DNA from: Acidobacteriota bacterium | GTDB taxonomy: Bacteria; Acidobacteriota; Vicinamibacteria; Vicinamibacterales; UBA2999 | Reading direction: 5' to 3' | Assembly: GCA_016184455.1 (NCBI GenBank) | Contig: JACPCS010000104.1 | Span: 13,608 to 77,607, forward strand | Length of the DNA: 64,000 nt | Part shown: positions 1 to 64,000 of the stretch, one piece after another | Layout: every line of letters begins with the position of its first letter | How positions within the stretch are numbered: position 1 is the first letter of the stretch | Position numbers and translations under genes: made by a program | Notes under the pieces: model-generated | What the model saw: the letters and a program-made list of their open reading frames with translations, nothing else | Told to the model about the DNA's origin: nothing | Database searches by the model: none

Positions 1-549
1 GCCTCGAACGGCGATCTGTATACCGCGGGCGGATATCAGATTCACCGATTCTCGAAGGACGGCAAGCACCTCGCCGCCATCGGCAAGCCGGGCAACGGCC
101 CGGGCGAGTTCGGGGTGTACGGGCAGGGGCTGGCCGGCGCCGGCATTCACGGCGTGGTCATCGATTCGAACCGGAACCGGATGTACGTCGCCGACCGGGT
201 GAATTCGCGAATTCAAGTGTTCGATCTATCGGGGAAGTTCCTCGATCTGTGGCCGAACATCACGGCGCCCTACGCGATCCGCCTGACGCGGGACGGGCGG
301 TTCCTGTGGGTCGCTGACGGGTACACGATGAAGTTCCAGAAGTACGACGCGCTCAGCGGACGCCTCGTTCCCGGCTCGACGTGGGGAACGATGGGCGTCT
401 CGCCCGGCACGTTCTGGGGCATCCACGTCTTCGTCACCGGCGCCGACGGGAATCTGTATGTGGGCGAGGATCTGGCGTTTCGGATCCAGAAGTTCACGCC
501 GCGCAAGGACGGGAACCCGGAGCAGCTGATCGGACCGCTGCTGGAGTAG
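1..549 (+). CDS. NHL-repeat beta-propeller protein, C-terminal part (5' end lies outside the window)
   Basis: Frame 1 is open from base 1 (ASNGDLYTAGGYQIHRFSKDGKHL...) to the stop at 547-549. It contains NHL-like units (RMYVADRVNSRIQVFDLSGKF, GNLYVGEDLAFRIQKF). It is paralogous to 12839-13951. Confidence 0.75.
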   Translation, partial: ASNGDLYTAGGYQIHRFSKDGKHLAAIGKPGNGPGEFGVYGQGLAGAGIHGVVIDSNRNRMYVADRVNSRIQVFDLSGKFLDLWPNITAPYAIRLTRDGRFLWVADGYTMKFQKYDALSGRLVPGSTWGTMGVSPGTFWGIHVFVTGADGNLYVGEDLAFRIQKFTPRKDGNPEQLIGPLLE

Positions 550-853
550 CGTCAGCGCGCTCGACTCGAGCGTTCGCGCACAGGACACAGAGGGTTCGTG
601 TGTACCCTTCCGGCTCCGCCGCGTCTAGAAGCTGATTCCACGAGCTGCCAATGTGCGCACACGCCAATCGAGCTCGCTCGGCGCATTCCGGATCCGCGAT
701 CCACGCGGAACGAAGACGCGGCGTTGCATCGCTCCGCTCGATTTCAGGCGTGCCATGTCGGCGGGCTCCGCAGGTCGGCGGCTGTCAGGCACGCCCGCGG
801 ACGGCCTGTCGTCCGTCTTGCGACCTGAGCGGCGACGATGGCATCGTCGTCGT

Positions 854-1672
854 ATGGCGTCACAGGCTCCCAAGCTGCTCGACCGCGTGCGCGAGGCGAT
901 TCGTACCCGCCATTACAGCCGGCGGACCGAAGAGGCCTACGTCTACTGGATCCGCCGCTACATCCTCTTCCATCGCAAGACACATCCCTCCCAAATGGGC
1001 GTCACGGAAATCTCGCGGTTTCTGACGTTTCTCGCGGTCGACCAACACGTCAGCGCCTCCACACAGAATCAAGCACTCAGTGCGCTGCTGTTTCTCTATA
1101 AACACGTGTTGGCGATGTCCATCGGCGACATTCCACCGGTTGTGCGGGCGCGTACGCCGGAACGGTTGCCGGTAGTGCTCAACCGAGACGAGGTCGGCGC
1201 GCTCCTCAAGCAGCTCACCGGCACGGAGCGGCTGGTGGTGATGCTGCTCTACGGCGCCGGGCTCCGTCTCGAAGAATGTCTCGAGCTTCGGGTCAAGGAT
1301 CTCGACTTCGATCGCCAGCAGATCGTCGTGCGGCAAGGGAAGGGCCGGAAGGATCGGGTGACGATGCTGCCGGCGGCGGCGAGGGAGGCGCTGAACGCGC
1401 ACCTGGCGCGGGTGCGTCAGATGCATGAAGTCGATGTGGCGCGAGGGTTAGGGCGGGTCGTCCTGCCCTTCGCGGTGGCTCGGAAGTATTCGAATGCGGC
1501 CACTGAGTGGCGGTGGCAATTCGTGTTTCCGGCAGCGCGCATCTGTCGGGATCCGCGATGGGGTGCGCCGTCGCGGTATCGCCTGCACGAGTCGGTGATC
1601 CAGAAGGCCGTGGCCGGCGCAGCGCGGCAGGTCGGCCTCACGAAACGGGTTGGCCCACACACGATGCGTCAC
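854..1672 (+). pseudogene. intI: Integron integrase IntI, 3'-truncated by RIT insertion
   Basis: Starts MASQAPKLLDRVREAIRTRHYSRRTEEAYVYWIRRYILFH. The IntI hallmark extra domain is present (LPFAVARKYSNAATEWRWQFVFPAARICRDPRWGAPSRYRLHES). Homology stops at GPHTMRH (Box II). The Box II tail and the catalytic Tyr are missing. The 653-2017 ORF reads through into the RIT end. Confidence 0.85.
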
Positions 1673-1696
1673 TATGCCGCGTCCCGGACTATGCCG
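1667..1696. repeat. RIT-2 terminal repeat CGTCACTATGCCGCGTCCCGGACTATGCCG
   Basis: 25/30 identical to the RIT-1 IR (2998-3027). Its inner 12-mer CGGACTATGCCG (1685-1696) has a perfect inverted copy CGGCATAGTCCG at 1768-1779, just downstream of the ritC stop. This is the same architecture as RIT-1. Confidence 0.7.
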
Positions 1697-1783
1697 CGTC
1701 GTCGCGGGAGAATTAGACCCGGACCACGTGATGGTGGTGATTTCGGAATGGCGCTGGATCAAGGACTCGGCATAGTCCGAGGC

Positions 1784-2785
1784 TTACAACGCCTGCAGGA
1801 ACGCCAGCAGGCGATCATCGGGCCGGTAACGACCCGGCGACACGGCGTTCGCCGGAGTGGTCTTGGCCAACGCCTGTTCTTTGAGCACGAGGTCGGCGTC
1901 GAGGTACATCTGCGTGGTGTCGATGGATTCGTGCCCCAGCCAGAGTGCGATGACGGATCGATCCACTCCCGCTTGCAGCAGTTCCATCGCCGCCGAATGT
2001 CGCAGGACATGCGGTGAAACCTGCTTCTGCGTGAGCGACGGACAGTGCCGTTGGGCCGTGGCGACGTGTTTCCTCACCAGATACTGCACGCCGTCCGCAC
2101 TGAGCTGGCGTCCTCGCACGTTGGGAAACACCATGTCGCCGCTGCCGCGCCCGGGCTCCTGCAACCACGTCTTGAGCGCCTGCACGGCCTGCTTGGTGAG
2201 CGGGGTGCATCGCTCCTTGCGCCCTTTGCCGACGCAGCGGACATGCGCGCCGGTGCCCAGGGCGACATCCTCGCGACGGAGACTGGTCATCTCCGACAGT
2301 CGCAAGCCCGTTTGCACCGCGACCAGGAGGAAGACGTGGTCGCGCCGGCCCATCCACGTGTGTCGGTCAGGTGCCGCCAACACGGCGTTGATTTCCGGTT
2401 TCGTCAGGAAGCCCACCAGCTTCTTCTCGTACCGCTTACTCGGCATCGCCAGCACGCGTTGGATGAGCCCAGACTGGGCGGGGTCTTCGAACGCCGCGTA
2501 GCGGAAGAATGACCGGATGGCGGTCAGACGCAGATTGCGGCTTCGGGCGCTATTGCCACGGCGTGTCTCTAGCCCGTCGAGGAAGGCGCCGATCAACGCG
2601 GGATCGAGATCCGCGAGCGCCAGCGCGGACGGCGATTTGTGCAGCCGCTGGCCGGCAAACTGCAGCAGCAAACGAAACGTGTCCCGGTAGGACGCGATGG
2701 TATGCGGACTGGCTTGGCGCTGCGCCGTCAGCCGTTGCGTAAAGAACCGCTCCAACAAGGTCGAGAAGCTGAGGTCAGTCTTCAT
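1784..2785 (-). CDS. ritC: Tyrosine recombinase RitC (RIT element 2)
   Basis: 333 aa, colinear with ritC-1 (MKTDLSFSTLLERFFTQRLTAQRQASPHTIASYRDTF vs MIAASFQSLLQGFFTDRLLRQRQASPHTIAGYRDTF). Catalytic blocks are present: GLRLSE, GKGRKER, HVLRHS, LGHESIDTTQMY. It overlaps the ritB-2 stop by 11 nt. Confidence 0.85.
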   Translation of the reverse strand: MKTDLSFSTLLERFFTQRLTAQRQASPHTIASYRDTFRLLLQFAGQRLHKSPSALALADLDPALIGAFLDGLETRRGNSARSRNLRLTAIRSFFRYAAFEDPAQSGLIQRVLAMPSKRYEKKLVGFLTKPEINAVLAAPDRHTWMGRRDHVFLLVAVQTGLRLSEMTSLRREDVALGTGAHVRCVGKGRKERCTPLTKQAVQALKTWLQEPGRGSGDMVFPNVRGRQLSADGVQYLVRKHVATAQRHCPSLTQKQVSPHVLRHSAAMELLQAGVDRSVIALWLGHESIDTTQMYLDADLVLKEQALAKTTPANAVSPGRYRPDDRLLAFLQAL

Positions 2786-2975
2786 GTGTGAGCCCCCATC
2801 GTCGTTCCAGCCGGCTGGTGGCCAGTCGCATCAGCTCCGGATGCATCGACAAATACCAGTAGGTATCGGCGACATGCGCATGGCCGAGAAAGGTGGACAA
2901 CACGGGCAATCGCCGTTCGATGTCCTCATGGGCGCGATACCACTGAATCAGTGTGTTGACGGCGAATCGATGCCG
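2775..2975 (-). pseudogene. ritB: ritB (RIT element 2), C-terminal fragment
   Basis: Encodes RHRFAVNTLIQWYRAHEDIERRLPVLSTFLGHAHVADTYWYLSMHPELMRLATSRLE, which matches the ritB-1 C-terminus (RHRFAAQTLIAWYRAGVDVERELPKLSTYLGHVHTADTYWYLEAIPELL). Confidence 0.8.
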
Positions 2976-2976
2976 C

Positions 2977-2996
2977 TTATGCCGGATCCGGCATAA
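2977..2996. repeat. Perfect 20-bp palindrome TTATGCCGGATCCGGCATAA at the ritC-side junction of RIT-1
   Basis: Self-complementary on direct reading. It consists of two inverted copies of the TTATGCCGG sub-motif found in the RIT ends. Confidence 0.9.
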
Positions 2997-2997
2997 T

Positions 2998-3027
2998 CGG
3001 CAGCATGCCGGGTCCCGGATTATGCCG
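2998..3027. repeat. RIT-1 inverted repeat (ritC side) CGGCAGCATGCCGGGTCCCGGATTATGCCG
   Basis: Its exact reverse complement is at 5947-5976. A further CCGGCATAAT copy lies at 3089-3098, overlapping the ritC stop. Confidence 0.9.
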
Positions 3028-3097
3028 CGGGTTGCCATGTTGCTTGAGAGAAATCCCGATGGATCCCGTGAATGCGATGGCTGTCGACCCGGCATAA

Positions 3098-4093
3098 TCA
3101 CAAGCTCTCCAAGAAGCGCAGCAGCTGGTCCTCGGGCCGATAGCGAGAGGGTTTAACGCCGAGCGGCTCCACGCGTGACAGCGCCTGCTCCTTCAAGCGC
3201 AGGTCCGCGTGCAGATACATCTGGGTCGTTTCGACGGACTCATGGCCCAGCCAGAGCGCGATCACGGATTGGTCGACTCCATGGGCACGCAGCCTCATCG
3301 CGGACGAATGTCGAAGCACATGAGGACTGACCGTCTTCTGTTTCAAGGAGGGACAGGCGTGTTGGGCGCGCTCTGCGTGACGGGCGACGAGTTCTTCGAC
3401 CGCATCGCGACTGAGCGGCCGACCGCGAATGCTGAGAAACACGCGCTCACTCTGCGCCGGCAGATCCTGTCGCAGCCAGGTCTGCAGAACGGCGGCCGTG
3501 TCGCAGCCGAGCGGAGTGCAACGCTGTTTCCGCCCCTTGCCCTCGCACCGCACGTGTGCGCCAGTGCCCAGGACCACGTCCTCGCGCCGGAGGCCGATCA
3601 ATTCCGAGACGCGCAGACCCGTCTGGAACGCGACGGCCAGGAGGGTTCGGTCGCGCCGGCCGATCCACGTCGACCGATCGGGAGCGGCGAGGACGGCGGT
3701 GATCTCCGCGTCGTCGAGAAACGCGATGGGTTTGCGCTGGTGGCGTTTGCTGGGCATGGCGAGGACCTGTTGGCACAGCAAGGCGTGCGCCGGTTCGGCG
3801 AGCGCGACATACCGAAAGAACGAGTGAATCGCGGCCAGACGCGCATTGCGGGTCCGACTGGTGTTGCCGCGCCGCTGCTCCAGATGCTCGAGAAACCTCC
3901 CGACGAACGCGGGCGCGAAATCCTCCGTTTTCAACAGGAAGGGGGCCTTGCCCAGCTGGTCGGCGGCGAAGCGCAGGAGCAGCCGAAAGGTATCGCGATA
4001 GCCGGCGATTGTATGCGGGCTCGCCTGCCGCTGTCGGAGTAAGCGGTCGGTGAAGAAGCCCTGCAAGAGCGATTGAAAACTCGCGGCGATCAT
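3098..4093 (-). CDS. ritC: Tyrosine recombinase RitC (RIT element 1)
   Basis: 331 aa from ATG 4093, in an ATGA overlap with the ritB stop. Catalytic blocks are present: GLRVSE, GKGRKQR, HVLRHS, LGHESVETTQMY. The longer 3098-4390 ORF is an upstream run-on. Confidence 0.85.
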   Translation of the reverse strand: MIAASFQSLLQGFFTDRLLRQRQASPHTIAGYRDTFRLLLRFAADQLGKAPFLLKTEDFAPAFVGRFLEHLEQRRGNTSRTRNARLAAIHSFFRYVALAEPAHALLCQQVLAMPSKRHQRKPIAFLDDAEITAVLAAPDRSTWIGRRDRTLLAVAFQTGLRVSELIGLRREDVVLGTGAHVRCEGKGRKQRCTPLGCDTAAVLQTWLRQDLPAQSERVFLSIRGRPLSRDAVEELVARHAERAQHACPSLKQKTVSPHVLRHSSAMRLRAHGVDQSVIALWLGHESVETTQMYLHADLRLKEQALSRVEPLGVKPSRYRPEDQLLRFLESL

Positions 4094-5037
4094 GGCGTGA
4101 CCTCCGGTGGGGTCGGCGTCAGGCGCTCCGCCGCGAGCTGCAGCAGCTCGGGAATCGCTTCGAGATACCAGTATGTGTCGGCGGTGTGTACGTGCCCGAG
4201 ATACGTCGACAGTTTTGGGAGCTCGCGCTCCACATCGACGCCGGCCCGGTACCACGCGATCAAGGTCTGAGCCGCGAATCGATGCCGTAGGTCCTGAATG
4301 CGTGGCCCGCGCCCGTGGCGGCCCCCGCTGGTCGGTGGCCGCAACCCGACCGTGCGGGAGACGACCGCGAAGGTGTACCGCGTGATCCATTCCGTGATAC
4401 GAGTGCGTCGTTCCGACACGAAGAAGGCCGGGGTCACCGGCCGGGGCACCATCTGATCTCTCGCCTCGCCGTACGCCCGCAACGCCTCCTGCGTCGTGGG
4501 GTGGATCGGGACCAGTCGAGACTTCCCGAATTTCGTCCGCCGAATCAGGAGCACGCCCGCTTCAAGGTCGACATCCGATCGATCGAGATGGAGCGCTTCG
4601 TTGATCCGCAGGCCGGTCACCGCCAGGAGTCCAAACAGCGTGGCATAGGTACGCCCCCGGAGTTTCTTGACGGACGGGAGGGCGGCGGCGCTCTGGATCA
4701 GGCGGACGACGTCCTGATCGCGATAGAGCCGTGGCGGTTTCCGACGGTACCGCTGACCGACCAAGTCCGCGGGCGGCACCTCGGTGCGCGGATCAGATGC
4801 GCGGCGCCACACGGCGAAGCGGCGCGCGATGCTCAAGCGCCCGGCCCACGTGCTGGGCTGAGCGTCGGTGGGTTGAAGCGCCCATTGGCGTGCCAGATCG
4901 ATGGTGATGAACGGACTGCCCACCTGATCCACATACGCCACGAAGGTTCGGAGGAGACTCGCCGGCAGGCGGTCGACAAACGCCAGGGCGCGGCGCATGG
5001 CGAGGTACTGGGTGAGGGCGTCGGAGAGGTCGCTCAT
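4090..5037 (-). CDS. ritB: Tyrosine recombinase RitB (RIT element 1)
   Basis: 315 aa from ATG 5037, in an ATGA overlap with the ritA stop. Catalytic blocks are present: TGLRINE, KFGKSRLVP, DLRHRF, LGHVHTADTYWY. Confidence 0.85.
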   Translation of the reverse strand: MSDLSDALTQYLAMRRALAFVDRLPASLLRTFVAYVDQVGSPFITIDLARQWALQPTDAQPSTWAGRLSIARRFAVWRRASDPRTEVPPADLVGQRYRRKPPRLYRDQDVVRLIQSAAALPSVKKLRGRTYATLFGLLAVTGLRINEALHLDRSDVDLEAGVLLIRRTKFGKSRLVPIHPTTQEALRAYGEARDQMVPRPVTPAFFVSERRTRITEWITRYTFAVVSRTVGLRPPTSGGRHGRGPRIQDLRHRFAAQTLIAWYRAGVDVERELPKLSTYLGHVHTADTYWYLEAIPELLQLAAERLTPTPPEVTP

Positions 5038-5830
5038 TGCGCACCTCCCATCAGGGGCCACGGTTGGGCGAGCGCGCGCAATCCCGCGAGATCCACCTTG
5101 GCGTAAATCTCCGTGGTCTGCACGGCACGATGCCGCAGCACGAGGCCGATCTCCGGCAGCGAGGCACCCTGACGCAGCATGCGGGTCGCGAGACTGTGTC
5201 GGAGCAGGTGGGCGCCTTTGAGCGAGGGCGACAGGCCGGCCCGCGCCAGCGCCCGTCGCACGATCGTGCTCACTGTGCTCGGATGGCCGGGACTCATCGT
5301 GTGCGCATGACGGATCACAAACGTCGTGATCGTCGACACGTCGAGCGCTCGCAAATCCAGCGGGCCGTCGCCGAACCGATCGGTGAGAAACCACCGCAAC
5401 ACCTCGCTATAGTTCGTCACCGTGGATGGTGCGAGGCCCCGCTCGGCCCTCAGGTGCTGCTCGTAGTGTCGCTGCAGCTGGCTCAAGGGAGATTCGTCGA
5501 TGCTCGGTGCGGGTGAAGCGACCACACCTCGCGCTCGGAGATGGGTGAGAAATTGATGGAGCGTCGCCGCATGGCCCCGGTGCAACCGTCCGCGGCGCTT
5601 GCGGTCGTTGACAAACGTGCCGACCAACTCGTCATTCAGCTCGTGAATGCCGCATCCACGACGAGTCAGCCACTGGCTGAAGTGCCCGAGCAGGGTGAGC
5701 TGTCACGAATCGTCGTGGCGGCGTACTCGCACTGGGCGAGATGCGTCGCGAACGAGTCGAGCTGCGAGCCGATGCCCCCTGATCGCAGCCACCGAACCGT
5801 GTCGCGATTCTCGATGAAGTGATCCAGCAT
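5034..5830 (-). pseudogene. ritA: ritA (RIT element 1): frameshifted and internally deleted
   Basis: ATG at 5830 is preceded by GGAGGAG. The product starts MLDHFIENRDTVRWLRSGGIGSQLDSFATHLAQCEYAATTIRD. The frame then shifts near 5705 to QLTLLGHFSQWLTRRGC... The span length is not a multiple of 3. After the N-terminal domain the sequence jumps from HTMSPG straight to STIVRRALARAGL..HLLRHS..EIYAKV, so the Arg-I and Lys blocks are missing. Confidence 0.7.
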
Positions 5831-5946
5831 GTCTCCTCCGTTCCCGGCCAAAGAGCCGTGCGGAAGAAGACAGCCGGATTATGCCGACTTGGCAAGGACC
5901 AACTCTGACCGTACAGGCACGGAAGAGCCATCTCCCACGCTGAACC

Positions 5947-5976
5947 CGGCATAATCCGGGACCCGGCATGCTGCCG
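5947..5976. repeat. RIT-1 inverted repeat (ritA side)
   Basis: CGGCATAATCCGGGACCCGGCATGCTGCCG is the exact reverse complement of 2998-3027. A subterminal CCGGATTATGCCG copy lies at 5874-5886. Confidence 0.9.
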
Positions 5977-6590
5977 AAAATCATGAATCCGCGGACCCGT
6001 GTGGTCGGTTGGGCCCCGCAAACCAGTCCGACGCGACAGGTCGTAGAACGTCCGGTGCACGGCGGAGATCTCCAGACGTCGCCCACGATCGGTGAGGAGA
6101 AAGGCCGGTGAGGTGGGATGCGGCACCACGCGGTCCCGCCGTCCGGCATACGCGATGAAGACCTCCTGCGTGGAGGCATGGAGCGGAATCAGTCGCATCT
6201 TGTTGAATTTGGTCTTGCGGATCGTGAGCAGCCCGTCGTGGAGATTCACATCGTGTCGGTCCAAGCTGATCGCCTCGCTAATACGGATCCCACTCACCAC
6301 GAGCAATCCGAAGAGGCAGTGGTACGTCCACGGGCGAAGGCCGTTGGTGGACGACAGCGCGTTCGTGGCCGCAAGCAATTGGCGAATCTCCTCGTCGGTG
6401 TAGAGATACGGGCGGGCGCGTCGCGCGCGAAACGGGAGCAGACCGGCCGCTGGAATTTCGGTGCGCGGATCGGTCGCGCTCCAATGGCGCGCGAACACAC
6501 GAACGAACCCGAGGCGTTGCGCCCAATCGCTGGGTTGGTGATCCACCGGCTGCATCGCCCAAGGTGCGAGACTACCTAGTGTCACGGGAG
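5977..6590 (-). pseudogene. ritB: ritB (RIT element 2), central/N-terminal fragment; its 5' end is deleted
   Basis: VTLGSLAPWAMQPVDHQPSDWAQRLGFVRVFARHW...SGIRISE...KFNKMRLIP...GPRIHDF is colinear with ritB-1 residues ~45-255. About the first 40 codons are absent. The 5632-6672 ORF is a chimeric read-through. Confidence 0.75.
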
Positions 6591-6857
6591 CACCCCGTCG
6601 GAAGCGCCAAGGCGCGGTTCTTCGCACAGCTCGGGTTCGACCAGCGAAACTGGATGGTCTTGCGAGACGCACTGCACGGCTTCGCTAGCCAGGACGCCCA
6701 GCTCGGCCCTGCGACTCGATTTGGACAGAAATACCTGGCGCACGCTACGATCACAGGACCGTCTGGACGAGCCGCCCGCATGGTGGTCGTCTGGATCATC
6801 CTCCACGGTGAAGACTTTCCGCGGTTCGTCACGGCGTATCCGGGAGCGACTGCATGA
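6564..6857 (+). CDS. DUF6883-like protein (cassette 1), probably 5'-truncated
   Basis: (V)RDYLVSREHPVGSAKARFFAQLGFDQRNW...GQKYLAHATITGPSGRAARMVVVWI...PRFVTAYP fits the DUF6883 pattern. The usual ~15 N-terminal residues are absent. It starts at a GTG directly at the RIT-2 deletion junction. Confidence 0.6.
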   Translation: MRDYLVSREHPVGSAKARFFAQLGFDQRNWMVLRDALHGFASQDAQLGPATRFGQKYLAHATITGPSGRAARMVVVWIILHGEDFPRFVTAYPGATA

Positions 6858-7102
6858 CGACGACCTTCCGAGAACTCGACACGGTCGTGCTCGTCCGGGA
6901 CCTGCCGGAGGCTGGACTTCGGAGCGGCGACCTTGGGGCCGTCGTCCAGGTGTATGGGGACGAGGCGCTCGAAGTCGAGTTCGTCACGGCATCCGGGCGT
7001 ACGCAGGCTCTCTTGACTCTGCCGATGGGCGACGTGCGGCCGGTACGCGACGACGACCTGCTTGCTGTCCGGACTTCCCCGCCCGTGCGAGGTGCGGCAT
7101 AA
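6854..7102 (+). CDS. DUF4926 domain protein (cassette 1)
   Basis: FRELDTVVLVRDLPEAGLRSGDLGAVVQVYGDEALEVEFVTASGRT matches the DUF4926 pattern. It has an ATGA overlap with the upstream gene. Its stop codon lies inside the R'' box of attC-1. Confidence 0.7.
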   Translation: MTTTFRELDTVVLVRDLPEAGLRSGDLGAVVQVYGDEALEVEFVTASGRTQALLTLPMGDVRPVRDDDLLAVRTSPPVRGAA

Positions 7103-7180
7103 CATCGGCTTGGAGCCGACGCGCCTGCCGTCCTGTACGATCATGTCACCGCGGCACGCGGCTCAAGCCGCACGTTGGGC
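7097..7180 (+). repeat. attC-1
   Basis: R''-like GCATAAC at 7097-7103. L'' TTGGAGCCGACGCGCC pairs imperfectly with L' GGCACGCGGCTCAAGCC. R' GTTGGGC at 7174-7180. Confidence 0.75.
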
Positions 7181-7342
7181 CGACACGAAGCACGACCGCA
7201 CGACCAAAACGATCAGGCCGAAGCCGCGATTGAAAGCCCGTTGCGGTACTGAGGCGGGCGTGCACACGGGCGCCAGACCTGCGGTGCTGCGGCGGCCGCG
7301 ATTGACCGGCTTCATCGGAAGCGACGTGTTATCCTGCACTTC

Positions 7343-7564
7343 ATGCGGCCGGTTGATGCCTTCTACGAGAATGGCCTGCTTCGGCCAGTGTCGGAGTTGC
7401 CGCTCCGGTCGGGCGAGCGTGTTCGCGTCATCGTCGTCCGAAGGGCGGACGCCAGCCGGTGGGATTCCGCGAAGCTCGCGGCCCATCCCGACGACGATCT
7501 CGCTCTGGCGGAAGCCGGTCTCGACGAGTGGGCGGCCGCCCTTGAGCGAGAGGACCGGGGGTGA
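7343..7564 (+). CDS. DUF104-family antitoxin (cassette 2)
   Basis: MRPVDAFYENGLLRPVSELPLRSGERVRVIV is the typical DUF104 / AF2212-like N-terminus. It has a GTGA overlap with the downstream MazF gene. Confidence 0.7.
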   Translation: MRPVDAFYENGLLRPVSELPLRSGERVRVIVVRRADASRWDSAKLAAHPDDDLALAEAGLDEWAAALEREDRG

Positions 7565-7920
7565 AGCGTGGCGAAATCTGGTGGGCCGATCTTGGGCCCT
7601 ACCGTATCGGCGAACAGACCGGTCGGCGTCCGGTCATCGTCTGGCAAAGCGACACGCTGACCAGGCTACTCCAATCAGTCCTGGTTGTTCCCCTCACTAC
7701 GAATCTGGATCGGGCGAAGCTCGCAGGCACCGCCCTCGTCTCCGCTTCCGACGGCGGTCTGACCTCAGAGTCCGTGGCCATGGCGTTTCAGATGCGCGCG
7801 ATCCCCAAGGAACGCCTCAAGACGCGGATTCGTTCACTGTCGGCCGACGAACTCGCCGAATTGGAACTGGCGACTGACGAAGCGGTCGGCCGAGTCGAAC
7901 CGGAAACCGAGCTGGACTAG
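7561..7920 (+). CDS. mazF: MazF/PemK-family type II toxin endoribonuclease (cassette 2)
   Basis: KRGEIWWADLGPYRIGEQTGRRPVIVWQSD...VLVVPLTTN...SVAMAFQMRAIPKERL matches the MazF/PemK signature. Confidence 0.8.
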   Translation: MKRGEIWWADLGPYRIGEQTGRRPVIVWQSDTLTRLLQSVLVVPLTTNLDRAKLAGTALVSASDGGLTSESVAMAFQMRAIPKERLKTRIRSLSADELAELELATDEAVGRVEPETELD

Positions 7921-7932
7921 CGGCGACGGACG

Positions 7933-8002
7933 GCCCAACACGCGAATGGAGCCGACGCGCCGCTGAATCGTAACGGCGCGCGGCTCATTCGCAACCGGAT
8001 AC
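7933..8002 (+). repeat. attC-2 with a degenerate R' box
   Basis: R'' GCCCAAC at 7933-7939. L'' GAATGGAGCCGACGCGCC pairs with L' GGCGCGCGGCTCATTC. At the position where the other sites carry GTTRRRY it reads CGGATAC (7996-8002). Confidence 0.65.
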
Positions 8003-8109
8003 AAGCATGCGCGACCTTTGGTACGCAGACAACCGGGGCGCGTCATACCCTTCAGGTCCTGTACTATCAACCCACCGAGTGGGCTGACCTCGAAATCGAC
8101 GGCGAGCAC

Positions 8110-8871
8110 GTGCCACTGCCTGAGAGCGTCCTGCGGCATTTCCGGCAAGCTACGGCGATTTGCAGTCTTCAGTGTCCAGCAAGAGTAGAAGTGGTTCAGG
8201 ACCGATTCGTTGACCGCACCGCCTACCTCGAAATCGTTCAACAACGAATCCGAGCCCGCACGGAATCACCCGGCATTGTCTTTCTCGATCCCGATACAGG
8301 TCTTGAGCCAGGAACACCTGGCCTCGAACACGTACTGGGCTCGGAACTCGCAGCAATCTGGGACGTGATGCCAGAAGGCGACTTGCTGGTCTTCTATCAG
8401 CACCAGACCAACAGAAACAATAATCCCTGGGTTGAGCCGAAGAAGGCGCAGTTCGAACGCGCGCTCAACCTGCCGGTGGGCACAGCAAGACTCGCGCGCG
8501 CCCAGCGAATCGCCTCCGATGTAGCTTTCTTCTTCGCTCAAAAGAGGGGGCAGCGTGTGCCGAGGCGCTCGGTCGAACAGGCGCCTCGCAATCTCAAGGT
8601 GACCTCCGCCTTGCAGGAAGTTCTCGACTGCCTCAACCGGACCAGAACTCGCGCGACCTATGGTGCCGTGGCCGAAGTCATCGGAGGCTTGGCTCGGGGG
8701 GTTGGTCAGCGTTTGGGTGCTCGCCGTCCAGAAGCCTCATGGATTGTCAGCGGCGCGTCCGGGCTCCCGTCCGGTTACGCACCTCGCGAAATGCACCCAG
8801 ACTTGGGTGGGTCACCCTTGGTGCGCACGGGGGCTGAGTTGCGTGCGCTGCTCAAACGACGAACCGGCTAA
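8110..8871 (+). CDS. Cassette 3 protein: unknown N-terminal domain fused to an MGMT/ATL-like DNA-binding domain that has no active-site Cys
   Basis: The N-terminal half contains IVFLDPDTGLEP...LLVFYQHQ, a family I cannot name. The C-terminal TYGAVAEVIGGLARGVGQRLG...ASWIVSGASGLPSGY resembles the MGMT DNA_binding_1 fold with PCHR replaced. The frame is open from 7921 and the 8110 start is a GTG. An ATG at 8006, right after attC-2, is in another frame, so a 5' frameshift is possible. Confidence 0.55.
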   Translation: MPLPESVLRHFRQATAICSLQCPARVEVVQDRFVDRTAYLEIVQQRIRARTESPGIVFLDPDTGLEPGTPGLEHVLGSELAAIWDVMPEGDLLVFYQHQTNRNNNPWVEPKKAQFERALNLPVGTARLARAQRIASDVAFFFAQKRGQRVPRRSVEQAPRNLKVTSALQEVLDCLNRTRTRATYGAVAEVIGGLARGVGQRLGARRPEASWIVSGASGLPSGYAPREMHPDLGGSPLVRTGAELRALLKRRTG

Positions 8872-8950
8872 CCTCCAAATGGAGCCGACGCGCCCAACGG
8901 TCTGTGCGATCATGTCGCCGCGGCGCGCGGCTCATTTGCAACGTCTAGGC
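8866..8950 (+). repeat. attC-3
   Basis: R'' GGCTAAC at 8866-8872 contains the TAA stop. L'' CAAATGGAGCCGACGCGCC pairs with L' GGCGCGCGGCTCATTTG. R'-like GTCTAGGC at 8943-8950. Confidence 0.7.
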
Positions 8951-8982
8951 AGCGGCGAATTCACGATCCGGGAGGGAGCAAC

Positions 8983-9639
8983 ATGCGTTATTTCATCGGA
9001 ATCATGCTCGGCGTCGTCCTGATCGCGCCGTTCGCGCTGGCGCAGCAGCCCCGTCGCTATGAATACCTGGCTCAGGCAACCCAGCGCATCATCGCGGCTT
9101 CGGAGGCTACGGCTGATCCGACACCAGCCGCCGTGGAGACAGCGGCGGCGGCGGGGTGTGGCGCGCTGGGACGCCTCCTTGAAGATTCTGCTTTTCGGGC
9201 CGACCTTGACCGACTCTCCAAGATGCCAAGATCCGTTCGCGAGCGCGCTGAGCTTAAGCGGGATCTTTCGCTCTTCATTTCTGCCTTCATGCGCTGGGAA
9301 CAGAAGACCCTGCAGGACGCTGGGCTCGATGCCAGGTCATCCGAGTCGGTGTTGTGGGCTGTCGTATCCCTTCGCACTGCGGCCGACAGAGACCTTAGCC
9401 CAGACGATGTGATGGGGGGAATTCGATCTCTCCGCATGGAATTGTGCGGGGCTGCGAAAGAGGCCCAAGCCGCGCGAACGGGCCAAGAACGACGGAGAAT
9501 GCTCGCCACATGGGGCGCCAGAATCGGAGGCGCTCTGGTGATAGCGGCGAACGGCGCATTCGCTAGCCCGTCCGGCGGTTTCGCATTGGCGTCAGTCGGC
9601 ATCGGAGCGGGAGTCATGGGCATCAGTTTCAATCAATGA
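8983..9639 (+). CDS. Cassette 4: secreted or membrane-anchored protein of unknown function
   Basis: A GGGAGGGAG Shine-Dalgarno sequence precedes the ATG. The signal peptide is MRYFIGIMLGVVLIAPFALAQQ. The C-terminal tail IGGALVIAANGAFASPSGGFALASVGIGAGVMGI is Gly/Ala-rich and hydrophobic. I recognise no family. Confidence 0.6.
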   Translation: MRYFIGIMLGVVLIAPFALAQQPRRYEYLAQATQRIIAASEATADPTPAAVETAAAAGCGALGRLLEDSAFRADLDRLSKMPRSVRERAELKRDLSLFISAFMRWEQKTLQDAGLDARSSESVLWAVVSLRTAADRDLSPDDVMGGIRSLRMELCGAAKEAQAARTGQERRRMLATWGARIGGALVIAANGAFASPSGGFALASVGIGAGVMGISFNQ

Positions 9640-9664
9640 TTCGTTCTTCAAGAAGTGCCGGCGC

Positions 9665-9737
9665 TGCCAACACGCGTTGCACCAGACGGCCGCTGGTGCG
9701 ATCCTACGCGGCCGCGGGTGAACGCTGGCCGTTGCCG
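9665..9737 (+). repeat. attC-4
   Basis: R'' TGCCAAC at 9665-9671. GCGTTGCACCAGACGGCCGC pairs imperfectly with GCGGCCGCGGGTGAACGC. R' GTTGCCG at 9731-9737. Confidence 0.7.
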
Positions 9738-9748
9738 GACAGAAGAAC

Positions 9749-10189
9749 ATGGGCGAACTTGAAGGCATTGGAAAACAGTTGCTCGAATTGGCGGCGGGGT
9801 CGCTGTTCGCGCCGGACGGTCCTTCGGTTACTTACAGCTTTGGTTCTGGTGCAGGGACAGCTCGAATCGACGGTACCGTCGCCGGCGTCGTCGCCGGTGA
9901 GGTCGAGTCTCGCGTTCCCAAGCAGGTTCGAGGAGCACTTCTTGACTTGATCCTTCATCCTTATCCTTCGAAGCTGCTTCTTCTGCTCCCCGTGTACACG
10001 GGCAACCCGAACACCGCGGTCCGCCAAGCCGAGATCATCCTCGGGCGTTTCTTGCAACCTGCGTGCTTTCGGGTCGTGGTGATCACGGAGTCGGTGGATG
10101 AATCCGTCGTCGCAATTCGGCGTGCGCTGGTCGAACTCGGTGTGGACCTCGTTGCCGTTACTCCGGCGGAATCACAGCCCGGGACATGA
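9749..10189 (+). CDS. Cassette 5 gene A: unknown 146-aa protein (possible PD-(D/E)XK-like motif)
   Basis: The ATG lies 11 nt after the attC-4 R' box. The motif IDGTVAGVVAGEVESRVPKQVRGALLDLILHP is reminiscent of D...ExE..K nuclease cores, but this is weak. Its stop overlaps the start of the next ORF. Confidence 0.5.
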   Translation: MGELEGIGKQLLELAAGSLFAPDGPSVTYSFGSGAGTARIDGTVAGVVAGEVESRVPKQVRGALLDLILHPYPSKLLLLLPVYTGNPNTAVRQAEIILGRFLQPACFRVVVITESVDESVVAIRRALVELGVDLVAVTPAESQPGT

Positions 10190-10581
10190 CGTGGACGCCA
10201 TCATCATTCCTTGCATTCAGGAAAAGATCTGGGATTCTCAGCCCGATCTCGGTGCTGTCGTCGCCAAGGATGCCTACACCAAACCCCGTGTTTCGAGCTT
10301 GGCGCTCATACGCCGAGCAGTCAGGTTGCCCGTGGTTCATCCTCAGCACGAAGTACGGCCTCATCAGGCCGGACCAGCTCATCGAGAGGTACAACATTCC
10401 GATCTCGGCTGCGGTTCGTGATCCCGCGCTGTCGTCCCGACTTGAGAGCCAAGGTCGCGATCTGGGCCTTGGCTCGTTCGACCGGATCGTCCTGCTCGAT
10501 TGGGAGCGCTTCAAGCCGCACGTTCGAGCTGCCACGCGGAACTTGGCCGTGAAGTGTGTACTCCGAAGAATCCAGTACTGA
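10186..10581 (+). CDS. Cassette 5 gene B: DUF6884-like protein; the N-terminus is probably encoded in another frame (frameshift near 10285)
   Basis: VFRAWRSYAEQSGCPWFILSTKYGLIRPDQLIERYN fits DUF6884. The expected N-terminus VDAIIIPCIQEKIWDSQPDLGAVVAKDAYTKP is in the frame starting at GTG 10191. The two frames meet at an AAACCCC run. Confidence 0.55.
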   Translation: MTWTPSSFLAFRKRSGILSPISVLSSPRMPTPNPVFRAWRSYAEQSGCPWFILSTKYGLIRPDQLIERYNIPISAAVRDPALSSRLESQGRDLGLGSFDRIVLLDWERFKPHVRAATRNLAVKCVLRRIQY

Positions 10582-10599
10582 TCGGAATCGCTGAATGCT

Positions 10600-10669
10600 G
10601 GCTAACCGCTTGCAGCCGGCGGCGGCCGGTGAAATCATGAGCCGCCGCGGCTGAAGCGGCGCGTTATAC
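10600..10669 (+). repeat. attC-5 (last site of the array)
   Basis: R'' GGCTAAC at 10600-10606. CGCTTGCAGCCGGCGGCGGC pairs with GCCGCCGCGGCTGAAGCG. R' GTTATAC at 10663-10669. Confidence 0.7.
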
Positions 10670-10694
10670 GGACGGCGCCCGGCTCGGGCGTTCG

Positions 10695-11879
10695 ATGATG
10701 AACCGCCGCCAGTTTCTCCAGACCGCCGCCGCGGGCGTGGCGACGCTTGCCCGGCCGGCGCACCTGTCGGCAGCACAGTACGACCTGATCATCCGCGGAG
10801 GGCGCGTGATCGACCCCTCGCTCCGGCTCGACGCGATCCGCGACGTGGCGATCGCGGGCGGCCGCATCGCCGCCGTCGAGGCGAATCTCGCCGCGGAGGC
10901 CGCGGAGGTGATCGACGCGCGCGGCCGGCTCGTCGTCCCCGGCCTGCTCGACATCCACACGCACTACGCGCGCGAAAAAGAAGGGCCCGCCGTCGGCCTC
11001 TCCGACGGCGTGACGGGCTGGATCGACGCGGGATCGCAGGGTGCCGATCGCATCGCCGAGATGGTCGCCATCGCGCGCTCGGCGCCGCAGCCTGGACGGG
11101 TGCTCATCAACATCGGCCGCGCGGGCATCCTGCCCGAGGGCGACACGATGGACCTCACGCTCGCTGACGTGGCCGCCGCGAAGGCGGCGATCGCGCGCCA
11201 TCGCGACTTCATTGTCGGCGTGAAGGCCCGGCTGTCGAACAACGTCGCCGGCGCCAACGACGTCGAGGTCCTGCGGCGCGCGCAGGAGGTGGCGTCGGCG
11301 TTCGGCCTGCCCGTGATGATCCACATGGGCCAGACGGTGTCGCCGATGTCGAAGCTCCTCCCGCTCCTCAAGCGCGGCGACATCGTGACGCACATGTACG
11401 CGCCGCCGCCGAACAGCATCATCGACGATGGTGGCCGCATTCTGCCGGAGGTGTTGGCGGCACGAACGCGCGGCGTCTGGTTCGACGTCGCGAACGGCCG
11501 CAACGGCCACATCCGCTGGGACACGGTCGATCGGATCGTGAAGACCGGTTTCTGGCCTGACACGCTGTCGACCGACGGGAACTCGATGAGCCGGACGACC
11601 GGCGTGATCGATTTTCCGAACGTCATGTCGAAGTTCCTGATGGTCGGCATGCCGCTGTCGCAGGTGATCGCGTGCGCCACGGTGAACCCTTCGCGCGTCT
11701 TCCCGCTCTTCCACGATCGCGGAACGCTGAAGGTGGGCGCGCCGGCGGACGTGGCGATTCTCGAGCTGCGGCAGGGAACGTTCGACTTCCTGGACAACTA
11801 CAACAACACCCGCACGGGAACCGAGCGCCTGTTTCCGAGCGCCACGCTGCTCGGCGGCAAGCGGGCGGCGCGCACGTGA
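10695..11879 (+). CDS. Amidohydrolase/deacetylase-family metallohydrolase with a Tat-type signal
   Basis: The signal is MMNRRQFLQTAAAGVATLARPAHL. Family motifs are present: DLIIRGGRVIDP, VVPGLLDIHTHY, and a C-terminal GTLKVGAPADVAILE. Confidence 0.8.
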   Translation: MMNRRQFLQTAAAGVATLARPAHLSAAQYDLIIRGGRVIDPSLRLDAIRDVAIAGGRIAAVEANLAAEAAEVIDARGRLVVPGLLDIHTHYAREKEGPAVGLSDGVTGWIDAGSQGADRIAEMVAIARSAPQPGRVLINIGRAGILPEGDTMDLTLADVAAAKAAIARHRDFIVGVKARLSNNVAGANDVEVLRRAQEVASAFGLPVMIHMGQTVSPMSKLLPLLKRGDIVTHMYAPPPNSIIDDGGRILPEVLAARTRGVWFDVANGRNGHIRWDTVDRIVKTGFWPDTLSTDGNSMSRTTGVIDFPNVMSKFLMVGMPLSQVIACATVNPSRVFPLFHDRGTLKVGAPADVAILELRQGTFDFLDNYNNTRTGTERLFPSATLLGGKRAART

Positions 11880-12605
11880 TCAGTTCCTCCGTTGAAGGAC
11901 GTCCACTCGCAGACCAGCGATCGTCAGAAACCCGCGGCGGTCGACGTTGGTCGAGTGGGACTCGAGATCGACGCTGATCACCGCGCTGCCGGTGCCACTC
12001 GGCGTCAGAACCCGGATCCAGCTTTCGCTGGCCGCCGCGGTCCATGGGCACGTGTCGGAAGTCATCAGCGTGATCCGCACGTTCCCACCACCGGCTGCCT
12101 GGTCGAGGCTCGTCGGATTGACCATGTAGGAGCAGATGAACCTGTTCTGCGTCACGCGGTACGGCACGCCGTTCACGATCACCGTCGCCGTGCGGGCATC
12201 GTCGGGCCTGGTGTTCTGTTCAACCGTCAAGGTCAGCGTCGCGTTCCCCCGACCGGACCCCGGCGCCACGTCTGCCCACAAGGCATCCGACTGCGCTCTC
12301 CAGTCGCAGGACGACGCGATCGCGATCGAAAACGAATAGCGGGCGGCGTCGGCGGGCACTGACGCGGGCAGGCCCGTTACGCTGGCGGAGCAGCTGGTCG
12401 GACTGGGAGCGGGCGGTGTCGGACTCGGAGCGGGCGTCTCCGGGGGCGCAGGAGACGGCGGTGGAGACGCCGGCGTGGGCGACGGGGCCGCGGGAACGTC
12501 GGCTGAACCGCCGCACGCGGCAACGACGACGCATAGGGTGACCGGTGCCAGTCGCAAGGCGAAGCGTCGCAGCATACGGGCGCGGGTGTGCATGCGCCTT
12601 ACCAA
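11880..12605 (-). CDS. Lipoprotein with a Pro-rich linker and two BACON/Ig-like repeats
   Basis: The lipobox is VVVAAC. A PSPTPASPPPSPAPPETPAPSPTPPAPSPT linker follows. Two repeats follow the pattern C..W.A.S...W (SCDWRAQSDALWADV / TCPWTAAASESWIRV). Confidence 0.65.
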   Translation of the reverse strand: MVRRMHTRARMLRRFALRLAPVTLCVVVAACGGSADVPAAPSPTPASPPPSPAPPETPAPSPTPPAPSPTSCSASVTGLPASVPADAARYSFSIAIASSCDWRAQSDALWADVAPGSGRGNATLTLTVEQNTRPDDARTATVIVNGVPYRVTQNRFICSYMVNPTSLDQAAGGGNVRITLMTSDTCPWTAAASESWIRVLTPSGTGSAVISVDLESHSTNVDRRGFLTIAGLRVDVLQRRN

Positions 12606-12838
12606 TGCTGGCCCCGGCGGATGCGGTGGCGGTCTGGCGAATCAACTGGCCTGAGTTCAGAGGCTTACAGGATGCGGCCGGTCGCGGATCCCAACGAGCG
12701 GTGCCGACCGACATTGCGAGACCGTCGGTTCTCGCGACATTTTTCGAGTTCGATTCTTCCCACCGAGCGAGCTCAGTTGCTCAGCCTGACATTCTCGAGC
12801 TGCGGCAGGGGGCGGCAGCGGGTCCGCTCACCCGATCG

Positions 12839-13951
12839 TCACTGGCGCCGCTGAAACCTCGGCCATGTCCGGACGTAGCGCATGACGTTGCGCTGCTGGA
12901 CCTCCGCCCCGTAGATGATGCCGTCGCGGTCGGCCGCCACGCCTTCCGCGGCGCTCGTCGTCCGGGAGACCTGATTCGGGTCCGGAATGAAGAAGCGGAC
13001 CGAGCCGTCGCGCGCGCTCCCGATCCGGATGCCGCGCTTCCAGCCCGCATTGTTCTTCGCGTTGTCCGGCCCGGTGTCGGACTCCGAGTCGGCCACGTAC
13101 ATGGTGTCGCTGCGGTCGATGTAGATGCCGCTCGGCCGGCCGAACTGCGACCACGACTCGAGGAACCTGCCGTCCTGCGTATAGATCTGAATGCGGTTGT
13201 TGTCGCGGTCGCCGATGAACAGCCGCCCTCGCGAGTCGATCGCGAGCGCGTGCAGGCTGGAGAACTCGCCGGTCCCTGGCGCGCCGGTACCGCGTCTCCC
13301 CCACTCCATGAGGTACCGGCCGTTCCGGTCGAATTTCACGATGCGCTCATTCGTCCCCTCGGCGTGGCCATCGGACACGAAGATGTCGCCGTTGTTGCCG
13401 ACGACGACGTCGGAAGGTGCGCTGAAGGTGGTGGGACCCTTGCCAGTCACGCCGGCCGTGCCGAGCCGCATCAGCTCCTTCCCTTCGGGGCTGAACTTGA
13501 TCACCTGCTGCCCCCTGCCGGGCGCGCCCTGCCCGCGGCCGTCCGGGAGCACCATGTCGGTCACCCAGACGTTGCCCTCGCGGTCGACGTGGATGCCATG
13601 CGGAAACACGAACACCCCTTTGCCGAAGCTGCGCAACAGCCGGCCGTTGGTGTCGAACTTCAGGATCGGATCGAGATCGGAGCCGACGCAGGAGTTCGAG
13701 CCGCAGCGATCGATGGCCCAGACGCTCCTGCCGTCTGGATCGATGTCGATGCCGGCCGTCGCGCCCCATTTGCGGCCGCCGGGGAACTGCGCCCAGCCGT
13801 TGATCGATTGATAGGGGTTCGGGAGGTCATTGACCGGGCCGCTCCTCTGCGCGAGGACGTCGACGGCGAGGACCGCCACGAGCGTCGCGATCACGGGTCC
13901 GGCTAAAGCCGGACGCCACGTACCGAGAGCCGGACGCCACGTACTGATCAT
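12839..13951 (-). CDS. NHL-repeat six-bladed beta-propeller protein (secreted)
   Basis: Repeated blocks FPHGIHVDREGNVWVTD, PSDVVVGNNGDIFVSD, LHALAIDSRGRLFIGDRDNNRIQIY, PSGIYIDRSDTMYVADS. The N-terminus is hydrophobic. The start codon is uncertain. Confidence 0.75.
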   Translation of the reverse strand: MISTWRPALGTWRPALAGPVIATLVAVLAVDVLAQRSGPVNDLPNPYQSINGWAQFPGGRKWGATAGIDIDPDGRSVWAIDRCGSNSCVGSDLDPILKFDTNGRLLRSFGKGVFVFPHGIHVDREGNVWVTDMVLPDGRGQGAPGRGQQVIKFSPEGKELMRLGTAGVTGKGPTTFSAPSDVVVGNNGDIFVSDGHAEGTNERIVKFDRNGRYLMEWGRRGTGAPGTGEFSSLHALAIDSRGRLFIGDRDNNRIQIYTQDGRFLESWSQFGRPSGIYIDRSDTMYVADSESDTGPDNAKNNAGWKRGIRIGSARDGSVRFFIPDPNQVSRTTSAAEGVAADRDGIIYGAEVQQRNVMRYVRTWPRFQRRQ

Positions 13952-13957
13952 GATCCC

Positions 13958-16262
13958 TCAGTCGACGCGCCTGATCGTCACCGCCGCCCTGCCGTGGTTG
14001 TTCGAATACAGGGTACTCCACGCGAAGGGCACCAGCGCGTCGTTGACGAAGAGGAAGAGCTCACCGGTCTTGCGCGCCGTGAAGGTCGTTGGCCCGGCAC
14101 TGAGCGGAATCTGCTCCACGCCGCCCTCTCCGACGCGTGCCACGACGCCGAACCAGTCGGCGCGCCAGAGGCGTTTGAACGGCGAGGCGACGGCAAACAC
14201 CACGTGCTGCACCCACGTCAGCTAACATCGCTGACAGTTCGTACCGCGCCCCTCGTTCCACCTGAACGCCTGTCGGCGCACAGAACGCCGACGTGTCGAA
14301 GGGGACCGACCTGCCAGCGGGTCCGACAGGGGACGCCGGCCCACGCGCCGCGCAGGTCGCGCCTGCCACGTTGAACACTTCGAACACGGCGCGATTGAGG
14401 GTGGCCAGCAGGCAGAGGAGCACCAGCGGGCCGAACGTGTTCGGCACCACACTGCGGCGGAAGACGGCAAACACGCCGTGGTAATGGCGCCATTCTCTGA
14501 TCCGGTACGCAAGACCGCGGCGCACGGGCAGCTGCAGGCTCTGCTGCTGGTGCGTCACCCAGCGCCAGATCGTGTGCATGCGATCGCCGATGCGCGACCG
14601 GAGCTTCCGTCCCCACACGAAGATCGAGCCGAGCGCCGTCAGAAAGATCGCCAGCTCCCAGGGCGCCGCAGCGTAGTAGTTCAGCCACGGCGACGCCGCG
14701 TCCGGCAGGAAGCCGCGGATGAAACCAACCAGCGGGAGACCGCCGCCTCTGGCGGCAATGTCGGCCGTCGCCTCCGCCCCGTCCCGGAGCGGCCGGGCCA
14801 CAAAGGCCGCCGTAACCGCCACGCCGGCGAGGTACGCGATGCGACGCCACCACACCAGGTCCCAGACGGCCTCCTGCGCACGAAAGCGCGTCGCGCTCTC
14901 CTGCGGCTTCTCGTAGAGATTGGACGCGCCATCGACGATGCCGCCGTTGTTCATGACGACGGCGTAGGTCTCGGGTAATCCAATCGGCGCGTAGAAGTCA
15001 GGCGCCGCTTCGATTCGCTGGAACACGCTTTCGTGGATCTTCGGCCGCGCGATCGTCACCGTGGGTTTGGCCCTCGGCCATGTCCCACTCCGGAACGTCT
15101 GCTCGTGCTTCTGGCCGTTCGTCAGGTGCTGGATGCGCCGAGGGCTGTAGCGGTAGTAGGCAGCGATCCCGCGCCGCGAGTCGTACGCCGCTCCGAGCGG
15201 ATCGCGCCGGTCGGTCCACGACCGGAGCCGATCCGGAAGAAACCGCAGCTGCTTCTTCGTGGCCTCCGTCGCGACCCACTCGAGCGACACGGCCGAGAGC
15301 GCGTCGTTCGGGTACCCCCCGCCGACGTTGGTGTGCACGCCCGCGAACCAGACCTGCGATATCCGCTCGTCTTCGATCCGCGTCTTGTCCTGCGGCTCCT
15401 TCGACTCGTCCCACAACACGGGGTGGAACGTGTGCCGCTCGTCGTCGAGCGACAGCGCGTGACAGGCTTTGCCCACCTTGTCCGACAGCGCGAGCTCGGG
15501 GAGCGACAACGGCCAGATCCAGCGGTTCACGCCTTCGGTCAGCTCGTCGATCGGCAGCCCGTAGGCGTCGACCGTGTCCCACAGGCCGACGAACGTCACG
15601 GGGCGCGCCTTCGTCGCCGGATCCTGCGTGAGCTGGTAATTGGATTTCGGGTCGTACACCGTCCGTTCCTGCCACTCATCGACGAAACCGAACCAGTGGT
15701 CGCGCAGCCAGCGCCCGAAGCCGACGATCGGGAGCGTCTGGTCGAAGTTGTGGCGGAATCGCTGGTAGGCGCGGAGCGACAGACGGCGCAGCTCGCTGCT
15801 CGTCATGGTCGTGCGCGTCGCCGCCGGCTGGACACCGACAACCGCAGCGGATTGGCCGGGGGCGACCGCGGCCGCGCCAACGCCGGCCGCCGTGACGGGC
15901 GCGGGGAACTTGTCCGCGCGCACGCGGATGATGCCCTGGTCGGCGACGAGCGCCACGAGCACACGAATCGTGAAGGCGCCGCGGCTGAACCCGATTGCGT
16001 AGATGCGGTCGCCCGGCTCGTACTGCTCGCACAGGAATCGGTAGAGCCGCAGGACGTTCCGCTTGAGACCGAACCCGAGCGCCCCGCCGGCGAGCGCCAG
16101 CGGCCGGAACACCGACGTCCCGACGCCGTCGTCGTAGCAGGCGACCTGCACGTCCGGATTCGTCAGGTCGAGCGCATCGTAGATGCGCCAGACATTCGTC
16201 TTGAACAGCTTCGCCGCGCTGTTCCCCGTGCCATCCGACAGCAGCACGATGTTCTTGGGCAT
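13958..16262 (-). pseudogene. DUF2235 (Tle1-like alpha/beta hydrolase) protein with TM segments and a C-terminal beta domain; frameshift near 14225
   Basis: MPKNIVLLSDGTGNS...YDDGVGT...IYAIGFSRGAFTIR is the DUF2235 signature. The C-terminal domain FKRLWRADWFGVVARVGE...TGELFLFVNDA...YSNNHGRAAVTI continues in a different frame (ORF 13958-14212). The total length is not a multiple of 3. This could instead be a sequencing indel. Confidence 0.65.
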
Positions 16263-16435
16263 AGGCTCTTTCGGGCGATCAACGACACACCCGGCGCAAC
16301 CGAACAGGGGGGCGTCCACTTTGCCGTACCGTCATGGCCGCCGCGCCGGGAAAACCGCCGGGACCGGCGGCCGGCGCGCAGATTGTGTGCAAAGACGGGC
16401 AGGCTACTTCCGGACGTCGCGCATGACGTTGCGCC

Positions 16436-17686
16436 TCACGCGAACACTCCGAGCGGCTCGAAGCGGCCCTTCAGGATCGACGGCGTCTCGCGGCAGCCGA
16501 GCCACTCCTCGATCGCAGTCGCGTAGACGCGTCTGAAGTCGGTCGTCATCTTCAGGTTGCCGTCATCGAGGTCCGTCAGGCTCGGGTGCCGCCCGTAGAA
16601 GCCGCCCTTGACGCCGCGACCGACGAGGAACATCGGCGTCGCGGTGCCGTGGTCGGTGCCCGCGCTGCCGTTCTCTTCCACCCGCCGCCCGAACTCGGTG
16701 AACATCATCACGGCGACGTCGTCGGCGCGCCCAAGGCGCTTGATGTCCTCCATGAAGCCGCGCACGGCGTCGGCCGTGTACATCAGCAGGCGGCTGTGGA
16801 GGTCGGCCTGATGGACGTGCGTATCGAAGGCGTTGCCGCCATAGGTCACGTAGTACACACGTGTGGGCATCTTCGCGGCAATGAGCGCGGCGACGCGCTG
16901 GAGGTTGACGCCGAGCCCTCCGCCGCTGCCGTAGTCGACCGGCGTGCGATACGACGCCGCAGCGTCGCGCACGAAGTCGGAGCTCTCGGCGGCATTCTGC
17001 GCCGTCGACCCGAGGAACGCGAGCGTCGCGTTCTCCGTCGATCGCGGCCGGCTCATGCCGGCGAGGACGCGCTTCTGCTCGTCGGTCCCCTCGCGGCGGA
17101 AGCGAGCCGGATCGTCGAACACGAGCGGCGAGTGCTTCTGCCCCCGCACCGCGAGCGACTGCGAGGGCCCGACGTTGACGATCAGATTGCGCGTGGCGGT
17201 CTGGTAGGCCTGGTCGGCGAGGCGGCCGATCCAGCCGAGCGGCTCCCCGCTGTTCGGCACGCCCGTGTGCCAGTAGCTCATCGACGAGAAGTGCGAGAGG
17301 CTCGGACGCTCGTAGCTGCACCCGTGCACGACGGCGAGCAGACCGTCCTTGTACAGGCGCTCGAAGCCGACCATCGACGGATGGAAGCCGAAGGCGTCGG
17401 CCGCCCTGATCACGTCGCGCGCGCGCACGCCGAGCGTCGGGCGCGCGCGGTAGTACGCCTCGTCGCCGAACGGCACGACGGTGTTGAGGCCGTCGTTGCC
17501 GCCCGACAGCTCGATGACGACGAGGATGCGGTTCGGGTGCGCCTCGAGACTGGCGCCGGCGAGCGCCTGCGCCGCGAGCGCGGCCGACGTCCGCTCGAGG
17601 ACGAACGGGAGCGCCGCGCCCACACCAATGCCGTACAACCCGCGGCGGAGAAAGTCGCGCCGGGAACACGAGCAGACAGCGGCCAT
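16436..17686 (-). CDS. DUF1501 domain protein (sulfatase-like fold), Tat signal
   Basis: The Tat signal is SRRDFLRRGLYGIGVGAALPF. The C-terminal half contains FTEFGRRVEENGSAGTDHG. It sits in the typical pairing with the upstream DUF1800 gene. Confidence 0.8.
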   Translation of the reverse strand: MAAVCSCSRRDFLRRGLYGIGVGAALPFVLERTSAALAAQALAGASLEAHPNRILVVIELSGGNDGLNTVVPFGDEAYYRARPTLGVRARDVIRAADAFGFHPSMVGFERLYKDGLLAVVHGCSYERPSLSHFSSMSYWHTGVPNSGEPLGWIGRLADQAYQTATRNLIVNVGPSQSLAVRGQKHSPLVFDDPARFRREGTDEQKRVLAGMSRPRSTENATLAFLGSTAQNAAESSDFVRDAAASYRTPVDYGSGGGLGVNLQRVAALIAAKMPTRVYYVTYGGNAFDTHVHQADLHSRLLMYTADAVRGFMEDIKRLGRADDVAVMMFTEFGRRVEENGSAGTDHGTATPMFLVGRGVKGGFYGRHPSLTDLDDGNLKMTTDFRRVYATAIEEWLGCRETPSILKGRFEPLGVFA

Positions 17687-17717
17687 CACGCACTCCTTTG
17701 CAGCACTAGCCCGAGCA

Positions 17718-19532
17718 CTAGCCCAGCTGATACTCCGGCGTGCTGAGGACGAGATACAGCAGCTCACGCAGCGACGATTCGAGCGTGTCGCTCGGGGTCA
17801 CCGTGGACGAGCCGAGCTTCCCGCGCAGGAAGCCGACGAGCGCCGCCCGATCCACCGCCGCCAGCGGCACGCGCAGGAAGCGGCGCACGAAATGGTCGAC
17901 CACCTTCTCCGGCGTATCCGCCCGTGCCGCGCGAATCATCGCCGTGAGGTCGATAGCGGCCGTGCGCCGCGGAATCAGCTTCGTCCGCTTGAAGGCCATC
18001 TGGAATCCCGCGTAGCCGCCGTAGCGCGTGTTGTAGTCCTCGTCTCGCTCGACCATCACGTTCGACTCGGCGTCGCCCTCGCGCGTGGCTTCGGTGATGC
18101 CCATCCCCTTCGCGAGCCGCTGGCCGACGCGCTCGTCGGTCGGCGACATCGCGCGGTCGGGCGGACGGAAGCTCTTCACGTCCGGAAACAGCACGTCGCG
18201 AAAGAGGTTGCCGCGCTGCAGGAGCGTGGCCGGCGTAATCCACGTGCGTCCGCCGGCCCAGCCGGCCACGTTGGGCGGCTCGAACAGCACCTGCCCGAGG
18301 CCGCCCGTGCTGCGGCCGAAGTCGGGAATCGTCGGCACCTCGTGCAGACCCAGCTTCCGGTACGTGGAGACGAGCAGATGGACCGGACTCTTGATCTGCG
18401 TCGCGGTGGACGCGGCGCTGTAGAAATCTCTCGACAGGAAGACGCGCTTCAGGAGCGGCTTCATCTGGTAGCCGCTCTCGCGGAACGTCCGCCCCAGCTC
18501 GCGCCGCACGACGTCCCCGAGATCCTCCCGCACGAAGAACCGGTAGACCTTGCCGGCCACGAACTCGGCGGTCACCGGCTGCGCGAGGATGATGTCGATG
18601 ATCTCCTCGCCGTCGAACGTGCCCGTGCGGCCGAGAACCGTCTTCGGGCCGAAGTCGTGCCGCTCGGCGTCGACCTTGAACTCGAGCACGTCGTTGGTCC
18701 AGCCGGTAAAGGCGCGCGCGCCCTCCCGGATGTCGCGCTCGGTGTAATGGCCCACGCCCATCGTGAACAGCTCGAGGAGCTCCCGCGCGAAGTTCTCGTT
18801 CGGGTGCTCCTTGACGTTCTCACCGTTGTCCAGATACACGAGCATCGCGGGATCCTTCAGGACCCCGACCAGCAGATCGCGGAAGCGGCCGGACGCGTGG
18901 CGGCGGAACATCTGGTTCTGCCGCAGCATCATCCGGTAATCGCGCACCTTGTTCTGGCCGGTGGCGAAATGCCCGTGCCAGAAGAACGTCAGCTTCTCCT
19001 CGAGGGGCCGCTTCGTCGTGAGCATCCGGTTCGCCCACCAGAGGCCGAGCCGCTGCGTCTCGATGGTGTTGGCCGCGAGGCTGTAGAAGAACTTGTCGAC
19101 GACCGGCTGCAGCCGCCGTTGCGTACCTTCGGGCAGCACCTTCTCGCCGAGGCCCTCGCCGCGCTCGCGTGCGAGGCGCACGGCCTCGGCACGGCTCGGC
19201 GGGAACGGGTCCATGCCCGGATCCCAGATGCCCGACTCGTCGAAGGGCGGCTGGGCGCGATCGTCGATCGCGTCGTAGTCGACGAGCATGTCGACCGCCT
19301 GCGCCGGGGTCATCGCGGCCAGACGTGCGATCTCCTCCGGCGTGGCACCGAAGCCCGCGCGCTCGATCAGGTGCGCGGCGCGGTCGTAGCTCCAGTCAGA
19401 GGCGGCGATTGGTGAGAGATCGTTGGCCCAGGCATCGGGGCCGGCGCCGCCCGCCACTCGAGGCATCTGGGCCGTGATGACGATGACCGACGCGAGACAC
19501 GCCGTGAACGCCGCGGTGGCCAGCCTGATCAC
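17718..19532 (-). CDS. DUF1800 domain protein
   Basis: Family-like motifs LTFFWHGHFAT, ARELLELFTMGVG.YTE.DIREGARAFTGW and NVAGWAGG. I propose a GTG start at 19532, 5-6 nt after GGAGG. The 19673 ATG would add a non-hydrophobic leader. Confidence 0.75.
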   Translation of the reverse strand: MIRLATAAFTACLASVIVITAQMPRVAGGAGPDAWANDLSPIAASDWSYDRAAHLIERAGFGATPEEIARLAAMTPAQAVDMLVDYDAIDDRAQPPFDESGIWDPGMDPFPPSRAEAVRLARERGEGLGEKVLPEGTQRRLQPVVDKFFYSLAANTIETQRLGLWWANRMLTTKRPLEEKLTFFWHGHFATGQNKVRDYRMMLRQNQMFRRHASGRFRDLLVGVLKDPAMLVYLDNGENVKEHPNENFARELLELFTMGVGHYTERDIREGARAFTGWTNDVLEFKVDAERHDFGPKTVLGRTGTFDGEEIIDIILAQPVTAEFVAGKVYRFFVREDLGDVVRRELGRTFRESGYQMKPLLKRVFLSRDFYSAASTATQIKSPVHLLVSTYRKLGLHEVPTIPDFGRSTGGLGQVLFEPPNVAGWAGGRTWITPATLLQRGNLFRDVLFPDVKSFRPPDRAMSPTDERVGQRLAKGMGITEATREGDAESNVMVERDEDYNTRYGGYAGFQMAFKRTKLIPRRTAAIDLTAMIRAARADTPEKVVDHFVRRFLRVPLAAVDRAALVGFLRGKLGSSTVTPSDTLESSLRELLYLVLSTPEYQLG

Positions 19533-19632
19533 GAGCACCTCCGGCGCGCCGATTATACGCCTCGAATTGACAGAGATGGCTCGCAGGCGCAAGATGGCGC
19601 CGCTGGCAACTGTCCCGTGAAAGGGGGGACTT

Positions 19633-20892
19633 ATGAAGACAGTCCTACTGGGCTCGGTTATCGTTCTCTCCACCGCCCTTCCTGCCCTCAGCCAGGAGCA
19701 AGCTCGAAACGAGAGCGCCGTTCAACTGCCGGATGGGCCAGGCAAGGCCATCGTGCAGGCCGCATGCGTGCAGTGCCACGGCCTCGACCGAGTGGCCCAA
19801 CCGATTGGGAACACTCCTCAGGGATGGCAGATTGTCCTGAACAACATGGTCGGGCTGGGCGCCAAGATCACGCCCGACCAGGTCGAAGTCGTGCACGAGT
19901 ATCTGGCGCGCAACTTCCCTGACCGCGCGCCCAAGCCCAAACTCGTGGCCGGAGCGATGGAGGTCACGATCAGGGAATGGGACGTGCCCACGCCCGGCTC
20001 GCGGCCGCACGATCCGCTGGTGGCCAGAGACGGCTCGATCTGGTACGCGGGGATCAACCTCAGCATCCTGGGCCGCTTCGATCCGAAGACCGCGCAGTTC
20101 AAGGAATACAAGCTGAGGCCGAAGTCGGGTCCGCACGGCCTGGTCGATGACGCGCAAGGGAACATCTGGTTCACCGCGCAGCAGGGTCACTACATCGGCA
20201 AGCTCAATCCGAAGACGGGCGACGTCACCGAGTTCAAACTGTCGCACCCGGACGCGCGCTCGCCCCACACGCCCATCCTCGACCCGAAGGGCAACCTCTT
20301 TTTCACTACGTCCGGCAATAACTTCGTCGGCCGGGTCAACGGCCGGACGGGTGAGATGACGATGGTCAGGCAGGGCCCAAATCCGTACGGCATCCTCGTC
20401 AATTCCAAAGGGGTGCCCTTCTTCACGCTGTACGGCACCAACAAGCTCGGCAGCATCAACCCGGACACCATGGAGATTACCGAGTACACGCTGCCGAACC
20501 CGGGCATCCGTCCGCGGCGCATTGCGATTACCTCCGACGACGTGATCTGGTTCGGCGACTACGCGCGAGGATATCTGGGCAGCTACGATCCGAAGACTGG
20601 CCAATACAGAGAGTGGCCGACGCCCAGCGGGCCGGACTCGCAGATTTACGGCATCACGGTGGCGAACGACGTCGTCTGGTACAACGAGTCAGGAGTCAGA
20701 CCCAACACCATCGTGCGCTTCGACCCCAGGACCGAGAAGTTCCAGAGCTGGATCATCCCGTCGGGCGGCGGCGTCGTCCGCCACATGATGCCCGATCGAA
20801 ACGGCAACATCTGGATTGCCGGCAGCGGCGTCAACAAGATTGGCGTCGTCGAAGTAAGGTCGGTGATTCGCACGGCCTCTACTGGCCGGTAG
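19633..20892 (+). CDS. c-type cytochrome domain fused to a Vgb (streptogramin lyase)-like beta-propeller
   Basis: It has a signal peptide and a CVQCH heme motif. Repeated units GPHGLVDDAQGNIWFT, PHTPILDPKGNLFFT, PYGILVNSKGVPFFT and IAITSDDVIWF follow. Confidence 0.7.
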   Translation: MKTVLLGSVIVLSTALPALSQEQARNESAVQLPDGPGKAIVQAACVQCHGLDRVAQPIGNTPQGWQIVLNNMVGLGAKITPDQVEVVHEYLARNFPDRAPKPKLVAGAMEVTIREWDVPTPGSRPHDPLVARDGSIWYAGINLSILGRFDPKTAQFKEYKLRPKSGPHGLVDDAQGNIWFTAQQGHYIGKLNPKTGDVTEFKLSHPDARSPHTPILDPKGNLFFTTSGNNFVGRVNGRTGEMTMVRQGPNPYGILVNSKGVPFFTLYGTNKLGSINPDTMEITEYTLPNPGIRPRRIAITSDDVIWFGDYARGYLGSYDPKTGQYREWPTPSGPDSQIYGITVANDVVWYNESGVRPNTIVRFDPRTEKFQSWIIPSGGGVVRHMMPDRNGNIWIAGSGVNKIGVVEVRSVIRTASTGR

Positions 20893-20947
20893 TCGGGAGT
20901 CGGAGCCGGTCGTCGGGAGCTGGTAGTTTCCAAACAAGGAGACACCG

Positions 20948-21505
20948 ATGTCATCGCATCTCGCTGGCGCGGCGGTTCTGTGGCTCGCCGCATCGGTCGC
21001 GCTCGCGCAGAGCGTGGTCCCGCCGACCGGCATTGCCCCACGCTTTCCCACGGCCTACAAGGAGCTCGCGCAGCAGACCCGGCCGCCGTCGAACAACTGG
21101 CTGCTCGACGCGAACGACGACACCGAGCGCTTCCGCCGCCTGCAGGTCGCTGCCGGCGGCACCGACATCCCCATGTGGGAGATCGCGCATCGGTACGAGG
21201 AGCTGTACGCCGCGATCCAGGCCAACAACTGGGAGATGGGCGTGTATCACTGGGAGAAGGTGCGGGACCGCCTCAATACCGCGGGCATGAAGCGGCCGGC
21301 TCGAACCGAAAACATCGAGCGCCTGTTCCTCGACAACGCCGTGTGGACGTCGATGCATGAGGCGCTGAAGTCGCGCGACGCCGGCCGGATGCGCACGCAG
21401 TTCCTGGCCGTGCGCCAGGCGTGCATGGCGTGCCACGTGGCCGAGCGCGTGGGCTTTCTCAACGACAGCTCCGTGTTCACGAGAACGGCGGCGTTCCCTC
21501 GCTGA
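20948..21505 (+). CDS. Putative class II (cytochrome c'-like) four-helix c-type cytochrome
   Basis: It has a signal peptide (AAVLWLAASVALAQS). A single CMACH motif lies ~25 residues from the C-terminus. The body looks helical. Confidence 0.45.
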   Translation: MSSHLAGAAVLWLAASVALAQSVVPPTGIAPRFPTAYKELAQQTRPPSNNWLLDANDDTERFRRLQVAAGGTDIPMWEIAHRYEELYAAIQANNWEMGVYHWEKVRDRLNTAGMKRPARTENIERLFLDNAVWTSMHEALKSRDAGRMRTQFLAVRQACMACHVAERVGFLNDSSVFTRTAAFPR

Positions 21506-21538
21506 GCACGCCGCCGCCCGCTCTCCGGTCAGGTCCGC

Positions 21539-23494
21539 TCAGTTGGCGTTGGCGAGCGGGTGCGCCCGCAGCTGGAACTGGACTGCGTACGGCGGCGTGC
21601 CCTTGCCGCCTTCGCTGTGCCACGGCGCGCGGCCGCCAAACGTGGCCCAGAGTCCGCGCCCGCTCCAGCCGCCGTTGGGATCGTCGATGCGCCCCTCGAA
21701 CCCCTTCGTGAAAAAGCCCATGGGATACGGAACGGCCAAGTGCACCCACTTCCCGTTGGCGAACGCCTGCACGCCATCGGACTGATTGTCGAGCACGATG
21801 ACGGTATCCCGGCCCAGCCCGAGAATGTCGTGGATGTCGACCCAGACGTAAGGACAGTGATCGCCGGTGGCAGTCGGGCCGTTCCGGACCTTGCACTTGC
21901 GCCGGTCGAAGCTGATCAAGTGCCCGCCGGCTCCTGCCGCCCACGCGATGCCTTTGCTATCGAGATCCATGCCGCGGATGCCGAACTCAGTCGGCGGGAG
22001 CTGGTAGGCCTCCGTCAGCGCGGTGACCGGTGGATTCGGACCGGGATCCACCCGCACGATCCAGCCCCGGCCCGCCGTATTCGATCCCCAGACGGTGCCG
22101 TCGTTCGGATTCACGGCGATGCCGTAGAAGCCGAGATTGAGACGCTTGTCTTTCCGGGGATCGACCGGGGCGTCGGGCTCGACGTACTCGTCGCGTCTGC
22201 CGTTGCCGTTGGTGTCGACGATGAACGGCGTCCACCCTTGCGCTTTGGCCGAGTCGCCTGTCTCCAGGAACACGCGGGTGTTGACCCAGCCCACCTGGGG
22301 ACCGCCGTTGTTGGCCAGGTACAGCGTGTTGTCGGCGTCGTAGCCGAAGTTCAGGTGATGCGTCCCGAAGCACGTATCGACGAACGCCCACTGCTTCGTC
22401 TTCGGGTCGTACATCGTGACGCCGCGCGCGTTCTGGACGAAGTTGCTGGTGTTGGTCGCGGAGCCCGACGCACGTTCGAGCGGGAAGGCCTTCGCCGACG
22501 GATGATCCGATCCCTTCTGGCAGAACGCCGGCTGCTCCCATTGCGGCCGGTGTGTGGCCGACCACCACACGCGGCCTTCGCCGTCCATCATGTTGGTGTG
22601 GGCGTACGGAGGACGATCGCGGCGTGCCCGCCACTCTGACCGGCATCTTGATTTCAGTGACGGCGTGGAGCACGGGGTCCAGGATCGGAACCCAGTCGGT
22701 GCTCAGCTCCATCGCGCCGTAGAGTGCGCCCGAGCCGTTGACCGTGGGCTTTCTCCGGTCGGTGCCGATCAAGTCGTGCAAGTACGCGGTCGGCCGCGAC
22801 CAGTCCCACAGCGTGACCACGATGTTGCGTTCAATACCTTCCGGCCGCTGCGGCTTCTGCGCGGGCAGCTCGCCGGCTGCGATCCGGTCGGTCCAGTCGG
22901 CCAGCCGGACCAGCAGTCCGCCGTCCTTCGTCATCAGGCTGTTGACGCCGTTGAGCATCGCGGTCCCGGCCTGCCCCATGCGCAGTCGCGCGGCCCAGGC
23001 CGCCTGTGACTCCTTATTCGTCACCCCGAGCGCGGCAAAGTCGATGGAGCGCATGACTGGTCCACCGGCCTGATGACAATTGCCGCAGCCGTTTAGTACT
23101 GGGCCGCCGCCCGTGGAGTCGGCGCAACCGTGGCGGTGAGGTTGAGCGTCGTGCCCGGCTTCGCGGGAACGCGCCGCGAATCGACCAGACCGAACCCGCG
23201 AACCCACACGTTGTACTGCGCGCCTGCGGGAAGCGCGGGCAGCAGGTAGCGGCCTCGATCGTCGGTGACCACGATCTTGGCGTAGCGGCTCGTGCCCAGG
23301 CCGGTTGTTTCCGCGATGACCCACACGCCGGCCTCGGGGCCGTTGGCGCTGGTCACCACGCCGCCGATGTCGGAGGGGCCAACCCCAAGCTGTTGGGCGC
23401 CAGCATGGCCCGCCCATGCCGCCACGAAGGCGGCGACGCCGACCGCCAACACGCTCGTGCGTCTTCCTGGTCTCCGACTCATGCGAACCTCCAT
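21539..23494 (-). pseudogene. CarboxypepD_reg-like domain / cytochrome c-motif protein split over three reading frames
   Basis: Piece 1 (23494-23093) has a signal peptide plus GGVVTSANGPEAGVWVIAE...VVTDDRGRYLLPALPAGAQYNVWV and ends AAQY-stop. Piece 2 (~23100-22600, a second frame) reads CGNCHQ...IVVTLWDWSRPTAYLHD. Piece 3 (22591-21539, a third frame) starts NMMDGEGRVWWSA... Confidence 0.6.
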
Positions 23495-23633
23495 GAATCG
23501 AATCCGACTGTGTCGTCCGGGCCGTTCGCGCGAGCCGGATTATACGCCTCCGAACGTGGCGCGGAATCCGAGCTGGAACATCAGCGGCTGTACGCGAGGC
23601 TCAGGAGCGGGATCGGCTTGCCGGCTGGGGCGT

Positions 23634-24929
23634 TCAGCGGGCGGCGATGCCGATCCAGAACAGGAGCCGGCCGGCGTCCGGCTCGGCCGCGACGTCGTAG
23701 GTACGGACGAAGGTGAGCCGGCCATCCGTGCCGATCCGGAAGGTCGAGAGTCTGGCGGGGACTGTGCGAATACTCCGTCCGTCCCGGACCGCGACCGGGT
23801 TCTGATTGCCCGCAATCAGCACGCGACCGTCCTCGTCCAGCGCAAAGGTCCGCGGCTGGAAGCCGTGCGTGTCGATCGTCTGCATCAGCGTCGGCTCGCC
23901 CGTTGTCTGATTGATCGCGAACACCGCAATCGTGTTCTCGCCGCCGGCAGAGACCCGTTTGTCCTCGAACGGCACCGTGGCGCTGGCGCGATTGCCCACG
24001 TACACGAACCGGCCGCTCGGATGCACGTGAATGCTGCTCGTCGTCTGCCCCGGCCTGACATTCCCCGGCTCGGCGAGCGTCGTCTTGACGAACAATGGCG
24101 CCGGTGAGAGCGACCCGGCCGCGATGCCGAACACGGCAACTTGGTTCTGACGCTCGAGCGTCAGATAGGCCCATGGACGGGTGGGATGGAAATCGATGTG
24201 CCGCGCCTGAAAGCCGTAGCCGCCGTTCGGCGCAATTGACGCGCGGCCGGTCAGCACGCCCTCCGCATACGCGTAGACCTTCAGCGCGCCGGGATCTTCC
24301 GTCGTGGTCGCGGTCGGCGCGTTGCCGCGCGTCACGAGGACGACGCCTCCGTTCGAGGGGAGCACTCGGACGTGATGGGCGTAGATGCCGGTATCGAGCG
24401 CATGCGGCTGCACCACGTCCGCGCCGATCGTGCCGTCGGCCTCGAGGCGGTGGACGCTGACCCCGCTTGGCAGGTTGTAGGCGACCAGCAGGTGACGGCC
24501 GTCGCGGTCGGTCGTCAAATGAATCGGGCGCGCGCGGAGCGGAATCGGCCGGCCGTGCGGCACGAGTGCGCCCGATGCGGCGTCGATGCGGAACGCGGTC
24601 ACACCGTGGCGGAGCTCTCCGCCCGGCGCCCCGCCGCGATCGCCGTAGCTGGCGCCTGTGCCGCTCCACCCCACATATAAATAACGTCGCGATGGATGCA
24701 GCGCGGCTTCCTGTACGTTGGCGGGGAGCATGACCGCGCTGCGCCGGGTCAACAGGCCCCGGTCGGTGTCGATGTCATATTGCGTGAGCTCTGCACCCAC
24801 CGCCGCGTACACGGCGCTCGCGGCCGCTCGTGCGGTCGTGCCAACTGCCGCGGCGACAAGCAGCAGGCCAGCTCCGGTCAGCGCAAACAGCCGCCGCCTC
24901 AGGGCGAACGAGTCCGGAGACCGTGTCAT
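23634..24929 (-). CDS. Lactonase-type 7-bladed beta-propeller (6-phosphogluconolactonase-like) protein
   Basis: Motifs PIHLTTDRDGRHLLVAYN, ARHIDFHPTRPWAYLTLERQNQVAVF, IHVHPSGRFVYVGNR, PRTFALDEDGRVLIAGNQ. The start is taken at MTRSPDSF (24929). Confidence 0.7.
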   Translation of the reverse strand: MTRSPDSFALRRRLFALTGAGLLLVAAAVGTTARAAASAVYAAVGAELTQYDIDTDRGLLTRRSAVMLPANVQEAALHPSRRYLYVGWSGTGASYGDRGGAPGGELRHGVTAFRIDAASGALVPHGRPIPLRARPIHLTTDRDGRHLLVAYNLPSGVSVHRLEADGTIGADVVQPHALDTGIYAHHVRVLPSNGGVVLVTRGNAPTATTTEDPGALKVYAYAEGVLTGRASIAPNGGYGFQARHIDFHPTRPWAYLTLERQNQVAVFGIAAGSLSPAPLFVKTTLAEPGNVRPGQTTSSIHVHPSGRFVYVGNRASATVPFEDKRVSAGGENTIAVFAINQTTGEPTLMQTIDTHGFQPRTFALDEDGRVLIAGNQNPVAVRDGRSIRTVPARLSTFRIGTDGRLTFVRTYDVAAEPDAGRLLFWIGIAAR

Positions 24930-24948
24930 GACGCGACGATAATAAAGC

Positions 24949-25431
24949 ATGCCCACGGTCCGGCGCGCCGGCGTGGGCGCGGAAGCGCTGTGGCTCGCCG
25001 CCCACAGCCACCTGCGGCTCGGGCAACGAGAGGAAGCCGCCGTCCTGTTCCGGCGGCTTGCGGCAGACGCGGATCCGGCGTGGCACGTCGCGTCGCAGGT
25101 CGCACTGGCCGGGCTCGACAACAACGCGGAGGCCGCCGCCCAGGCTCGCCAGGCAGCCGGCGAGTCTCCAGGCAATCCGTTCGTGCAGTACGAGATTGGC
25201 CTCGCGTCGGCGCGGGGCGGCGACTTCAGCGTGGCGGCGCAGGCCTTCGAGCGAACGATCGCGGCCGATCCGACCTTTGCGTACGCCTACTACTACGCCG
25301 GCCTCGCGTACGACCGGTTGCAGCGGGCCGACCTGACGGTGAGCCGCTTCGAGACGTTCGCGCGGCTCGCGCCTCAGGCGCCCGAGCGGCCCGAGGTGGA
25401 ATCGATCCTGAGGACTGTTCGGGGGCGGTGA
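24949..25431 (+). CDS. Tetratricopeptide-repeat protein
   Basis: TPR-like units are visible (NPFVQYEIGLASARGGDFSVAAQAFERTIAADPTFAYAYYYAGLAYDRLQRADLTVSRFETF). Confidence 0.65.
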   Translation: MPTVRRAGVGAEALWLAAHSHLRLGQREEAAVLFRRLAADADPAWHVASQVALAGLDNNAEAAAQARQAAGESPGNPFVQYEIGLASARGGDFSVAAQAFERTIAADPTFAYAYYYAGLAYDRLQRADLTVSRFETFARLAPQAPERPEVESILRTVRGR

Positions 25432-25452
25432 AGAAACCGTCGGCGCGCGCGC

Positions 25453-25953
25453 TCAGGGCTCCCGCGCTGCACTCTCTCCGGTTGAATCGGCGACTGGCTT
25501 GACGAACACCGTGCCGGTCCTGCCATCGCAGCCGCCGTCCGGCCACGCGGTGCCGCAGCCGATGAGCATGCCGTCGCCCCGCAGAGCGCCGAAGTTGCGG
25601 CCGTCTCTGAGTGGATTGAGCGTCACCGTCAGAATGGTGCCGACCGGGAAGCTCTTGACGGTCACCCCCTGACGGGCGAGGGAAAACGCCGGTCCTGTTT
25701 CGACACCCCACACCACGGGCTTGCCGTCCCCGCCCAGCACCGGCTTACCGTCGCCGCCGAGCAGCTCGAAGATGAGCTGCGCGTGATTCGGGCCCGGAAC
25801 GAAGCGAATCAGCTTGCCCGTCAGCGTCTTTGTTGTCGTCGTGTCGTACATCGCAAAGGAGTGGTGGGCCGCGACTGGCCGGCCCAGTGCGCCGAGGAAC
25901 AGGATTCCAATCAGTCCCGCGATCAGGCGGGCGTCAGAGGGTCGCGAGGTCAC
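25453..25953 (-). CDS. DUF6152-like secreted protein
   Basis: The signal peptide ends AAHHSFAMYD. The C-terminal half contains VTLNPLRDGRNFG. I propose a GTG start at 25953, 7 nt after AAGGAG. The ORF-track ATG at 26004 is the alternative. Confidence 0.6.
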   Translation of the reverse strand: MTSRPSDARLIAGLIGILFLGALGRPVAAHHSFAMYDTTTTKTLTGKLIRFVPGPNHAQLIFELLGGDGKPVLGGDGKPVVWGVETGPAFSLARQGVTVKSFPVGTILTVTLNPLRDGRNFGALRGDGMLIGCGTAWPDGGCDGRTGTVFVKPVADSTGESAAREP

Positions 25954-26004
25954 CGAGTCACTCCTTCCGATGTGTGCACAACGGGCCACCGAGGTTGCGG
26001 GCAC

Positions 26005-26529
26005 CTAACCACCCAGCGCGAGGTTTCCCCACACGATGAGGCGGCCGACATAAATCACCCCGAACCAGAGAAACAGCGACACCCCGGCGATGGCCTTGGC
26101 GAGCGGAGGCGCGTCTTCTCCTGGACCAACTGCATCGACCGCCCGGGACATGCCGGTCAGATAAAAGGCGAGCAGGTTCAGGCCCGCCAGCCCGATGAAG
26201 ATCAGCTTGGTCTGGAGGTAGCCGTTGACGATCAGGACGTCATAGGGATGCACGGCGATGTTGGCCCACAAGCCTCCGACGAACAGCGACCCGCTGACCA
26301 CGGACAGCACGAATCCGAACACGCCCCAGGGGAGCAGCCGCCGCACCGGCGCCACCGCCAACCCCTTCCCCACGCCCAGCAGGCGCAGGTCGAACAGGCC
26401 GACGGTCCCGATGAGCAGCGCCAAGCCGACGAAGTGCATGACCTCGGCCAGCGGCCACACCCAGGCATAGGCCTGGATGAAGTGCTCAAGACTGGGCCAC
26501 CGCAGGATGTACCGGAGAAAGGCTTCCAT
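26005..26529 (-). CDS. Integral membrane protein (about 4-5 TM helices), paralogue of 26548-27165
   Basis: Hydrophobic segments run throughout (HFVGLALLIGTVGLFDLRLLG, WGVFGFVLSVVSGSLFV, LIFIGLAGLNLLAFY, IAGVSLFLWFGVIYVGRL). Confidence 0.6.
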   Translation of the reverse strand: MEAFLRYILRWPSLEHFIQAYAWVWPLAEVMHFVGLALLIGTVGLFDLRLLGVGKGLAVAPVRRLLPWGVFGFVLSVVSGSLFVGGLWANIAVHPYDVLIVNGYLQTKLIFIGLAGLNLLAFYLTGMSRAVDAVGPGEDAPPLAKAIAGVSLFLWFGVIYVGRLIVWGNLALGG

Positions 26530-26547
26530 CGCAGACGTCTCCCGCCT

Positions 26548-27165
26548 TCACATGTCAGCAGCCGCCCGCGATGCCGACATCGTCCGGCGCTCCAGCCGCG
26601 TGCTCCCGCGGAGCATCCGCGCCCCCACGTGCCCGCCCACGAGCAGTAGTGTCCCGAGCACGAGCACCGCGGCCGCCGTCTCCCAGCCGATGTAGGCGTC
26701 GTAGGCGGTGACGCGTCCCGCCGTGATCGCCACCAGCCAGAAGAGGAGCGTCGCGCCGGCCAGCCGCTTCCCCTTCGCCGACACGCCGCCGTTCGGCGCC
26801 CGACCCTCGAAGACTTCCGTCTGCAGCCACCGCAGGCTCGTGATGGCCAGGGCGATGGCCAGCAGCTTGAGATAGAACGTCGGCATCGTGAGGAACAGCC
26901 GCGCGTCGATCGTCACCAGGAGCACGCCCGTGAAGGCGTTGAGCCAGAAGCCGACCCACATGAGAGGGAAGAGGCTGCCGAGCGGCAGCAGCGCCATGCC
27001 CGGCGCGAACCCGAGCGCCCGCAAGGCCACGGCCGTACTGAGGCCCACGACGAGCGCCAGACCGAACGTGTGAACCGCCAGCACGGTCGCATAGGCAAAG
27101 ACCGTCGGGGACTCCCGCAGCCACACGGCCAAGCTGCTCTGCTCAATCAGCGCCAGGAATTCCAC
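26548..27165 (-). CDS. Integral membrane protein (about 5 TM helices)
   Basis: Its layout is similar to 26005-26529 (AVHTFGLALVVGLSTAVALRALG, LFPLMWVGFWLNAFTGVLLV, LLAIALAITSL, LLFWLVAITAGRV). Confidence 0.6.
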   Translation of the reverse strand: MEFLALIEQSSLAVWLRESPTVFAYATVLAVHTFGLALVVGLSTAVALRALGFAPGMALLPLGSLFPLMWVGFWLNAFTGVLLVTIDARLFLTMPTFYLKLLAIALAITSLRWLQTEVFEGRAPNGGVSAKGKRLAGATLLFWLVAITAGRVTAYDAYIGWETAAAVLVLGTLLLVGGHVGARMLRGSTRLERRTMSASRAAADM

Positions 27166-27423
27166 GGCAGTCTCCCCCTTTGCCTTCCGTTTGAGAGGTC
27201 CGAGAGACCGATGCGCCCACCCTACGACCCGGCCGGCGCGAGGGTCAATAGCGCATTTGCCTCATTTTCGGCGACACGATGTACGCGCCAAGTGGCCAAG
27301 CGTCCACCTCATCCAGAGTCGTAGCTTTCCACGATCGTCTTCCCGTTCGTCGCCTTTAGCGCCTGGTCGAGGAGCCTTCAAACGCCGCGGACAAGCTTCG
27401 TGGCCGTTGCCGCAGCGAACGCG

Positions 27424-27452
27424 TTGACACGATATACAAACATTTGCATAGT
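27424..27452 (+). promoter_or_regulatory. Sigma70-like promoter candidate TTGACA-17 nt-CATAGT in a local AT-rich island
   Basis: TTGACA at 27424-27429, a 17-nt spacer CGATATACAAACATTTG, and CATAGT at 27447-27452. It points into the 3' end of the convergent 27485 gene and no + strand ORF follows. Confidence 0.25.
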
Positions 27453-27484
27453 GGGCGCGGCCTCCGGCGTGACAGGCATTACCG

Positions 27485-29893
27485 CTAATCCATACGCGCT
27501 AATCGATCAGAGTGGCGTGAAGTAGACGGCTGAGGAGAAGCCCGGGTGGCAAGCGGCGCGCTACGTTCCTCCGCGCCACGGTGCAGATCGATTGCGCGCT
27601 CCTCGCGCGCGTCGCGCGCCCCGATGAATGGCGCAAAGGCACTGCTCGGCTCGAACTCTGGAACAATCTGTCGAAGCGTGCCCACCAGTGCCATGACGTC
27701 GCGACGGTCGCACGCGATGCGCAGCGCACGGATCGCCCGGCGAACGGCGCGTCCGTCCGGGATGGGACCGCGGACGCGGCGGATTGAGGGGCGGTCGGTC
27801 GGTTCCACCGTTTCGGCGGGAAACAGTAGCTCCTCGTGCCGCTTTTCGCCAGGACGCAAGCCCGTCAGGAGGACGGGACGGCGACCCGAGGCGACGCCCG
27901 CGCCGTCCATCAGCCTGTGTGCGAGGTCGAGGATGCGTACCGGATCGCCCATGTCGGGCAGAAACAGCTCTCCCTCGCCAACGAGCAGGCCCGCCTCGAG
28001 CAGGAACCTCGCCGCATCCGAAATGGTGATGAAGTAGCGGGTTGCGTGCGGATCGGTGACCGTGAGCGGCCGGCCATCCGCGATCTGCCGCTCGAACAGC
28101 GGCACGACGCTGCCGCTGCTCCCCAGCACGTTTCCGAGCCGCGCGATGCGGAACCTGGTCCCGGACCTGGCACGGCAGCTCAGGAAGACGAGCTCCGCGA
28201 TTCGCTTGCTCACGCCCATCACGCTCGTGGGCGAGACCGCCTTGTCCGTCGAGACGAGCACGCAGGTGCTGACGCCATGGCGGCGCGACAGCGTCGCAAC
28301 GGCGCGACTGCCGAGCGCGTTGTTGCGAATGGCGGTGAAGGGATGCCGTTCCAGGAGCCTGACGTGCTTGTATGCCGCGGCGTGCAGGACGACGTCCGGC
28401 CGGAACTCGCTGAACACGTCGTTCAGGGCCGCCGCGTCCACTACGTCGCCGACGATCGTCACGACGTCCGTGCGGCCGCCGCCGCAGGTGAGCTCCAGCT
28501 CGACCCGGCACAGGTCGTGTTCCGACCGATCGAAAAGCACCAGCCGGCGAGGCCGCACGCCAGCGATCTGCCGCGCCAACTCGCTGCCGATCGTCCCGCC
28601 GCCGCCTGTGATGAGGATCGTGCACCCCTCGCAGACCGGCGCCAGCCTCGACGCATCGGGCGCGGGGCACGGCCGCCCGAGGAGCCGCTCGGCGTCGCGA
28701 TCGCCGTGATCCGATCGGAGTGCGCGGATGATCCGGCTGCGTGCACGTCCGCGGCGGGCGAGCGATCGGACGACATGCACGACGCGGTCCTGGTCGTCCC
28801 GCGGCAGGCAGCTCGAGCTCGGGAGACAGATGCCGCGGCGGTGCAGGTCCTCGGCGACGTCTCCGCCGACGGCTGCCGCGCCGCGGAACAGCGGCTGAAG
28901 ATGAAGAGGCGTCCAGACGGGACGCGCCTCGATGTCGGCCGTCGCGAGGGCGCGCAGCAGCTCGTCGCGGGTCGCGCCGAACGCGCGCGCGTCGATGAGA
29001 AACGCGCTGAGCCAACAGGTCGGCACCCCGTACTCGCACTCCGGCATCGGGACGATGCCGTCCAGATCCGTAAAGGCGGCGCGGTAGACGCGGGCGACTT
29101 CGCGCCGGCGGCGGATGCGCTCGTCGAGCACGCACAGCTGGCCGCAGGCGATGCCCGCGATGACATTGCTCATCCCGTAGTTGTGCCCCAGATCGCGGTG
29201 CTCGTAGGCCGGGCCGGGCTCGCGCGCCTGCGCGGCCCAGTGCTTCGCGCGCTCGATCCAGCGCCGATCCCGCGCGACGAGCAGGCCACCGGCCGAGCCC
29301 GTGATGATCTTGTTGCCGTTCAGCGAGAACACCCCGATGTCGCCGAGCGTCCCGGCCGGACGCCCGCGATACTCGGCTCCAAGCGACTCGGCCGCATCCT
29401 CGAGCACCGGCACGTCGTATTGCCGGCACGCGTCGAGAATCGGTGCCATGTCGGCGCACTGCCCGTACAGGTGGACGACGACGACGGCACGCGGCAGGCG
29501 GTTCCAGCGGGCACGGTCGCCGAGCGCGTCCCGCAGCAGCGCGGGATTCATGTTCCAGGTCGCGCGATCGCTGTCGATGAAGACCGGCTGCGCGCCGAGA
29601 TACAGGATGGGATTGGCCGACGCGACGAACGTCAGCGTCGAACAGAAGACCTCGTCGCCGGCTCCCACCCCGAGCAGGCGCAGCCCCAGATGAATGGCGG
29701 CCGTGCCGCTCGAGACGGCGGCCACGGGCAGCCCGAGCCTCGCCTGACACTCACGTTCGAGCCGATCGACGTTCGGCCCGACGGTCGACAGCCAGTTCGA
29801 CGCGAACGCCTCGCGCACGAACGCCTGCTCGTGGCCGCTCATGTGCGGCACGGAGAGAAAGATGCGCCCTCTCGACTCTGGTGTAGACGTCAT
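27485..29893 (-). CDS. Fusion protein: DegT/DnrJ/EryC1-type aminotransferase (N-terminal) plus CapD/PglF-type NAD-dependent sugar 4,6-dehydratase (C-terminal)
   Basis: N-terminal part: IFLSVPHMSGHEQAFVREAFASNWLSTVGPNV...FSLNGNKIITGSAGG. A ~45-aa linker follows. C-terminal part: TILITGGGGTIGSEL...HAAAYKHV...VSTDKAV.PTSVMGVSKR. There is no stop between the two parts. The start is taken at ATG 29893; the ORF-track N-terminal 169 aa is run-on sequence. Confidence 0.7.
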   Translation of the reverse strand: MTSTPESRGRIFLSVPHMSGHEQAFVREAFASNWLSTVGPNVDRLERECQARLGLPVAAVSSGTAAIHLGLRLLGVGAGDEVFCSTLTFVASANPILYLGAQPVFIDSDRATWNMNPALLRDALGDRARWNRLPRAVVVVHLYGQCADMAPILDACRQYDVPVLEDAAESLGAEYRGRPAGTLGDIGVFSLNGNKIITGSAGGLLVARDRRWIERAKHWAAQAREPGPAYEHRDLGHNYGMSNVIAGIACGQLCVLDERIRRRREVARVYRAAFTDLDGIVPMPECEYGVPTCWLSAFLIDARAFGATRDELLRALATADIEARPVWTPLHLQPLFRGAAAVGGDVAEDLHRRGICLPSSSCLPRDDQDRVVHVVRSLARRGRARSRIIRALRSDHGDRDAERLLGRPCPAPDASRLAPVCEGCTILITGGGGTIGSELARQIAGVRPRRLVLFDRSEHDLCRVELELTCGGGRTDVVTIVGDVVDAAALNDVFSEFRPDVVLHAAAYKHVRLLERHPFTAIRNNALGSRAVATLSRRHGVSTCVLVSTDKAVSPTSVMGVSKRIAELVFLSCRARSGTRFRIARLGNVLGSSGSVVPLFERQIADGRPLTVTDPHATRYFITISDAARFLLEAGLLVGEGELFLPDMGDPVRILDLAHRLMDGAGVASGRRPVLLTGLRPGEKRHEELLFPAETVEPTDRPSIRRVRGPIPDGRAVRRAIRALRIACDRRDVMALVGTLRQIVPEFEPSSAFAPFIGARDAREERAIDLHRGAEERSAPLATRASPQPSTSRHSDRLARMD

Positions 29894-31136
29894 GATGCCT
29901 GTGGCCGCCCGGCTGCGCGACCCATCTGAATGCCGTACCCGTGCTCTCGAGCTGCAGCGCACGCTTGACCAGCAGCCGCTCGCCGAAGGGAACTGCCGCA
30001 AGCGCGCTCGCGATCCGTTCCGATGCGTGTCCGTCGCCGTAAGGATTGGCGAGGCCGGCGAGTGAGGAACGGAATCCATTGGAGGTGACGTGCGCGATCG
30101 CGCGCGCGATGGCCGCGCGGTTGCCGGCCGCCCATACCACGTTGCGGCCGCGCTCGCGGCCGCGCTGCCGCTCGCCGATGTCGACGACGGGTACGCCCAG
30201 CGAGGCCGCCTCCATGATGCCGCTCGAGGAATTTCCCACCAGCGCCGCCGAGGCGCCGAGCAGCGACAAGTACTGCAGGGGAGGAAGATTGGTGACCAGA
30301 CGCGCGTTCGCGCGGCGGGCGCAGAAGGCATCCGCTTCGGCGATGATGGCGCGGCTCCCCGGATCGGCATTCGAAAAGCAGAACACGATCGGAGCGTCAA
30401 TCGACGCGAGCGCTCCGAGTAATGCGCGCGCCTCCTCGAGTGGCAACTCGGCCAGCGTCACCGGGTGGTACGCCACCACCAGCGGCACCGCAGCGCCGTC
30501 GAATGCGAGGCTGCGAAGCAGGGCGGCGGGATCAGGCAGCGGCTCGCGCCGGAGCTGATCGAGCGACGGCGATCCGGTCCACAGAATCCGCCACGGCTCC
30601 TCGCCAGACGCCGCGATGCGCGCGGCCGCTCCCCGCGTGGTGACGAAATGCAGATGCGCCAGCCGGGTCAGCGCATTGCGGACCGCGTCATCGATGGCCC
30701 CCTCGCTGATCTCGCCGCCTTCGATGTGCGCGACCGGAATGCGCATGGTGAGCGCGGCGACCGCCGGTGCAACCGTCTCGTAGCGATCCGCAATGAGGAG
30801 CACGAGATCCGGACGCTCGCGTGCAAACAGGTCGGCAAACCCCAGCATGGCGACGGCCGTCGTTTTCGCGGCCCCGATGCCGGTATCCGACGACAGCAGC
30901 GACTCGATTTGTCCCGCCACCGGAAGACCGTCGCGTTCGATCTCGGCGACCGTGGCGCCGAACTCGGGCGACAGATGCGCGCCGGTCACGTACAGGCGCG
31001 GCTCGAGCCCGGGGCGGTTCGCCATCTCTCGAAGCGGCCAGCGAAGGTGCCCGTAGTCCGCGCGCGAGCTGGTCACCACCCCGATCCGCCTCTTGGCTTT
31101 TTGTATCATTGGCCGTTCGATGGTGGTTTCAGGCAT
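29751..31136 (-). CDS. UDP-N-acetylglucosamine 2-epimerase (hydrolysing, NeuC-like)
   Basis: Motifs IGVVTSSRADYGHL, VAHIEGGE.SEGAIDD, LVGNSSSGIMEA, NPYGDGHASERI. Homology ends near KRALQLE. A ~64-aa non-homologous tail overlaps the next gene's start by ~143 nt. The start is 31136 or 31109. Confidence 0.7.
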   Translation of the reverse strand: MPETTIERPMIQKAKRRIGVVTSSRADYGHLRWPLREMANRPGLEPRLYVTGAHLSPEFGATVAEIERDGLPVAGQIESLLSSDTGIGAAKTTAVAMLGFADLFARERPDLVLLIADRYETVAPAVAALTMRIPVAHIEGGEISEGAIDDAVRNALTRLAHLHFVTTRGAAARIAASGEEPWRILWTGSPSLDQLRREPLPDPAALLRSLAFDGAAVPLVVAYHPVTLAELPLEEARALLGALASIDAPIVFCFSNADPGSRAIIAEADAFCARRANARLVTNLPPLQYLSLLGASAALVGNSSSGIMEAASLGVPVVDIGERQRGRERGRNVVWAAGNRAAIARAIAHVTSNGFRSSLAGLANPYGDGHASERIASALAAVPFGERLLVKRALQLESTGTAFRWVAQPGGHRHHDVYTRVERAHLSLRAAHERPRAGVRARGVRVELAVDRRAERRSART

Positions 31137-31249
31137 CACCGGTACCTTCTCCTCGATTACCGAGGAACCGATCCGACGCTCATGCAATTCGGCGCGTGCG
31201 TGCTTCGCCTCACAGGAACAGGTCGCACCATGAACGGTTATTACGCCGG

Positions 31250-32377
31250 CTATGGTGCTGTCACTGACGATTTGGTCTTCGGCGACGTAACCATCGAACG
31301 TGTATCGCAACTCTGATCGCGGTGCGGCTCCGCGGCAGGTCGAGCGCTAGCGACGACACGGATCGAAACGCTGCCCGACGCGCGCAGCCGTGCCTTGCCG
31401 GCCGCAATCCGCTCGCAGTTCACCTCGTATGACAGCGTCGTCCCACGCGGGATGGCCGGGAGCTGCGGCTGCCGGTAGACGGGATACGCCTCGCTGCGCA
31501 GGTGCGCGAGCATGTGATGGCCGCTGCGCGTGTCGCGTTCGTGCCGCAGCGCGGTCAGGTCGATCGGCGCGACGACGATCCGCTCGCCCGGCCCCGGCGT
31601 GGCCTGCACGAGCACGCGGCCGTCGTAGTCGACCACCTGCGATCCGCCGGGCCACGAATAGGGCGGATAGTGCGCCAGGCTGGCCCCCTGATTGGCGGCC
31701 ACGACGTAAGCCACGTTTTCGAGCGCGCGACAGCGATTGACGACCGTCCACCAGTCGAGCGGGTCCGTCGCGCCCCACGGGTCCATGAAGGCCGACACGC
31801 GGATCAGCACCTCGGCGCCGTTGGCGGCAAGCTGGCGGATGGCTTCGGGAAACAGCCAGTCGTAGCAGATGGCGCACCCCAGACGGCCAATCGGCGTCTC
31901 GGCCACCGGAAAGAGCGGGTCGGCGTAGTCCGCGAGGTCGTGCGGGCTGGTGTGCACTTCGAACGGAATCCACGGGTTGACCTTTCGATACCGGAAGAGC
32001 ATCCCCTCCGGACCGATCAGGCACGACGTGTTGAACACGGCGCCGGGCCACCGCGCGTCCCGCTCGAGCATCGTCCCCGACTGGATGTAGATGTCGTGCC
32101 GCCGCGCGACGGCCGTGAGCCGCTCGGTGTGCTCGTTGGGGATCTCGACCGCCAGATGCCGGAGCAATTCCGGAACCGTGGCGTACACGGGAGCCGCATG
32201 GGCGAATTCGGGAAACACCACCAGGCGCACCGGCAGGAAGGGGCGGCTCCCCGCGACAGCTGCCTCGATCATCTCGAGCATCCGGTCGGTGTTCCGCCGC
32301 ATCTCGGCGCGCTCGCGCGGACCGGTGAGATCGGTCTGGCAGATCGCCGCCGCGTATCGAACGGGCGTGCCCGGCAT
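31250..32377 (-). CDS. Carbon-nitrogen hydrolase (nitrilase/amidase superfamily)
   Basis: Motifs VVFPEFA (catalytic Glu), RYRKVNPW (Lys) and LGCAICYDWLFPE (Cys). The ATG is at 32377. Confidence 0.75.
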   Translation of the reverse strand: MPGTPVRYAAAICQTDLTGPRERAEMRRNTDRMLEMIEAAVAGSRPFLPVRLVVFPEFAHAAPVYATVPELLRHLAVEIPNEHTERLTAVARRHDIYIQSGTMLERDARWPGAVFNTSCLIGPEGMLFRYRKVNPWIPFEVHTSPHDLADYADPLFPVAETPIGRLGCAICYDWLFPEAIRQLAANGAEVLIRVSAFMDPWGATDPLDWWTVVNRCRALENVAYVVAANQGASLAHYPPYSWPGGSQVVDYDGRVLVQATPGPGERIVVAPIDLTALRHERDTRSGHHMLAHLRSEAYPVYRQPQLPAIPRGTTLSYEVNCERIAAGKARLRASGSVSIRVVASARPAAEPHRDQSCDTRSMVTSPKTKSSVTAP

Positions 32378-32400
32378 CGGCCGCTGTTCGTCCACGTGGT

Positions 32401-34116
32401 CTACCGGGTCTGCCTTGTGATGCCGACCGCCGGACGCGGCGCCGGCGGCAGCGCGGGCACGGGAGCCGCGCCCTCTTCGAGGCGGTACTCGCGACCCGCC
32501 GGCAGTTCGCTGAACGTCTGACGTGCGCCGCTCGGCCACTCCACCGTCACCCGCGAAAGGCGCGTATCGGCACCCAGCCCGAAGGTGAGCGCGAGATCGC
32601 TTTGGGAGCAGTAGCTCGAGCCGCTCCGCACCATGTTCCACTGCCGTCCCGACGCACTCTCCACCCGAACGACGGCGCCGATGGCGCTCCGGTTGGAGCG
32701 CGTCCCCGTCAGGCGGAACGTGACCCAGTTGTTTCGATTCCCGCCGTCGTTGCGGTAGACGTACGCCGGCCCGTGATTGGTGGTGATCACGAGATCGGGA
32801 TCGCCGTCGCGGTCGAGATCGCCGTGCGCCGCCCCGCGCGCGACGATGCTTCGGTTGAGCGCGGCGCCGAGCCGCGCGGTCGTGTTCTCGAACCCGCGAC
32901 CGGCCGTGTTCCGGAACACCAACGGCGGCTGCTGGTACTGCACCTTCGGCTGGACGCGGGCGATTTCCTCCTCGATGTGCCCGTTGGCCGCGAAGATGTC
33001 GAGGAACCCGTCGAGGTCGTAGTCGAAGAAGAACACCGCGAAGGCAAGCGTCAGCAGGCTCGCGCGGCCGACGATGCTCGTCGGAGCCTCGTCGACGAAC
33101 ACGCGTCCGTCGTTGTGGTACAGCCCCAGCATCTGGTTCGAGAAGTTGCCGACCAGCAGGTGCGGACGCCCGGAGCGATCGTAATCGGCGGCGTCGACGC
33201 CCATCGCGCTGCGCGCCACGCCGTCTTCGCCGTAGGCCACGCCGGCGCTGATGCCTTCTTCCGTGAAGGTCCCGTTGCGATTGTTGCGGTACAGCTTGTT
33301 GGGCTGCGTATCGTTGGCCACGAAGAGGTCCGGCCACCCGTCGACGTCGTAGTCGAGCACCGACACGCCGAGCGATTTGCTCGTGGGATCGTCGAGGCGC
33401 GCCTGCGCGGTCACGTCCTCGAAGCGCGGTCCGGCGGCGGCGGGTCCCCTGTTTCGAAAGAGCCGCGACACGGTGCCCTTGTACGATTCGGGTGTGCAGT
33501 ACGACTTCGTCTGGCCGTCGAGCGAGCACCACAGATCGCCGGCCGCCTCCCACCGCACGTAGTTGGCAACGAACAGGTCCAGCTGGCCGTCGCGATCGAA
33601 ATCGAGCCAGGCGGCACTGGTGCCGAAGCTCGCATTGGCGATCCCGGACGCCGCCGTCGCGTCGACGAAGCGCCCGTTGCCGACGTTGCGGAACAGGCGG
33701 TCGCCCTCGAGCGCCGTCAGGTACAGATCGTCGCGGCCGTCGTTGTCGTAGTCGCCGACGGCGACACCCATCCCGTACACCTCGATATCGAGCCCGCTGC
33801 CACGGGAAATGTCGGCAAAGGTGCCGTCGCCGTTGTTTCGGTAGAGGGCCTGGAGCGGCCGGCGTCCGCCGCGGGTCCAGCTCCGGCCGTTGACGAGAAA
33901 GATGTCGAGCCAGCCGTCGCCGTCCGCGTCGAAGATCGCGGTGCCGGATCCGAGCGTCTCCGGCAGCCATTTCCTGCCGGCGCGGCCGCTGTTGTGGACG
34001 AAGCGGACGCCGGAAGACGCCGTGATGTCGGTGAACTGCACGGGGACATCCGACGCGCCCGACACGATCGCGGAGGCGGCCACCGCCGCGGCCAGAGCCG
34101 ACGCGAGCGGCCTCAC
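32401..34116 (-). CDS. CRTAC1-family protein (FG-GAP/VCBS repeats plus ASPIC/UnbV domain), copy a
   Basis: Repeated FDADGDGWLDIF, GDYDNDGRDDLY, LDFDRDGQLDLF, LDYDVDGWPDLF. The C-terminal ...NRSAIGAVVRV....GSSYCSQSD...FGLG is ASPIC/UnbV-like. A GTGA overlap couples its start to the upstream gene's stop. Confidence 0.8.
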   Translation of the reverse strand: MRPLASALAAAVAASAIVSGASDVPVQFTDITASSGVRFVHNSGRAGRKWLPETLGSGTAIFDADGDGWLDIFLVNGRSWTRGGRRPLQALYRNNGDGTFADISRGSGLDIEVYGMGVAVGDYDNDGRDDLYLTALEGDRLFRNVGNGRFVDATAASGIANASFGTSAAWLDFDRDGQLDLFVANYVRWEAAGDLWCSLDGQTKSYCTPESYKGTVSRLFRNRGPAAAGPRFEDVTAQARLDDPTSKSLGVSVLDYDVDGWPDLFVANDTQPNKLYRNNRNGTFTEEGISAGVAYGEDGVARSAMGVDAADYDRSGRPHLLVGNFSNQMLGLYHNDGRVFVDEAPTSIVGRASLLTLAFAVFFFDYDLDGFLDIFAANGHIEEEIARVQPKVQYQQPPLVFRNTAGRGFENTTARLGAALNRSIVARGAAHGDLDRDGDPDLVITTNHGPAYVYRNDGGNRNNWVTFRLTGTRSNRSAIGAVVRVESASGRQWNMVRSGSSYCSQSDLALTFGLGADTRLSRVTVEWPSGARQTFSELPAGREYRLEEGAAPVPALPPAPRPAVGITRQTR

Positions 34117-36920
34117 AGCCCGCCTCCCTGGAGCGCGACGCTCTCATGGTCGTGAATCGGCTGCCGCTCGTTGTTGTCCTCGGGGCTGAGGCTGCGGCGG
34201 CGTGCGGTGATCACCTGCGCCGCCTCATCGGCCTTGAAGCGCTGGAACAGCTGCGCCGAGCGCTCGGCCTTCGTCATATCGCCGACTGCGCGGTAGCACA
34301 GCATCATCGTGTAGTGCATCTGCACGTCCTCCGGATCGATGCGGGCCACGCGCTCGAGCACGACGAGCGCGTCGGCGAACCGTCGCGTGAGGAACAGGAT
34401 CCGCGCGAGCTGGTTGAGGACGACGCGGTCGCGCGGGTATTGCGCGAGCACCCGCTCCAGCGACACCAGGGCGCCGTCATAGTCGCCCTCCGCCTTCTGG
34501 ACCAGCGCCCGAAAATAGTGGATCCGCCCGAGGCTGTCGTCGACGCGCTGCGCCTCGTCGAGGAAGGGCTTGGCCGCGTCGGTCTGTCCCTCCTGGATCA
34601 ACGCGCGCGCCACGTTCAGCCATCCATCGGCGTACGACGGCTCGATCTGCGTGACCCGCCGGAACGCGTACTCCGCGCCTTTCAGATCGCCCTGCAGGAG
34701 AAGGCCAATCCCCCAGTCGTTCCATCGCTCGCGGTCGGCCGCCGACAGGACCGGCGCCCATCGCGGCTCTGCCGCCGCGTCACCGACCGCCAGCGATGCC
34801 GTCGCCTCGGCCAGCGTCATGATCGGCAGCGTTGGAATGCTGCCCTTGATCCGACCGGACACGTTGGCGGGCACGCCGGCCTCGTCGAAGAGGTACTCGA
34901 GGCTGTTGAACGACCTCGACAGCAGCGCGGGCGACTGGCCGGGCTTCGGCCGCCCGGCATAGGCAAATTGCGTGTAGTAGTGGGAGAACTTCCGGTGATT
35001 GAGCTTCGCCTTCAGCGTGATCGGCCCCTTCGCGTTCTCCGGGATGCGAAGCCGGAAGTGCGCCACGTCGGCTGCGCCGGGCGGAATGAGGCGGGTGTAC
35101 AGAAGGCTGCGTGCCTGCCACGCGTTCCGCTTGTTGATCGGATTGCCTTGCGCGTCGAGTAGGAACGAGCGGTAGAAATGGGCGCCGGACTCGACCGGAC
35201 CGCGGCCGTCGTCTTCGACGCTGCCGCTCCAGAAGATCACGCGACCGTCGGCGTCCTGCGCCTGCAGCTCGAGCCACACGTCGAACGCGTCGACGGTGCC
35301 GCCCGGGAAGAAGTGACCGATCCTGCGCGTGCGCACGACGACGTCGACGCGCACCGTGCTGCCGCGCACCACCGCGGGCGCGGCGCGATCGATCGGCGCG
35401 GCCACGCGCCCGACGTCGCGAATGAACGCCGGGGCGAGCTGCTCCGCCTCCTCCCCGACAGCGAAGGTCGTCATGGCCGTGGGCGCCTCGCCGGCCCGGC
35501 GAATCATCGGCGTTCCGGTCTCCTCGGCCGGCGTCACGGCAAAGATGTCTACCGACACGAAACCCGACTGGAGAAAGGCCGTGGTCGTCTCCAGCTGCTG
35601 CCGATCGTGATTGACGAACGGTACCGCCGTGTTCGCGCCCGGGAACCGGTGCGACCGCACCGTGCCGTCGCGTGCCGCCGGATCGGTGGAAGCCACGAGG
35701 GGCATGTGGCAGTCGCGGCAGGTCGAGGTGGTGGCGGGGTAGTAGAAGGACCGGGCCCCCTCACCCGACACGCCGCTGGCCTGCCAGGCGTCGTAGTCAT
35801 TGAACCCGCGAATCCACCGGTATTCGTTCACTGGCACGTCGAGGTGCACCTTGTGACAGGTCGAGCAGTACGCCGCGGAGTCTTCGCGCATGAACGGCTT
35901 CATGAAAGACCGGCGATGCGGCTGCGGATCGAGATAGGTGAACCACTTGCTCACCGAGCGAATCAGAGGATTGCGGCTCGTCGCCAGCTCGTGCAGTGGT
36001 GGGTACTCGATTGTGAAGCCGCCGTTCCCCATCGTGCTGTCGACGTGCACGATCGAGTGACACGACGTGCACGCGAGGCCTGCATGTGCCTCGGGCGTGT
36101 CGATCTGTTCGAGGATGGGCCGCTCGAACCGGCCGTTGAAGAACACGGCGTGGTCGTGGCACCCCGCGCACCACTTGCTCGGTTGCGTGCCGACGACCTC
36201 CTGCATGTACTCGATCGATTTCCGGTAGAACTGGTTGTTCAACGACGCAAAGCGGTGCATCGAACTGCTCCACTGCTCGTAGATGTCGCGATGGCACTCG
36301 CCGCAGGCTGCCGAGTCCATGAAGAAGTTCGACGGGATCGTGCCGCCGACGTTCGTCCGGGCGGACGAGGGGAAGAACGGCGATGAGGGCCCGCCTCCTT
36401 CCTGGTGCATCGACAGCGGCGGCACGTCCGGATTCACGACGCGATCGGCGGAGTTCGGCCGCAGGCGGGCGTCGGCGGCGATGGCCGCCGGCAGCATGAC
36501 GAGCGCCGTGCACGCCACCGTCATCGCGTCGCGGAAGCGGAGCCAGCGTCCCGCGGCACTCTTCGCCTGCCGCCACGTGACGACGAGCAGGGCTACTGTC
36601 CCTGCGGCCGCTGTCGCCATGTGGGCCCAGAACGCGAACTGCTGGTCGCTCGTGTTCCCGCGCACCGCCAGATAGAGCCCAAGCGCCACGCCAGGCGCCA
36701 GCAGCGCGGCTGCCGGCGCGAGCATCCGGCGCAGCGCCGGATACCAGAGAAGCACGGCGACCAGCGCCAGGCTCAGGAGCACTCCCCCGCCGACATGCGC
36801 GAGCACGGCAGCGACGTACACTAACGTGGGGTCGGCGGCCGCCGCGACGTACGCCGTATTGACGACATACAGCACGAACGCCGCGCCGGCGAGCGCAGGG
36901 AAACGGCTCTTCATCGGCAC
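34113..36920 (-). CDS. Membrane-anchored pentaheme c-type cytochrome fused to a TPR domain
   Basis: The N-terminus has 4-5 hydrophobic helices. Five CXXCH motifs are present (CGECH, CAGCH, CTSCH, CSTCH, CRDCH). The C-terminal third is TPR-like (AEYAFRRVTQIEPSYADGWLNVARALIQEG...). Confidence 0.8.
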   Translation of the reverse strand: MPMKSRFPALAGAAFVLYVVNTAYVAAAADPTLVYVAAVLAHVGGGVLLSLALVAVLLWYPALRRMLAPAAALLAPGVALGLYLAVRGNTSDQQFAFWAHMATAAAGTVALLVVTWRQAKSAAGRWLRFRDAMTVACTALVMLPAAIAADARLRPNSADRVVNPDVPPLSMHQEGGGPSSPFFPSSARTNVGGTIPSNFFMDSAACGECHRDIYEQWSSSMHRFASLNNQFYRKSIEYMQEVVGTQPSKWCAGCHDHAVFFNGRFERPILEQIDTPEAHAGLACTSCHSIVHVDSTMGNGGFTIEYPPLHELATSRNPLIRSVSKWFTYLDPQPHRRSFMKPFMREDSAAYCSTCHKVHLDVPVNEYRWIRGFNDYDAWQASGVSGEGARSFYYPATTSTCRDCHMPLVASTDPAARDGTVRSHRFPGANTAVPFVNHDRQQLETTTAFLQSGFVSVDIFAVTPAEETGTPMIRRAGEAPTAMTTFAVGEEAEQLAPAFIRDVGRVAAPIDRAAPAVVRGSTVRVDVVVRTRRIGHFFPGGTVDAFDVWLELQAQDADGRVIFWSGSVEDDGRGPVESGAHFYRSFLLDAQGNPINKRNAWQARSLLYTRLIPPGAADVAHFRLRIPENAKGPITLKAKLNHRKFSHYYTQFAYAGRPKPGQSPALLSRSFNSLEYLFDEAGVPANVSGRIKGSIPTLPIMTLAEATASLAVGDAAAEPRWAPVLSAADRERWNDWGIGLLLQGDLKGAEYAFRRVTQIEPSYADGWLNVARALIQEGQTDAAKPFLDEAQRVDDSLGRIHYFRALVQKAEGDYDGALVSLERVLAQYPRDRVVLNQLARILFLTRRFADALVVLERVARIDPEDVQMHYTMMLCYRAVGDMTKAERSAQLFQRFKADEAAQVITARRRSLSPEDNNERQPIHDHESVALQGGGL

Positions 36921-36924
36921 CTCC

Positions 36925-37653
36925 TCACGTCAGGTCCGCGCGCGCGGGGCCACCGGCAAGGCGGCCGTCGCAGAAAAAGCGCGATCCATGGCACGGGCAG
37001 TTCCACATCTTCTCGACCGAGTTCCACTGGACGATGCAGCCAAGGTGAGGACAGACGGCTGATCGCTGGTGCAGCGTGCCGGCGATCGTGCCGTGCGTCA
37101 TTCCCTGGCCGGAGTCGCCGGTGGCGACGTACAACTGCTTGAAATGAATCTGCAGGTTCTCGTGCACGGGCGTGTTGGTGGCGAACACCACCGCCGACGC
37201 GCGGACGACGCAGCCATCGGTCGTCTCCACGCGCGGATGCGATCCACCGCAGACCATCGACACGTGCGTGCCGGTGTGCAGGCGCCCGCGACACCCAGCT
37301 CACCTCCATGCCCGCGCGGCGCGCGGCATCGAACTCGTCCTCGAGCGCGCGTCGATCACCAGCGGGTGGCACGAACAGGTACCCATGGTCGCGAGGCGGT
37401 CGTCCATCAAGTTCGAGAGATGCGCGGTCGTCCGGCCGGTCTCGCCGCCTCCGGCGTGCGCGCGATCGAGCAGGACGACCGACGCGCCCTCACGGCTCAG
37501 CAGGTACGCGGTGGTCACGCCGGCGATGCCGGCCCCGACGACGCACACGTCGGCATCCACGTTGCCGGCCAGCGACGTGCGCACGACTGGCAACACGTCG
37601 TCGTGCCACGGCGTCGTTCGTGGCGCGCACGGGCCGCCCGGTGCACGCGTCAT
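36925..37653 (-). pseudogene. FAD-dependent oxidoreductase/Rieske [2Fe-2S] fusion, collapsed by deletions and frameshifts
   Basis: Frame a has the FAD site DVCVVGAGIAGVTTAYLL...GRTTAHLSN. Frame b has ALEDEFDAARRAGMEVSWV. Frame c has VVFATNTP..LYVATGDSGQGMTHG..CPHLGC...CPCHGSRF. About 230 codons remain, whereas I expect ~500 for this architecture. Confidence 0.6.
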
Positions 37654-40600
37654 CGAGGTTCCCTTCCTTCGACGAGAGAACGGAGAAAGCGGAGCGCAGG
37701 ACGCGTGTTGTAGCGCCGGGCGTCATCGGCGCGCGGGAATCGCTCGTCCGAGCCGTACGGATAGTCGGTCATCGCGCGAAACGGCAGCGGCTCGACGCTC
37801 TGCGAGAACGCAGTGTTGGCGTCGCCGTCCTTCGCGTACCCCTCGACGCGCAGCAGGAAGTCGCGGCGCCACCCGGCGGCGAGCGGCGGCAGCCGCCGCA
37901 TGTGGAAGCGCACGCGGATCTCGTCGCCCGACCCCATCACGACGAGCTGGTCGTCAGCGGTCCGCAGCAGCGGCATGACGTCGCCAAAGCGCGTGTACAA
38001 CCCCGGCGTGGGATTCCACATCGAGACCGGCTGCACCTGGTGGTAATCGAACTCCTCCGGCTGCATGCGCGCCGGATCGGCAATCAGCTTCGAGAAGCCG
38101 TGGAACGCGAGCTCGGCCGACGCCATGTCGAGGGGCGTGAGGCGCACCTCGGGCGGTGCGGTGTGCGTGCTGAGGTAGATCTGGTCCCAGTACACGCACA
38201 CGGTGGTGACGATCCGCACCTCGCGCGAGGCGGAGAGGAACTTGCCCGTCAGATCCACGGCAATGGTCTTGGTCTTGCCGGCCGGCAGACCCATGTCTTC
38301 GATGACCGTCTGCCACTCTCCCCGCCCGTCCTTGACCTGGAGCGAAGGCGCGGCGAGCCCGCCGGACCGCTCCTGCGCCAGGCGGCGGAACGTGCTGCCG
38401 TCGGCCCAGTCGACCCAGCCGGTAAGGATCAGCACGGCGCGGGTGTCGGACGCAGCGCTGCCGAAGTCGAGATCGAGGTAATGCCGCTCGGCCACACCCT
38501 CGAAATCGCGCTGGAAGCCGTTCACGTAGCGGCGATCCGCGCGCAGCAGCCGCTCGAGCACGTCGGCGCCCCGATGGTCGCGAGCCGCCTGCGGCGGAAT
38601 GGCACGCTCCACGCCGAACAGCCGGAAGTCGGGAAAGGGCGGCGCCTTGAACTTGTCGTTCGTGACGATCGTCACGCCCGCGGGGTAATCGAGTGCCACG
38701 AGCTGCAGGCGATCGATGTAGGCCACTTCGCGCAGCTCCTCCGTGACGCGAATCTCGTAGTGCCCATCGACCGGCGCGAGCGCCTCGCCGGGAATGTGGA
38801 CGTCCTCGTCGCGATCCACCGCGAAGTACTCGCCGTCGCCCGCGCTGGCGCCGAGCGGCGCCACACCGAGCACGTCGGTGATGAAGCGGAACTTCGTGCC
38901 GTCCCATGTGAATACCATGGGACATGACCCGGACAGGCGCGGCGCTTCCTTGAATCGCGCCGAACGGCCGACCGGCTGGCGCGGCTCGTTCTGGATGAGG
39001 CCATTCGGCCAGGTGATGCGAATGGTGTCGATTGATTCGTGGGCGCCGAGGCCGAAGAGTATCGGCACACCCGCATACAGCGCCTTCTGGTAACGCGACC
39101 CCGCCTTGACCTCCACCTCGGCGCCGGGCGCAACTTTGAGATTCTTGACGCCTTCGAGCGCAACGCGCACCCAGCGTCCGCTGCTTGCGCTCGTGTTTGC
39201 GCGAAGCCGGACGGCGCCGGACGCATCGACGTCGAGAAGGTCGGTTCGGCCATCCCCGTTGAAATCGGCCGCAAGCCGCGCCACGGCGGGCGGCCCCAGC
39301 GCCGCGTCGCGGACGCCGTCCGGTGTCCAGCGCAGGAGTCGATCGCCGGCAATCAGATCGACGACGCCGGTGTTGAGAAAGTCCGCCACCGCAAGCCCGC
39401 CGCCCTGCCGCGCGCCGAGCGGCAGCGGGGCGAGCCGGCCATGACCATTGAGCAGGACGAACGGCCCCGCCGTGCCCTCCCCGGCGATATCCATCCAGCT
39501 GTCGTGGTTGAAGTCGAGCGTGCGAAGCGCCCGCGCGCCCGAGGGCAGCACGTCGAGCGGCACGGCCTCGTACCTGCCGGCGAGGCGATCCCGATAGAGC
39601 ACGCCGGGGCGATCCGCGTAGCTGACCACGAGATCGAAGCCGATGGTGTCGGCCACGACCTCGAATGGCGTCACGTCGATGGCCCGGCCCTCCACGAACG
39701 GGAATTCGGTCGTGGCGTCGACGAACCCCGCCTCGCCCGCGTTGCGCAGCAGGTAACTACGCGCGCCGAGCAGAAGCAGATCCAGGTCGTAGTCGTGATC
39801 GTGGTCGAACCAGAACGCGCGCGTGAACGAGCCCTGTGGCAGCGCCGCGGGACGCGGCGTGAACGAGCGCTGTCCGGTGCCGCGCCGCAGGCTCACGCCC
39901 GTGTGTGTCACGACGGCCAGATCGAGCGTCCCGTCGTTATCGAAATCGCCCGGCGCGACGGATGCGACATCGCGGAGGTGCTCGACGCCGGCGGAGTCGA
40001 TGGGTGTATCGCCGCCGGCGATGAGTCGCATTCCCCTGCTCGACCAGGCGACCACGTCGGGCCGCTCGTCGCCGTCGGCCGCGAGGAGAGCCAAGCCGGC
40101 AGTGGCCGCATCGAGGCCGTCGAGCAGCTTGCTCTCGTCGAACGATGGGGCCACCGGCGCCGGCGACGGCTCGCGATCGGCGGGATCGATCGGGTCCCAG
40201 ATCTCCGAGAAGAAGCTCCACTCGAGATCCTCGGGGATGACGGCGCCTTCCTGCTGTTTCTTCAACGTGCGGAAGATCGCAAGCTCGCGGTTGGCGTCGT
40301 CGATCCGCCCGACGCCCGGATCGCGATAGGCGTTGTAGAGCTGGAAATGGGGGCCCGCAAGATGCGGGGCCAGACGGGCGGCGGTCTCGAAATGCCGGAG
40401 CGCGTCCGCGGCGCGTCCGCTCGCCTTGTAGAGCGACCCGAGGTTGTAGTGGGAGATCGGCTCGTCTGGAACGAGCGCGATCATCTTCTCGAACTGCGCG
40501 ATCGCGAGCGCCGTCGCCTCTGACGTTCCGCGCTTCTTGTACTGGATGCCGAGGTTGAACCAGGTGTGAGGGACGATCGGGTCCTGCCGCTGGACGCGTT

Positions 40601-40868
40601 CGAGCTCCGCGATCCCGCCGTCGGTCTTGCCCGCGCGCAGCAGCGCCAGTCCGTAGTTCAGCCGCTCACGCGCGGAGCCGGGCGCGAGCGCGAGCGCCTT
40701 GGCAAACTCCTCCACCGCCTGGTACTGCGTGGTCGGGTTCTCGTAGAACGCCTTGCCCAGATTCCGGTGCGCCCACAGCTGCTCCTCGTCGGCCGCCATC
40801 GGGCGGACGCCGATCGCGGCCAGCACGGCCAGGAGCACGAGCGCGGCGCGCCGACCGCGGCTCGTCAT
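37650..40868 (-). CDS. 1072-aa TPR / FG-GAP(VCBS) / ASPIC-like secreted protein with a large C-terminal domain
   Basis: It has a signal peptide (RRAALVLLAVLAAIGVRPMAA) followed by TPR units. FG-GAP-like GDFDNDGTLDL and ADFNGDGRTDL follow. ITWPNGLIQN is ASPIC-like. It has ATGA overlaps at both ends. Confidence 0.75.
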   Translation of the reverse strand: MTSRGRRAALVLLAVLAAIGVRPMAADEEQLWAHRNLGKAFYENPTTQYQAVEEFAKALALAPGSARERLNYGLALLRAGKTDGGIAELERVQRQDPIVPHTWFNLGIQYKKRGTSEATALAIAQFEKMIALVPDEPISHYNLGSLYKASGRAADALRHFETAARLAPHLAGPHFQLYNAYRDPGVGRIDDANRELAIFRTLKKQQEGAVIPEDLEWSFFSEIWDPIDPADREPSPAPVAPSFDESKLLDGLDAATAGLALLAADGDERPDVVAWSSRGMRLIAGGDTPIDSAGVEHLRDVASVAPGDFDNDGTLDLAVVTHTGVSLRRGTGQRSFTPRPAALPQGSFTRAFWFDHDHDYDLDLLLLGARSYLLRNAGEAGFVDATTEFPFVEGRAIDVTPFEVVADTIGFDLVVSYADRPGVLYRDRLAGRYEAVPLDVLPSGARALRTLDFNHDSWMDIAGEGTAGPFVLLNGHGRLAPLPLGARQGGGLAVADFLNTGVVDLIAGDRLLRWTPDGVRDAALGPPAVARLAADFNGDGRTDLLDVDASGAVRLRANTSASSGRWVRVALEGVKNLKVAPGAEVEVKAGSRYQKALYAGVPILFGLGAHESIDTIRITWPNGLIQNEPRQPVGRSARFKEAPRLSGSCPMVFTWDGTKFRFITDVLGVAPLGASAGDGEYFAVDRDEDVHIPGEALAPVDGHYEIRVTEELREVAYIDRLQLVALDYPAGVTIVTNDKFKAPPFPDFRLFGVERAIPPQAARDHRGADVLERLLRADRRYVNGFQRDFEGVAERHYLDLDFGSAASDTRAVLILTGWVDWADGSTFRRLAQERSGGLAAPSLQVKDGRGEWQTVIEDMGLPAGKTKTIAVDLTGKFLSASREVRIVTTVCVYWDQIYLSTHTAPPEVRLTPLDMASAELAFHGFSKLIADPARMQPEEFDYHQVQPVSMWNPTPGLYTRFGDVMPLLRTADDQLVVMGSGDEIRVRFHMRRLPPLAAGWRRDFLLRVEGYAKDGDANTAFSQSVEPLPFRAMTDYPYGSDERFPRADDARRYNTRPALRFLRSLVEGREPR

Positions 40869-42571
40869 CGCGCCCTCGCCGCCTCGCCCTGGCGGATGCG
40901 CGTCAGCCGGTTGACCTGCACGTCGAACTGCTCGACCTGCCCGTCGGGCCATCGAATCGTGAGCGAATCGACCCGGGTGGCGTCGCCGATGCCGACGTGC
41001 ACGCGCTCGGTGCTCTGGCCGGCGTAGCCATTCCCGCCGTCGACCTCGCGGATCTGCGTGCGGCCTGCGGCCGTGAGCGTCACGCGCGCTCCCACCGCGT
41101 CGCGTGGGGACCGCCCGGTCAGGGCGAGCTGGACCCAGTTGCCGGGGCGGGGCGCGAGACCGCGATAGAGCAGCGCCGGCTGGTTGGCGCTGGTCTGATA
41201 CAGGTCCAGCCGGCCGTCGTTGTCGAAGTCGGCGATGGCCACACCGCGGCCGTCCAGGTCGTTGTCGACGCCGGCCTCCGCCGCCATCTCCCTGAAGGTG
41301 TGGTCGCCCAGGTTGCGGTGGAGCTTCTTGCGCTGGTAGCCGCTCCACGTCATGTTGCCGATCGCGGGCCAGTTGCGCAGGTCGCTGAAGTCGACGCCCG
41401 GCGCCGTGATCATCTTCACGAGCACCGGGATGTAGTTGTCGGGGCCGGCCGAGCGCAGCCCGTTCGTCACGAACAAATCGAGCCAGCCGTCGTTGTCGAA
41501 GTCGGCGAACTTCGCGCCCCAGCCCCACAGCGTGTCGCACGTGCCGGTCTCTCGCGACAGGTCGGTGAACGTGCCGTCGCCGTTGTTGTGCCAGAGCATG
41601 GCGCACTCTTTCATGTACTCGTCGTGAATGTTCGTCGTGTAGATGTCGAGCCAGCCGTCGTTGTCGTAGTCGGCCACCTCGACGTTCATCCCCTTCTTCG
41701 TGTCGAACCCGATTGCGGTCGCCGTCACGTCGCGAAAGCGGCCGCCGCCCTGGTTCATGAACAGCCGGTCGGTGCCGTAGTCGTTCGCCAGGTACACGTC
41801 CTGGAGGCCGTCGTTGTTGAAGTCGCCGTGGCCCACGTCCAGGGTCCAGCCGGTGTGTTCGCCCAAGCCGGCTGCGCGCGTGACGTCGACGAAGCGGCCG
41901 CCGCCGGCGTTGCGCCACAGCGCGACGCCACCGCCGTTCGACGCGCTGTCGAGATCGTGCGGGAGCACTTTCGTCGTAGGCAGATCGATCAGGTTGATCG
42001 GCGCGAAGTAGTGGCCGAGGAGGAGGTCGAGCCGGCCGTCGTTGTCGTAGTCGAGCGCGATGGCGGCAATGCTGTTGGCGAACGTGGTCAGCCCCGATGC
42101 GGCGGACACGTCGATGAACCGCCCGTTGCCCTGGTTGCGGTACAGGATCGGCGTGCCGAAGCGCACCACGAGCAGGTCGCACCAGCCGTCGTTGTCATAG
42201 TCGAACCAGAGCGCGTCGGCCACGATCGATTTGGCGTCGTTGCCGCCCCCGACGCCCGCGCGGTCGGTCACGTCGGTGAACTTCAGGCCGCCGTCGTTGT
42301 GGAACAGCCGGTTGCGCGAGCCACGCTCCGAGCTCGTGACGAACAGGTCGTCGAGGCCATCGTTGTCGAAGTCCGCCACGGCCGCGGACGCACCGCCCGT
42401 CGTGAACATCCTCAGCGTGTCGGCATACGGGCCGTCGAACGTGCGCGTCTGGTGGGTGGTCCGCACGCCCGCCGCGGCCGCGATCTCCTCGAATCGAATG
42501 GGAGATTGCTCGAGCGTCGGGCCGAGCGGCGCCGCGACGAGGAGTGAACCCGCGACCAGCAGCCGGGTCAC
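40865..42571 (-). CDS. CRTAC1-family protein, copy b
   Basis: Repeats ADFDNDGLDDLF, FDYDNDGWCDLL, LDYDNDGRLDLL, GDFNNDGLQDVY, ADYDNDGWLDIY, ADFDNDGWLDLF. The C-terminal DAVGARVTL...DGGNGYAGQS..IRWPDG is ASPIC/UnbV-like. A GTG start at 42571 overlaps the upstream stop. Confidence 0.8.
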   Translation of the reverse strand: MTRLLVAGSLLVAAPLGPTLEQSPIRFEEIAAAAGVRTTHQTRTFDGPYADTLRMFTTGGASAAVADFDNDGLDDLFVTSSERGSRNRLFHNDGGLKFTDVTDRAGVGGGNDAKSIVADALWFDYDNDGWCDLLVVRFGTPILYRNQGNGRFIDVSAASGLTTFANSIAAIALDYDNDGRLDLLLGHYFAPINLIDLPTTKVLPHDLDSASNGGGVALWRNAGGGRFVDVTRAAGLGEHTGWTLDVGHGDFNNDGLQDVYLANDYGTDRLFMNQGGGRFRDVTATAIGFDTKKGMNVEVADYDNDGWLDIYTTNIHDEYMKECAMLWHNNGDGTFTDLSRETGTCDTLWGWGAKFADFDNDGWLDLFVTNGLRSAGPDNYIPVLVKMITAPGVDFSDLRNWPAIGNMTWSGYQRKKLHRNLGDHTFREMAAEAGVDNDLDGRGVAIADFDNDGRLDLYQTSANQPALLYRGLAPRPGNWVQLALTGRSPRDAVGARVTLTAAGRTQIREVDGGNGYAGQSTERVHVGIGDATRVDSLTIRWPDGQVEQFDVQVNRLTRIRQGEAARAR

Positions 42572-43275
42572 GGCTCGTTCCACAGCGGGCTGAGGTCCGT
42601 ATCGACGCGCCTGGTGGGATCGAACGCCGCGTCGAGCATCACCGCCAGCCGTCCCGCGTCGGCCGTGATCCGGGCGCGGAGCGCCTCGCTCTCGGGAAAC
42701 TGCTTCAGACCCTGTTCCCACGTGGCACGCGCCCGGTCGTACTGCTCCACCTTCCAGTAACCGTCGCCGAGCGCGAGGAAGGTGCGCACGTGGTAGGGCC
42801 GCTTCGGCTCGCGCTGCTGGATGCGCAGCGCCTCTTCGAGGTCGGCGACGCCGAGCGGCGCGCGGCCGAAGATCTTCGGCCAGAAGAGATAGCTGGATCC
42901 GCGCGTGTAGTAGGCAATCCACGACGGCCGCAGCTCGACGGCGCGCGTGAAGGCGCTCAGAGCCGCGCCCGCGAGGACCACCTGCGTGACCGCACCGACG
43001 GTCGGAATCTTGTCCACGTGGGCGAAGCCGTAGCTCAGGTACGCGTTGGCGGCGACGGTGTGGGTCTCCACGAGCCTGGCGAAAAAGCGGAGCGCGCGGT
43101 CGTACTCGCCGGACTCGATGATCGACCGGCGATAGGCATTGGCTAGCTGGAGATTCTCTGGATCGTTTGCAAGGTGGTTCTCCAGCTCCGCCAGTGCGGG
43201 CCCGTCGGCCGCGAGCAGCTGCTGGAAGGCGAGGGTCGTCGCAATGAGCGTAAGAACGAGGCGCGTGCGTTTCAT
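42568..43275 (-). CDS. Secreted TPR-like helical-repeat protein (first gene of the ~16-kb operon)
   Basis: The signal peptide is MKRTRLVLTLIATTLAFQQLLAA. Helical repeat units follow (ANAYRRSIIESGEYDRALRFFARLVE...). Confidence 0.6.
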   Translation of the reverse strand: MKRTRLVLTLIATTLAFQQLLAADGPALAELENHLANDPENLQLANAYRRSIIESGEYDRALRFFARLVETHTVAANAYLSYGFAHVDKIPTVGAVTQVVLAGAALSAFTRAVELRPSWIAYYTRGSSYLFWPKIFGRAPLGVADLEEALRIQQREPKRPYHVRTFLALGDGYWKVEQYDRARATWEQGLKQFPESEALRARITADAGRLAVMLDAAFDPTRRVDTDLSPLWNEP

Positions 43276-43478
43276 GGGACAAACCCTTCGAGGGACGGGA
43301 ACACTGCAGCCGTCGCGCGGACGGCACCCGGTTAGACAGAAACAGCGATGGCGTTTGCGAAGGACCTGTACGCGCGCCGGCGCGCCCTTTGCGCAAGGAA
43401 ATCAGCGGACCGCGAGGAGAGGCGCAAATTGCGGGTCCATGGGTGTCCTACCAGTAATGACCGGCTCGCGGACATGGG

Positions 43479-43877
43479 ATGAGCACTGAGGAAAACGCCC
43501 GTATCGTGAAGACGATCTACGACGCGTTCGGGCGCGGCGACGTGGCGACGATTCTCGATGCCCTCGCCGATCGGTTCGAGTGGCACCACCGCGGCGCGCC
43601 CGCCGTCCCCTGGGGGAAGACCCGCACGACGCCCGAGGAGGTGAGGAGCTTCTTTGGCGAGCTGAACGCGGCCGTGGAGGTGCTGGATCTGCAGGTGCAG
43701 CACTATGTCGCGCAGGGCGACATCGTGGTGGCGCTCGGTACGTTCCGGGGGCGCTCGCGCAAGACCGGGAAGGAGTTCGACGATCCCTGGGCGATGGCGT
43801 GGACGCTCAAGGACGGCAAGGTCACCGGCTACAGGTCCTACGAAGACACCGAGGCGATCGTGTCGGCGCTTCGCTAG
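43479..43877 (+). CDS. SnoaL-like / NTF2-fold protein
   Basis: NARIVKTIYDAFGRGDVATILDALADRFEWHH...WAMAWTLKDGKVTGYRSYEDT shows the typical SnoaL_2 layout. Confidence 0.7.
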   Translation: MSTEENARIVKTIYDAFGRGDVATILDALADRFEWHHRGAPAVPWGKTRTTPEEVRSFFGELNAAVEVLDLQVQHYVAQGDIVVALGTFRGRSRKTGKEFDDPWAMAWTLKDGKVTGYRSYEDTEAIVSALR

Positions 43878-43913
43878 CAGCCCGTGTGCCGTGGACATTA
43901 AGGAACATCGGCG

Positions 43914-46607
43914 ATGAGCGTCGACGTACGCAAAATGCCGCGCGCGGTCCACGAAGCGCTGGAATGGACAGCCACGGAAGCCGTCGAGCACATCCGTTCC
44001 GGCTCGATCACTGCCGAGCGCTATGCCTCGCAGCTCCTGGATCAATACCGCGCCACGACCCAGCTCTGCGCCATCACCTGGATTGACGAGAACCGCGTGC
44101 TCGAGAGTGCGCGGGCCGTCGATACGGCCCGTTCACAGGGACAGCGGCTCGGACCGGTAGCCGGCCTGCCGCTCGCGATCAAAGACAACCTCAACACGGT
44201 CGGTTTCCCCACGACGGGCGGGACAGACGCGCTGAGAAACTTCTATCCTCAACAAACCGCGCGTGTTGTCGAGAGCCTGTTTCAGGCCGGAGCCATCCTG
44301 TTGGGGAAGGCCAACATGGATGAACTGGGACGGAACTTCACGAACTCCAACGCGGTGTACGGCTTCGCGAAAAATCCGTACGACGTGACACGGGTGCCCG
44401 GTGGCGGCGCCGGTGGCACGGCCATCGCGGTGTCGGCCCGGATCACGCCGGCGGGTCTCGCCTCCGATACGGCCGGCTCCGCGCGCGTGCCCGCTTCATT
44501 CTGTGGCATCGCCGGTCTGCGCCCGTCCACCTCAGGGCGCATTCACGGTTGGACGTTCGGATCCTGGACCGCGTCGACGCTCGACGACGGGCTGTTCCCG
44601 ATCGCGTGGGCGGTTTCCACGCCGGCGCCGATGGGCCGTTCGGCCGCCGACGTCGCGCTGCTCGACGCCGTGGTCGCAGGCAGGACGCCGTCGCCGCCGA
44701 TCTCGGTGCGGGGCGTCCGTCTGGGTGTGCCGCGCGGCTTCTATTGGGAAGATCTCGATCCGGAAGTCGCACGCGTCTCGGAAGCGGCGCTCCTGAAGCT
44801 GCGCCAGGCGGGCGCGGTTCTGGTAGAGGTCAACCTCCGCGAATGGGGCCAGACCGCGCTCCCGACATTCCTCACGCTGGCCACCATGCGCGGCATGCGA
44901 GACGTGGTGGATTTCCTCGAGCATTACCGCACCAACGTGACGCTCGGTCAAGTCGTGGCGAGCATCCGGAGTCGAGACATTCGCGCGTTTACCGACCGGA
45001 TCATCGCGAACCCGGTACCGCCGGACGTGGCCGAAAACGCGGTGAAGACCCGTCTGAAGCTGGCAGCGGAGTACGAGAAGCTGTTCCGCGAGAGAAACCT
45101 TGCGGCGCTCGTCTATCCGACCGTGCCGGTTCAGCCGGTTCCAATCCGCCCGGAAGGCGACCAGCCTGGAGATACCATCGATTTGAACGGAAAGCAGGTC
45201 AATCAATTCCAGACCTTGCTGCGGAACACGCACGTGTCCGGCGTGATCGGCATTCCCTCGGTGAGCCTTCATGCGGGCATGTCGTCGTCCGGCCTGCCCG
45301 TGGGACTCACGTTGTCTGGTTTGGCCGATGACGATCGCCGGCTGCTCGGCCTCGCACAGGGCGTCGAAGCGGTGTTCGGCCGCGCCCCGGCTCCCACAGT
45401 TCGCGAGACCCCGGAAGGCAGGCTGAATGTGGTTGGGGCCGCCCGGCCGGCACCTCCACCCTCATCGCCGCCACGGGCACGGCCCGGCGCGCCACCGGCG
45501 GTCCCCCAGGCAACGTCTGGCGCGATGGACAGTCTCGACCGCATCCTCACGCTGCTGAAGCAATCGGCGTATCTGAACTTGGTCGGTATCTTCGACGTGC
45601 CGGATCCCGAGCGCTCCGGGGCGTTTACGGCGAGAGCGCCTCTGAATCGGTATGCGATTGATTTCCGAATTGATGGGTGCGGGACCGGAATGGGCTCGGT
45701 GAACCTGAACGGGGATGTGTGCGGCCATGCGTGTCTGAACTGGACCTTTCCGCAGGCTGGCGCCGCCCAGGCGGGAGGGAACGGCCGGAGGTTCACCGTC
45801 GACGACGTGTTCGTGCTCGACGATGATTCGCGAAGTCAGTTTCGCGGTGCGGGCTCAGGTCGCGTGGCCCGGTCGCGATTTGGCGACGGCGGCCTCGGTG
45901 TGGAAGCGAACGGCAACATAGTCGAGGGTACCGGCGTCTTTGCCGGTGTCCAGGGCTCGTACGTGCTCACTGGCCACATTGCCGGGTCGAGGCTGCACAT
46001 TCATTTCACCGTGCGGCTGATGGATCCGACCGGCGTGTATCAGACCACGTCGGAGCTGCTCCCGCGGGATGGAACGCAGCCTGCCGACCGTCTGCTCACC
46101 AAATTAGCGGTCTTGGGAGAAGCCGACCCGGATCACCCTGTGCAATTGACGCCGACCGGCGCAACCGTCCACGAGTTGCTGCGCGCGGTGCATACGGAGT
46201 TCGACTACAAGGGCGACAAACTCGAGGCGACAATTGGCGTGGGGCCGATCGTTGCGCGCTGGCGGACCGACGTGCTCTTCAATCCAGCCGATCCCAATGC
46301 CCCAGGTACACCCGACCGGCCCCTGGCGGTGAAACTGGAGAACATCAGAATCGACTTCCTCGACCAGTCGATGGGCAGCCTGGAGGCGAGCATGCCGCAT
46401 GGTCTGGGATTCGCCATGCAGTTTCCAGGCGTGTCAGGCCCGCTGTTTCGGATGACGGGCTTCGGACCAATCGGGCCGGGGACCGGCCTCTTCCGCAGCG
46501 CCAGAGGCGCGCTGTCGATGCTCGGCGCGATCGACCTCGCGCCAGCCGCATTTTCCAACTATTACCTGCTGCACATCGTGGATCCCGACGGCCAGTTCCG
46601 TTGCTGA
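43914..46607 (+). CDS. Amidase-signature-like domain (GGSSGG replaced by GGGAGG) plus Pro-rich linker plus ~370-aa unknown C-terminal domain
   Basis: AS-family blocks are present: LPLAIKDN, GKANMDELG, PGGGAGGTAIAVSARITPAGLASDTAGSARVPASFCGIAGLRPS. The linker is ARPAPPPSSPPRARPGAPPAVP. I recognise no family for the C-terminal domain. Confidence 0.65.
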   Translation: MSVDVRKMPRAVHEALEWTATEAVEHIRSGSITAERYASQLLDQYRATTQLCAITWIDENRVLESARAVDTARSQGQRLGPVAGLPLAIKDNLNTVGFPTTGGTDALRNFYPQQTARVVESLFQAGAILLGKANMDELGRNFTNSNAVYGFAKNPYDVTRVPGGGAGGTAIAVSARITPAGLASDTAGSARVPASFCGIAGLRPSTSGRIHGWTFGSWTASTLDDGLFPIAWAVSTPAPMGRSAADVALLDAVVAGRTPSPPISVRGVRLGVPRGFYWEDLDPEVARVSEAALLKLRQAGAVLVEVNLREWGQTALPTFLTLATMRGMRDVVDFLEHYRTNVTLGQVVASIRSRDIRAFTDRIIANPVPPDVAENAVKTRLKLAAEYEKLFRERNLAALVYPTVPVQPVPIRPEGDQPGDTIDLNGKQVNQFQTLLRNTHVSGVIGIPSVSLHAGMSSSGLPVGLTLSGLADDDRRLLGLAQGVEAVFGRAPAPTVRETPEGRLNVVGAARPAPPPSSPPRARPGAPPAVPQATSGAMDSLDRILTLLKQSAYLNLVGIFDVPDPERSGAFTARAPLNRYAIDFRIDGCGTGMGSVNLNGDVCGHACLNWTFPQAGAAQAGGNGRRFTVDDVFVLDDDSRSQFRGAGSGRVARSRFGDGGLGVEANGNIVEGTGVFAGVQGSYVLTGHIAGSRLHIHFTVRLMDPTGVYQTTSELLPRDGTQPADRLLTKLAVLGEADPDHPVQLTPTGATVHELLRAVHTEFDYKGDKLEATIGVGPIVARWRTDVLFNPADPNAPGTPDRPLAVKLENIRIDFLDQSMGSLEASMPHGLGFAMQFPGVSGPLFRMTGFGPIGPGTGLFRSARGALSMLGAIDLAPAAFSNYYLLHIVDPDGQFRC

Positions 46608-46680
46608 CGGAACCGGCCGCACGTGCCGCCACGCCGGGAACAACAGACGCGAGCCTGCGGAGGGAGGACAGCCGGAGGGG

Positions 46681-47079
46681 TTAAAGGACCGCGATTGCCT
46701 CGATCTCGATCATGAGATCCGGATGAAAGAGGCTGGTGACACCCACGGCAGTCGCGGCGGGCTGGCAGCCCGCGGCCGCCAGTCGCGGCGCGTATGTCGG
46801 AGCCGCGTTGGCGAGAGCCGTCATGTCCGTCGTGTAGTAGTTCAGGCGGACGACATCCGCCAGCGTCAGGCCGGCTTCTTTGAGGACGACCTCGAGATTA
46901 TCGAGCGCCTGGTTGATCTGTCTGGGCATGTCGCGTGGATAGATCGGGTTGCCGTTGCCGTCCACTGACGTCTGCCCGGCGCAGTGGACGACGCGATGGC
47001 CGCCGCGGATCTCGATCGCCTGCGAGAACCCCAGCCGATCTTGCCAGGTCCACGGGTTCACCGCCGTCGTTTCTGCCAT
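46681..47079 (-). CDS. RidA/YjgF/TdcF-family protein
   Basis: Motifs VHCAGQTSVDGNGNP, INQALDNLEVVLKEAGLTLADVVRLNYY and a C-terminal IEIEAIAV. Confidence 0.8.
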   Translation of the reverse strand: MAETTAVNPWTWQDRLGFSQAIEIRGGHRVVHCAGQTSVDGNGNPIYPRDMPRQINQALDNLEVVLKEAGLTLADVVRLNYYTTDMTALANAAPTYAPRLAAAGCQPAATAVGVTSLFHPDLMIEIEAIAVL

Positions 47080-47109
47080 GGCGCGCTCCCTTCCCCGGGG
47101 CCCACTGGG

Positions 47110-48000
47110 TCACGCGGCCCGTGCGATGACCCGGCCGTAGCACACGTAGTCGTAGTGGGCGGCGAGCATCCCCTCGTAGTACCGCACGCCCCGCCGCACG
47201 GGTTCGTCGTTCTGCGGCAGCCGTTGCAGCTCGCCGAGACGGCGCTTGAGCCCCCGGTCGACCAAGTCGGTACGCTCTTCGGCCCGAAGCACCTGGAAGC
47301 CTGCCTCCTCCAAGAGGCGGCAGGTCTCGCCGAGCGAGATCTGGCGCCACACGTCAGGCTGATACAGGCCTCGGAACGCCGGCACTGCTTCGTACGCGTC
47401 GTTCAGGGTGCCGCGACGGCCTCTCAGCCAGTCATTGATGCCCAGCAGGGCTTTCGGCTTCAGGTGGGCGCGGGTTCGGCGGAGGGCGGTCAGCTTGTCC
47501 TCCCAATGACACATCGTCTCGTTGAAGTAGGCGGCGTCGAACCGTTGCGCACCGAGATCGAGCGCGCTCGCGTTCTGCTGTACGTATTCCACCAGATGCC
47601 CGACACCGTGGACGCGGGCCACCTCACGTGCGTTGGCAATCTGGAGCGGGCTCACGTCCACGCCGACGATTCGGCATCCGACCAACTTGGCCAGCAGGCG
47701 CGACGGGGCGCCGTTGCCTTCGCCGACGCTGAGGACGAGGCTGTCGCTCGTCAGATTGAGCGCCCTGAAGAGCGCGGTGATGCCGTCTTGGAGAAAGTGC
47801 GCGAGCGACTCCACGGCGAAGACCGCCGGGACGGGCATCCGCGGGTCCAGCCGGTATTGTGTGTAGATCGCCTGCAGTTCTTTCGCCCGGAGCACCATGA
47901 ACGGCCCGTCCGGGCGGTACGACTGGATCACCCGGTCGATCAGGTCGGCATCGCGGGCTGCTGCCGGCGAGCCGTCCGGACGCACGGCCTCAGTACGCAT
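47110..48000 (-). CDS. Class I SAM-dependent methyltransferase
   Basis: Motif I VLSVGEGNGAPSRLLA, post-I VGVDVS, and later FDAAYFNETMCHW. Confidence 0.75.
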   Translation of the reverse strand: MRTEAVRPDGSPAAARDADLIDRVIQSYRPDGPFMVLRAKELQAIYTQYRLDPRMPVPAVFAVESLAHFLQDGITALFRALNLTSDSLVLSVGEGNGAPSRLLAKLVGCRIVGVDVSPLQIANAREVARVHGVGHLVEYVQQNASALDLGAQRFDAAYFNETMCHWEDKLTALRRTRAHLKPKALLGINDWLRGRRGTLNDAYEAVPAFRGLYQPDVWRQISLGETCRLLEEAGFQVLRAEERTDLVDRGLKRRLGELQRLPQNDEPVRRGVRYYEGMLAAHYDYVCYGRVIARAA

Positions 48001-49729
48001 GCTGAGCCCTTTGTGCCGTGAACCGCGTCAACGCATCGCCCTGCTCGATTTCGTAGATCTGGTCGGCTGCAACCCGATCGAAATGCTGCCGCGTGCCATC
48101 GGGCCAGCGAATCTCGATCCGGTCCGCCTCGCGCGCATCGCCCAGCCCGGCGTGCACGCGCGTGGTGCTCTGCCCTTCGAAGCCGTTGCCGCCGTTGACG
48201 AACCGGAGGAGCGTCCGATCGCCGACCGTGACGCGCACCTGCGCGCCGATGGCCAGCCGGTTCACGCGCGGCGCACGGAGGACGAGTTCGATCCAGTGGC
48301 GCCGCGGCGCCACGTTCCGGTACAGGAACGGCGCGGCGTTCGCGTTGGACACGATCAGGTCCTGGCGGCCGTCATTGTCGAAATCGGCGACGCCGATGCC
48401 GCGGCCGTCGCGAATCGAGTCGAGGCCATGCCTCGCGGCTTCTTCGACGAACGACCCGCCGGCCACGTTGCGGAAGAGGCGCTTGTGCTGGTAGCCGCTG
48501 AGGCTCTTGCCCTTCATCGGCGGCCAGTTCCGCACGTCCGCGAGGTCCACGTTTGGCTGGACGATCATGGCGAGAATGTCCGGCGCGTAGCTCTCCGGCC
48601 CCGCCGAGACCCACCCGTTCATCACGTAGAGATCCAGCCAGCCGTCGTTGTCGTAATCGAAGAACTGCGCGCCCCACGCCCATCCGGTCTCGAAGGTGCC
48701 CGTCTCCCGCGATACGTCGGTGAACGTCAGGTCGCCGTTGTTGCGCCAGAGGAAGTTCCCCTCCCGCATGAAGTCGTCCGTGATGTTGGTCACGTAGACG
48801 TCCAGGCGCCCGTCGCCATCGAAATCACCCCACTCGGCGTTCATCCCCTTCTTGGTGTCGATGCCGATCGCGCGCTCCGTCAGGTCGGTGAACGTGCCGT
48901 CGCCGTTGTTCACGAAGAAGCGGTCGGTACCGAAGTCGCATGCGACGTACAGGTCCTCGTCGCCGTCGTTGTCCGCATCGGCGTGCCCGAGGTCGAGCGT
49001 CCACCCCCCCATCTCGAGGCCCACCCGCTTGGTCACGTCGGCGAACGTTCCGTTGCCTCGGTTCCGGAACACGATTACGCCGCCGCCGTTGTTGGCCGTC
49101 TCCAGGCTTTCGGGGAAGAAGCGGGGTGTGGGTGGATCGAACAGGTCGATCGGCGCGAAATAGCTGCCGACGAACAGGTCGACGAAGCCGTCGCGATCGT
49201 AGTCGAATGCCACCGCGGCGACTGCATTCAGGTATCCGGTCAGCCCGGCGGCGTGCGTGACCTCTTCGAAGCGCCCGTTGCCGAGGTTCCGGAAGAGCTG
49301 ACTGCGGCCGAAGCGGACGACGAAGAGGTCGGGGGCACTGTCGTTGTTGTAGTCGAACCAGAGCGCGTCGGCCGAGGCGTTGACGCGGTCGTTGCCGTCT
49401 GCCACGCCGGCCCGGGCGGCGACGTCGGTGAATGTGAGGTCGCCGTTGTTCCGGTAGAGGACATTCTTGCCGTCCGCGCTCGAGCTGGTCAGAAAGATGT
49501 CCTCGAATCCATCCCGGTCGAAATCGGCCACGGCAGCGGCGGCGCCGAGCGCCGTATTGCCACCGAGAATCTCGGCGTACCGGTTCTCGAACGCGCGGCT
49601 CCGGTGGACCGCCGTAATCCGCGCCGCGGCGGTGATGTCCTCGAACCATCGGACGTCGGCATACGGACGGGTGGCGAACAGCAGTGCGCTCAGGATGGCC
49701 CCACAGATTGTCGGCCTCACGGCAGCCAC
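47990..49729 (-). CDS. CRTAC1-family protein, copy c
   Basis: Repeats ADFDRDGFEDIF, FDYNNDSAPDLF, FDYDRDGFVDLF, DADNDGDEDLY, GDFDGDGRLDVY, FDYDNDGWLDLY. The C-terminal NRLAIGAQVRV...NGGNGFEGQS..IRWPDG is ASPIC/UnbV-like. Confidence 0.8.
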   Translation of the reverse strand: MAAVRPTICGAILSALLFATRPYADVRWFEDITAAARITAVHRSRAFENRYAEILGGNTALGAAAAVADFDRDGFEDIFLTSSSADGKNVLYRNNGDLTFTDVAARAGVADGNDRVNASADALWFDYNNDSAPDLFVVRFGRSQLFRNLGNGRFEEVTHAAGLTGYLNAVAAVAFDYDRDGFVDLFVGSYFAPIDLFDPPTPRFFPESLETANNGGGVIVFRNRGNGTFADVTKRVGLEMGGWTLDLGHADADNDGDEDLYVACDFGTDRFFVNNGDGTFTDLTERAIGIDTKKGMNAEWGDFDGDGRLDVYVTNITDDFMREGNFLWRNNGDLTFTDVSRETGTFETGWAWGAQFFDYDNDGWLDLYVMNGWVSAGPESYAPDILAMIVQPNVDLADVRNWPPMKGKSLSGYQHKRLFRNVAGGSFVEEAARHGLDSIRDGRGIGVADFDNDGRQDLIVSNANAAPFLYRNVAPRRHWIELVLRAPRVNRLAIGAQVRVTVGDRTLLRFVNGGNGFEGQSTTRVHAGLGDAREADRIEIRWPDGTRQHFDRVAADQIYEIEQGDALTRFTAQRAQHAY

Positions 49730-52140
49730 TCCCGCGGGGCCCGATAGTGTTTCTCGACGACCGCGTGCCGGCCTTCGACGATCTCGACGATGCGGTCGGC
49801 GGCCAGCCCGCGAAACGTCTGCACGCCCGAGCGTGGCCAGCGCACGACAAGCTCGTCAACCGTCCCGGACGTCCCCAGACCGAAGTACTGACGCAGCGAG
49901 CTCTGCGACCCGTACCCGTCTCCTAGGACGACCTGTCGAATCTGACGGGCTCCTCCCGCCCGCACCGCGATGTGGGCCCCCACTGCATCGCGGTTGGTGC
50001 GTGTGCCCACCAGCTCGATGCCGAGCCAATGGCCCGCGGCCGCAGCCGTGTTCTTCAGCAACGCGTGGCGGTCGTTCGACGCGGCCACGGCGATGTCGAG
50101 CCGTCCGCGGTTCCAGAAATCCGCCACCGCGACGCCGCGGCTGTTCAGCAGGAGGTCGGAGCCGGTGGCGTGGCCGATCTCGGTGAACGTGCCATCGCCG
50201 TTGTTCCGCAGGTAACGGTTCCGCTCCCACCCATGCCACGACGCGCCTCCGAACCGGCTCACGTCGAACAACGCCCCCGTCTTGTAGTCGGCCTGTCGCG
50301 ACATGACGTCCCACAGGAACTCGAGCTCAATCTCGGAGTCGCGGTCGTTGTAGATCCAGCCGTCCGCGGCGTAGATGTCCTGCCAGGTGTCGTTGTCGAA
50401 ATCGGCGAATGCCGCGCCCCAGAACCAGCCCGGCGGGTTCGCGCGGGCCTTCAGCGTGACGTCCTCGAACGTGCCGTCGCCGTTGTTCCGGAGCAGGGTG
50501 TTGCCGGACGCCATCTTCCGGAACACGCCCGTGACGCCGAGCCCCGATTGCCGGAACATCTCAACGTACAGCGACATGTCCGTCGTCCACACGCCCTGCC
50601 GGACCGAGGTCAACATGTAACGAAAGACCAACGGCGGTTCGGCCAGCCACGCGCTGTCGGATCGGATGTCGGTCGTGTACAAGTCGAGACGTCCGTCGTT
50701 GTCGTAGTCGGCCACCGAGGCGTTCATCCCTGCGCCATACGCGAGCGTGTTGCTCTCGACCGTGACGTCAGTGAACGTGCCGTCGCGGTTGTTGTGATAG
50801 AGCGTGCTGCGGCCGAAGTCGTTCACGACGTACAGATCGAGGAAGCCGTCGTCGTCGTAGTCGCCCCAGGCGGTGCCGAGGCACAGTCCCGACTCGCCGA
50901 CGCCGGCGCGCACCGTCACGTTGGTAAACGTGCCGTCTCCGTTGTTGCGGTACAGCTGATTCGGCTCGCCGTTTCGCGCGTAGAAGAACGTCGTCGGCGG
51001 CCGCAGCCGAGGATCCAGATAGCGCCCGACGTACAGGTCCAGGAAGCCGTCGTTGTCGTAGTCGGCCCACGATGCGGCCGTCGTGCAGCAGTCCTCGCCG
51101 ATGCCCGCGGCCGCTGTCACGTCCTCGAAGGTGCCGTCGCCGCGGTTGTGAAAGAGCTGGTTCGCCCGGAAGGTGCGACTGACGAAGGCGTCCTTCAAGC
51201 CGTCGTTGTCGTAGTCGGCGAACACGGCCACGCTGACGCCATCGAGGCCGGCCAGGCCGACGCGCGTCGTGACGTCCTCGAACGTGCCGTCGCCGCGGTT
51301 CCGAAGCAGCCGCGACTCGACGCCATCGGGGATGAATAGATCGTACCAGCCGTCGTGGTCGTAATCGACGGCCGTGATGCCGCCCGGGCCATGGCGGATC
51401 GTGCCGAACTTCATCGGCTGATCGAGAAACGGCGGATAGTACCGATGCCGAAACGCGACGCCGGCGGCGGGCGCCACATCCTCGAACATCGGCGCCTCGC
51501 TCGTCAGGCGTTCCCCGTCCAGGAGCGCCGCTGCGGCGATGCGCGGCCGACCGGCCGGACCGTCGACGCGTACGAGCAGGCGGGCGCGATCGATCGAGCT
51601 CCGGGCGGCCCCGCGCAGCCGCCCGATCAGCTCGAAGCGAGCCGTCGCCACCGCGGGTCCGGCTGCCTGCCAGCGCTCGATCCGATCGACCTCGAACCGG
51701 ACCTCGTCGATCGCTTCGAACTGCGCGAAGTACGCCGACCACTCTCGAAGCGCCTCCGTACGACTCGTGCGCGCGCTGCCCGCGCGAAGACGAAAGTGCG
51801 TGACGCCTCCACGCGTGCCGCTGGCCGCAATCTGCGTGAGCCCCAGTTGGGTGCCGGAGTACGAGTCGGCGAACGATGCCGCAAACGCTGCCGCATCAGA
51901 CTGACGCGCCGCGCGCGCGGCGTCGCGCAACAGCCGCTCGAAACCCTGTCCGACCGCAAAGAACGCCCGCGCGCGCGAATCGACCAGTGCCGCGCCACCG
52001 GTCACGGCCAGGACCACGCACGCCAGGCCGATGGATGCCTCGAGGAGCACGCGCGCCTGGTCGGACCGCGTCCGGAACCGCGGCGCAGCCGCCGGCAATG
52101 CCGGCGCCGACACCGCGATGTCGGAGCGAGCGACTCGCAC
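49717..52140 (-). CDS. CRTAC1-family protein, copy d, with an N-terminal TM anchor and an extra ~200-aa domain
   Basis: The TM segment is IGLACVVLAVTGGAAL. An NTF2-like-looking segment follows (weak). Repeats VDYDHDGWYDLF, ADYDNDGLKDAF, ADYDNDGFLDLY, GDYDDDGFLDLY follow. The C-terminal NRDAVGAHIAV..LGDGYGSQSS..VRWPRSG is ASPIC/UnbV-like. Confidence 0.75.
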   Translation of the reverse strand: MRVARSDIAVSAPALPAAAPRFRTRSDQARVLLEASIGLACVVLAVTGGAALVDSRARAFFAVGQGFERLLRDAARAARQSDAAAFAASFADSYSGTQLGLTQIAASGTRGGVTHFRLRAGSARTSRTEALREWSAYFAQFEAIDEVRFEVDRIERWQAAGPAVATARFELIGRLRGAARSSIDRARLLVRVDGPAGRPRIAAAALLDGERLTSEAPMFEDVAPAAGVAFRHRYYPPFLDQPMKFGTIRHGPGGITAVDYDHDGWYDLFIPDGVESRLLRNRGDGTFEDVTTRVGLAGLDGVSVAVFADYDNDGLKDAFVSRTFRANQLFHNRGDGTFEDVTAAAGIGEDCCTTAASWADYDNDGFLDLYVGRYLDPRLRPPTTFFYARNGEPNQLYRNNGDGTFTNVTVRAGVGESGLCLGTAWGDYDDDGFLDLYVVNDFGRSTLYHNNRDGTFTDVTVESNTLAYGAGMNASVADYDNDGRLDLYTTDIRSDSAWLAEPPLVFRYMLTSVRQGVWTTDMSLYVEMFRQSGLGVTGVFRKMASGNTLLRNNGDGTFEDVTLKARANPPGWFWGAAFADFDNDTWQDIYAADGWIYNDRDSEIELEFLWDVMSRQADYKTGALFDVSRFGGASWHGWERNRYLRNNGDGTFTEIGHATGSDLLLNSRGVAVADFWNRGRLDIAVAASNDRHALLKNTAAAAGHWLGIELVGTRTNRDAVGAHIAVRAGGARQIRQVVLGDGYGSQSSLRQYFGLGTSGTVDELVVRWPRSGVQTFRGLAADRIVEIVEGRHAVVEKHYRAPREWLP

Positions 52141-52233
52141 AGCCCGTTAGACAGCGTTCAGGTGCGGATTTGCGGCGTCGTGCCGGCCTCGGCCGGCCCA
52201 CGTGCGGGTCGTACAGGGTGGCGACGCCCCGCG

Positions 52234-52725
52234 TCACGCGCCAGCAGCCGACGTCTCCTCGGCGGTCTCCCGCCCCGCCGCCCAGCTGACGAGGAGCTTG
52301 TCCACGTAGGCGAGCACGGTGTGGCCGCTCTGATTGAGCACCTTCGTGTCGAAGAGCAGGAGCCCCCGGCCGGCGGACATCTCGCGCCGCTCGATCACCC
52401 GCTTGGTGACAGTGAGCGTGTCGCCGACGAACACGGGCTGCGTAAACCGCAGGTGATCGACCCCGACGAACGCGATCACGATGTCGTTCACGAGGTTCAT
52501 CTGTGCGCTGAGGCCCGTTGAAATGCCGAAGACGAGGGCGCCGTGCGCGACGCGACGGCCATAGAGGCTCCTGGCGGCGTGCACCTCGCTCACGTGCAGC
52601 TCCATGTAGTCGCCCGAGAGCCCGGCAAAGTTGACGACGTCGGTCTCGGTGATGGTACGGCTCCGTGATCGGAACAGGGTGCCGGGCGCGAGGATGTCGA
52701 ACGCGGGTCCGCGGCTGGTCGTCAT
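52234..52725 (-). CDS. MaoC-like (R)-specific hot-dog dehydratase
   Basis: ITETDVVNFAGLSGDYMELHVSEVHAA......GRRVAHGALVFGISTGL shows the MaoC_dehydratas pattern. It has an ATGA overlap with the upstream gene. Confidence 0.75.
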   Translation of the reverse strand: MTTSRGPAFDILAPGTLFRSRSRTITETDVVNFAGLSGDYMELHVSEVHAARSLYGRRVAHGALVFGISTGLSAQMNLVNDIVIAFVGVDHLRFTQPVFVGDTLTVTKRVIERREMSAGRGLLLFDTKVLNQSGHTVLAYVDKLLVSWAAGRETAEETSAAGA

Positions 52726-55700
52726 GGAAGGACCTCTACGATCAGCGGCGGCTTCGTGTTCACGTTCGACACCGCTCCGCCACCTATCAGGATTCCCACG
52801 TATCCGGATCTGTCGGCCGTCGAGATCTGAACCGACGCCTGCTGCCTCGACTGCACGCCATCCTTGCTCCAGATGCCGAACCCGGAGAACGAGACGGTGT
52901 CGATGTCGCTCGAGCCGCGCGACCGGCCGAAATCGATCCACGTCACCGACTGCAGCCGGAACGTGCCGTCCTGGGACGCGTTCGTGTACTCGAAGTGCCC
53001 GCGCCCGGCCGCATCGAGGCCAAACGAGTACGAGAACACTTCGCCGTTTGACGCGACGACGTTGGACGCGACGCCGGTGAGGCTGGCGCCGCCCGGACGG
53101 CCGCCTTCGATGGCGTGCAGCCACAGGAATGGGTCGAGCACCGACCCGGGGCCGATGACGAACGCGGACGCCAGATCCGGCTGGGGAAACCTGAACCCCG
53201 CTGGATATGGCACGGTCGTCTGCCCTTTGAACCGGAAGATCGTCCCGCCGCCGCCCGCCGCCTCGAACCGCGCCGGACCGCGAAAATAGAAGGACGATTT
53301 CGGCGTTCGCGGCTCGACCCGCAAGAGCGCGAGAAACACATCCTGGTCGAGGAACCCGCGGTGCAGCAGGTCGGTCAGCAGCTGCCCGCTGCGGACATCC
53401 ACTGCGCCCACCGAGATGTCGAACGGGTCCTCAAGGAACGACACCCCCTCGAGAAAGTACGTCCTGAGCGGGAAACGCAGGAGCTCGTCATAGCCCAGGG
53501 GCCCCAGGGACAGGCGTCCCGGAAATGCCTCGGTGACGGCTGACGGTTCGACCGCCTGCAGCAGGCCGCCCGGGCCGAGCAGCGTCACCAGAACCGGAAT
53601 GGAGTTGCCGGAACGGACGCCGAACTGGATCTCCGCCCGCCCGATGAGATGCGAACGCCCGGTCGCGCTTCCCAGCTCGGGCGCGTTCAGCGTGAACCGG
53701 TCTCCAAAGCTGCTCCTGCGGCCGAACAGCGAGTACTCTCGAATCGTGTTCTGCGGCAGATCCGGCACGTCGGTCGTGTCGAGGCTGATATCCCTCGTGT
53801 TCAGGCAGACATGCGGATGCATGACGGTCCCCGGTGCGGGGATCGTCGCGTAGTCGAGAGCGGGACCTGCAAACGGCAGCGGGAAGCGCAGCGGGTCTCC
53901 ACCCAGCGCGGCGCCAAGGGGGAGAAACGTCGTCCCGAAGAAGGCGAAATCGAGCAGCCCGTCCGGCCGCTGCTCGAAGCGCGCCCATGCAGACCCGTAT
54001 TGCCCGGGAAACGTGATCGCCCGCCGGGGAAAGTGCGGATTGACAGCCGCGAGCGCGGCGAGCCCAGACGTCGCAATCGCGAACGAGAAGCTCAGATTCC
54101 GGACTTCGCCCGTCACGAGGTCCAGATCCCCTGTCGAGACTGCGCCGGGAAAGTCGCTCACGCGGTTGCCGAGAAACGGCATCTGATAAAACGACGGCGC
54201 CACGAGCGTGCTGTCGTCGCCGACGAGCCCGTCGAGCAGCGTCACCGTGAAGTGCGTCACGTCGCCTTCGGGCGGGGTGAACTGGATCCGGATGCGGCCA
54301 CTGAGGTGGCTGTCCGTCATGACGTGGCCGTTGAACAGCAGCCCCGCACAGCTGCCATAGGCGCTCTCACGCTTGCTGCGGCAGTTCACCGCGCGGATCG
54401 CCTCTCCGAAGTAGCTCGTCTCCTTGCACACGGGCAACGTCTGGACCAGCCTGGGCGGGAGCCGCAGGCGCGTGCTGGTGCCCCCGTGCTGCGGTGTTCC
54501 GGCGAAGAGGGCCGGCGCCGGGACAGACATGACGCGATCGGGCGCCTGCGGCGGCGGCAGCGGGCGTGACAGATCGGCGATCGTCCACGGCGGCCCCTGA
54601 CCGCACTCGTACAGCGCCACGGAGTCGTCGGCCATCACGCGCGCGACGTCGATGAGCGGAAACGACGCGTCGAACGCGTCGTTGAGAAACTCCAGCAGCG
54701 CGGTCGCCAGCATGGCGTGGCCGGTCGCACCCGGGTAACACCCGTTCAGCGTATAGAACCCACCGAGGTACCGTCCGGTCAGGAGGCGGTCGCCCACCGC
54801 TGCGCCGTTCCGATTGAGGCATTCCAGCCACGCAGCGAGGTCGAACAGCCATCCGCCCGCGGACCTCGTGGCGGATTCGACCTCCACGTTGAGCGCCTTC
54901 ACCTGCGCCGAGATCGCCTGGCCCAGGGCATCGTCGAGCACCGCGCCTGCGGAGAGGCGTCCGATCTCGCGCCGCAGCAACTGATTGCCAATCTCGACCA
55001 GCCCGGACACGCTGACTCGCGCGTCCGAGGCCAGCCCGTAGAGCTGCTCGAGCAGTCCTGGATCGGTCCGGAGAATCGTCGCGGCGTCGGGCAAGCGCGA
55101 GAAGAACGCCGTTGTCAGCGGATCGGGGATGTTCAGGACGAGCACGCGCGCGCCGGCGTCGCGCAGTGTCCCCACGAGACGCTCGTAATACGCGTGGACC
55201 GATTCCGGCGTTGGGAGCCTCCGCGGGTCCTGCGCGACAGCGGCGTCCAGCACCTCGTCGAACCCAAGCGCCACCACCGCGATCGTGGGCCGGCGCCGCA
55301 CGACGCGCTCCAGCAACGTGGGCGCACATGCGGCGTCAGACCCGCCCTCCGTCGACAGCCCGAGGACCAGGTTGAGCATCGTCCGCGTGGCGTCCTCGCG
55401 CCAGACGAGCGGCGGAGTGGCGCGTTCGGTCAACGCCTGTGCGACGCCCATGCCAGGCACGCAGAAGCCACACAGCGCATCGTCAGCGCGCGGCACAGGA
55501 TCGAGCACCGCACCCTGCATGGCAGCGGGTACCCTGACGGGCAGGGGCGGAAGACCAGGCATCCAGGGGACACCCGGTGCTTCGATGAGCCGTTGGGTGT
55601 AGGTGGTGCCCATCTGCTGGGCAAGCCTGGCGGGAAAACTCCGCCGCTGCCCCTCGGCGCTGAGGTAAAAATCGCCTGTCCCGGCGGCAAGCCCATCGCC

Positions 55701-55874
55701 GATGACCACGAATGAAGAGGGATCCAGCGAACCGGGGTGCGGAACCCTCCGATCAGCGGGCGCGGCGAACGACGCCATGGGCCCTGGGACCATCGCGCCG
55801 GCGATCAACCGTGCCGTCCACAGCGACATCCCCCAGCTGAACCGCAAGAATGAGTCGATGACGCTCCTGACCAT
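52722..55874 (-). CDS. 1050-aa protein: N-terminal SW-MS motif, SGNH-like domain without the Ser/Asp/His triad, large beta-rich C-terminal region of unknown function
   Basis: The ATG at 55874 lies 10 nt after GAGG. The N-terminus is MVRSVIDSFLRFSWGMSLWTARL. FVVIGDGLAAGTG sits where SGNH has GDSxxxG. NGCYPGATGHAMLA sits where SGNH has DxxHP..G. I recognise no family for the remaining ~650 aa. Confidence 0.55.
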   Translation of the reverse strand: MVRSVIDSFLRFSWGMSLWTARLIAGAMVPGPMASFAAPADRRVPHPGSLDPSSFVVIGDGLAAGTGDFYLSAEGQRRSFPARLAQQMGTTYTQRLIEAPGVPWMPGLPPLPVRVPAAMQGAVLDPVPRADDALCGFCVPGMGVAQALTERATPPLVWREDATRTMLNLVLGLSTEGGSDAACAPTLLERVVRRRPTIAVVALGFDEVLDAAVAQDPRRLPTPESVHAYYERLVGTLRDAGARVLVLNIPDPLTTAFFSRLPDAATILRTDPGLLEQLYGLASDARVSVSGLVEIGNQLLRREIGRLSAGAVLDDALGQAISAQVKALNVEVESATRSAGGWLFDLAAWLECLNRNGAAVGDRLLTGRYLGGFYTLNGCYPGATGHAMLATALLEFLNDAFDASFPLIDVARVMADDSVALYECGQGPPWTIADLSRPLPPPQAPDRVMSVPAPALFAGTPQHGGTSTRLRLPPRLVQTLPVCKETSYFGEAIRAVNCRSKRESAYGSCAGLLFNGHVMTDSHLSGRIRIQFTPPEGDVTHFTVTLLDGLVGDDSTLVAPSFYQMPFLGNRVSDFPGAVSTGDLDLVTGEVRNLSFSFAIATSGLAALAAVNPHFPRRAITFPGQYGSAWARFEQRPDGLLDFAFFGTTFLPLGAALGGDPLRFPLPFAGPALDYATIPAPGTVMHPHVCLNTRDISLDTTDVPDLPQNTIREYSLFGRRSSFGDRFTLNAPELGSATGRSHLIGRAEIQFGVRSGNSIPVLVTLLGPGGLLQAVEPSAVTEAFPGRLSLGPLGYDELLRFPLRTYFLEGVSFLEDPFDISVGAVDVRSGQLLTDLLHRGFLDQDVFLALLRVEPRTPKSSFYFRGPARFEAAGGGGTIFRFKGQTTVPYPAGFRFPQPDLASAFVIGPGSVLDPFLWLHAIEGGRPGGASLTGVASNVVASNGEVFSYSFGLDAAGRGHFEYTNASQDGTFRLQSVTWIDFGRSRGSSDIDTVSFSGFGIWSKDGVQSRQQASVQISTADRSGYVGILIGGGAVSNVNTKPPLIVEVLP

Positions 55875-55885
55875 CGGCCGATGCC

Positions 55886-57100
55886 TCAATCGGGGATGAT
55901 GCACCCGCTCGCGACGCAGTCGTGCCGCCGCGTGTCCTCGAACCCCTGCGCGACGAGGCGCTCGAGGTGATCGAGTCCGAAACTGAGCCACCTGAACGTC
56001 GCGCCCATCGACTCCCGCGTGTGATACCGGTGGATCTCGATGGGCCGGTGCGGCGCGGCAGGCGCTCCGCGCGCCGCAGCGGCCGCCCGGGACCCCGCTT
56101 CATGGACGACCGCGCGGGCGTCGGCGGGCAGCGCCGGGCCTGTTTGACGGCGCATCACGTCGAGAGCGAGGTTGACGCGCGACGCAATTTCGATGTCGCG
56201 GTTCATCATGGCGCCGAGCGAAATCAGCACGGCCCGGTTCAGCGTGCTCACAGTGTTGCGAACGCGGGGCAGCGGCAGCGTGCCCACGTCGGGATTGAAA
56301 TACATGACGTGGAGCACGTCAGCGCCGGTGTCGATCGCCTGCTTGAGCGGCGTGTTCAGGACAAACGATGCGTCCGCGTAAGGTGCGCCATCGATGTCGA
56401 CCGACGGGAAGAGCCCGGGAATCGCGATTGCCGCCTGGATGATCGCGGCGCTGGTGTCGTTGGTGAAGTCGGCGTTCCCGAAGATGCGGACGGCGCCCGT
56501 CTTCCAGTTGATCGCGGCAACGCGAAGCGTCAGAGCGGATCGGCGTATCGCGGCAGGGTCGATGTCGCGGCGGATGACGCCCCTGAAGGGTTCGACCGAG
56601 ATGAATGTTTCGACATCGACGAGCTCGACCAGCCGTTGCTCGAGGGTGCCTCGCGCCGCCAGCAGCGCCACGCCGCGCCTCGCGAGATCCTCCGTCACAT
56701 GCACCGTGTCTTGGAGGAACTCGACAAGAAGTCGCGCCGGATCGGCGATGCATCCAAGTTCGGCGAACCGGGCCGCATTGAGCCTGAGCCGGAACACGCC
56801 GTTGCCGCATGTCTCCACGGAGTCGGCCAGATCGCGCAGCCATGTGCGTTCCAGGTGGTCGACCGCCGCCCGAAACCCCCGGTTGGCTGCCGACACGAGG
56901 AGGGCCGCATTGAACGCGCCCGCCGAGGCACCCACCACGATTTGCGGCTCGAGCGGCCAGTAGTTCGATGCCGGCGACACTCCGTCCAGCAGCGCCCGCA
57001 CCACCCCGATCTGGTACGCGGCGTACGCGCCGCCGCCGGCGAGAATGAACGCGTGCTTGCGGGCGGCGCCGCCGGTCTCGTTCGCGCGTCCACCCGTCAT
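55886..57100 (-). CDS. Patatin-like phospholipase
   Basis: The oxyanion motif is ILAGGGAYAAYQIG, the nucleophile motif is GASAGAFNA (GxSxG), and the Asp motif is DIDGAPYADAS. The start is taken at ATG 57100 (ATGA overlap); the ORF-track start is 57124. Confidence 0.8.
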   Translation of the reverse strand: MTGGRANETGGAARKHAFILAGGGAYAAYQIGVVRALLDGVSPASNYWPLEPQIVVGASAGAFNAALLVSAANRGFRAAVDHLERTWLRDLADSVETCGNGVFRLRLNAARFAELGCIADPARLLVEFLQDTVHVTEDLARRGVALLAARGTLEQRLVELVDVETFISVEPFRGVIRRDIDPAAIRRSALTLRVAAINWKTGAVRIFGNADFTNDTSAAIIQAAIAIPGLFPSVDIDGAPYADASFVLNTPLKQAIDTGADVLHVMYFNPDVGTLPLPRVRNTVSTLNRAVLISLGAMMNRDIEIASRVNLALDVMRRQTGPALPADARAVVHEAGSRAAAAARGAPAAPHRPIEIHRYHTRESMGATFRWLSFGLDHLERLVAQGFEDTRRHDCVASGCIIPD

Positions 57101-58368
57101 GAGCTGCGCCCTGTTATCACCCACTCAGGCAGCGCGGAGGCATCGAGCCAGTCTGGGATCTGCCGCCACGTCAGCAGCGATCCGACAATCGTCTGGTAGT
57201 GCTGCCTGAAGTGCTGCACGAGGAACTGCTTGTCGAGGGCGTCGCGTGCGATGCACAGCCGGTCGGCCGCGTAGCCGCCGGTCAGCACGTTGGCGAGCGC
57301 GACGTAGGTGTAGACCGGATCGAAGGCGCCGAGCCGTATGGGCCGCTCGTCGAGCGCCTCCCGCAGCGGTCGCAGCAGCCCCGCGGCCGCCCCGCCCGAG
57401 ATCCGATCGGCCGTCCACAGGGCCCAGTCCACCGGGTCGAGTGAGACGCTGGCGACGGCAGTCGGCCGGTTCGCGACAAACACCATGTGGACCCGGATCT
57501 GCCCGCTTGCCAGCACGCTGAACCGGATCACTTCGACGGCCGCATCGAACCGTCCGGGACCGTAGGCCAGAAACCCGGAGGGGGGCGCCTTGATGAACGC
57601 ATAGCCGACCGCATATTCGCCCAGGACCCCCGGCTCCGGATCCGTGCGATCCGTGATCAGTTCGGGGGAGAGGACCAGCTGGCTCTGCTCGTCGAGCGTG
57701 AACACGATCTCCGGCCCCCCTTCGCCAAGGGGCCGGAAGGTGACGTCGAAGTCGAAGATGCGGACCTTGGCGACGACCCATTCGTAGGTGCGGCCCAAAT
57801 CGCGCAGATCGACGATGACGCTCGCGTCCGCTTCCGAGAAGCGGCCGATCTCACCGGTCTCGCGCAGCTTGTAGAAGAGCTGCGTGAACCCGAAACCCTC
57901 TCGCGGCGGATCCGTCGAGGGACACCAGCTCAAACGGGCCAGGCACGGGGGCGGCGCGGCGACGCGCTGCGTCTCGCCAGACTCCGGCTGGCGGAAGTCG
58001 CTGACGCGCATGAAGTACCGAAGCACGAACTCGCGGACCTGACGATTCGTCCAGGCCGCGACCTCGCGCTCGCTTCCGGCCGGCGCGCGGACCCAGTCGT
58101 ACAGCATGTCCTGAACGCTTCCCATCACGGGCACCCGTCCGAAGCTGAGCTGCACCTCGTCGAAAAAGCCGTAGCTCGTATCGGGGCGGTTGAAGGTGCG
58201 CTGAAGCTCGAAGCACTCCGCATATGCGCGCGTCGGATCGACGCGGTCGAACCAGCGCTTCAGCAGCAGCGCATCCGACAAGTAGCGATCGACCGAGGCC
58301 AGGACGGCCCGATCGGCGGCGGTGAACTCGCCGTCCGGCAGACGGGTCGTCCTGCCCGTGCTCGTCAT
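57097..58368 (-). CDS. Hypothetical 423-aa protein (no family recognised)
   Basis: It is a long ORF in the operon frame with codon usage like its neighbours. The ATG at 58368 lies 9 nt after GGGAG; the alternative is 58377. It is coupled to the patatin gene by an ATGA overlap. Confidence 0.55.
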   Translation of the reverse strand: MTSTGRTTRLPDGEFTAADRAVLASVDRYLSDALLLKRWFDRVDPTRAYAECFELQRTFNRPDTSYGFFDEVQLSFGRVPVMGSVQDMLYDWVRAPAGSEREVAAWTNRQVREFVLRYFMRVSDFRQPESGETQRVAAPPPCLARLSWCPSTDPPREGFGFTQLFYKLRETGEIGRFSEADASVIVDLRDLGRTYEWVVAKVRIFDFDVTFRPLGEGGPEIVFTLDEQSQLVLSPELITDRTDPEPGVLGEYAVGYAFIKAPPSGFLAYGPGRFDAAVEVIRFSVLASGQIRVHMVFVANRPTAVASVSLDPVDWALWTADRISGGAAAGLLRPLREALDERPIRLGAFDPVYTYVALANVLTGGYAADRLCIARDALDKQFLVQHFRQHYQTIVGSLLTWRQIPDWLDASALPEWVITGRSS

Positions 58369-58407
58369 CGCGTCCATCTCCCGGCCGATCGCCTCGCCTT
58401 GCCACGC

Positions 58408-59235
58408 TTAAGGCGCTCCCGCCGCCTTTCCGGGCGCCCTGCCTCCTCCCCCGGCTGGCGCCACGGCGCCCTTTTCCTGGATCGCATCGCGGATCTGCTC
58501 GAGCACCTCGACCTCGCGCTCATCGTGCAGGAACTTCTCGCGCGCATAGCGCGACAGCACCTCGAAGTACACGCGCAGGAATTTCTTGTCGCTTTCCGGC
58601 AACCAGTACACGCGACGCTCGCCGCCTCGGTTCTTCTCGTCCTCCCACTTCTTGACGATGTCGGGATCGGAAGTCTTTTCGGCCTGATTGGCGGGGTAGC
58701 TCTTCCTCGCCCACTTCGGCGGCAGCGGCGTTTCATTGAGGCGCTGCACGAATTCGGCGATCTTCCACGCCGTGAACGCGGTCTCGGTCATGTTGTCGTA
58801 GACGAGCTCCTCCTGCTCGGGAAAGGCGACTTCGTAATCGCGCTTGACGAACAGCACCTTGTAGCGCACGAGCTTCAACATGTCGTCGTTCAAATTCGTG
58901 TCGGGCATGGCACCTGTCTCCTTCTGGCGGTCACGCGCCGCATGTCTGTCGGTCTCCGCTGTCCCCTCGGCGATCGGCCCAGCCCGAGCGGCGGGCTCAC
59001 GCCAGTCGGCCCGAACGGGGGAAGCCGCACGGTCGCGCACGCGCTCGCCCGGAACCGCCGCAGCGCCGGCAAGTGCATTGAGGCCCTCGTCGGCGAAACG
59101 CTGCAGTCCCTGCAGCGTGAGCACGACCATCTCCATACCGAACACGAACGCGGCAACCGGTAGCCGCACGATGCGCGCCACCAGGCCCACCACGCCGGCC
59201 GAAGACGCTGGAGACTCATGGTCAGACTCCGTCAC
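58408..59235 (-). CDS. Hypothetical 275-aa protein: hydrophobic/amphipathic N-terminal segment plus a K/E-rich lower-GC C-terminal domain
   Basis: The GTG at 59235 overlaps the upstream stop (GTGA) and lies 5-6 nt after GGAGGAG. The N-terminal segment is LPVAAFVFGMEMVVLTLQGL. An internal ATG at 58908 is preceded by AAGGAG. I recognise no family for the C-terminal domain LVRYKVLFVKRDYEVAFPEQ...YWLPESDKKFLRVYFEVL. Confidence 0.55.
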   Translation of the reverse strand: MTESDHESPASSAGVVGLVARIVRLPVAAFVFGMEMVVLTLQGLQRFADEGLNALAGAAAVPGERVRDRAASPVRADWREPAARAGPIAEGTAETDRHAARDRQKETGAMPDTNLNDDMLKLVRYKVLFVKRDYEVAFPEQEELVYDNMTETAFTAWKIAEFVQRLNETPLPPKWARKSYPANQAEKTSDPDIVKKWEDEKNRGGERRVYWLPESDKKFLRVYFEVLSRYAREKFLHDEREVEVLEQIRDAIQEKGAVAPAGGGGRAPGKAAGAP

Positions 59236-60833
59236 GTCCACTCCTCCGTCAGGACGACAACGGCGGCGGTCAGCGCCGCTACGATGAGAGCCCGCATCCA
59301 CACGGCCACGCTGAGTTGCCCGCCGTTCCCCAGCAGAATCGCTATCCCGAAGACCAGCAGGATGACCAGCAGCACTGATGCAGGCCGCCTTCGGCTGTCG
59401 CCGTCGGCCGGCATCCCGACCCTGAGGCGCACGCGTCCCGCCGACGCATGCTGCAGCAGGTCGTCGACCCGTTCGGGCAGCGTAAGCGCCAGATGGAAAT
59501 ACTCCGCGGCCATCCTGCGGACTTCATCCGGGTCGACCGCGCTGACCACGTTGCGAATCCGTTCCGTCTCCTGAAGATCCTGGAGCGCGCGCCGCAGGAC
59601 GTCTCCGTCCGGCGCCAGCGTCTGCGCGATGCGCGCCACGGCGGTGAGGCCGCGGTAGAACGCGGTCATGTGGGACAGGAGGACGAACCCGGCGCTTGTG
59701 GCACGACGCCAGTGCACCCACAGGTACTGCTCGATTCCTCCGTCGTCGGCGCCATCGCACCAGTCGCTGTCGCGAAAGGGCACCGCCTGCCGGAACTGGC
59801 GGCGGAGTCCCTCCACGTCTGCCCCGTCGGACCGCGGCCGCATCTGCTGCAGGAAGGCCGCGACCGCCCGGTCGGGGTCGCGCACCGCGTTGTGGAGATA
59901 CTCGCGAAGCGCGGCCTGGTATTGCGGTGGAACGGCGTGAAACGGGCCCGTCGAGAACGCAATTCGGCAGCGGCCGCAGACCTCAATCGCCTCTGGTCGC
60001 AGGACCGCCGGGAACACCCGTCCGGCCGTCGCCTGCTGCAGCCATGCCAGCGCGATCAGCCGGGCGACGTCCTCGCGCGACGCTCGAGCGCCGGCGCCGC
60101 ACATCTGGTCCGCAAGCGTGGCGGCTCCGACGCTCTCGCACGTGAGCACGCTGTCACACGAGAGCGGCGCGTGCACCCGCGGCGCGGCGATCAGCGTGAA
60201 GGACTCGGCATCCTGTGCCAGCTGATCCAGCGCGTCCCGTTCCCGCCGCATGTCGAGCATCCCCTGAAACTCGCTCCGAAAGTCGTCGATGGCGGCGGCG
60301 AAGGCTTCGGGCGGACACTCCGGCGGTAACACCTCTCCGAGCGGCGCCAGCCTGTCGAGGTGATCGGCGTCGGCCGCCAGCTCCGGGCGGCTGACGCGCA
60401 CGACAACGGCGCGGCCGTTGTCGAGGAGCGCGCGGTGCGCTTGCCAGGCGACGTGCGACGCCGTCGGAGCGCTGTCGAAGTAGGCGAACCGTTCTGCGGC
60501 GCTGCCGAGGCCTCTGCCGATGACCTCGCGGAGGAGCGAGGGCTCCAGCGGCTCGGCCCATTCGGGCAGCGCGTCGAAGGCGGAGGCCCACCGCGCCGGC
60601 AGCAGATCGTGGCGTGCGGCCAGATAGCGCCCGAACAGCAGGAAGGCGCCGCCCAGCGACTCCATCAGCTCGCGTATCAGGCGGGGCAGGTCCTCCTCCT
60701 CCCGTCCGTGGCGTGCAACGACGTGCAGGCGGCCCCGCGCCCCGGTCAGGCGCGCCAGGGCCGCAATGCGCGCTTCGACGTCGCGCCGCCGCGTGTCGGC
60801 GCCGCCCGGCATGCTGGACGGACGCCGCGTCAC
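59232..60833 (-). CDS. ABC1/UbiB-like pseudokinase with two C-terminal TM helices
   Basis: LGGAFLLFGRYLAARHDLLP matches the ABC1 N-lobe motif. VAVKVQRP is replaced by VVVRVSRP. HADxHPGN is replaced by FPAVLRPEA. DFG is replaced by AFS. The C-terminus has VLLVILLVFGIAILL and ALIVAALTAAVVVL. A GTG start at 60833 overlaps the upstream stop, after GGGAG. Confidence 0.6.
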   Translation of the reverse strand: MTRRPSSMPGGADTRRRDVEARIAALARLTGARGRLHVVARHGREEEDLPRLIRELMESLGGAFLLFGRYLAARHDLLPARWASAFDALPEWAEPLEPSLLREVIGRGLGSAAERFAYFDSAPTASHVAWQAHRALLDNGRAVVVRVSRPELAADADHLDRLAPLGEVLPPECPPEAFAAAIDDFRSEFQGMLDMRRERDALDQLAQDAESFTLIAAPRVHAPLSCDSVLTCESVGAATLADQMCGAGARASREDVARLIALAWLQQATAGRVFPAVLRPEAIEVCGRCRIAFSTGPFHAVPPQYQAALREYLHNAVRDPDRAVAAFLQQMRPRSDGADVEGLRRQFRQAVPFRDSDWCDGADDGGIEQYLWVHWRRATSAGFVLLSHMTAFYRGLTAVARIAQTLAPDGDVLRRALQDLQETERIRNVVSAVDPDEVRRMAAEYFHLALTLPERVDDLLQHASAGRVRLRVGMPADGDSRRRPASVLLVILLVFGIAILLGNGGQLSVAVWMRALIVAALTAAVVVLTEEWT

Positions 60834-62047
60834 ATGCCGCTCCCTGACACATGTCCCACGGCGCGGTACTGAAACAAACGCTCTAGCGCGATGCCGGATT
60901 CGGCCTGACGCAGGCGCTGCACCGCATCGATCGCAGGGATTGCGGCGGACCACAGCCGCTCGGAGGCGGCGTCGGTCGGCGCGTACGCGCAGAACCTCGG
61001 CACAAACGGATTGGCGGCATCGGTCGCGAGCGCCATCGCAAACGACGACAGGACGCCTGAGGCGACGGCATCGTCGCGCGACACGGTCTCGCCGATCGAG
61101 GGCAGCAGCGCGGCGACGATCTCCGGCTCGCGCACGTTCACGAGCGCGGTCGCCCACGCGAGCCCCGCTGTCGCGTTCAAACGGGCTTCGGCGTCCGGCG
61201 GCTCAGACTCCAGACGCGCCCAGGGTGACGACACGCCGGGAAGGAACTCTAGCGGCGAGAAGTAAAGCGCACGGCCGACGCCATGCCAGAAGTACGGCCG
61301 GAGATCGGGCGCCGCAGCCGTCAGTGCGCGGTCGACAGCCGCGACGAGCGGTGGGTGCAGCGTGCGCGTGACGAGCCCAAGCGATTCGTACGCGCATCCG
61401 GCGTAGCCGGGCCGCGAGCTCCGCTCGCACTCGTCGCGAAACGCCTCGACCGTCACCGGGACGCTGCCCGCGTCGTCAAACGGCGTGGAGCCGCGGAGGA
61501 CGGCATCGCCGATCGACAGCCCGAGGCCCGCGTGCAGCATGAGGAGCGCGCGATCGGGCAGCGCGCCCGCGGCGGTGAGCAGGCGAGTCCCGCCGCCGTG
61601 CGCCCGCGCCCAGTCGGCGTAGTCGTGGCCGAGACCCTCGACGGCCCAGAGCCTGAGAAACGGCGGCAACAAGTACGCCACGTCGACCAGGTGCGGCATC
61701 TGGTCCTCGCTCGCGAGGTCCGTTCCGATGAAGCGGCGCGCGTGCTTCACGAGCGTGAAGACCTCGAGCTTGTTGGCGAGCTCCCGATAACCCAGCGCGA
61801 CCCCGCGGCAGGAGCCGAAGACCCGCATTGCCTCCGCCCACTGGGCCGCAGCCATCCGCGCCGTCGCGCCGATCCAGTCCGGCGTGAACGCTGCAAGAGT
61901 CGCTACGTCGAGCGCTGCATCCACGGTTCTCCTCTGCGCCTGGTCGACCGCTTGATAGATCGCCCACAGCACGTCGTCGAGCCGGCCGACCAGCTCCTGC
62001 GTGGTCGCCGCGAGTGCGCGCCCGGACCGCCACTCTCCGGTAGTCAC
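60830..62047 (-). CDS. DUF1702-like protein
   Basis: Reiterated helical-repeat motifs EGLGHDYA, HAGLGLSIG, YESLGLV, WHGVGRALYF and TAGLAWATAL resemble my recollection of DUF1702 (YEGAAMA, GIGFA, GIGRALWF, GVGLAATFAG). The start is uncertain: GTG 62047 is proposed, and ATG 62125 is the alternative. Confidence 0.4.
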   Translation of the reverse strand: MTTGEWRSGRALAATTQELVGRLDDVLWAIYQAVDQAQRRTVDAALDVATLAAFTPDWIGATARMAAAQWAEAMRVFGSCRGVALGYRELANKLEVFTLVKHARRFIGTDLASEDQMPHLVDVAYLLPPFLRLWAVEGLGHDYADWARAHGGGTRLLTAAGALPDRALLMLHAGLGLSIGDAVLRGSTPFDDAGSVPVTVEAFRDECERSSRPGYAGCAYESLGLVTRTLHPPLVAAVDRALTAAAPDLRPYFWHGVGRALYFSPLEFLPGVSSPWARLESEPPDAEARLNATAGLAWATALVNVREPEIVAALLPSIGETVSRDDAVASGVLSSFAMALATDAANPFVPRFCAYAPTDAASERLWSAAIPAIDAVQRLRQAESGIALERLFQYRAVGHVSGSGM

Positions 62048-62075
62048 CGCGAAACAACGCCCCCGCCGATCGATG

Positions 62076-62567
62076 TCAGTCGCCCGACATCGGCCGGTAC
62101 CCGCGTGCCGACGGCGAGCCGCCATGGCCCGCGTCCGGGTCGGGCCCGGGGTCGGCATCAGCGGCGGACGAGCCCGCGGGCGGCCGGCCGAACGACGAAC
62201 CGGGCGGCATCGAGCCGTCGCTCCACCCGCGATCGTCGCCTTGGCAATACGCGCCGTCGCGACCGACACGGGCGCGGGCGGCGGCGGCCATCCGCTCGGC
62301 CGAGCGCGCCCACTGCCTCGTGTTGAGCATTCCCATCCAGCCGAACATCAGATCGACCATGCCGCGCTGGAGGTTGTCGCCCGCACGGAACGCGGACTTG
62401 AACGTCTCATCGAACTGCTCGACGACAGTGCCGGTCACGTCCTCGAACGCCTCCGCCGCCCGGTTGTCCGTCCGCTGTCCGCGTCGAAACAAGTTGGTCG
62501 CCTGCTGAATGCCGAACATCGACATCGCCCACGAGTAACTGAGCATCGACTTGGTGATGTCCCGCAT
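62076..62567 (-). CDS. Hypothetical 163-aa protein with the N-terminal SW-MS motif and a Gly/Pro/Asp-rich tail
   Basis: The ATG at 62567 lies 5-6 nt after GGAGG and 10 nt after the kinase stop. The N-terminus is MRDITKSMLSYSWAMSMFGIQQATNLF. I recognise no family. Confidence 0.55.
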   Translation of the reverse strand: MRDITKSMLSYSWAMSMFGIQQATNLFRRGQRTDNRAAEAFEDVTGTVVEQFDETFKSAFRAGDNLQRGMVDLMFGWMGMLNTRQWARSAERMAAAARARVGRDGAYCQGDDRGWSDGSMPPGSSFGRPPAGSSAADADPGPDPDAGHGGSPSARGYRPMSGD

Positions 62568-62576
62568 CTCGCCTCC

Positions 62577-64000
62577 TCACGCCTGTATACGAGTCCGCAT
62601 CCCACGACGGCTCGCGCGCGCCAGCAGCGCCGCCATGCACGCTACCGCCACCAGTTCCGCTGTCACCGTGCCGGAGTCAACCTCAGGCAGCGCGGTCGCC
62701 ACGACCGCCATCGCGCCACACGCCGCCACGGCCACGACACGGCTGGCGCGCCGCCCGGGCCGCGGCGGCGGCTGCTCCAACTCGACGCGAAGCGGAAGAT
62801 CGCCGCGTGCCAGCCGCTCGAGAATGGTGGACGTGCGCGTCCCACCGGTCCGCAGGATCCTGAAGCCGCTGGTCAGACACGCGGCCATCGCCTCGAGCAT
62901 CGCCGCCGAGCGCGGCACGTGGTCGGCCATATGCCGCGCGCACACTTCCTCGAGGTGCGACCGCAGATCGAAGCTCGGAGCCAACCGCGTGATCAGGCCG
63001 TCCAGCGCCACGGCCGAGCGGATGTACTTGATGACGTCGCGCGCCGGCCAGATGCCGGTCTCGCGCGAGAGGCGCAGCATGTCGAGCATGACCAGCGTGA
63101 AGTTCTTGCGAAGGCGCCACCCGCCGACGCCGTCGACATACCAATCGCGTGACGCTTCGTCCAGGCCCGCCCGGAAGCGATCGACGGTCGACCGCTCGTC
63201 GATCTCCGACACCCGGAAGAAGGCGGCGCACATGGCCGGGAGGTCGCCCCGCGTGTAGGCCAGCGTCAGCGCGACAATGTTCTGACGCGAGTAGCAGCTA
63301 ATCGTGCCTGTAATGCCGAAATCGATGTAGCCGACGGCGTTGTCCGGCAGGATGATCAGGTTCGCCGGGTGCAGATCGGCATGGAACATGCCGTACCGGA
63401 ACACGTCGCCGAGGAAGTTGTCGATGATGTTCGATGCCAGGGCGTGGAGATTGAAGCCGGCGGTCGGCTCCGTCGCCGCGCCGCCCTCGCGCCGTCGAAG
63501 GTAGGCGAGCACCGTGTCGCCCTCGAGGAACTCCGTGACCAGAATGCGGGGCGTGAGGTAGGCCCACAGGACCGCGGGCACGCGTTCGTGCCGGTTCGTC
63601 TCCGCATTGCGCCGGAGGCGCACCATGTACCGCGCCTCGGACCGGTAGTCGAGCTCCTCGCTCGTCCACATCACGAACTCGGTCATCGGCTCGATCAGCC
63701 AGTACCCCCTCCACAGGCGCAGCCGCCGGATTAGCCGAATCGTCAGCAGCATGAGACGCGCGTCGCTCGTGAACTGTGCGCGCGCGGTCGGGCGCTGCAC
63801 CTTCACGGCAACCTTGCGGCCCCCGACCACCGCGGCGTGAACCTGCCCGATCGACGCCGAGGCCAGCGGCGTCCTGTCGATCGTGTCGAAGAGCGCTTCG
63901 GCCGGCCGGCCGAGGTCCTCGATCAGGATGCGCTCGACCTCCGAGAAGGGGAACGGCGGCACACGATCGAGCAGATCGAACAAGGCGTTGCAGTACTGGA
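62577..64000 (-). CDS. ABC1/UbiB-family atypical kinase (5' end lies outside the window)
   Basis: Motifs IASASIGQVHAA, KVAVKVQRP, EELDYRSEA, GMFHADLHPANLII and YIDFGITG. The C-terminal segment is hydrophobic. The reading frame is still open at base 64000. Confidence 0.8.
   Translation of the reverse strand, partial: QYCNALFDLLDRVPPFPFSEVERILIEDLGRPAEALFDTIDRTPLASASIGQVHAAVVGGRKVAVKVQRPTARAQFTSDARLMLLTIRLIRRLRLWRGYWLIEPMTEFVMWTSEELDYRSEARYMVRLRRNAETNRHERVPAVLWAYLTPRILVTEFLEGDTVLAYLRRREGGAATEPTAGFNLHALASNIIDNFLGDVFRYGMFHADLHPANLIILPDNAVGYIDFGITGTISCYSRQNIVALTLAYTRGDLPAMCAAFFRVSEIDERSTVDRFRAGLDEASRDWYVDGVGGWRLRKNFTLVMLDMLRLSRETGIWPARDVIKYIRSAVALDGLITRLAPSFDLRSHLEEVCARHMADHVPRSAAMLEAMAACLTSGFRILRTGGTRTSTILERLARGDLPLRVELEQPPPRPGRRASRVVAVAACGAMAVVATALPEVDSGTVTAELVAVACMAALLARASRRGMRTRIQA

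What the first reader, a model, noticed from the sequence alone, without database searches (positions are those of the whole stretch)
1667..6590. A complete RIT element sits inside a second RIT element that has itself disrupted the integron integrase
RIT-1 (2976-5976) carries ritA, ritB and ritC with 4-nt ATGA overlaps. It is bounded by perfect 30-bp inverted repeats (2998-3027 and 5947-5976). Removing exactly these 3001 bp rejoins two halves of another ritB in frame: ..GPRIHDF|RHRFAVNTLIQWY.., compared with ritB-1 GPRIQDLRHRFAAQTLIAWY. That second element (RIT-2) keeps an intact ritC and a 25/30-related terminal repeat, which abuts codon 271 of intI. RIT-2 has lost ritA, the 5' end of ritB and its outer end. 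The result is three layers of tyrosine-recombinase-based elements stacked in 6 kb.
Basis: partly seen in the sequence, partly recalled or inferred. Interest (0 to 1): 0.7.

Follow-up and report, generated by a model that had tools for sequence, protein, structure and literature searches.

The report
Recombinase-hunting RIT elements nested in integron integrase
Two small mobile elements of the known "recombinase in trio" (RIT) kind are stacked inside an integron integrase gene, and comparison with about 150 related loci suggests why: this RIT lineage inserts at the two codons (Arg-His) of the catalytic motif that tyrosine recombinase genes share.

Summary
RIT-1 is a 3001-bp insert (2976-5976) with perfect 30-nt inverted repeats. 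It interrupts ritB of a second RIT (RIT-2), and RIT-2 interrupts an integron integrase gene after codon 273. Metagenome contigs 100% identical to the flanks carry the uninterrupted ritB-2, so an empty site exists.

Corrections:
- RIT-1 is not complete. Its ritA has a 1-nt frameshift and a 453-nt internal deletion.
- RIT-2 ends at 6563, not 6590, where it is fused to a 5'-truncated DUF6883 cassette gene.

The main new result is that both insertions sit at the same place, the R-H codons of the H-x-L-R-H box II motif.
- 39 distinct junctions from loci found by the repeat sequence show this position.
- 56 of 62 loci found by RitB similarity show it on at least one side.
- Finished plasmid pHG1 shows it.
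- The closest intI relative shows it: intI is 91% identical, but the RIT inside it is only 67% identical, so that insertion was independent.

The nesting follows from site-specific targeting. I infer integration of a circle (IR-palindrome-IR) by crossover in a roughly 5-6-nt CGNCAY core. These are new members of a known kind. I did not find the target rule in the literature I could read.

The parts
854..1672 (+). intI, the N-terminal 273 codons of an integron integrase, cut after ..GPHTMRH
   Evidence: TIGR02249 335.5 bits (cut-off 265), profile positions 1-266 of 315. Pfam Phage_int_SAM_4 plus Phage_integrase profile positions 3-139 of 172. The intact 87% homologue P0003 continues ..HTMRHSFATALLEDGYDIRT.
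1667..1672 (+). Crossover hexamer X (CGTCAC). It is codons R272-H273 of intI and also the outermost 6 nt of the RIT-2 repeat.
   Evidence: Sequence read directly. The same CACACGATG-CGTCAC-TATGCCG junction occurs in L174 with a different RIT.
1667..1698 (.). RIT-2 terminal inverted repeat on the ritC side, containing two GGAYTATGCCG-type sub-sites
   Evidence: 27 of 32 positions match the RIT-1 repeat (D12). Sub-site at 1686-1696.
1768..1778 (-). Inner third sub-site of the RIT-2 end (GGACTATGCCG, inverted)
   Evidence: The same layout occurs at both RIT-1 ends (3090-3100, 5876-5886).
1784..2785 (-). ritC-2, intact, 333 aa
   Evidence: Pfam Phage_integrase 7e-34. 66% identity to pHG1 RitC. 97% identity to RitC in L037.
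2775..2975 (-). ritB-2, 3' part (RHRFAVNTLIQWY.. to the stop codon)
   Evidence: Contiguous with the 5' part in the empty-site contigs L002-L004.
2976..2997 (.). 22-nt palindrome (minus strand ATTATGCCGGATCCGGCATAAG) carried by RIT-1, lying between its repeat and the C-terminal half of the target
   Evidence: (I8). Absent from the empty site. An equivalent palindrome lies next to the RH.. half of the target in 16+ other junctions.
2998..3027 (.). RIT-1 inverted repeat, ritC side
   Evidence: Perfect match to 5947-5976, 0 expected by chance.
3098..4093 (-). ritC-1, intact, 331 aa
   Evidence: 56% identity to pHG1 RitC.
4090..5037 (-). ritB-1, intact, 315 aa (box II reads QDLRH)
   Evidence: 49% identity to pHG1 RitB over the full length. 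89-92% identity to L006-L009.
5034..5830 (-). ritA-1 pseudogene, with a 1-nt deletion near 5704 and a 453-nt internal deletion at about 5285
   Evidence: Pfam joins SAM_1 positions 3-52 directly to Phage_integrase positions 101-169. Alignment to intact ritA of L009. Blast gaps of 450-453 nt against L006-L009.
5947..5976 (.). RIT-1 inverted repeat, ritA side. Its outer CGGCA (5976-5972) is repeated at 2975-2971.
5977..6563 (-). ritB-2, 5' part, lacking its first ~51 codons
   Evidence: Nucleotide homology to ritB of L094-L096 starts at 6563/6561. Intact RitB of L094 has 51 more N-terminal residues.
6564..6857 (+). DUF6883 cassette gene, 5'-truncated. The deletion junction with RIT-2 is at 6563|6564.
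   Evidence: Pfam PF21814 profile positions 16-109 of 110 from residue 2..
7093..7183 (+). First of three attC-like repeats (the others start at ~7934 and ~8866) of a cassette array on the same strand as intI
   Evidence: Repeat families D3, D4, D7. Sequence read. The R' box GTTGGGC of site 1 complements the R'' box GCCCAAC of site 2.

Best explanation
Window 1667-6563 is the product of two successive site-specific integrations by RIT elements, followed by decay.

Inferred order of events:
1. RIT-2 integrated into the integron integrase gene at the codons for R272-H273 of the box II motif H-x-L-R-H.
2. RIT-1 integrated into the equivalent R-H codons of ritB-2.
3. At some point RIT-1 lost ritA function (a frameshift plus a 453-nt deletion).
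4. At some point one deletion removed the ritA side of RIT-2 together with the intI 3' end, attI and the start of the first cassette. The order of steps 3 and 4 is unknown.

The nesting occurs because this RIT lineage recognises the DNA that encodes the conserved H-x-L-R-H motif of tyrosine recombinase genes. Integron integrases, other recombinases and the rit genes of resident RITs are therefore all targets.

Proposed mechanism (inferred, not shown):
- The element excises as a circle in which the two 30-nt inverted repeats are separated by one ~22-nt palindrome.
- Next to the palindrome lies a 5-7-nt sequence X (CGNCAY).
- The Rit recombinases exchange strands between X and the CGNCAY of the target.
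- After integration the N-terminal half of the target abuts a bare repeat. The palindrome ends up next to the RH.. half of the target.
- Because the joined ends are symmetric, either orientation is possible.
- The exchange is conservative, so excision would restore the target reading frame.
For: Shown for this locus:
- An empty site with a single CGGCA exists.
- L002 carries the uninterrupted ritB-2 and continues across the RIT-2/intI junction, so RIT-2 was in intI before RIT-1 arrived.
- Both junctions fall at R-H codons.

Shown by comparison with other loci:
- Four 88-92% relatives of RIT-1 sit in different recombinase genes at the same codons. One of them has an AGA Arg codon replacing the first 3 nt of the repeat.
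- Among 82 loci sharing the repeat core, there are 23 distinct N-half and 16 distinct C-half recombinase junctions.
- All 8 N-halves tested end at Pfam Phage_integrase profile position 133-134. Six of 9 C-halves start at position 133.
- In an independent set chosen by RitB-2 similarity, 56 of 62 elements with detectable repeats have a box II flank on at least one side, and 25 have both halves.
- Removing the RIT rebuilds full-length IntI in L119, L134 and L135 (463-469 bits on TIGR02249).
- The closest intI relative (L174) is cut at the identical nucleotide and in the same orientation by a different RIT. intI is 91% identical at nucleotide level, the RIT 67%. L174 also shows the predicted IR-X'-palindrome-X-RHSFAT.. 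structure on the far side.
- Seven of the top 60 IntI homologue clusters read from ..RH (..RQ in P0027) into at least four distinct RIT repeat sequences.
- In finished plasmid pHG1, an inner RIT sits in ritC of an outer RIT at ..PHTLRH|.

Support for the circle model:
- Five metagenome contigs carry the predicted repeat-X'-palindrome-X-repeat junction.
- L177 reads ritC, then the junction, then ritA and ritB.
- X' and X differ in L176 and L177, which argues against a palindromic assembly fold-back.
Against: - No experiment has been done. According to a 2023 review table, RIT transposition has never been reproduced in the laboratory (PMC10214605).
- Nearly all comparison loci are metagenome assemblies. 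Repeated elements are prone to chimeric flanks in such assemblies. Contigs with two N-halves or two C-halves (L007, L070, L107) may be chimeras or real rearrangements.
- The filled RIT-1/ritB-2 junction is seen only in the window.
- The head-to-tail junctions could be tandem copies and not circles.
- CGNCAY alone is far too short to explain the specificity, and I could not identify what else is recognised.
- L062 and L071 carry the same 30-nt repeat but sit in an IstB-type Walker A site. The repeat plus X therefore does not determine the target.
Confidence: 0.85

Rival explanations
1. Assembly artefact. The nesting is a chimeric join of separate RIT copies made by a short-read assembler that collapsed similar repeats.
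For: The window probably comes from a metagenome-assembled genome. The RIT-1 genes and the filled-junction ORF were not found by exact look-up. Logan contigs L001 and L005 break exactly at 2975. Chimeric-looking contigs exist among the relatives (L040, L081).
Against: Both window junctions obey to the nucleotide the rule seen in dozens of other loci: N-half|X|repeat on one side and repeat|X'|palindrome|X|C-half on the other. The two halves of ritB-2 are exactly contiguous in the empty-site contigs. RIT-1 and RIT-2 share only 25 of 30 repeat positions and 53-62% protein identity, too little for a k-mer collapse.
Confidence: 0.04
2. The insertions are not targeted. RITs insert more or less at random, and the two hits in recombinase genes are coincidence or the result of homologous recombination between rit genes.
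For: Published RIT insertions are in unrelated genes: radC, an IS66 tnpA and a Tn6049 transposase (PMC2864759, PMC3414803).
Against: There are 39 distinct junctions in one set, and 56 of 62 loci in an independent set, all at one codon pair and at one Pfam profile position. L174 shows an independent hit at the same nucleotide of a 91%-identical intI. Other lineages are equally precise at other motifs: the IS66 junctions rejoin into one colinear Pfam match, and the ArdC-like halves end at profile position 54 and start at 53. That also fits the published IS66 case.
Confidence: 0.03
3. The insertions act as reversible switches. Integration and excision are conservative and restore the frame, so a RIT in intI (or in another RIT) could turn the recombinase off and on, to the benefit of the host or the element.
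For: The empty site keeps the reading frame exactly. Removing the RIT rebuilds full IntI in L119, L134, L135 and L174. Head-to-tail junction contigs suggest that excision happens. RIT-disrupted intI is common in this clade.
Against: There is no evidence of regulation. In the window the arrangement is dead: ritA-1 is broken, and RIT-2 has lost one end along with the intI 3' end. Simple parasitism with a safe-haven target explains the same data.
Confidence: 0.08

Closest known systems
RIT (recombinase in trio) elements of Cupriavidus metallidurans CH34 and C. necator pHG1 (Van Houdt 2009, 2012; Ricker 2013)
   Same: - The gene order ritA-ritB-ritC with ATGA overlaps.
- About 30-nt terminal inverted repeats with an overlapping palindrome at one end (PMC3414803 describes a 28-29 bp repeat plus a palindrome).
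- Class-wise protein similarity of 40-66%.
- pHG1 also holds a RIT within a RIT within an IS66 gene.
   Different: - Here the hosts are uncultured soil Acidobacteria-like genomes.
- One target is an integron integrase.
- RIT-1 has a degraded ritA.
- The literature I could read treats RIT target specificity and empty sites as untested (PMC10214605) and calls the pHG1 arrangement a maze or 'complex combinations' without explaining it.
Tn554 family, GInts and strand-biased circularizing elements (multi-tyrosine-recombinase transposons)
   Same: - Several tyrosine recombinases act together.
- Integration into a specific gene site is orientation-defined (Tn554 has its preferred att554 site).
- No classical target duplication.
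- A ~6-bp core can be carried from the previous site (PMC10214605). The variable X hexamers seen here resemble this.
   Different: - Tn554 has no terminal inverted repeats and uses TnpC. GInts and SEs have a fourth protein.
- RITs have three recombinases, long inverted repeats and a palindrome.
- The RIT target is a protein-motif coding sequence shared by a whole superfamily, not one locus.
Elements that home to conserved motif-coding DNA or to integrons (inteins, homing endonucleases, group II introns; IS1111-attC insertion sequences)
   Same: The target is a sequence kept constant by selection on a protein motif or on a recombination site. It is therefore present in many hosts and often on mobile DNA. 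This comparison is an analogy from general knowledge, not a tested relationship.
   Different: The enzymology is entirely different. RIT insertion inactivates the gene instead of being spliced out. IS1111-attC elements hit attC sites, not intI.

Membership tests
RIT element | Three adjacent tyrosine recombinase genes in the order ritA (~410 aa), ritB (~315 aa), ritC (~330 aa) | tested here: met
   RIT-1 has ritA (pseudogene), ritB (315 aa) and ritC (331 aa). Relatives L006-L009 have intact 415-416-aa RitA. RIT-2 keeps only part of ritB plus ritC.
RIT element | Short overlaps (ATGA) between successive rit genes | tested here: met
   ATGA at 5037-5034, at 4093-4090, and at the ritB-2/ritC-2 overlap (ritC-2 starts at 2785, ritB-2 ends at 2775).
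RIT element | Each protein belongs to the RitA, RitB or RitC family respectively | tested here: met
   BLASTP against the published pHG1 trio: A to A 40-41%, B to B 44-53%, C to C 56-66%, and cross-class 23-31%. No phylogeny was built. NCBIfam has no Rit model, and the Xer models score below their cut-offs.
RIT element | Terminal inverted repeats of about 28-34 bp, with a palindrome overlapping one end | tested here: met
   Perfect 30-nt repeat plus a 22-nt palindrome for RIT-1. One repeat is left for RIT-2.
RIT element | RitA with two core-binding domains; RitC with an extra C-terminal helix (PMC8138268) | not tested
   Sequence lengths and the conserved RYRPxDxLLxFLxxL tail of RitC-1 and RitC-2 are compatible with this. 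No structure was predicted.
RIT element | Moves as a unit | tested here: met
   Empty site at 100% flank identity. Near-identical family members occur in different target genes. The evidence is comparative, not experimental.
Integron | Integron-type integrase (IntI with its specific extra segment) | tested here: met
   TIGR02249 335.5 bits against a cut-off of 265, although the gene is truncated at profile position 266 of 315.
Integron | Array of gene cassettes bounded by attC sites | tested here: inconclusive
   Three related ~70-90-nt repeats follow small ORFs on the + strand. Site 1 has recognisable R''/R' boxes. The R' boxes of sites 2 and 3 are degenerate. No attC model was run.
Integron | attI site next to intI | tested here: not met
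   The region between the intI 3' end and the first cassette is missing. The RIT-2 remnant is fused to a truncated DUF6883 gene at 6563/6564. In L174 this region is present downstream of intI.

The most novel reading that the evidence does not exclude
RIT elements are site-specific parasites of other mobile-element genes.
- The lineage in this window homes to the R-H codons of the catalytic box II of tyrosine recombinase genes. It therefore disrupts integron integrases, assorted integrases and other RITs, which produces the nests.
- Sister lineages with the same repeat core home with equal precision to other motif-coding sites: IS66 transposase DNNxxER, the HExxH of an ArdC-like metallopeptidase, and the Walker A sites of IstB- and AAA_25-type ATPases.
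- Target class largely follows RitB lineage: the nearest RitB neighbour shares the target class in 24 of 29 cases.
- RIT insertion would then be a recurrent route to intI inactivation in soil bacteria.
- The system would be a naturally retargetable tyrosine-recombinase integrase.

The probability given is that the targeting rule is both real and not already described in the literature. I could not read Ricker et al. 2013.
Probability: 0.55. Interest if true: 0.75.

Novelty: new member of a known kind. Interest (0 to 1): 0.6.

Why it matters
- RITs are widespread, but their mobility, target choice and intermediates are listed as untested (PMC10214605). This locus and its relatives supply an empty site, a precise target rule and candidate circle junctions. 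Together these make a defined integration assay possible: a mini-RIT, RitABC, and a 40-bp box II target.
- The rule explains the long-noted tangles of rit genes, such as those on pHG1.
- It points to RIT insertion as a recurrent cause of integron integrase inactivation. Seven of the 60 closest IntI homologue clusters are cut this way. This bears on how chromosomal cassette arrays become frozen.

Tried and rejected
- Exact-protein look-ups for RitC-1 (two start codons), RitB-1, the RitA-1 fragment and the 108-aa junction ORF found nothing. The filled junction therefore has no independent support.
- Choosing the longest open frame next to each junction picked wrong frames in this GC-rich DNA. 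I replaced it with frames fixed by the R-H codons.
- My first regular expression for the N-half motif had one residue too many and missed all cases. It was corrected.
- Three RitB-type C-halves were too short or too divergent for Pfam on their own.
- NCBIfam has no RIT model.
- Ricker et al. 2013 is not held. Literature searches for recombinase trios found nothing on target choice.
- I considered that the 22-nt palindrome was target-derived. I rejected this because it is absent from the empty site and travels with the element to either end.
- I considered that the head-to-tail contigs were palindromic assembly fold-backs. This is unlikely for L176 and L177, where X' is not the complement of X. 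Tandem copies remain possible.
- No similarity to the CGNCAY site was seen at the 6563/6564 deletion junction, so I do not attribute that deletion to Rit activity.


Full report
**What is in the sequence**

On the minus strand between 6563 and 1667 lie, in order:
- a ritB-like gene without its start (6563-5977);
- a 3001-bp insert (5976-2976);
- the rest of that ritB (2975-2775);
- an intact ritC (2785-1784), overlapping the ritB end by ATGA;
- a terminal repeat (1698-1667) that runs into a truncated integron integrase gene on the plus strand (854-1672).

The insert is bounded by a perfect 30-nt inverted repeat (2998-3027 / 5947-5976), with no such match expected in shuffled sequence. It carries ritC-1 (4093-3098), ritB-1 (5037-4090) and a damaged ritA-1 (5830-5034), with ATGA overlaps.

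Removing 2976-5976 rejoins ritB-2 in frame. The product is colinear with RitB-1 across the joint (53% identity over 262 aa). RitC-1 and RitC-2 are 62% identical.

The integrase fragment is an integron integrase. It scores 335.5 bits on TIGR02249 against a cut-off of 265 and stops at profile position 266 of 315.

**Corrections to the finding**

RIT-1 is not complete. Pfam joins the first part of the RitA SAM-like domain directly to the last 70 positions of the catalytic domain. Four relatives with 88-92% nucleotide identity carry about 450 more bases there. Aligned to the intact 416-aa RitA of L009, the window copy has a 1-nt deletion near 5704 and a 453-nt in-frame deletion at about 5285.

The left repeat is not at the edge of the insert. 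A 22-nt palindrome (2976-2997) separates it from the target.

The RIT-2 remnant ends at 6563. Nucleotide homology to ritB of L094-L096 begins there, and intact RitB has 51 more N-terminal residues. From 6564 onward there is a DUF6883 gene that lacks about 15 N-terminal profile positions.

One deletion therefore removed the ritA side of RIT-2 together with the intI 3' end, attI and the start of the first cassette.

**An empty site exists**

The exact RitC-2 protein occurs on short Logan contigs from runs SRR12113419-33. Three of them (L002-L004) are 100% identical to window 6116..5972 joined directly to 2975..1474, with the two matches overlapping by the 5 nt CGGCA.

So RIT-1 is a recent, polymorphic 3001-bp insertion with CGGCA at both junctions. 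L002 runs on across the RIT-2/intI junction, so RIT-2 was in intI before RIT-1 arrived.

**Both insertions are at the same codons**

- intI is cut after ..H-T-M-R-H.
- ritB-2 is cut at ..H-D-F|R-H-R-F.

These are the R-H codons of the box II motif shared by tyrosine recombinases. I tested whether this is a rule, in five ways.

*First test: relatives of RIT-1.* Loci found through RitB-1 sit in other recombinase genes at the same place.
- L006 has repeat-palindrome-CGGCAC ACG.. , which reads RHTVITELAEMGV...
- L007 is flanked by two different RitB-like C-halves.
- L008 follows GPRLHDL-AGA with the repeat. The target's AGA Arg codon replaces the first three bases of the repeat.

*Second test: loci sharing the repeat core.* Scanning one genome per species for the 23-nt repeat core gave 82 loci from more than ten phyla.
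- Their flanks contain 23 distinct N-halves ending ..H-x-L/F-R-H next to a bare repeat.
- They contain 16 distinct C-halves beginning R-H-(S/T)-(F/Y)-A next to a palindrome.
- All 8 N-halves tested end at Pfam Phage_integrase profile position 133-134.
- Six of 9 C-halves start at position 133.

*Third test: an independent set.* A set of 80 loci was chosen only by RitB-2 similarity.
- 62 elements had detectable repeats.
- 56 of those have a box II flank on at least one side, and 25 have both halves.
- In those 25, the palindrome is on the ritA side in 16 and on the ritC side in 9.
- Deleting the element rebuilds full-length integron integrases in L119, L134 and L135 (463-469 bits on TIGR02249).

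*Fourth test: the closest intI homologue.* This is P0001 (90% identity at protein level). It reads from ..PHTMRH into a RIT repeat.
- Its contig (L174) shows intI N-half, CGTCAC, repeat, then a complete ritC-ritB-ritA. After that come repeat, GTGGCG, the 22-nt palindrome, CGTCAC, and RHSFATALLEDGYDIRT.. to the stop.
- The intI parts are 91% identical at nucleotide level, but the RITs only 67% (RitC 65%). These are therefore independent insertions at the same nucleotide and in the same orientation.
- Seven of the 60 best IntI homologue clusters read from ..RH (..RQ in P0027) into at least four distinct repeat sequences. These include the RIT-1 type (QHAGFRIMPG) and the RIT-2 type (YAASRTMP).
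- P0003 (87% identity) is an intact counterpart.

*Fifth test: a finished plasmid.* In pHG1 of Cupriavidus necator, an inner RIT interrupts ritC of an outer RIT at ..PHTLRH|. The outer RIT abuts an IS66-type transposase fragment. The literature describes this region as a maze of recombinase genes and notes RITs that inactivate IS66 tnpA and radC (PMC2864759, PMC3414803).

**Mechanism**

The comparative anatomy is shown. The reaction itself is inferred.

Every integrated copy has this form:

[target N-half][X][repeat ... repeat][X'][palindrome][X][target C-half]

X is a 5-7-nt CGNCAY.

Each end carries two outer GGAYTATGCCG-type sub-sites and an inverted third one 60-90 nt inside. About 400-bp gene-less derivatives keep just these ends.

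The hexamer beside the palindrome on the flank side often differs from the element's own X at the Arg wobble base. It is therefore target-derived. X can also carry the AGA of a former target. This resembles the coupling sequences of Tn554-like elements (PMC10214605).

In the window, the exchange must lie within the shared CGGCA. Position 6 is G (from the element) at the ritA-side junction and T (from the target) at the other.

This fits a circle whose joined ends read repeat-X'-palindrome-X-repeat and which recombines conservatively with the target.

A metagenome scan for that junction found five contigs:
- L177 reads ritC 3' end, junction, ritA, ritB.
- L179 is a whole 3.47-kb element that ends in the junction.
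- In L176 and L177, X' is not the complement of X, which argues against an assembly fold-back.
- Tandem copies cannot be excluded.

What recognises the target beyond the hexamer is unknown. L062 and L071 have the same 30-nt repeat but sit in an IstB-type Walker A site.

**Family membership**

The defining RIT features are met (details in the membership table):
- gene order and sizes;
- ATGA overlaps;
- repeats plus a palindrome;
- class-wise similarity to the published pHG1 trio: 40-66% within class and 23-31% across classes;
- movement as a unit.

The two-CB-domain RitA and the extra RitC helix (PMC8138268) were not tested.

The integron is supported by IntI and by three attC-like repeats on the same strand. 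attI is gone.

**Novelty**

RITs are known, and tangled or truncated RIT combinations have been reported. This locus is a new member of a known kind.

In the literature I could read, I did not find:
- the rule that this lineage integrates at recombinase R-H codons;
- an empty site;
- intI as a recurrent target.

A 2023 comparison lists RIT target specificity, empty site and movement as not tested (PMC10214605). I could not read Ricker et al. 2013, so prior description cannot be excluded.

**Caveats**

- Almost all comparison data are metagenome assemblies.
- Contigs with two like halves (L007, L070, L107) may be chimeras. They may instead be products of recombination between oppositely inserted copies, as the finished pHG1 sequence suggests is possible.
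- The filled RIT-1 junction is seen only in the window.

Noticed in passing
window 854-9700; L174 8001-13458: intI and the cassette ORFs and attC-like repeats are on the same strand, with the array downstream of the intI 3' end. This is the 'inverted integrase' layout, not the usual divergent one. The same layout is seen in the 91%-identical relative L174, so it is not an effect of the RITs.
   Followed up: partly
window 6564-7920: The first cassettes are a DUF6883/DUF4926 gene pair (Pfam). They are followed by what looks, by eye, like a small antitoxin plus a MazF/PemK-type toxin pair (7343-7564, 7561-7920). The second pair was not checked with a tool.
   Followed up: no
L014, L020, L060, L066, L024, L039, L072, L077: RITs with the same 23-nt repeat core sit in the HExxH codons of an ArdC-like zincin metallopeptidase. 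The one N-half tested (L014) ends ..LLHELGH at Pfam MPTase-PolyVal profile position 54. The one C-half tested (L039) starts VHWTGHPSRLNR at position 53.
   Followed up: partly
L073, L081, L086, L089, L034, L042, L025, L041, L049, L083 and pHG1 (L093 ~4650): Another lineage sits in IS66-family transposase genes between ..DNNxA and ERxLR... The rejoined L073 flanks match DDE_Tnp_IS66 profile positions 225-283 colinearly. This agrees with the published CH34 RIT that inactivates an IS66 tnpA.
   Followed up: partly
L044, L061; L062, L071; L065; L035, L055, L068, L085: Further apparent target classes, read by eye only: the Walker A GKS site of an AAA_25-like gene, an IstB-type GVGK(T/S)HL site, an IS481-like ..LLRWHRRLVA site, and a ..YRGINV site that may be an ArdC N-domain.
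   Followed up: no
L032 3416-3819, L052 1749-2065, L063 6716-7112, L064 321-725, L067 1608-2004: Gene-less mini-elements of 317-405 bp consist of the two RIT ends with their three sub-sites each. L063 and L067 lie between the N- and C-halves of a recombinase gene. They look like MITE-type derivatives mobilised in trans, which would also allow the ritA-defective RIT-1 to move.
   Followed up: partly
L175-L179 (JGI metagenome contigs): Head-to-tail RIT junctions (repeat-X'-palindrome-X-repeat). These are candidates for excised circles or tandem copies.
   Followed up: partly
L093 (pHG1 NC_005241, 128344-137677): The inner RIT is flanked on both sides by inverted N-halves of ritC, each followed outward by ritB and ritA of the outer element. 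This points to a deletion or inversion between two oppositely invaded copies. L070 has two N-halves; L007 and L107 have two C-halves.
   Followed up: partly
window 4290-4310 (RitB-1 box II): RitB-1 and its relatives read Q-D-L-R-H where RitB-2 and most others read H-D-(L/F)-R-H. The glutamine is conserved in the RIT-1 family and in the IS66-targeting lineage, so it is probably tolerated.
   Followed up: partly
P0001, P0002, P0004, P0027, P0034, P0043, P0044: Seven of the 60 closest IntI homologue clusters are annotated proteins that are in fact intI-RIT read-through fusions. They could mislead integrase counts in soil metagenomes.
   Followed up: partly

Follow-up and report, generated by a model that had tools for sequence, protein, structure and literature searches.

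Two elements in the window (the whole 64-kb stretch of DNA analysed), RIT-1 and RIT-2, are very probably RIT transposons that were placed by tyrosine-recombinase site-specific integration at NGNCA, coinciding with the box II Arg-His codons of other recombinases. In a survey of unique flanks, 141 of 244 (~55-60%) lay at box II of tyrosine-recombinase genes (H-x-x-R/H; in motifs, here and below, the slash marks the break), against 0.2-3% by chance. Box II is the main attachment site of these RIT lineages and a regular target.

The two insertions in the window

RIT-1 consists of three adjacent tyrosine-recombinase genes, each of its own subfamily, in the order ritA, ritB, ritC (Table 1), with overlaps of 4 nt between ritB-1 and both ritC-1 and ritA-1, bounded by ~30-bp terminal inverted repeats. 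The RIT-2 remnant comprises ritB and ritC only. In relatives the rit genes encode 413, 315 and 331 aa; A and C carry PF02899 and PF00589, B carries PF00589 alone, and the catalytic signature of RitB is HDLRH and LGH..Y. RitC-2 and RitC-1 are 62% identical. The exact RitC-2 protein is present on Logan contigs, with PF02899 and PF00589, and a look-up of the exact RitC-1 protein gave no match on record. A frameshift near 5700 and a ~428-nt deletion have damaged ritA-1, so that RitA residues ~190-333 are gone and, compared with the intact RitA of 413 aa, most of the catalytic domain is missing. With RitA-1 defective, autonomous movement of RIT-1 is excluded, unless the damage arose once the element was in place.

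RIT elements were described by Van Houdt 2009/2012 and also by Ricker 2013 (PMC3414803, PMC2864759). As here, known RITs have the order ritA-ritB-ritC with 4-nt overlaps, and ~30-bp terminal inverted repeats plus a palindrome; they are ~3.4 kb long and multi-copy, forming nested or truncated "mazes" on plasmid pHG1 (PMC3414803, PMC2864759).

Table 1. Coordinates of RIT-1, RIT-2 and their target genes in the window
Feature	Position	Strand	Basis or remark
intI 5' part, ending ...GPHTM; target of RIT-2	854..1666	+	2A3V match, Pfam
Putative crossover (coupling) hexamer X of RIT-2, CGTCAC = intI Arg-His codons	1667..1672	+	sequence
RIT-2 inverted-repeat core, ritC side	1673..1696	+	two direct TATGCCG: 1673-1679, 1690-1696
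ritC-2, 333 aa, intact	1784..2785	-	ORF
ritB-2 3' part; first CGGCAT = Arg-His (2975-2970), then RFAVNTLIQWY...	2775..2975	-	contiguous with 5' part in L002-L004
RIT-1 22-nt palindrome, C TTATGCCGGATCCGGCATAA T = C TTATGCCG GATC CGGCATAA T	2976..2997	.	within inserted 3001 nt
RIT-1 ritC-side inverted repeat: hexamer Y CGGCAG (2998-3003) + CATGCCG GG TCCCGGAT TATGCCG	2998..3027	+	
ritC-1, 331 aa, intact	3098..4093	-	ORF
ritB-1, 315 aa, intact	4090..5037	-	PF00589; homologues in thousands
ritA-1, degenerate	5034..5830	-	blastn vs L152; tblastn with RitA of L006
RIT-1 ritA-side inverted repeat, hexamer X CGGCAG (5976-5971)	5947..5976	-	third site 5880-5886
ritB-2 5' part, ending ...GPRIHDF	5977..6566	-	truncated at ~6566

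The preliminary description had placed both insertions at the Arg-His codons of box II, and each of its sequence statements on this point was verified, coordinates included. In ritB-2 the break is at HDF/RH: the 5' part reads ...PRIHDF (to 5977) and is followed by CGGCAG (repeat at 5976-5947), and the gene resumes at 2975 with CGGCAT CGA TTC (RHRF). The same five nucleotides, CGGCA, indeed stand on both sides of RIT-1. Logan metagenome contigs L002, L003 and L004 contain ritB-2 uninterrupted at 100% identity, and in them the two ritB-2 segments of the window overlap by exactly CGGCA; RIT-1 is therefore a true, still polymorphic insertion. The insert is precise and measures 3001 nt (window 2976-5976), with one extra copy of CGGCA. 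Mobility of RIT-1 as a unit is thus documented by occupied and empty alleles of one site, with flanks 100% identical.

The terminal inverted-repeat arms of RIT-1 extend over 2983-3027 and 5947-5991, the third site of the ritC-side repeat being inverted (3090-3096). On the ritA side the repeat is fused straight to the ritB-2 Phe codon (TTT, 5979-5977), and on the ritC side the 22-nt palindrome, which equals two inverted ATGCCG sites, is situated between the repeat and the resumed ritB-2 3' part. The 24-nt inverted-repeat core occurs three times in the window against 0 expected. This palindrome was absent from the preliminary description.

In intI, the reported break at HTM/RH was likewise found, with the frame ...GPHTM followed by CGT CAC. 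These six bases double as the first six of the RIT-2 inverted repeat (1667-1696: CGTCAC TATGCCG CG TCCCGGAC TATGCCG), whose third TATGCCG site is inverted (1768-1774). The intI 5' part matches the solved integron integrase VchIntIA (2A3V) with E=1e-64 over residues 5-276, including residues 210-270, the IntI-specific extra segment before box II, and similarity ends at HTLRH. Pfam assigns PF13495 and positions 3-134 of 172 of PF00589, and homologues carry the source name "integron integrase". Each of the three closest homologues of intI is RIT-interrupted at RH, and one of them shows the complete structure, palindrome included. An intact layout of the RIT-2 type is seen in relative L234, which shares the junction ATG/CGTCAC/TATGCCG and resumes at its far end with CGTCAC AGC TTT GCG (RHSFA). 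The two events have opposite orientations, as described before: the target 5' part meets RIT-2 at its ritC end and RIT-1 at its ritA end.

A deletion has evidently taken the first ~45 codons of ritB-2 together with ritA-2, the distal end of RIT-2 and the intI 3' part. A tblastn search of the 64 kb gave no other intI piece, ~55 codons after RH being missing from the window, and neither ritA-2 nor further rit fragments or inverted-repeat cores were found in it. An attC-like repeat GGAGCCGACGCGC has three exact copies only and, with two mismatches allowed, is not above chance; three ~70-nt imperfect palindromes, alike, follow short ORFs at ~7112, 7948 and 8881, which are candidate cassettes downstream of intI and on its strand.

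Targets in the junction survey

The survey combined 134 unique flanks from metagenomes, scanned with the inverted-repeat core as query, with 110 from reference genomes across many phyla, where the scan covered RitB 45-90% identical. Statistics were based on strict junction sets. The looser two-site inverted-repeat pattern was dropped, as it gave many spurious junctions, among them random matches and the internal third site close to the stop codon of ritC. For direct junctions, a first criterion, [HYQR]..R., admitted too much, the Arg being contributed by the element; it was replaced by His at -3 and by Pfam matches of flank ORFs.

Box II was the target in 74/134 unique metagenome flanks and 67/110 of those from reference genomes. 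Palindrome-side flanks began RH[ST][FY]A-like in 61 of 101 cases, against 0.2% at random (p~1e-135), His at -3 was present in 66/143 direct flanks against 2.9% (p~1e-61), and 55 of the 84 unique flank ORFs with 60 aa or more matched PF00589. Among the targets are integron integrases, integrases of phage and island type, and ritB and ritC of other RITs (ritB-like in ~13-18 and ritC-like in ~6 of the 84 flanks). The remaining ~40% of unique flanks correspond to other motif targets, unknown sequence, or the terminus of another element. Both checks proposed in the preliminary description thus came out positive, as the junctions share a conserved NGNCA, mostly CGNCA, and box II leads all other targets by a wide margin, at a frequency far above random expectation. 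Its suggestion that RITs recognise the box II codons of tyrosine recombinases is supported, with the amendment that these are main attachment sites, not pseudo-sites.

Relatives with 77-86% RitB identity are located at LHDF/RR, IPHDL/RR, FHDL/RQ and LHDL/RQ of different integrase genes, with a matching RRTAVRN or RHTVITE restart past the palindrome. In the finished plasmid pHG1, an inner RIT lies within the ritC of an outer RIT, at ITPHTL/RH. Other RIT lineages target the HExxH motif of ArdC and transposases of IS256, IS3 and IS66, with hexamers that differ by target (ACGCAT for ArdC, GTCCAT or ATCCAT for IS256, AGCCGG for IS3). Many elements (L024, L016, L082, L110, pHG1) are flanked by two 5' parts or two 3' parts; such doubled flanks require that copies have since recombined with each other or, for metagenomes, that contigs are chimeric. 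A recurrent sequence beside some hexamers, ...ACCGCGnAGCGGTTTAGTCCAAY, was considered as a putative group II intron end, but gave no Rfam match at gathering score.

Element architecture and a proposed mechanism

The inserted unit can be written as [hexamer][inverted repeat ... ritA ritB ritC ... inverted repeat'][hexamer'][22-nt palindrome]. The target 5' part joins one inverted repeat directly, and the palindrome separates the other repeat from the 3' part; wherever the flank is a recognisable recombinase gene, the palindrome side is the target 3' part. The palindrome was found at 71/180 junctions in metagenome scans and at 49/112 in the genome scan, and RITs occur in both orientations relative to the target. 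In silico removal gave a continuous target ORF for 25 complete insertions. Five joined recombinase-type ORFs were submitted to Pfam, and each had an uninterrupted PF00589 (positions 2-170 of 172).

In these 25 insertions, hexamer positions 4-5 (CA) are always the same in element and target, and position 6 is the element's own (X=Y in 25/25, X=Z in 7/25). Positions 1-3, the Arg codon, can differ; position 3 varies, and both CGN and AGR are seen at element ends. From these static junctions we infer a crossover or coupling role for the terminal hexamer, which would move with the element between targets. The earlier observation that element termini resemble Arg-His codons stands for the hexamer, which would be more than mimicry: an exchanged region, passed from target to target. 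The end motif TATGCCG, also tied to these codons in the preliminary description, is probably unrelated to them, as ATGCCG is unchanged in the ArdC, IS256 and IS3 lineages. A comparison of target arms with the ATGCCG arms of the element revealed no resemblance.

In the mechanism that we propose, the element would excise as a circle (or act as a tandem), and its joined ends would make up a single extended palindrome (inverted repeat', hexamer', 22-nt palindrome, hexamer, inverted repeat). Such a junction, matching the prediction exactly, is present in one contig, L094, which could equally be a tandem. The joined ends would offer two mirror-image crossover sites, each an ATGCCG and CGGCAT pair with a ~8-bp spacer holding the hexamer, and the choice of the site paired with the target would set both the orientation and the end that retains the palindrome. 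Strand exchange would require identity at CA only, mismatch in the Arg codon being tolerated; each move would therefore leave a heteroduplex, and the codon of the previous target would be carried on as coupling sequence. Recognition would have to read the non-wobble positions of ~27 bp (CAY nnn nTn CGn CAY nCn TTy GCn). The history of the window would begin with RIT-2 disrupting the integron integrase, followed by landing of the defective, probably trans-mobilised RIT-1 in the ritB of RIT-2, and by a later deletion in which ritA-2 and what remained of intI were lost.

No experiment has reproduced the transposition of a RIT, and RIT target specificity is listed as "not tested" in Table 1 of a 2023 review (PMC10214605); the palindrome had been judged unconvincing (PMC3414803). 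No report of box II Arg-His targeting, of a one-sided 22-nt palindrome or of a carried hexamer was found in the literature searched, which did not cover Ricker 2013 (Plasmid 70:226), and box II targeting by RITs is apparently described here for the first time.

Alternative readings and related systems

The preliminary description allowed that two events could be coincidence, RITs entering any CGNCA-like pentamer. The window does show only two events, and CGGCA is a common pentamer in GC-rich DNA; this explanation is nevertheless excluded by the survey and deserves practically no credence, given the box II flanks from unrelated samples and phyla, the frequency of PF00589 in flank ORFs, and contigs that are not redundant copies, their flanks varying in sequence and recombinase family. 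It is also exceedingly improbable that Arg-His flanks are remnants of the element's own recombinase genes at its tips, with nothing interrupted. Such a reading could draw on the RIT-2 terminus, which translates as the box II-like RHYAASR, and on 5' flanks on both sides in L024, L082 and pHG1, but the empty site in L002-L004 refutes it for RIT-1. Moreover, many families are flanked (IntI-like, RitB, RitC, RitA, arm-binding integrases with Xis-like neighbours), and joined flanks give back the full PF00589 domain. Nesting through similar box II DNA of rit and target genes, that is, homology-driven rearrangement in place of integration of element ends, would accommodate the frequency of rit genes among the targets and the mirrored structures on pHG1. 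We regard it as very improbable, because junctions are always at inverted-repeat tips and never within genes of the incoming element, element and target share merely 2-5 nt of identity, and the same architecture is found with the non-recombinase targets ArdC, IS256, IS3 and IS66.

Integration at box II being the preferred reading, its meaning is evenly balanced. Chances are about equal that the target is a safe, conserved landing pad on mobile DNA, suited to hitch-hiking, and not the object of an attack on rivals. Every recognised target class consists of mobile-element genes (see also PMC2864759): integrases beside excisionase-like HTH_17 genes, integron integrases, ArdC of conjugative elements, and IS256/IS3/IS66 transposases. 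The motifs hit are the least free to vary, which maximises usable sites across hosts; against this, insertion kills the integrase or transposase function that moves the carrier and so limits hitch-hiking. As motives, a harmless conserved landing site and inactivation of competing recombinases are equally good. Previously, rit elements were found to inactivate radC (twice) and IS66 tnpA (PMC3414803, PMC2864759). It may just as well be true as not that RITs are widespread "motif-homing" transposons, each lineage entering invariant motif codons of a mobile-element enzyme, reading non-wobble positions and carrying the last codon, and in effect parasitising and disabling other mobile elements. Targets would then be the recombinase Arg-His (integron integrases, other RITs), ArdC HExxH, the IS256/IS3/IS66 motifs and perhaps radC, and RITs would naturally hold integrons, prophages, islands and insertion sequences in check.

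RITs are common across bacterial phyla, and a defined target, boundary and predicted circular junction make their mobility testable. Homing to box II accounts for many annotations of the "truncated integrase" and "maze of recombinase genes" kind. It also repeatedly inactivates integron integrases in nature, all three of the closest intI relatives having been struck at the same codon. It also points to a recombinase system that reads a protein-coding motif through codon degeneracy, which bears on specificity and possibly on tool design.

CTnDOT and Tn916 tolerate heterology in the overlap, where a short identical dinucleotide beside one cleavage site suffices, and they bring flank-derived bases to the next site as coupling sequences. 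Unlike RITs, they use a single integrase, arm-type sites and loose consensus targets, not catalytic-motif codons. Tn554 integrates at radC. ILE/GInt elements integrate at rulB (PMC4542609), and the Tn554/SE/GInt class copies ~6 bp of donor-flank sequence to the new site (PMC10214605). RITs resemble Tn554, SE and GInt/ILE in having several tyrosine recombinases together, gene-specific integration and no classical target duplication, and, as read from static junctions, would likewise carry ~6 bp without true target duplication. Tn554/SE/GInt elements carry cargo and depend on a fourth protein that is not a recombinase (TnpC, Srap or GinD), whereas RITs have three recombinases only, and no fourth conserved gene was found between the inverted repeats of ~100 RIT elements. 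RITs further differ in their symmetrical inverted repeats, palindromic joint and use of both orientations. Inteins and group I/II introns insert where a widespread gene family is most conserved, which gives them sites in many hosts; their likeness to RITs, insertion into conserved catalytic-site codons, is by analogy only. They use an endonuclease or reverse transcriptase, and the host gene still works because they splice out, whereas a RIT uses a recombinase and disrupts the gene.

Nested insertions in the window

Both elements of the window are recombinase-in-trio (RIT) mobile elements by every defining feature examined. RIT-2 lies in the integron integrase gene intI and RIT-1 is nested in ritB-2, the ritB gene of RIT-2. 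As the preliminary description had stated, each interrupts its target at the Arg-His codons of box II, the catalytic H-x-x-R-H motif of tyrosine recombinases. IntI shows PF13495 followed by the tyrosine-recombinase domain PF00589, which breaks off at profile position 134 of 172 (Pfam), and the adjoining inverted repeat of RIT-2 reads CGTCAC TATGCCG CG TCCCGGAC TATGCCG. RIT-1, comprised of ritC-1, ritB-1 and a degenerate ritA-1, separates the two parts of ritB-2; with identities to RIT-2 of 62% in RitC and 49-68% in RitB, it is a diverged second RIT.

Features of the window and loci compared with it (a slash marks the point of insertion)
Feature	Position	Strand	Remarks
intI	start 854	+	2A3V (VchIntIA, solved) match, E=1e-64, up to HTLRH
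Last intI codons before RIT-2	ATG at 1664-1666	+	...GPHTM, from sequence
CGTCAC at RIT-2 junction	1667-1672	+	Reads Arg-His; doubles as first 6 bases of RIT-2 inverted repeat
ritC-2	1784-2785	-	Beyond RIT-2 inverted repeat, like ritB-2
ritB-2, 3' part	from 2975	-	Begins CGGCAT CGA TTC (RHRF)
RIT-1 inserted unit	2976-5976		3001 nt
22-nt palindrome of RIT-1	2976-2997		C TTATGCCGGATCCGGCATAA T; one end only, between ritC-side inverted repeat and target
ritA-1	5034-5830		Defective: ~428 nt deleted (RitA residues ~190-333) and frameshift
ritB-2, 5' part	to 5977	-	Ends ...PRIHDF
Deletion endpoint	~6566		Joint ~6560-6575
Cassette-like small ORF	6564-6857		5'-truncated
Short ORFs with palindromes	6564-8950		Palindromes at 7112, 7948, 8881
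ORF pair	7343-7564 / 7561-7920
ArdC zincin targets, HExxH motif	L200, L205, L209, L217, L229-L231		LLHEL/TH WTGH; mostly Alphaproteobacteria
IS256 transposase targets	L089, L112, L132		QRCx/VHKxRN
IS3-type rve transposase target	L175		LDVF/SRYVTGW
Unassigned gene family, targets	L168, L220		GFEGC/RFAIGxRN
Foreign-terminus loci	L032:944-965, L069, L101, L116:114-135, L172:2633-2654, L210:10132

An exact-protein look-up with RitC-2 retrieved five short Logan metagenome contigs, all of one study. ritB-2 is unbroken in contigs L002, L003 and L004, which carry the empty site of RIT-1, ggattcatgatttt CGGCA tcgattcgcc, encoding I H D F R H R F A. Positions 1-145 of L002 correspond to 6116-5972 of the window and positions 141-1642 to 2975-1474, both at 100% identity and overlapping by CGGCA, which sets the length of the inserted unit at exactly 3001 nt and confirms the earlier observation that the same 5 nt flank RIT-1 on both sides. 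Contigs L001 and L005 end precisely at 2975, as expected of a polymorphic site. The preliminary description had missed the palindrome at one end of the unit.

Defects of ritA-1 were determined against a Vicinamibacteraceae locus (L152) whose RIT is ~88% identical to RIT-1 in DNA sequence. Because the insertion is polymorphic among near-identical genomes or contigs despite the defective ritA-1, RIT-1 probably moved in trans, or else its decay is very recent. Three miniature derivatives of 340-370 nt (L060:84-455, L044:66-407 and L142:1295-1647), comparable to MITEs within the RIT family, consist of the two ends with their inverted repeats and third sites, plus the palindrome, without any gene, and occupy box II of recombinase genes; non-autonomous copies therefore do move.

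The 24-nt inverted-repeat core is present in exactly three copies in the 64-kb window, with none expected, and no further rit or intI fragments were found there. The 3' part of intI and the first ~45 codons of ritB-2 have therefore been lost, as have ritA-2 and the far end of RIT-2. At the deletion endpoint, the 5'-truncated ritB-2 is fused to a 5'-truncated, cassette-like small ORF. Beyond it, three similar imperfect palindromes of ~70 nt (GGAGCCGACGCGC...GCGCGGCTC) lie between short ORFs, and the segment, which shares its strand with intI, resembles a small array of integron cassettes. By eye only, one ORF pair looks like an antitoxin and a PemK/MazF-type toxin.

Box II and other target motifs

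Annotated proteins of the three closest intI homologues (89-90% identical) read through into a RIT repeat, showing ...HTMRH-YAESQTMP and ...HTLRH-HADCRIMP, the latter with a RIT of a different lineage. In an acidobacterial genome (L234) the order is intI 5' part, ATG/CGTCAC/inverted repeat, ritC, ritB, ritA, inverted repeat'/GTGGCG/CCTATGCCGCATCCGGCATAGG/CGTCAC AGC TTT GCG..., and the terminal stretch encodes the part missing from the window (24 residues not shown, ...Y). Several further targets are clearly IntI-like, 44-73% identical to the window intI. One deltaproteobacterial MAG holds three copies of one RIT (L184, L185 and L186), each in a different IntI-like gene at HTF/RH.

RitB-1 has thousands of relatives by protein search; for three of them, 77-86% identical, the contigs were inspected. 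One inverted repeat adjoins the 5' part of an integrase ending in LHDF, IPHDL, FHDL or LHDL, and the repeat starts with the triplet that follows, CGN; at the other end, a 22-nt palindrome is followed by CGG CGC ACG... (RRTAVRN) or CGT CAC ACG... (RHTVITE). Genes located near these insertions include excisionase-like HTH_17 genes and one for an arm-binding P4-type integrase.

For a wider survey, metagenomes were scanned with the inverted-repeat core (at least 120 contigs and at least 185 junctions) and genomes with a RitB alignment (80 loci, RitB identity 45-90%). The genomes belong to Acidobacteriota, several proteobacterial classes, Planctomycetota, Rokubacteria, Gemmatimonadota, and cultured Rhizobium, Paraburkholderia and Agrobacterium. 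Junctions were classified as D, with the inverted repeat directly on the flank, or P, with the palindrome in between. Box II was found at 74 of 134 unique metagenome flanks among the matches listed, and at 67 of 110 unique flanks in genomes. Among the matches listed, an RH[ST][FY]A-like start characterizes 61 of 101 unique P flanks (0.2% by chance, p~1e-135), and His occupies position -3 in 66 of 143 unique D flanks (2.9% by chance, p~1e-61). Of the 84 unique D-flank ORFs with 60 aa or more, Pfam assigned 55 to PF00589, 9 to the ArdC-type zincin and 2 to IS256-type transposases, and found the ArdC N-domain in 8. Complete insertions, in which the halves of a single gene adjoin a D end and a P end, number 25; in-silico removal of the element restored a continuous ORF in all of them, and in the five recombinase-type joined ORFs put to Pfam PF00589 is unbroken (positions 2 to 170 of 172).

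RIT-in-RIT nesting is common, since ritB-like flanks account for 13-18 of the 84 and ritC-like ones for about 6. The finished plasmid pHG1 provides an example, in which ritC of an outer RIT is interrupted at ITPHTL/RH by an inner RIT from another lineage. The outer element (L232), with a 22-nt palindrome of its own and CCGCGT as hexamer, is inserted in an IS66 transposase gene at ISNNA/ENQIRP; IS66 and radC insertions were already noted in the CH34 genome paper (PMC2864759).

Identical RIT architecture was observed in four further target classes: ArdC, IS256, IS3-type and one unassigned family. In lineages with other targets the ATGCCG repeats are unchanged and the hexamer differs (ACGCAT, GTCCAT, AGCCGG). 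It is the hexamer that matches the target; the complementarity of TATGCCG to CGG-CAT-A, to which the preliminary description drew attention, is probably incidental. Its interpretation that RITs target box II of other recombinase genes is supported by the survey and extended. As to motive, RITs may attack competitors, as it had proposed, or may equally well use box II as a landing site in mobile DNA that is conserved and safe.

Element boundary and proposed exchange

The inserted unit runs hexamer X, inverted repeat, genes, inverted repeat', hexamer Y' and 22-nt palindrome, followed by the target's own hexamer Z. The palindrome was always 22 nt long at the ~120 junctions besides that of RIT-1 among the matches listed, and it adjoins the target's 3' part in all cases where a single gene supplies both flanks. 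Hexamer positions 4-5 are the same in X, Y and Z in 25 of 25 complete insertions. Position 6 agrees between X and Y in all 25 but between X and Z in only 7, and is therefore the element's own; agreement at position 3 is only ~60%. Triplets at element ends are CGG, CGC, CGA, CGT, AGG or AGA. The target logo, CAY nnn nTn/CGn CAY nCn TTy GCn, is conserved at codon positions 1-2 only and is unlike the element's own arms; the ~16-18 bases that it specifies across 27 bp would suffice for target specificity.

From these patterns we infer that positions 1-5 are exchanged, with identity of CA required and heterology in the Arg codon tolerated. Every integration or excision would then produce a heteroduplex whose segregation would give triplets of either the element or the target type, leaving the element with a record of earlier targets. 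Joined ends (inverted repeat', hexamer', palindrome, hexamer, inverted repeat) would form a palindrome of ~82 nt with six ATGCCG sites and two crossover sites that mirror each other, in each of which CGGCATA and YATGCCG enclose an 8-bp spacer containing the hexamer. Choice between the two sites would explain both orientations as well as the position of the palindrome next to the target's 3' part. Labour might be divided among RitA, RitB and RitC, which is a guess.

Exactly the predicted junction is present in L094:53-134, where RIT ends stand head to head as inverted repeat'-GTGTCG-CCTATGCCGCATCCGGCATAGG-CGGCAT-inverted repeat; the contig may derive from either a circular or a tandem form. Two 5' parts flank the elements in L024, L082, L110 and pHG1, and two palindromes with two 3' parts were found in L016. 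Recombination between inverted copies fits these cases, although those from metagenomes may also be chimeric assemblies.

Known systems and an associated terminus

The proposed carry-over of earlier-target triplets resembles that of CTnDOT and Tn916. It is also similar to that of Tn554 and SE elements (PMC10214605). For RITs, the gene trio, inverted repeats of ~30 bp and an "overlapping palindromic sequence" judged unconvincing were known, as were isolated insertions in radC, IS66 tnpA and a Tn6049-like transposase (PMC3414803, PMC2864759). A 2023 comparison entered RIT target specificity as not tested (PMC10214605), and no report of box II targeting by RITs was found in the literature searched, which left out the main RIT survey (Ricker 2013). 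While the elements themselves are already known, what appears new is the rule for their targets, together with the boundary of the element and the coupling hexamer.

Several unrelated loci share a conserved foreign terminus, (T)ACCGCGnAGCGG(T/C)TTAGTCCAAY, which contains a small hairpin and immediately adjoins the RIT hexamer or a RIT palindrome. It had no Rfam match, and may mark where a different element ends, one for which RIT ends are either the target or the agent of targeting.
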